Positions 1 through 17,202 of a stretch of DNA of 17,202 nt are shown piece by piece (the first letter of the stretch is position 1; each line of letters opens with the position of its first letter). The translations under genes were made by a program, and so were the position numbers. Under the pieces are notes generated by a model, which made no database searches, was not told where the DNA came from, and was given only the letters and a program-made list of their open reading frames with translations. The stretch covers positions 1-17,202 of the forward strand of contig JAUQYZ020000151.1 of NCBI GenBank assembly GCA_030587475.2, read 5' to 3'. Source of the DNA: Candidatus Sigynarchaeum calidifontis. Lineage in GTDB: Archaea; Asgardarchaeota; Lokiarchaeia; Sigyniarchaeales; Sigyniarchaeaceae.

Positions 1-576
1 TTATCGGGGGTGGTGGCGACCCGGGAGGACATCAAGGAGCTCATTCGCGAGATGGACAAGCGCTTCGAGGCCATGCAGCAGCAGATGGACAAGCGCTTCG
101 AGGCCATGCAGCAGCAGATGGACAAGCGGTTCGAGGCCATGGACAAGCGGTTCGACAAGATCGATGCCACGCTGCTCGTGATGCAAAACAAGACCGGTAC
201 CGAGCTGGAACGCTTGATTCTCGGAATTATGCAAACCACCCTCCAGATGCACAACGTGGATCCCGCCAAGCTCCGCAAGGAACCGCTCGTGGACAAGGAG
301 GGCGTGGTCTTCGCGTCCGAATACTCGACCGACATCGACGTGCTGGTCGAGGATGGCAACGTATATCTCGTCGAGGTGAAGGCGACGGCGGATAACCGGG
401 ACGTGCAGCACTTGCTGGACAAGGCACGACTGTACGAGCACCTCGCACGGCGCAAGATCAGCGGATTGCTGCTGGTCACGCTCCGCATCAACCGGGTAAA
501 CCACGATTTCGCCGTGCGGAAGGGAATCCGCGTGATTGCTGGCGAGATCACGTCGCCGGGATCGACAAGCGCGTGA
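1..576 (+). CDS. Coiled-coil repeat protein with C-terminal PD-(D/E)XK nuclease-like domain (DUF3782/DUF1626-like); may start upstream of the window
   Basis: The frame is open from base 1 (tta tcg ggg gtg), so the GTG at 10 may not be the true start. MDKRFEAMQQQ repeats are followed by TDIDVL...YLVEVK, matching the D...E-x-K catalytic pattern. Confidence 0.8.
   Translation, partial: LSGVVATREDIKELIREMDKRFEAMQQQMDKRFEAMQQQMDKRFEAMDKRFDKIDATLLVMQNKTGTELERLILGIMQTTLQMHNVDPAKLRKEPLVDKEGVVFASEYSTDIDVLVEDGNVYLVEVKATADNRDVQHLLDKARLYEHLARRKISGLLLVTLRINRVNHDFAVRKGIRVIAGEITSPGSTSA
52..155 (+). repeat. Intragenic tandem repeat: two 33-bp units plus a 21-bp and a partial unit
   Basis: atggacaagcgcttcgaggccatgcagcagcag occurs at 52-84 and 85-117, atggacaagcggttcgaggcc at 118-138, and atggacaagcggttcga at 139-155. 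Confidence 0.95.
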
Positions 577-601
577 TTTGGGGTGATGTAGGTGGTATCG
601 T

Positions 602-1084
602 CTAGGCGATCAAGGCCCCGCCGACGCGCTGGAAAAATGGAGAGCCACGGTCACGAAGTGGCTCGCCGCGTTTGCCGCGGACACGAAATAATGGTGCGTC
701 ATGAGTCTGAAGCACTCCCGGGTTGCCCGGGCCGACGGCAACGTTGATGTCGTGGAACCACGTGTCCAGGCTGCGAAGCTGGAGATAGCGGTACAAGCCG
801 GTCTGCTGGCCCTGGGCGATGGCGGGGTGCGCTCGCAGCAAGATGAATTGACCGCCCATCAAGGGCAATGCTTGGACGACCAGCCCGTCGCCATGCGCTC
901 GGTCGTAGGCAACGTCGGGGCGGTTCAAGAACGTCTCCACGGCGGTCGCCAGGTCGCCCAGCGGCGCGATCCGGGCTACCGCGGGCGGGTTCACGTGCCC
1001 CGTGTCCACGTCCATGTAGAGCGCGCTGGCGACGCCGGGGCGCGCGGGGTCGCTGGACACGACCCGCAGCTCGTGCCAGAGATA
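602..1084 (-). pseudogene. Hypothetical protein, probably a 5'-truncated fragment (ORF track calls 602..1060 from GTG)
   Basis: The translation looks protein-like and the DNA is GC-rich. The frame stays open to a stop at 1085-1087, right at the GC break, with no convincing start codon or RBS. Confidence 0.45.
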
Positions 1085-1433
1085 TCAAGGCTATTTCGAG
1101 CAAGGCGATACGCCAGTTCAAAAATACAAAGGGGATGACATCATCAGGAGCGCGATAGGTTCAATGAAAACGACGAATAGTAATTTCGTCAATGGTAGCC
1201 TTGTGCTAACTTCCAAAGCCCTCGTATTTTATGATAAAGAAGTCGAAGATATATGCCCACTCGTTGCTGTGGCGAGCGTTGATCTTATAAAAAGAAGCTC
1301 AATATTCATCATCACGCTCAAGAACGGCGGCAAGAAACAATACTGGACTCACGATGCGATTACATGGGCTGCAGAGATAGAAAGCCTGATTGATGAGAGA
1401 AAGATTAGATATGCTGCTCCTCCTGATCTTTGA
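1080..1433 (+). CDS. PH/GRAM-like domain protein, probably 5'-truncated (ATG at 1164 may be internal)
   Basis: The frame reads open upstream of 1164 as ...GDDIIRSAIGSMKTTNSNFVNGSLVLTSKALVFY...WAAEIESLI. The G-x-L-x-LT-x3-L-x-F strand motif and a C-terminal helix with W are typical of PH-like folds. The DNA is AT-rich. Confidence 0.55.
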   Translation, partial: RYQGYFEQGDTPVQKYKGDDIIRSAIGSMKTTNSNFVNGSLVLTSKALVFYDKEVEDICPLVAVASVDLIKRSSIFIITLKNGGKKQYWTHDAITWAAEIESLIDERKIRYAAPPDL

Positions 1434-1454
1434 TCGACACGTCAGGCGCTCATT

Positions 1455-2522
1455 TCACGAGATCGCGTGAAATGTTTCGATGACGACCGCCCAATGGATG
1501 CTGCCATCGGCATTCACGAGGTACCATTGCTCCCAATCATCCCAATTGCCGCACAAAGAGCCGCAGTAATGGGCGTTCGAGGCTTCCAGGTGCACCAGGT
1601 ACCCGCTCGCGAGGGTGACCGAAGCGGGCGTGGCGGACGGGATCGGGTGCAGCGACGCGTTCATGAACATGGGGACGGGCGCGCCGGTGTCGTGGTACAC
1701 TGTCGGTGGATACTCGACCACGTTTGTCCCGTTCACCCTGCACGTGAATGTCTTGTTGGTGTAGGTGAAGGTGATGTTTCCCGTCACCCGTCCCCCGGCC
1801 AGCGAGTAGGTAAACCGTCGATAGGGCCTGGCGGAATACAAGATGGGCATGGTGTCTGGGATTGTCGTGCATGCCTGGCCGGCATAGAATTCAAGCGATG
1901 TGCCCGAGAAATAGAAGGAAAACCACCCGTCTCCTGCCGGGATCGCGCACCAGTTGTAACCCGCCGACGCGTTGAAGCCCTCCACCGCCGCGATCACCAC
2001 GGTCGATTCCGGGCCGCTCACGGCACGCGTGATGGTGCACCCGCTCCAAAACATCGGCCGGAAGAACACGCGGTCCACCAGGACCGGGCTCGATGCGAGG
2101 AACGCGGCGATGACTATCAAGGCCGCCCGTTTTCGGCGCATCGATGCATCCTCTCGTCGCTCGTGCGCGATGAACCAGTACCCCGCGGCGCACGATAGCA
2201 CGATGCCCGGGCCGAAGAAAATCACCGTTTCCAGGCTGGTGGTCAAAGCCAGGTAGGCCAGGAACAAGGCGGGGATCCACGCGATCGCGGGCGCGCTCGG
2301 CTTCACCTTCGCGCGGCCTTTCCGGTCCCTGATGGCAAGCCAAACGACCGAGGACGCGATGGTTGCCATCGAACCGGCGAATAAAATGGGGGGTGTAAAC
2401 TCGGCATCGAACCACCAGAAGCGGAACATGACCGCGTTCGTGGCGTGGAACAGCGCGCCGCCAACCGACAAGCCGATGCCTACCCAATGCAAGACCGCAC
2501 GGGGCCGGGGGATTCCATCCAT
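1455..2522 (-). CDS. Hypothetical membrane protein: about 5 N-terminal TM helices and a beta-rich, probably extracellular C-terminal domain with YCGSLCG
   Basis: Long ORF (track 1455..2645). The start at 2522 is preferred because GAGGGTGAGG lies just upstream and an ATATATAT box lies at about 2576-2583. Confidence 0.75.
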   Translation of the reverse strand: MDGIPRPRAVLHWVGIGLSVGGALFHATNAVMFRFWWFDAEFTPPILFAGSMATIASSVVWLAIRDRKGRAKVKPSAPAIAWIPALFLAYLALTTSLETVIFFGPGIVLSCAAGYWFIAHERREDASMRRKRAALIVIAAFLASSPVLVDRVFFRPMFWSGCTITRAVSGPESTVVIAAVEGFNASAGYNWCAIPAGDGWFSFYFSGTSLEFYAGQACTTIPDTMPILYSARPYRRFTYSLAGGRVTGNITFTYTNKTFTCRVNGTNVVEYPPTVYHDTGAPVPMFMNASLHPIPSATPASVTLASGYLVHLEASNAHYCGSLCGNWDDWEQWYLVNADGSIHWAVVIETFHAIS

Positions 2523-2575
2523 GGCCTCACCCTCGCTGATGCATCTAGCAACCACGCTTTCTTCTCGAAGCATGA

Positions 2576-2689
2576 ATATATATGCTTGGTGGTGCACCAA
2601 CCGCCCGGGCGCGGCGTTCACGTGCGCGGGCGCGAGCGTGAGCATGTTCGCTACGTGTCACCACGTGCTATCACGTGCCGCTTCACGAG
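2576..2689 (-). promoter_or_regulatory. Putative promoter region with a TTGGT-N5-ACCAA inverted repeat and phased YACGTG boxes
   Basis: AT box at 2576-2583; inverted repeat at 2586-2600; CACGTG at 2619, TACGTG at 2652, CACGTG at 2662 and 2672. Confidence 0.35.
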
Positions 2690-2723
2690 GTTCATTCCCT
2701 CTGGATACATGCAAGACGCGAGG

Positions 2724-2737
2724 AAAAATGAAAAAAA
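2724..2737 (-). terminator. Archaeal-type oligo-T terminator
   Basis: T7 and T5 runs on the minus strand just after the stop of the 2745..3530 gene. Confidence 0.45.
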
Positions 2738-2744
2738 GGGATGC

Positions 2745-3530
2745 TCAAGACGATGTCCGCAAACCGCGCCAGTACAACAGCGCGGCGATCGCCTGGATCG
2801 CGTACCCGAGCACGACATCGTATTCCACGGGGGTCCCGGCGATCTGGTGGATGATCGCGAGCTCGACGATGTTCAACGTGAGCAAGAAACCGATGTAGAA
2901 CAGGATGGACGCGAAGATGATGGATAGCGACCGCTTGCGCAAGTCCCCCGCCGACGTCGACGCGAGCTTGATGTTGATGCCGATGTTCAGGACCAGCCCG
3001 AGCAACATGCCTCCCACCGTGCCGATCGTGACGATGTCCGTGTAGAGCGAGTAACTGACGGCGGGGATGTAGATCGGGATCGTGGCAGCAGCGATCGCAA
3101 AGAGATATATCGTCGCCGGGATCCTCTTCCAGTTGAGCGCGAGTTCCAGGGGATAGACCTGGGCCGCGAGGAGGAGCATGAGGATGGCGAGCCCGATGAG
3201 GTACAGCGGGTTCGCCAGGTTGGGGAGGATAAGACCATAGGCCGGCGTGATACCGTATAACACGTCGAATTCTTTACCGATCTTGCTGATGAAGCCGCCG
3301 CCCGCGGTGAAGACATGAAGGCCTTGATCGACGATGCCCATGGCACCATAGAAGGACAAGAAACCAAAGAAGAGGGCATAACCGAGGGCGAACTTGTTGG
3401 GCAATCCATCTTTTTTCGATTTCGCGTAGTTCTTTCGGAAAAAAAGGGCGAGCATGAAATATACAATGAAGATCGCAACGCGGCCAACGAGCACGCTCCA
3501 TGATTCCGTGGTTTGTACCTGTAACAACAT
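2745..3530 (-). CDS. Orphan seven-transmembrane protein with no soluble output domain
   Basis: Seven hydrophobic segments by eye; basic loops (RKNYAKSKK, DLRKRS); AGGTGA RBS upstream of the ATG. Confidence 0.8.
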   Translation of the reverse strand: MLLQVQTTESWSVLVGRVAIFIVYFMLALFFRKNYAKSKKDGLPNKFALGYALFFGFLSFYGAMGIVDQGLHVFTAGGGFISKIGKEFDVLYGITPAYGLILPNLANPLYLIGLAILMLLLAAQVYPLELALNWKRIPATIYLFAIAAATIPIYIPAVSYSLYTDIVTIGTVGGMLLGLVLNIGINIKLASTSAGDLRKRSLSIIFASILFYIGFLLTLNIVELAIIHQIAGTPVEYDVVLGYAIQAIAALLYWRGLRTSS

Positions 3531-3596
3531 CTTTTCGATTCACCTTCGGATGCATGTATCGATTAACAAGTCAATATAGTCATTTTCATCACGTTT

Positions 3597-4772
3597 TCAT
3601 TTTTGTTGCTTCCGCCCGTCCGACACCCACCACGCGAGCACGATGATGGCCTCGTGGAGGGCCAGGACGATGCCCACGATCCAGAAGACAGGCGCGATGG
3701 CGATCGCGTACCCCGTGCTTGGACCGACGGAAAAGCTCACGTTCGACTCGAAGAAGACGTTTGCAAGTGCTCCCAGGCAGCCGTGAATGATCCCCAAGGC
3801 GAGCAAGTTGCGGTTCTTGTCCTTCATGTAGAGCCACGACAAGATCACGCCGAGCAGCCACGTGAACCCCACCAGGTACCAGCTCGGCACGTGGATCAAG
3901 CCGAAATATGACCCGGCGAGCAAGGAGACCCAGAAACGCTTCACGTACATGCCCCGTGCCTCCTGCTTGGTCGGGTTGCCCGGTTCCTTGGCTTCGACGG
4001 CCGGGCCGAATGCTTTCTGGAACCGCATGCCGAAATAGCCCGCGAAGAGGAATTGCTGGAGGGCGCCCCAGAAGATGTACCCCGCGAAATTCAGCGCGAA
4101 GTTTCCAAGATCAAACCTGTCCAAGCCGGAAGGATCGAGGGCTATACCGGTCAAGAATAATGGCACGCCGAGAGCCACTATCACGACGAGGGCAACCTTG
4201 AGAGCGTTTAGGAAGTTATCATAGCGGATGAGAAACGTGGCCACGAAAAACCCCGCGACCATGCCAAGCCCGATGACCCCCAGCGTCCCGCCTGGACTTG
4301 CTAAAAACGATGCGGCATCCGCGGAACTCATGTTAAAAAGTGCATCTGCTATTTCTTCCCATAAAAAATAAAACGCGACCGCACCAATAACAAGGAACAA
4401 GCACACGACGAAGAGCGCGATCACGCGGGGCTTGCCACCAGATCTTATCTTCTTGAAAACGTACATGGGATTGCCCAGGCCCCACCCGTTGATCGTGTCC
4501 CGGTGGATGAATGGGCTCACGAAGATGGCAATGGCCAAGCACCCGATGAGGACATAGGCGACGGTCGGGCTTTCTCCTGCAAGCTCCAGCGGATACCACA
4601 CGCCCCACATGAGCACTTGCAACAACGACATGAGCAAGACGGGCTCGGCAAGGTTCCATGCCCGTCCCTTCGTTTCTTGCACCCACGCGCCCGCCGTGTT
4701 CAACACTCTGGGACCAGGCTGATGTGGTGGGGGTGCCCTGTTTTCTTGCGAAGCCGCTTGTACTCCTTCCAA
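3597..4772 (-). CDS. CPBP (Abi/Rce1, type II CAAX protease) family intramembrane protein with variant motif 1
   Basis: ALQQFLFAGY sits where EExxxR normally is, followed by FGLIH (FxxxH) and IIHGCLGALAN (His motif 3). The TTG start is preceded by GGTGA and a TTTAATA box at about 4807-4813. Confidence 0.75.
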   Translation of the reverse strand: MEGVQAASQENRAPPPHQPGPRVLNTAGAWVQETKGRAWNLAEPVLLMSLLQVLMWGVWYPLELAGESPTVAYVLIGCLAIAIFVSPFIHRDTINGWGLGNPMYVFKKIRSGGKPRVIALFVVCLFLVIGAVAFYFLWEEIADALFNMSSADAASFLASPGGTLGVIGLGMVAGFFVATFLIRYDNFLNALKVALVVIVALGVPLFLTGIALDPSGLDRFDLGNFALNFAGYIFWGALQQFLFAGYFGMRFQKAFGPAVEAKEPGNPTKQEARGMYVKRFWVSLLAGSYFGLIHVPSWYLVGFTWLLGVILSWLYMKDKNRNLLALGIIHGCLGALANVFFESNVSFSVGPSTGYAIAIAPVFWIVGIVLALHEAIIVLAWWVSDGRKQQK

Positions 4773-4869
4773 CTTGATATCACCAATGTCTCAATCAACG
4801 AGACACTATTAAATTCGATGACACGCCACTCGATCGCCCTGGAACATCACGACGTGGACATGAATCGAA

Positions 4870-6345
4870 TCAGCCAACGTTCCCTTGGTCATTAACACCA
4901 ACATGCACGTTTTTATTTTTTGAATGCCCGTTCTTGCCATTGCCATTCTTCTTGCCCTCGCGCAGCAGGATCTCGTGCAAGATCTTGTAGATCCCGCTAG
5001 ACTTCACGTTGAAAATCGGCTTGGCCTTCAAGTTGATCTCCTTGATGCGGGGGAGGTAGATGGCGATGAACACGCCCCGCGTGATTCCAGAAAGCAAGAA
5101 GAGGAGCAAATAGCTGCCACTACCGAAGACGGCCGGTGGAAACATTGCAATCAACGTGCTGCCGAGAAATCCTCCGGCGATTTGACCAAGTCCCACGACA
5201 AGCGTGTAATAAGCCACGTATGCCCCGCGCTTTTGCACGGGCACGCTGTCGTAGATGAAATTGGACGTGGCAAGGTTGAACGCGGTCCACCCGATACCGC
5301 CCCAGACTTGTGGCCAGAGCGCCACGGCGAGGGGCGTCGTGGTGAACATCCACATGATCGGCAGGGTGGGCACGATGATCGCACCGAGCCGCATGAGCCG
5401 GACGTTCCCGCACTTGTCCCCGATCTTTCCTGCGATGGGGAAAGCCACGATGGCAACTACCGAGTTGACCACGCCCATGAGGATGTAGGTCACGTAATCG
5501 AAGCCGAGGCCTCCTTCTGCCACGGGTTTCAACATGTACACCCCGAAAAAACTTCCACCTATCCATTGCCCGAGGGTGATAAGCATCACGAGGAGCGTGA
5601 ACTGGCCGAAATTGGTCCTCGGGAGATCGCGAATGAATTCCCGTAAAGTCACGTGGTTTTCCTTGGTGATGACCAGCGGCGGGTAATGATGTTTCCAGAA
5701 CAAACCCCAAGAGATGAATCGCATGGCGAAACTGAGCAAGAAGAGCATGACAAAACCGAAGATAAGTGTGCCGCGAGCCTGGAAATCTTGCAGCCACGTG
5801 GATAGAGCGAGCGCCAGTGCCACGGACGTCGCGGTCGTGATCAAGTTTCGCTTGCCAAAATACCGTCCACGGCGATCCGTTGGCACGATGTCGCCCATGT
5901 TCGAGATCCATGCCGGTCCTATGAAGCCCCCGCTGAATTGATTGATGCTCGTGAACGCGAGCAAGAACCACGACAAGAAGCCCCACGCTCCTGTCGAAAG
6001 CATCGCGACATTCGCCGTTCCAAGTAACATGCCCGCTGCCACGACCATGCCTCCTATCCCGCGGCGGATAATTTTCCCCCTGGCCTGTGAATACATGCGA
6101 TGGCTGCCCGCGACTTGTCCAAGGGGGGCCACGATGCCAGGCAAGGCAGTGAGCACGCCGACTTGAAAAGGTGTCGACCCGATCGCGAGAGCGAAGGGAA
6201 CGAGGAAATTGTCATTTACCGTGTTACTCCCAATGCCGAAACAGCCCTCCATGATGGAGACCCGCATGGTCTTGTCTTTCTTGGACGATTCATCCGCGCC
6301 CTGTGATGGCATGTCGAGTCTATCTTGCACGGGTTCTTGCACCAT
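4870..6345 (-). CDS. Major facilitator superfamily transporter
   Basis: About 12 TM helices in two halves; GDIVPTDRRGRYFG, GKIGDKCGN (motif A-like) and DSVPVQKRGAY loop motifs. Confidence 0.9.
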   Translation of the reverse strand: MVQEPVQDRLDMPSQGADESSKKDKTMRVSIMEGCFGIGSNTVNDNFLVPFALAIGSTPFQVGVLTALPGIVAPLGQVAGSHRMYSQARGKIIRRGIGGMVVAAGMLLGTANVAMLSTGAWGFLSWFLLAFTSINQFSGGFIGPAWISNMGDIVPTDRRGRYFGKRNLITTATSVALALALSTWLQDFQARGTLIFGFVMLFLLSFAMRFISWGLFWKHHYPPLVITKENHVTLREFIRDLPRTNFGQFTLLVMLITLGQWIGGSFFGVYMLKPVAEGGLGFDYVTYILMGVVNSVVAIVAFPIAGKIGDKCGNVRLMRLGAIIVPTLPIMWMFTTTPLAVALWPQVWGGIGWTAFNLATSNFIYDSVPVQKRGAYVAYYTLVVGLGQIAGGFLGSTLIAMFPPAVFGSGSYLLLFLLSGITRGVFIAIYLPRIKEINLKAKPIFNVKSSGIYKILHEILLREGKKNGNGKNGHSKNKNVHVGVNDQGNVG

Positions 6346-6493
6346 GCTTCACACCGCATCAACGCGCTCGCGTTCGAGGGGGAAGACAAGTTCGCGTCGC
6401 TGATGAGAAATCCAATGCACCTAAGCTTAAAGGCAAGTCGCGAGCGCATCGGAAACCTTGGACCAGATCCAGGAAAAAACTTCGCATTTGCTT

Positions 6494-6505
6494 AAAAGAA
6501 AAAAA
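6494..6505 (-). terminator. Oligo-T terminator
   Basis: T7-C-T4 on the minus strand about 30 bp after the stop of 6536..7642. Confidence 0.4.
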
Positions 6506-6535
6506 CCTCAAAGCTGAGGCCGTGGAAATGAAGCC

Positions 6536-7642
6536 CTATTTCTTCGCAGTTAATGCTTCCGGCCTCTCGAGCCGGGACTTTTTCTTGTTCTTGATGCGAG
6601 GGACGAGCGCGAACAGCCCCCAGCCCGCGAGTGAGCCCAGGTATTCTGCCATTGGAATAGCAATCATGGCGAATGCCTTGTTCCAGCCGATCATGGTGAA
6701 CGTGATGATGGCGATGGCGATGTATGCCGCCAGCAGGCTGAAATGCACGGCTTTTCTCTTGGTCAAGCCGAATTGCTGCGTGAACACGAACATGCCCATG
6801 AAGCCGAAGAAAAAAATCGGCCATGACAGGCCAGACGATGACGCGTTCCTGATGTAATCGCTCTCGATCGCGACCGTCGTACCATGGAGCCAGACGAATG
6901 CTTCGAGGAACAAGATCCACTTGCGGCCCAGGTGCACCTTGAGCAAGAACGTGGACGACTGGAACAGCAGCAAGAACATGTACATGAACCCGAAGAACAT
7001 GGCAAGCGAGCCATCCATCGGGTGGAACCAGAACGTGTACACGAGTGCCCATTGGATGTAATACCCGTGCCACTTGTATAAGCCATTCATGGCGTCCTTG
7101 CCGATGGGCAGCTTTTTCCCCCAGATGAATCCGCGGCGCGCGTTCTCCATGAGCAAGATGAGCAAGAGCATCAAGATGACCGAGAATTGGCTCGTCCAGA
7201 TGGGCACGTCTTGCGCGAGGCCGTCGTACCATACTTGTGTCTGCACGAGATGGAGTACCACGAAGGCAAGGTTCACGAGAAGGATGACATAATGGTCCTT
7301 GTCAGGATCGTCCGACCATTGTGGCTTTCGTTCTCCGAGCTTCTTCATTACTCGCCAGGTCAACACCCAGAGCGTGATCTGGTGCGCCAGGTAAAATGTC
7401 CATGCCGTGAACCGTGGCCAGAAGAATTCCGCGGGCAATTGCCAGTAATACCACGTGGCGCCGAAGTCCGGCCAGAACGTGCCGTATATCCCTTCCATGC
7501 GTGATTGTAACCCAATGCTGAAGAACCACAGCACGAACGTGAATCCAATGCTGAACGCGATGCCGATCCAGAGCAATTTCTGGTCGGCTTTCAATCCTTT
7601 TTGTGTATTTTCGTTTCTATCCGTCTCGATTGTACTCTTCAT
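6536..7642 (-). CDS. Polytopic membrane protein of unknown function, rich in His, Trp and Tyr
   Basis: About 10 TM helices; blocks that look conserved: WYYWQLP, YLAHQ, LHLVQTQVWYDGLAQDVP, ENARRG, WHGYY, YTFWFHPM, WLHG; AAGGAG RBS. Confidence 0.85.
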   Translation of the reverse strand: MKSTIETDRNENTQKGLKADQKLLWIGIAFSIGFTFVLWFFSIGLQSRMEGIYGTFWPDFGATWYYWQLPAEFFWPRFTAWTFYLAHQITLWVLTWRVMKKLGERKPQWSDDPDKDHYVILLVNLAFVVLHLVQTQVWYDGLAQDVPIWTSQFSVILMLLLILLMENARRGFIWGKKLPIGKDAMNGLYKWHGYYIQWALVYTFWFHPMDGSLAMFFGFMYMFLLLFQSSTFLLKVHLGRKWILFLEAFVWLHGTTVAIESDYIRNASSSGLSWPIFFFGFMGMFVFTQQFGLTKRKAVHFSLLAAYIAIAIITFTMIGWNKAFAMIAIPMAEYLGSLAGWGLFALVPRIKNKKKSRLERPEALTAKK

Positions 7643-7694
7643 GAAAACCCTCTCCTTCCGTGGTGAGCGGTACGTGACAGTTTACATGCCGTTT

Positions 7695-7747
7695 CAATAT
7701 CTTGTCGCTTATCTGCAATATCTTGCCCGGGCACGACCCTTATCTGC
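7695..7747. promoter_or_regulatory. Direct repeats in a divergent promoter region
   Basis: caatatcttg at 7695 and 7716; cttatctgc at 7708 and 7739; GCAA-N4-TTGC at 7715-7726. Confidence 0.35.
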
Positions 7748-7809
7748 GGCAACACCACGTAATTATGTTCATATAGATAAACTGCATATCTATCCACGCG
7801 CATGGGAAC

Positions 7810-8676
7810 ATGTATGTAGAAACGAAAAAGGTCACGGTATCGTGCCCGGTCTGCAAAAAGGAGGTCGATATCGAATTACCGACCACTCTCGTGAAGGAAG
7901 CACCAGATGGCATACTGAAAATCCAAGTTCCCATTGAGAAAGGGTGCCCTTCACATTCTTTCATGGTATTCATAGATAAAAATTTCAAGGTACGCGGTTA
8001 TCAACAAGCCGACCTTGAATTCAACTTGAAACCTTCAAGAGCTGCATTTTCGCCCTTGCCCGCAGCTGCCGAGAGCGAAATCCAATCTTTTAACGTGAAC
8101 GATCTCATCAACACGGTCGGCGTCGAGATCGCGGCCATGATGCTCCGGACGATTCTCGTGAAGAAACCCGTTCTCTTCATGAACACGTATGACTTGAACA
8201 ACCGTGCCGAAAAGGCGGTCAAGCTGTTCCAGGACATGGAATCGGACGATCTCATCATCACGGCGGACATTATCGACCAAAAAAGGTTGAACGACAAGAA
8301 TATCGAGAGATCGAATCCCTTCGTCTATGCTATCTTGTATCGCGCCATCTTGCGTTCACCGTTCCCCGGGAAAATCAAGACCGCGCTGGAAACAACGCTG
8401 CTCGAGGAAACATCCGAGATCCCCGACCGACAAGGACAAATCGCCTTCCTCCGGCGTGAATTGGTCAAGATCTCGCGAATCATTGACGAGCTTGCAAGCA
8501 AATTGAAGGTTATGACCCAGATCTACGAGGAGGATCTTCCTGAATTCTTGCAAAAGAACTGGAACTATAAAGCGACGGGAAAGCAAGTCATCGGGCTGAA
8601 GGAGATCCTCGCGGCGAGGCACGGGGAGAAGATAGCAGCGAAGATCAAGAGCAAATCGGTCGAATACTTGCTTTGA
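7810..8676 (+). CDS. Hypothetical protein: N-terminal Zn-binding domain (CPVC...C-x2-H), then a DENN-core-like alpha/beta region and a helical tail
   Basis: The N-terminus CPVC-x-GILKIQVP-x-GCPSHSFMVFIDKNFKVRGYQ is of a type I associate with Lokiarchaeia hypotheticals. The CDS itself is clear; the DENN call is tentative. Confidence 0.8.
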   Translation: MYVETKKVTVSCPVCKKEVDIELPTTLVKEAPDGILKIQVPIEKGCPSHSFMVFIDKNFKVRGYQQADLEFNLKPSRAAFSPLPAAAESEIQSFNVNDLINTVGVEIAAMMLRTILVKKPVLFMNTYDLNNRAEKAVKLFQDMESDDLIITADIIDQKRLNDKNIERSNPFVYAILYRAILRSPFPGKIKTALETTLLEETSEIPDRQGQIAFLRRELVKISRIIDELASKLKVMTQIYEEDLPEFLQKNWNYKATGKQVIGLKEILAARHGEKIAAKIKSKSVEYLL

Positions 8677-8739
8677 TGCTGGAATTGTTGCGTGCATATC
8701 CAATTTGAACGAGAATAACCGATACCACGCGTGAAAGGG

Positions 8740-8746
8740 AAAAAAA
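8740..8746 (-). terminator. Oligo-T terminator
   Basis: T7 on the minus strand about 10 bp after the ferritin-like gene stop, between convergent genes. Confidence 0.45.
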
Positions 8747-8755
8747 GAGCGATTT

Positions 8756-9733
8756 TTAGAAGAAATCGTCGAATGTCCAGTAGTGCTGCTCTTCCTCGTC
8801 CACGATCTTTTCGAAGATGAGGCGCGTCGCGGTATCACCGCGCTTCAGCGCCTCGGCGATGATCCCGCGATAGAGCACGATGGCCTCGTCTTCGGCCTTG
8901 TGTGCAAGGGCGAGGAATTGGTCCGCGTTGTCGCCGATGACGGGCAGCGGATCCGGCACGTGCACGCACTCGCCTTCGAGCAAGTAGATGCGCTCGGCGA
9001 TTTTTTCGAGGTGGCTCATCTCTTGGCGAGCCGTCTTGCTGAGGATGTCGCTGACAACCTTGGCCTTGTTCTTGTCTGTAATGACCTCTAGCGTCGTTTC
9101 TAACTTGCGCAGCGCCAGCATGTTTGCTTTCTCGTGCGAGTTGACGTATTGGATGATGGCGCTTATCTCCGACGCGACGCCCTTGTTCAACAAGGTGAAG
9201 TAGTCGGCGGTGAAGATCTTGCGGAATTCCGTGGGTTCCGCTTGGGGTCCAGGCGGTTCCTTGTCATCGATCGTGAGCAACTCCTGGAACTTGAAGAGAT
9301 GCTTCTCCTCGTCGGCGTATATCTTGAGGAAATCGTTGAAGGTCTCGATGTCGCCGATCTTTTTGGCCTCTTCGAGGATTTTTCGGTACATGACCAGCGC
9401 TTCCTCTTCTGCCTTGAAGTCATTCTTCATGAATTCCTTGAGACCATCGCCGACCGTGACCTTCGCAGCCTTGGTCGTGGCCTTTCCTCCGAGCAGGTAG
9501 ATGCGCTCCATTATGGTCCCGGCATGTTTCATCTCCTGGATGCCAAACTCTTTCAAAAACGCTGCTATCGCGTCATAGACCGTTTTATCGAGAAGGAGAT
9601 TCTCCGCCTTGATCTTCCGGAGGATTTTCTCCATCTTCGCGTGCTGCAAGATGTATTGAACGGATACTTGCAGCTCCCTTTCCACAGCTTGATTCAAGAG
9701 TGCAATGTATTCGTCGTTGATCACGACTGCCAT
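8756..9733 (-). CDS. Tandem two-domain bacterioferritin-like (ferritin-like diiron) protein
   Basis: Domain 1: LLNQAVERELQVSVQY, QEMKH..IMERIYLLGG, AEEEA..Y, DEEKH. Domain 2: LLNKGVASEISAIIQY, QEMSH..IAERIYLLEG, AEDEA..Y, EEEQH. The two are joined by a Pro-rich linker. Confidence 0.92.
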   Translation of the reverse strand: MAVVINDEYIALLNQAVERELQVSVQYILQHAKMEKILRKIKAENLLLDKTVYDAIAAFLKEFGIQEMKHAGTIMERIYLLGGKATTKAAKVTVGDGLKEFMKNDFKAEEEALVMYRKILEEAKKIGDIETFNDFLKIYADEEKHLFKFQELLTIDDKEPPGPQAEPTEFRKIFTADYFTLLNKGVASEISAIIQYVNSHEKANMLALRKLETTLEVITDKNKAKVVSDILSKTARQEMSHLEKIAERIYLLEGECVHVPDPLPVIGDNADQFLALAHKAEDEAIVLYRGIIAEALKRGDTATRLIFEKIVDEEEQHYWTFDDFF

Positions 9734-9780
9734 GATTCATCATGCTCCAAAAATGCCGCTCGGGTAATTCACAAGGAGAG

Positions 9781-9794
9781 ATTTAAAATTTTTG
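9781..9794 (-). promoter_or_regulatory. Putative BRE/TATA element of the ferritin-like gene
   Basis: The minus strand reads CAAAAATTTTAAAT about 50 bp upstream of the ATG at 9733. Confidence 0.45.
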
Positions 9795-9841
9795 GGATTT
9801 GATCATGCGTTCTCGGTGTGATGATAATCAGAGAAAGTGCA

Positions 9842-10369
9842 TCAAGCATTCTTGTTCGCGTCGAATAACTCGATGATCCGACGCGCGACATCATCGATCG
9901 ACAGATTCGAGGTATCGATGGTCAATGACGTCGCTGCCGCATAGAAAGGTGCTCTTATAGACAACAGCCGCTGGATTTCCGCTTCTGGATCGGGCTTGGC
10001 AAGCAGCGGTCGCTTCTCCCGCTCCTCGCTGACCAGTCGCTTGAACAAGATGTCGGGCCTCGCGGTGAGGCAAATCACCACGGCGGACTGGCGCATGTAG
10101 AGCATGTTGATCGTGTTGAGGACGGCACCCCCGCCGAGCGAAAAGACCGCGTTGTCCATCGAAGCGGCCTCCTTGATGGCAGCGATCTCGAGTTCCCGGA
10201 ACCGGATCTCGCCATCCTCGTTAAATATCTTCGTTATGGGCTTCTTGGCGGCAGCCTCGATCATGGTATCGGTTTCAACGAACTTTTTTCCCGTTCGCTC
10301 TGCTACGAGACGGCCAGCTCGTGTCTTTCCCGTTCCCATGAAACCGATCAACGCGATATTATTTTTCAT
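9842..10369 (-). CDS. aroK: Shikimate kinase, bacterial P-loop (NMP-kinase fold) type
   Basis: GFMGTGKT Walker A, FVETD, GEIRFRELE, LGGGAV, RPLL and RAPFY motifs. ATG at 10369 is preferred over TTG at 10372. Confidence 0.95.
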   Translation of the reverse strand: MKNNIALIGFMGTGKTRAGRLVAERTGKKFVETDTMIEAAAKKPITKIFNEDGEIRFRELEIAAIKEAASMDNAVFSLGGGAVLNTINMLYMRQSAVVICLTARPDILFKRLVSEEREKRPLLAKPDPEAEIQRLLSIRAPFYAAATSLTIDTSNLSIDDVARRIIELFDANKNA

Positions 10370-10400
10370 CAAAAATCGCCGTGTTTTGACATGTCTTGCT

Positions 10401-10412
10401 TTGATGCATCAA
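10401..10412. promoter_or_regulatory. Perfect 12-bp palindrome TTGATGCATCAA between divergent aroK and aroE
   Basis: Seen directly; it lies about 32-43 bp upstream of the aroK start. Confidence 0.35.
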
Positions 10413-10538
10413 GACGGGAGATATCGTTATGCTTGTCATCGCGCAAGATCATTCCATTGTGCAAGTGGATAAATTTCTTTTCAATTGGTGCTTCCCCACG
10501 AATCGTTAAATAGCCCGGGTCAATAGAATTACCAGATC

Positions 10539-11417
10539 ATGCCCGGTACCGAAGCAATCTCGGGAAAAACGAAAATCTTGTGTGTTATCGGCGATCCCAT
10601 CGAGCATACCATGAGCCCGGCCATGCATAACGCCGCGATCAAGGCGCTTGGTCTTGATCTTGTTTATGTCGCATTTCACGTGAAACGGGAGATGTTGAAA
10701 CAAGCCTTCGATGGTTTCCGGGCGCTTGGCATTCTTGGCATAAACATTACCATCCCGCACAAGGTTACCGCGATGCAATGGCTCGACGAGGTGGATCCCG
10801 TCGCGAAAGCCATCGGAGCCATAAACACGGTAAAGAATGATGGCGGGAAGCTCGTCGGACACAATACTGACGCGGACGGGGCAGCACGGGCTTTGAAAGC
10901 AGCCGGCGTCGTGATGAAGGATTCCAAGGTTGCCGTGCTTGGCGTTGGGGGTGCCGCACGCGCGGTCGGATTCGCGCTTGCGAGGGAAGGTGCATCCGTG
11001 CAATTCCTCTACCGCAGCGAGGACGCGTCAATGGCCTTGGAACTGGCACGAGATATAAAGATATTCTTTCCATCCGCCCCGGTCGACACGGTGTTGATGA
11101 ACGGGGCCAGCATCGAGATGGCTTGCCGAGAATCTAACATCCTCGTGAACGCGACGCCAATCGGCATGCATCCTCGCTCAGACGAGACGCTCGTCGATCG
11201 GCATTTCTTGCAAGACAAGTTGTGCGTGTTCGACGTCGTTTACAACCCCCTCGAGACCCGCCTCATCAAGGACGCCAAGGCTGCTGGCTGCAAGGTAGTT
11301 CTCGGCATAGACATGCTGGTCTACCAGGGTGCCATGGCATTCGAGTGGTGGACGGGCAAGGAGCCGCCGGTCGACGTGATGCGGCGGGTGGCGATCGAGA
11401 GGCTCAGCTTCAAGTAA
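10539..11417 (+). CDS. aroE: Shikimate dehydrogenase
   Basis: GDPIEHTMSPAMHN, NITIPHK, GAINT, NTD, GVGGAAR, NATPIGM, DVVYNPLET and MLVYQG motifs. Confidence 0.96.
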   Translation: MPGTEAISGKTKILCVIGDPIEHTMSPAMHNAAIKALGLDLVYVAFHVKREMLKQAFDGFRALGILGINITIPHKVTAMQWLDEVDPVAKAIGAINTVKNDGGKLVGHNTDADGAARALKAAGVVMKDSKVAVLGVGGAARAVGFALAREGASVQFLYRSEDASMALELARDIKIFFPSAPVDTVLMNGASIEMACRESNILVNATPIGMHPRSDETLVDRHFLQDKLCVFDVVYNPLETRLIKDAKAAGCKVVLGIDMLVYQGAMAFEWWTGKEPPVDVMRRVAIERLSFK

Positions 11418-11461
11418 CGCGTTCAAAAAACGACAACATGGATAGAACATAGGTCGATAAT

Positions 11462-12739
11462 ATGACGATCGAAATCTCCAACGATGATGCAGAGGCCATG
11501 TACTCGTTCGTCCGGGCCATCTGCAATGACATTGGCCCCCGGGCACCGTGCAGCGCGGGGGAGGCAAAAGCGGCGGAATTCATCAAGGCGGAAATGCAGA
11601 AGACGTGCAACCACGTGGAGATCGAGCCGTTCACTTGCGCGCCCGGCGGCCTGCTTGGCTGGATACGTCCCGCCATCGTCCTGGTCGTGAGCTCCCTCGT
11701 GCTCTACCTCGTCGTCGCGTTTGCGCTGCAAGGCATCGGCAAGATCGCGTTTTACGTGACGTGTCTCGCGCTGGTCATCACCGCCTGGGTTATCGCGTGG
11801 AAGGAGTTTTTCAGCTACGAGGAATTCATCGACCACTTTCTCAAGAAAGGCTCTTCCCAGAACGTGATCGGTCGCATCATGCCCGCAGGCGAGGTCAAGC
11901 GGGTGATCGCGTTTTCCGGCCACCACGACTCGGCGTTGCGGTTCAACTTGTTGGAATACCTGGGCGGGGTCGGCTATGGGGTGAGCATCGCGTGGGGATT
12001 CGGGCTCTGGATCACGTGGACGGGCACGCTCGCGGTCGCTATCGTGGCTGAGGTTGCGAGGGTTGACATGGGCGGGATTAACACCTTCACGGCCTGGCTC
12101 GGCATTGTCGGGTCGCCGGCCATGGTGTTATTGTGGTTTTTCAGGAGCAGCGACGAGCGCGGGAACGTGGTCCCCGGCGCCGTCGACAACATCAGCGCGG
12201 TGGCGGTCGTCCTCGCCATCGGGAGATACCTGCGCGCACATCCCGATGTCATGCCCGACGGCACGGAAATCCGCCTCATCTCGTTCGGGTGCGAGGAAGC
12301 GGCGCTGCGCGGCGCGAGGCGATATGTCGAAGCTCACCGCCAGGAGCTGAAGGGCTCCAACTTCCAGCTCGTGAACATGGACGGTTTGCAGTCCCCGAAG
12401 AGTTTCATGCTGTTCTCGTTCGAGCCGACGACCCGGACCCCACACGACCCCCGAGTGACAGAGGGCATCATTGCAGCGGCCCGCAAGGTCGGGCTGCCCG
12501 TGGTCTCATTTGGTAGCAGGGCGATCGACCGCGTGGCCGGGTTTTTCTCCGGTGGCACGGACGCCGCGGCATTTTCCAAGGCAGGGATCCCCGCCAGCAC
12601 GTTCGGGGCCTTGGATGTCTTGAAATACATCAACAACTACCACACGAGCCGCGACACGCCCGATCGCATAGAGCCGGGCACCTTGGAAGGAGCGCTGAAG
12701 ATCTGCTTGCAATACATCGTTGATGCAAAGATGAAATGA
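11462..12739 (+). CDS. M28-family zinc metallopeptidase with inserted transmembrane hairpins
   Basis: GHHDS, GAVDNISAV, GCEEAALRG, NMDG, GTDA and YHTSRD give a complete ligand set; two hydrophobic helix pairs lie inside the domain. Confidence 0.88.
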   Translation: MTIEISNDDAEAMYSFVRAICNDIGPRAPCSAGEAKAAEFIKAEMQKTCNHVEIEPFTCAPGGLLGWIRPAIVLVVSSLVLYLVVAFALQGIGKIAFYVTCLALVITAWVIAWKEFFSYEEFIDHFLKKGSSQNVIGRIMPAGEVKRVIAFSGHHDSALRFNLLEYLGGVGYGVSIAWGFGLWITWTGTLAVAIVAEVARVDMGGINTFTAWLGIVGSPAMVLLWFFRSSDERGNVVPGAVDNISAVAVVLAIGRYLRAHPDVMPDGTEIRLISFGCEEAALRGARRYVEAHRQELKGSNFQLVNMDGLQSPKSFMLFSFEPTTRTPHDPRVTEGIIAAARKVGLPVVSFGSRAIDRVAGFFSGGTDAAAFSKAGIPASTFGALDVLKYINNYHTSRDTPDRIEPGTLEGALKICLQYIVDAKMK

Positions 12740-12751
12740 ACCCCGTTGGAT

Positions 12752-14026
12752 TCACTTGATCGCGCCGGCGCGCAAGAAATACGGCGCGTATAGTATTTTT
12801 TTCAAGGTCGGGATGGCCTGGAAGATCATTTCGCCTGCCTTGAAATCCACGTCGTCCGTGGTCTCGGCATAATCGAGCTCAAAGCACTTGACAAGGAGTG
12901 CGCGTAAATCCTTGTTTTTTGCAAGTGCTTCGATAAAAAAAGTCCAGAGCGACTCGTCAGACATCGCTTCCCAGAAGAGCCAGCTATTCTTCCGCCCGGA
13001 GCGGTTGAACTTGTTGACCAGGTTGCGCGCGAGCAGCGCCTTGTAGCCCGCGAGGTTTTCCGCCGTCGGTACCTTTTTTTCTTCGCGCAGCCTTGCTACT
13101 GTCTCGACCGCGTATTTCGCACTGGCCCGTCCTTGCCATACCCCCTCGTAATAAAACGGGTGTGTCAAGCCAGCCGCATCGCCGAGAACGAGCAACCGGT
13201 TCCCGTGCGGGTACTTGATCGGGGCGCGCGGGATGAGCGCGATCGCGTGCGAGGATTTTTGGCCGTGCCACGTCTTTTCCTTGACCCCGGTAAAGAAATC
13301 CTTGACCCGCGGATCCTTCTCGATCGTGTTCTTGTAACGCTCCCACGACACGTGATGGTCGATGATGCCTGCGTTGAAGGAATCCTTCCTGCACGTGATC
13401 CAGAATGGGCCGATGGAGGTCACCTGCTTGTTCATGTAGTAGTGGTAGGCGCCGCTGGATAGCACGTCCTCGACGTGCCGTTCGCTGCATTCATACTCGC
13501 AAATGAGTGATTGGACGACTGGAGGCTTTTCAATGCCGAGCTGGTCGTGCAAGTGAAAGCCGGACGTGCCGGTTGCCAGGAAAAGGACGTCGCCCTGGAT
13601 GGTGAACTCGGGCAGGCCACTGGTTTCGCACGTGGCGGCAACGTGATCGCTCGTGACCTGGATTTTTTTAGCACGCGTAAGATCGTGAATGTCCGCACCC
13701 TTTTTTTCGGCCATGTCGAGCATGTATTTGTCGAATGTCGACCGCAAGATGATCTTGCCCAGCGTGGTGGCGAACTCGCGACCATCAAGCACGACGCTGC
13801 TCGTTGGCGACATCGGCTTCATCGTTACCATGTCGCGTTCGAACACGCTACCAGGCAGCGGTGGAAAACCCTTAAACGAGTGCAAAGGAAAGACTCCAGA
13901 GCAAGGATGGTAGGCGCCGCGATCGCTTGCCTCGACGAGGGAGACCGATAGGCCTCGCTCGGCCGCGAGCCACGCAGCCATGGCACCCGACGCCCCGCCC
14001 CCGATGATGACGATGTCCTTTTTCAC
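12752..14026 (-). CDS. Geranylgeranyl-reductase-family FAD-dependent oxidoreductase
   Basis: IIGGGASG dinucleotide motif, HPCSG, RSTFDKYM, LATG and GDAAGLTHPFYYEG. The start is uncertain (GTG at 14026 or TTG at 14065). Confidence 0.85.
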   Translation of the reverse strand: MKKDIVIIGGGASGAMAAWLAAERGLSVSLVEASDRGAYHPCSGVFPLHSFKGFPPLPGSVFERDMVTMKPMSPTSSVVLDGREFATTLGKIILRSTFDKYMLDMAEKKGADIHDLTRAKKIQVTSDHVAATCETSGLPEFTIQGDVLFLATGTSGFHLHDQLGIEKPPVVQSLICEYECSERHVEDVLSSGAYHYYMNKQVTSIGPFWITCRKDSFNAGIIDHHVSWERYKNTIEKDPRVKDFFTGVKEKTWHGQKSSHAIALIPRAPIKYPHGNRLLVLGDAAGLTHPFYYEGVWQGRASAKYAVETVARLREEKKVPTAENLAGYKALLARNLVNKFNRSGRKNSWLFWEAMSDESLWTFFIEALAKNKDLRALLVKCFELDYAETTDDVDFKAGEMIFQAIPTLKKILYAPYFLRAGAIK

Positions 14027-14110
14027 GATACCTGGAAGCGCGCCAAGCCTTTTGAACACCGGCAAGGAGTCGCGGGTTTTTTTAGGTGCGGTAAGGTTGT
14101 TTCTTCAGCT

Positions 14111-14872
14111 ATGAAGAAACTGCCGATCGCCGCCGCGCTGCCCGTGACCGAGAAATACATCTCATCGGGAGGGCTGGCCACAGACATCAAGAAGGTTGGC
14201 GAGGGGCCCGCTTCGTACGTCGAGCTGCGGTTGGATTACGCCCGCAATGTCGAGGCATTGGACCTCAAGATGCTGATCGAAACTTGTCAAGCAGCGAACC
14301 TGGAATCGATTTGTACGTGCCGCGTGAAGGCAAAGGCGCAAGGCGGGAACTATGTACCACGCGACCTGGCATCGCATGAAGCCCTCCTACTGCGCATTAT
14401 CGAGACAAAGCCATCCCTGGTTGATGTTGAACTCGTAAATGACGCCAGCTTGCTCGATGCGGCCCTACAAGCGTGCAAGCAGCACGGGGTCGGCCTGATC
14501 TTGTCTCTCCATGACTTCGAGTCCACGCCCCCCGCGGCAGAAGTCGACGCGATGTGTGATTTGCTCGTGCAAGCGGTCGCCCAGCATCCCCCAGAACGTG
14601 ATCACATCGTGTTCAAAGTGGTTTTCACGGCCAGGAAGGCTGTGGATAATGCAATACCGTTTCGCGTCATCGACCGGCTCTCGGCGACCGGCCGAGACGT
14701 GGTGTCTTTTTGCATGGGCACGGAAGGACTTGTCTCCCGTGTTGCATGCGTGATACCGCGGTCGGATGGACGGGCTGCGGCAAAGCTCACGTTCGCCTCT
14801 TTCGGGCAGCAAACCGCCCCGGGGCAAATCGACATAGCAACGATGGCTGCACTTCTTGATCCTTTCTTTTGA
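14111..14872 (+). CDS. aroD: Type I 3-dehydroquinate dehydratase
   Basis: VELRLD, TCR...QGG, VDVEL, SLHDFESTP (catalytic His), FKVV (Schiff-base Lys), MG..G..SR and TAPGQI motifs. Confidence 0.92.
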   Translation: MKKLPIAAALPVTEKYISSGGLATDIKKVGEGPASYVELRLDYARNVEALDLKMLIETCQAANLESICTCRVKAKAQGGNYVPRDLASHEALLLRIIETKPSLVDVELVNDASLLDAALQACKQHGVGLILSLHDFESTPPAAEVDAMCDLLVQAVAQHPPERDHIVFKVVFTARKAVDNAIPFRVIDRLSATGRDVVSFCMGTEGLVSRVACVIPRSDGRAAAKLTFASFGQQTAPGQIDIATMAALLDPFF

Positions 14873-15134
14873 TGCCGAAGGTTCAGCGCCTAATATCCAT
14901 ACGATTTCCTTGTAAAGCAATGGTATTTAAAATCTCGCCGCGATCAGCTGTAATGGTGAGAGCGAGTAGTGATCGAGGCTCCGCTGCAACCCGACACCAC
15001 GATGGCTCACGCGGTGAATGGCGTTGCAAAGTGTCGGCTTTCATGATTGTATTGGATTAATAGGGTTCTTTAAAGGCAGATTTTCAGAGATCGAGAATAG
15101 AACAACTAGTATCTTTGCGACGGGGGGTGTAGTT

Positions 15135-15148
15135 GGAAAGTTTTAAAA
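15135..15148 (+). promoter_or_regulatory. Putative BRE/TATA element of the roadblock gene
   Basis: GGAAAG-TTTTAAAA upstream of the 15190/15253 start codons. Confidence 0.45.
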
Positions 15149-15252
15149 TCTCCATTGCCAAATTATAGTTATATCTCGTATGCGGTGCGATGGGGTGGCC
15201 ATCCAGCACCTCTCGTAGGCACGTTGTTGAGGCGATCCATCTGTCCGATTCC

Positions 15253-15609
15253 ATGCTCACTTACATCCTCAAGGATTTGCGCCAGAAAGTAGAGGGCATG
15301 CAAGCCAGTGCGGTCGTTTCGAAAGAAGGATTGATCGTCGCCAGCGACTTGTCCGAGGGGATCAGCGAGATGCACCTCGCAGCGATGAGCGCTATCTTGT
15401 TAAGCACGAGCGAGAACCTCCTGGTCGAGTTAAAAAAGGGCAGCCTCGATGTTTGCATCGTTCAAGGTAACGAAGGCGACCGTTTCGTGATAATGGATGC
15501 CGGGCTCGACTTTATCCTCGTAGCTATTCTCGGGAATTTCACCCGGATGGATATTGCCTTTACCGAGATGCGGAACGCGGCACGACGCATATCCGAGACC
15601 GAAGCTTAG
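15253..15609 (+). CDS. Roadblock/LC7 domain protein
   Basis: GMQASAVVSKEGLIVAS, LAAMSAILLSTSE..LVELKKGSLD..IVQGNEG and a C-terminal MRNAARRI helix. The start may instead be at 15190 or about 15241. Confidence 0.92.
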   Translation: MLTYILKDLRQKVEGMQASAVVSKEGLIVASDLSEGISEMHLAAMSAILLSTSENLLVELKKGSLDVCIVQGNEGDRFVIMDAGLDFILVAILGNFTRMDIAFTEMRNAARRISETEA

Positions 15610-15745
15610 TCAATTATACCCTCCCAAATCCTTCTCTTGTTCTTAGCATGTTGCTATTCATGCCCATGGCGCGCATAATGTAGTAATACACAACAATTCT
15701 TACTTTCACCAGAACTGGCACAACGATCTCCTTTCATGGGCCGAC

Positions 15746-15907
15746 ATGCACGATGGTGGGCCAATTCGCGTAATATCAGCAGCACCTTGCGGGAAGGATG
15801 CATCGTCATTCTCCGCGGATCTCACCTTGGTGATGGATCATGCTCGAAACATCGTCGATGCGGCAGATGACACCTTGCTCGAATCGATTCTCGCCAGGAT
15901 CACGTGA
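15746..15907 (+). CDS. Possible 53-aa small protein (below the ORF-track cutoff)
   Basis: MHDGGPIRVISAAPCGKDASSFSADLTLVMDHARNIVDAADDTLLESILARIT; the C-terminal half looks like an amphipathic helix. Confidence 0.2.
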   Translation: MHDGGPIRVISAAPCGKDASSFSADLTLVMDHARNIVDAADDTLLESILARIT

Positions 15908-16001
15908 TTTTTCTGATGAATCAGGTGTCGACAAATGTAATCGGTATACCCCACTAATAGTTCAAGAGTTGATGAAAAACCTGGAAAGAAAGGGGTTTTA
16001 T

Positions 16002-16010
16002 AAAAAAAAA
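16002..16010 (-). terminator. Oligo-T terminator
   Basis: T9 on the minus strand about 8 bp after the stop at 16018. Confidence 0.5.
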
Positions 16011-16017
16011 GTCCATA

Positions 16018-17202
16018 TCACTTCTTGGGTTCTTTTTTCTTGAACTGCCAGCCGCGAGGTGCGCCTGCGTTGTACACGATTTCCCCTGCACGTCGTAAAT
16101 TGTCGAACGCAAGCTCGATTTGGAGCATGGTGAAGCCCAGTTCCTTCATCTCGTTATACACGTCGGTTTTCGACGGGATGAAACAATTATGTTTATCAAA
16201 GAGCTCCGCGAGCTTGGCCTCGACGATCTTGATGTCGAGCTTCTCGTCGATATGCGGGGTAACTGAACCGGGAGTAGTGGTAATTTTCTTGGCTGTTTTC
16301 TCCGTGGCCTTGATTGTTTCCATTTTCTTTGATTCCGCTACCGGCTGCTTGACTTCCGGCTTCGCTGCTGGTAAGGGCGCGAAGTCAGGACCGGCTTTCG
16401 GCACGGGCTTTGCCTCCGGACTGGGTGCGAACTCAAGACCGGCCTTTGATGCGGTCTTGGCTTCTGGCTTCGGTGCGACTTTAACATCAGGCTTCGCCTT
16501 CACTTCCGGTTCCGTTTTAATTTCCGGCTTCGCCTTCTCTTCTAGAGTCGCCCTTGTTTCCGGCTTCGCCTGTGTCTCTGGGGATGGTGTCTCCTTTGAT
16601 GCGAGCATGCTCGCGAGGTCGTAAACAGGTGCGGATTTTCCCTTGCCCTTCGTGCTAGGTGGTTCCTTGCTCGCTATCTTCTTCACAGGTTTCTTTCGAG
16701 TGGACTTGGTAATTCTCACGATCATCGCTAACCCGATAAGGAAAGCGATTCCGAGGATTATCAAGTCCCAGATACTCGGTCCCTTTCTCTCTAGCACGAT
16801 GGTTTGCTCTGCATGGGCAGCGTTGCCTGCGATATCCGTAACCATGATCGTGATAGTGTAGATCCCTTCCACCAGGCCAGCCGTGTTCCACGCGTATTCG
16901 TAGGTGCCATTTCCCAGGCTGTTCATTGGCCATACCTGTGTCGCGTGGATCCCGCTCGGCGCGAGCAACCGGCGCGTGAAAGATACCGTCGCGTTGTAGG
17001 TGGCCGAGTCGCAGGTGATGCGGATGATCACGACATCCCCGACCTTGAAGACGAGGGCGGGGATCGAGATCCCCCCGATGATCCGCGGGGCATCGGCATC
17101 GAGCTCGACGATCACGCTTTTCACCGCCTCCACGTTGAAGCAGTTATCTTCCGCGTAGAACGAGATGTTCCACGATCCGCTCGCGTACCCGGTCAAGTTG
17201 AA
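16018..17202 (-). CDS. C-terminal part of a large cell-surface protein: Ig-like/OmpL47-type beta domains, one TM helix, Pro/Ala/Lys/Glu-rich linker, winged-helix-like end (5' partial)
   Basis: The frame is open to the window edge. GSWNISFYAEDNCFNVEAVKS..ELDADAP and GIYTITIMVTDIAGN are Ig-type motifs. The TM helix LIILGIAFLIGLAMIV is followed by the basic stretch RITKSTRKK. Confidence 0.85.
   Translation of the reverse strand, partial: FNLTGYASGSWNISFYAEDNCFNVEAVKSVIVELDADAPRIIGGISIPALVFKVGDVVIIRITCDSATYNATVSFTRRLLAPSGIHATQVWPMNSLGNGTYEYAWNTAGLVEGIYTITIMVTDIAGNAAHAEQTIVLERKGPSIWDLIILGIAFLIGLAMIVRITKSTRKKPVKKIASKEPPSTKGKGKSAPVYDLASMLASKETPSPETQAKPETRATLEEKAKPEIKTEPEVKAKPDVKVAPKPEAKTASKAGLEFAPSPEAKPVPKAGPDFAPLPAAKPEVKQPVAESKKMETIKATEKTAKKITTTPGSVTPHIDEKLDIKIVEAKLAELFDKHNCFIPSKTDVYNEMKELGFTMLQIELAFDNLRRAGEIVYNAGAPRGWQFKKKEPKK
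16379..16474 (-). repeat. Imperfect 48-bp (16-aa) tandem duplication within AKPE-type low-complexity repeats
   Basis: PKPEAKTASKAGLEFA / PSPEAKPVPKAGPDFA; DNA units start at 16379 and 16427; ttccggcttcgc recurs at about 16354, 16522 and 16558. Confidence 0.8.

Follow-up and report, generated by a model that had tools for sequence, protein, structure and literature searches.

The ferritin-like open reading frame (ORF) of the analyzed window, the whole 17,202-nucleotide stretch of DNA from Candidatus Sigynarchaeum calidifontis, very probably encodes a member of the archaeal double ferritin (dFTN) family. The assignment is based on 61% identity over the full length (325 residues, one gap) to a dFTN-type protein of Heimdallarchaeum (L006), on the published dFTN residues carried by the L006 protein, and on the conservation of an insert throughout the family. 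As such, the gene is an ordinary member of an already described family and opens no new category. The initial annotation, made from the sequence alone, had regarded the protein as a novel single-chain bacterioferritin dimer; this novelty falls because the architecture matches that already described for dFTN, a characterized tandem ferritin family. The pseudo-dimer, the insert common to both domains and the absent helix E were nevertheless picked out from the raw sequence, and the same features have been explained by structural work.

Pfam analysis revealed two Ferritin (PF00210) stretches in the protein (E 2.4e-34), and the positions of the individual features are given in Table 1. Alignment of domain 1 against domain 2 demonstrated 35% identity over 153 residues (E 2e-25), far above chance, which bore out the proposed homology of the two domains. 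The predicted E / Y / ExxH / E / ExxH set, with a methionine inside the first ExxH, was completely present in both, as E20/Y27/E67-M68-x-H70/E111/E142-xx-H145 in domain 1 (QEMKH) and E189/Y196/E238-M239-x-H241/E281/E314-xx-H317 in domain 2 (QEMSH). Each domain contains a complete diiron site of four Glu and two His, consisting of E20, E67, H70, E111, E142, and H145 in domain 1 and E189, E238, H241, E281, E314, and H317 in domain 2. The long A-B segment noticed in both domains corresponds to an insert of 14–16 residues that is common to the two and lacking in single-domain mini-bacterioferritin-like relatives. An AlphaFold2 monomer model built from 42 homologues (pLDDT 91, pTM 0.90) predicted two four-helix bundles, with the A-B region modeled as extended helices plus a loop at lower pLDDT. 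No helix E was found after helix D in either domain of this model, in agreement with the initial reading that domain 2 ends at that point.

Table 1. Features of the dFTN gene and neighboring genes in the analyzed window (positions are those of the window)
Feature	Position	Strand	Remarks
dFTN (double ferritin) gene	8756..9733	-	ORF translation; 325 aa plus stop, ATG start
N-terminal ferritin domain, residues 1-157	9263..9733	-	PF00210 stretch 10-154; envelope 5-157
A-B insert, domain 1, residues 33-51	9581..9637	-	Counterpart of the short 'helix 2' of the homologue, pseudo-4-fold element
Met68 codon, domain 1, bacterioferritin heme-ligand position	9530..9532	-	Translation; equals M68 of Hend-dFTN
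Inter-domain linker, residues 158-174	9212..9262	-	Low-pLDDT, non-helical in AlphaFold2 monomer model
C-terminal ferritin domain, residues 175-325	8759..9211	-	Envelope 175-325; chain stops after helix D
A-B insert, domain 2, residues 202-222	9068..9130	-	Aligns with domain-1 insert; L215, E216 conserved
Met239 codon, domain 2, heme-ligand position	9017..9019	-	Translation; equals M238 of Hend-dFTN
368-aa multi-pass membrane ORF	6536-7642	-	No Pfam match at E <= 0.001
288-aa ORF, N-terminal CPVC...C..H motif	7810-8676	+	No Pfam match at E <= 0.001
Shikimate kinase	9842-10372	-	
Shikimate dehydrogenase	10539-11417	+	
M28 peptidase	11462-12739		
FAD oxidoreductase	12752-14065		
Type I 3-dehydroquinase	14111-14872	+	
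Roadblock/LC7 domain protein, 139 aa	15190-15609	+	

Double ferritins named 'dFTN' were described as confined to Asgard and TACK archaea in a preprint that is not peer reviewed (10.64898/2026.08.25.747088, 26 Aug 2026), where their halves were reported as approximately 40% identical and were placed in the mini-bacterioferritin clade. [quoted passage not shown] In both domains, helix 1 is followed by a short helix (residues 43-47 and 213-219) ahead of the next long helix, and these short helices form a pseudo-4-fold bundle which replaces helix E, with L48 and L214 inside and E44 outside; both diiron sites are intact (10.64898/2026.08.25.747088).

A residue count on the L006 sequence recovered 15 of the 15 Hend-dFTN residues quoted in the preprint, namely E44, L48, M68, R117, R121, K125, K132, R136, L214, M238, T295, K303, K304, E307, and E308. 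The window protein and Hend-dFTN share a length of 324-326 aa, two paralogous domains, the host phylum, the A-B insert with E44, L48, and L214 (L215 in the window protein), Met68 and Met238 (Met239 in the window protein), intact diiron sites, and the lack of helix E. Proteins of 324 aa are encoded by two closed genomes of the same phylum (G026 and G074), and the mean identity between N- and C-terminal halves across the family was 38%. The two proteins differ at the center of the N-domain 3-fold channel, where Hend-dFTN has K132/R136 and the window protein has F132/L136; the pore chemistry of the window protein may therefore differ. The closest relatives of the window protein likewise have F132 and L136, and R and E occupy these positions in most of the family.

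By analogy with Hend-dFTN, one chain would consist of two mini-bacterioferritin-related four-helix bundles packed antiparallel, a covalent form of the bacterioferritin 2-fold dimer, and twelve such chains, with their 24 domains, would make up a tetrahedral shell. Each A-B insert is expected to form a short helix, and a pseudo-4-fold bundle would be built from two such helices of N-terminal domains and two of C-terminal domains; with the bundle made up in this way, helix E would be dispensable in both domains. Fe2+ would be oxidized at the two diiron centers of each chain and the ferric mineral kept in the cavity. Met68 and Met239 would be opposed across the pseudo-2-fold axis, in the place of the heme in bacterioferritins. 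The shell, the relocated helix and the methionine geometry are taken from the preprint, while motifs, conservation, paralogy, identity, and the absence of HemB/HemC were computed here. Two further suggestions of the initial annotation, an intramolecular pseudo-dimer and a non-canonical cage, are thus borne out in the 61%-identical homologue, by its pseudo-2-fold related domains and by a tetrahedral 12-mer of 24 domains with the A-B insert as the relocated equivalent of helix E. The Atlas model could be aligned over both domains with Chloroflexota/bacterial two-domain ferritins (TM 0.76-0.88; 0.82-0.88 by target), and this full-length match fits a common antiparallel arrangement of the modeled domains.

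A search of the organism's own genome with PF00210 revealed one further gene only, a rubrerythrin, which leaves the dFTN as the only cage-type ferritin detected in the genome. The rubrerythrin is 196 aa long with a C-terminal CxxC...CxxC rubredoxin-like tail (G000:C63:56290-56679; L003:1351-1941, minus strand).

The dFTN family is far larger than the 24 sequences of the preprint. A scan of species-representative genomes revealed relatives encoded by at least 242 species genomes, mostly of Bathyarchaeia; the best 80 of the 242 carried Bathyarchaeia/Bathyarchaeota titles except for one Thermoproteota and one 'uncultured archaeon'. The protein-cluster search yielded 1,728 matches of 178-569 aa, and nearly all of the best 120 among them were 322-326 aa long and mostly 63-73% identical. 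Further named homologues of the window protein belonged to Thorarchaeota and Asgard archaea. The gene is patchy within the phylum of the host, occurring in 12 of 151 genomes.

Of the 12 iron ligands, 11 were invariant among 184 unique full-length sequences, as were the two Tyr and the two Met; the sole exception among the ligands was an Asp at the E111 position in one sequence. The insert residues were also strongly conserved, with E44, N45, L47, L48, L215, and E216 nearly invariant and E44, L48, and L215 retained in 181-183 of the 184 sequences. Contacts of the Arg61/Glu127 type known from mini-bacterioferritin are kept in both domains as R77/E143 and R248/E315, of which R77 and R248 are invariant among the 184 sequences. 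The equivalent of mini-bacterioferritin His29 is present as H31 and H200.

The nearest solved single-domain relative suggests another assembly, a mini-cage of six chains and 12 domains as in the mini-bacterioferritin or Dps dodecamer, which was considered very unlikely. Mini-bacterioferritin (Mper-mBfr, PDB 9QQ4, Commun Biol 2026, PMC13168243) consists of a bare four-helix bundle and assembles into a 12-mer; Fe-coproporphyrin III is bound via Met50 at its dimer interface, with Arg13 and Tyr28 as ligands of the coproheme propionates (PMC13168243). It was the best structural match of domain 2 (Z 21.3, rmsd 1.1 Å over 134 residues; E 1.3e-11), with 31% sequence identity, and domain 1 had its best match in the Desulfovibrio bacterioferritin 1NF4. 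Mper-mBfr and the window protein have in common the lack of helix E, the Met at the heme position, the conserved Arg61/Glu127 equivalents and the retained His29 equivalent, the last of which also favors the mini-cage. However, mini-bacterioferritin is a single-domain protein with a 12-domain cage, a tight Gly34 loop and no A-B insert, and its ligands Arg13 and Tyr28 are not conserved in the window protein. With respect to the mini-bacterioferritin signature (His29, Gly34 loop, Met52, a single domain, no extensions), the window protein retains the His and Met but consists of two domains, and the insert takes the place of the Gly34 loop that marks the 12-mers. The homologue Hend-dFTN eluted at 400-450 kDa and contained 12 chains by cryo-EM, and AlphaFold3 hexamers were of low confidence according to the authors (10.64898/2026.08.25.747088).

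Classical bacterioferritin was ruled out as an identity, as the NCBIfam model TIGR00754 gave 57.2 bits, below its cut-off of 125.55, and neither domain contains helix E. Classical bacterioferritins (1NF4, 1BFR) share the diiron ligand set, the Met52-type heme position, and the 24-domain shell geometry, whereas their chain, approximately 158 aa long, is a single domain that terminates in helix E, and they form an octahedral 24-mer with heme between two chains.

Bacterial two-domain ferroxidases known as DFLPs contain an intrachain Met pair; they occur as dimers, do not build shells, and are frequently cargo of encapsulins (bioRxiv 10.1101/2025.09.13.676036). An encapsulin-targeting peptide or an encapsulin gene was reported for 56 of 157 DFLPs (10.1101/2025.09.13.676036). 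A protein of this bacterial type would be a homodimer-only ferroxidase that keeps no iron store of its own and serves as encapsulin cargo, and this was judged extremely improbable for the window protein. The resemblance is nevertheless real at several levels: in both protein types, the two ferritin domains of one chain are packed in the manner of a bacterioferritin dimer, a Met pair lies within the chain, and the chemistry is that of a ferroxidase (predicted for the window protein). The window protein also matched TmDFLP (PDB 9VIW) weakly in sequence (E 7e-8) and resembled the Chloroflexota two-domain ferritins in predicted structure, within the TM range given above. DFLPs differ, however, in that they are dimers with a disordered linker, a C-terminal diiron site that is often degenerate, and no A-B insert. 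Many DFLPs carry a C-terminal encapsulin-targeting peptide; the C-terminal residues of the window protein are HYWTFDDFF, the [LF]T[VI]G[SG]L peptide of the DFLP matches is missing, and no encapsulin (PF04454) match was found in the 89%-complete genome. The arginine of the mini-bacterioferritin contact is replaced by Met in the N-domain of the one DFLP inspected (P0212), in contrast to the invariant R77 and R248. In addition, shell formation has been demonstrated for a protein with 61% identity to the window protein.

The relationship to DFLPs was also evaluated by cutting the two-domain proteins into halves and placing these in a tree alongside single-domain relatives. The archaeal N and C halves formed one clade inside the mini-bacterioferritin-like group (SH-aLRT 91), while both DFLP halves formed a clade of their own (SH-aLRT 93). 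The mean BLAST score between archaeal N and C halves was 91 bits, compared to 38 against DFLP N halves and 28 against DFLP C halves. A tree that holds all N-domains together was not formally rejected by the AU test (p 0.155), and the phylogeny by itself thus does not settle the matter. Separate duplications are further favored by the insert, which the two archaeal halves have in common and neither DFLP half contains; on these sequence comparisons, dFTN and DFLP apparently arose by separate duplications. The assignment to the DFLP family was dropped on the basis of the tree, the BLAST score matrix, and the missing targeting peptide and encapsulin gene. The single archaeal clade and the score between its halves agree with the internal duplication that had been proposed, and the phylogeny of the halves suggested earlier placed both of them with mini-bacterioferritin-like proteins.

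Other arrangements of related domains could be observed among the sequences collected. A third two-domain ferritin (P0147, 291 aa) has halves that are 51% identical, with no insert and no encapsulin peptide; its halves group with plain mini-bacterioferritin-like proteins, and the dimer unit seems to have been duplicated independently in this protein as well. Four single-domain proteins of 159-172 aa (P0149, P0155, P0159, and P0162) carry a different insert of approximately 21 residues at the same A-B position, and they scored 93 bits against the dFTN N-domain, where the dFTN C-domain scored 91 bits. A genome of the same phylum but another family (G096, L090:75-1529) contains a 164-aa classical ferritin gene that is immediately followed by two unfused mini-bacterioferritin-type genes, with 21 bp between these two. 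Each of the unfused genes encodes a 138-aa protein with EMKH and no A-B insert. This match was rejected as a broken dFTN, being two adjacent single-domain genes instead, and the gene pair may resemble the state before fusion.

The dFTN gene of the window follows aroK on the same strand with a gap of 108 bp, and no iron-related neighbor was found within the window. The shikimate genes near the ferritin gene are dispersed over both strands, with the M28 peptidase and FAD oxidoreductase genes between them. Across related loci, the commonest neighbor was a 2-oxoacid:ferredoxin oxidoreductase, which occurred in 25 of 85. In the Bathyarchaeia loci (L010-L089), it lies on the same strand at a median of approximately 360 bp downstream of the dFTN gene, and it comprises a POR/POR_N/PFOR_II fusion of approximately 641 aa plus a TPP-binding beta subunit. 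The 2-oxoacid:ferredoxin oxidoreductase is an oxygen-sensitive Fe-S enzyme, and its pairing with dFTN may be functional or merely local synteny.

The initial annotation had further proposed a bis-Met heme site. Its geometric part stands, as M68 and M238 of Hend-dFTN face each other in the pseudo-2-fold interface; its heme is at most putative, given that the recombinant protein was colorless with no ligand density (10.64898/2026.08.25.747088) and that the hosts lack genes of porphyrin synthesis. In the own genome, at 89% completeness, HemB (PF00490), HemC (PF01379), the AhbA/B siroheme decarboxylase (PF17805), and cytochrome bd (PF01654) were not found. Three closed genomes are among the 12 of the phylum that bear dFTN, and HemB was missing from all 12; HemC was missing from all six tested (the own genome and five others). 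As HemB occurred in 7 of the 151 sampled genomes of the phylum, all from other families, its base rate is low and the joint absence amounts to no statistical association with dFTN. Outside the phylum, four of five dFTN-bearing Bathyarchaeia, one of them a complete chromosome, had neither HemB nor HemC. Altogether, HemB was not found in 16 of the 17 dFTN-bearing genomes tested (four closed), so that these hosts must scavenge whatever tetrapyrrole the Met-Met site may hold. The own genome also contains 22 matches to B12-binding domains. In the absence of HemB and HemC, the corrinoids must be imported, which means that uptake of tetrapyrrole-derived cofactors occurs; judged by its gene content, the host appears to be a corrinoid auxotroph and a heavy user of corrinoid enzymes.

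Two readings of the Met pair were weighed against this background. The protein may act in the cell as a true heme-type bacterioferritin, with Met68 and Met239 holding heme b or Fe-coproporphyrin III as an electron relay for iron release; this reading is possible but was held at clearly less than an even chance. Both methionines are invariant in the 184 sequences, their counterparts are ligands of heme in bacterioferritin and of coproheme in mini-bacterioferritin, and heme could be seated without rearrangement in an AlphaFold3 model of the preprint authors (10.64898/2026.08.25.747088). The import of tetrapyrrole-derived cofactors by the host is also in its favor. Against it are the colorless Hend-dFTN, the genome surveys of HemB and HemC, the missing AhbA/B and cytochrome bd of the own genome, and the residues around the site. 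The positions of the propionate ligands Arg13 and Tyr28 are replaced in both domains, by Val and Ala/Thr in domain 1 and by Val/Ala and Glu in domain 2. From this lack of conservation together with the absence of HemB and HemC, an endogenous heme ligand at the Met-Met site is unlikely. A role other than endogenous heme was also rated at somewhat less than an even chance: the Met pair may hold a scavenged tetrapyrrole (heme, coproheme, or possibly a corrinoid) as a store or an electron wire for the imported cofactor, or may have a tetrapyrrole-free role, for example in binding a metal or in the packing at the pseudo-2-fold interface.

The present analysis extends the preprint in the size of the family and in the finding that its hosts almost never have HemB/HemC, while the methionines at the heme position never vary. 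The question raised in the preprint, whether a heme-like ligand is bound in nature, can thereby be posed in testable form, with a scavenged cofactor on one side and a Met pair that acts independently of heme on the other.
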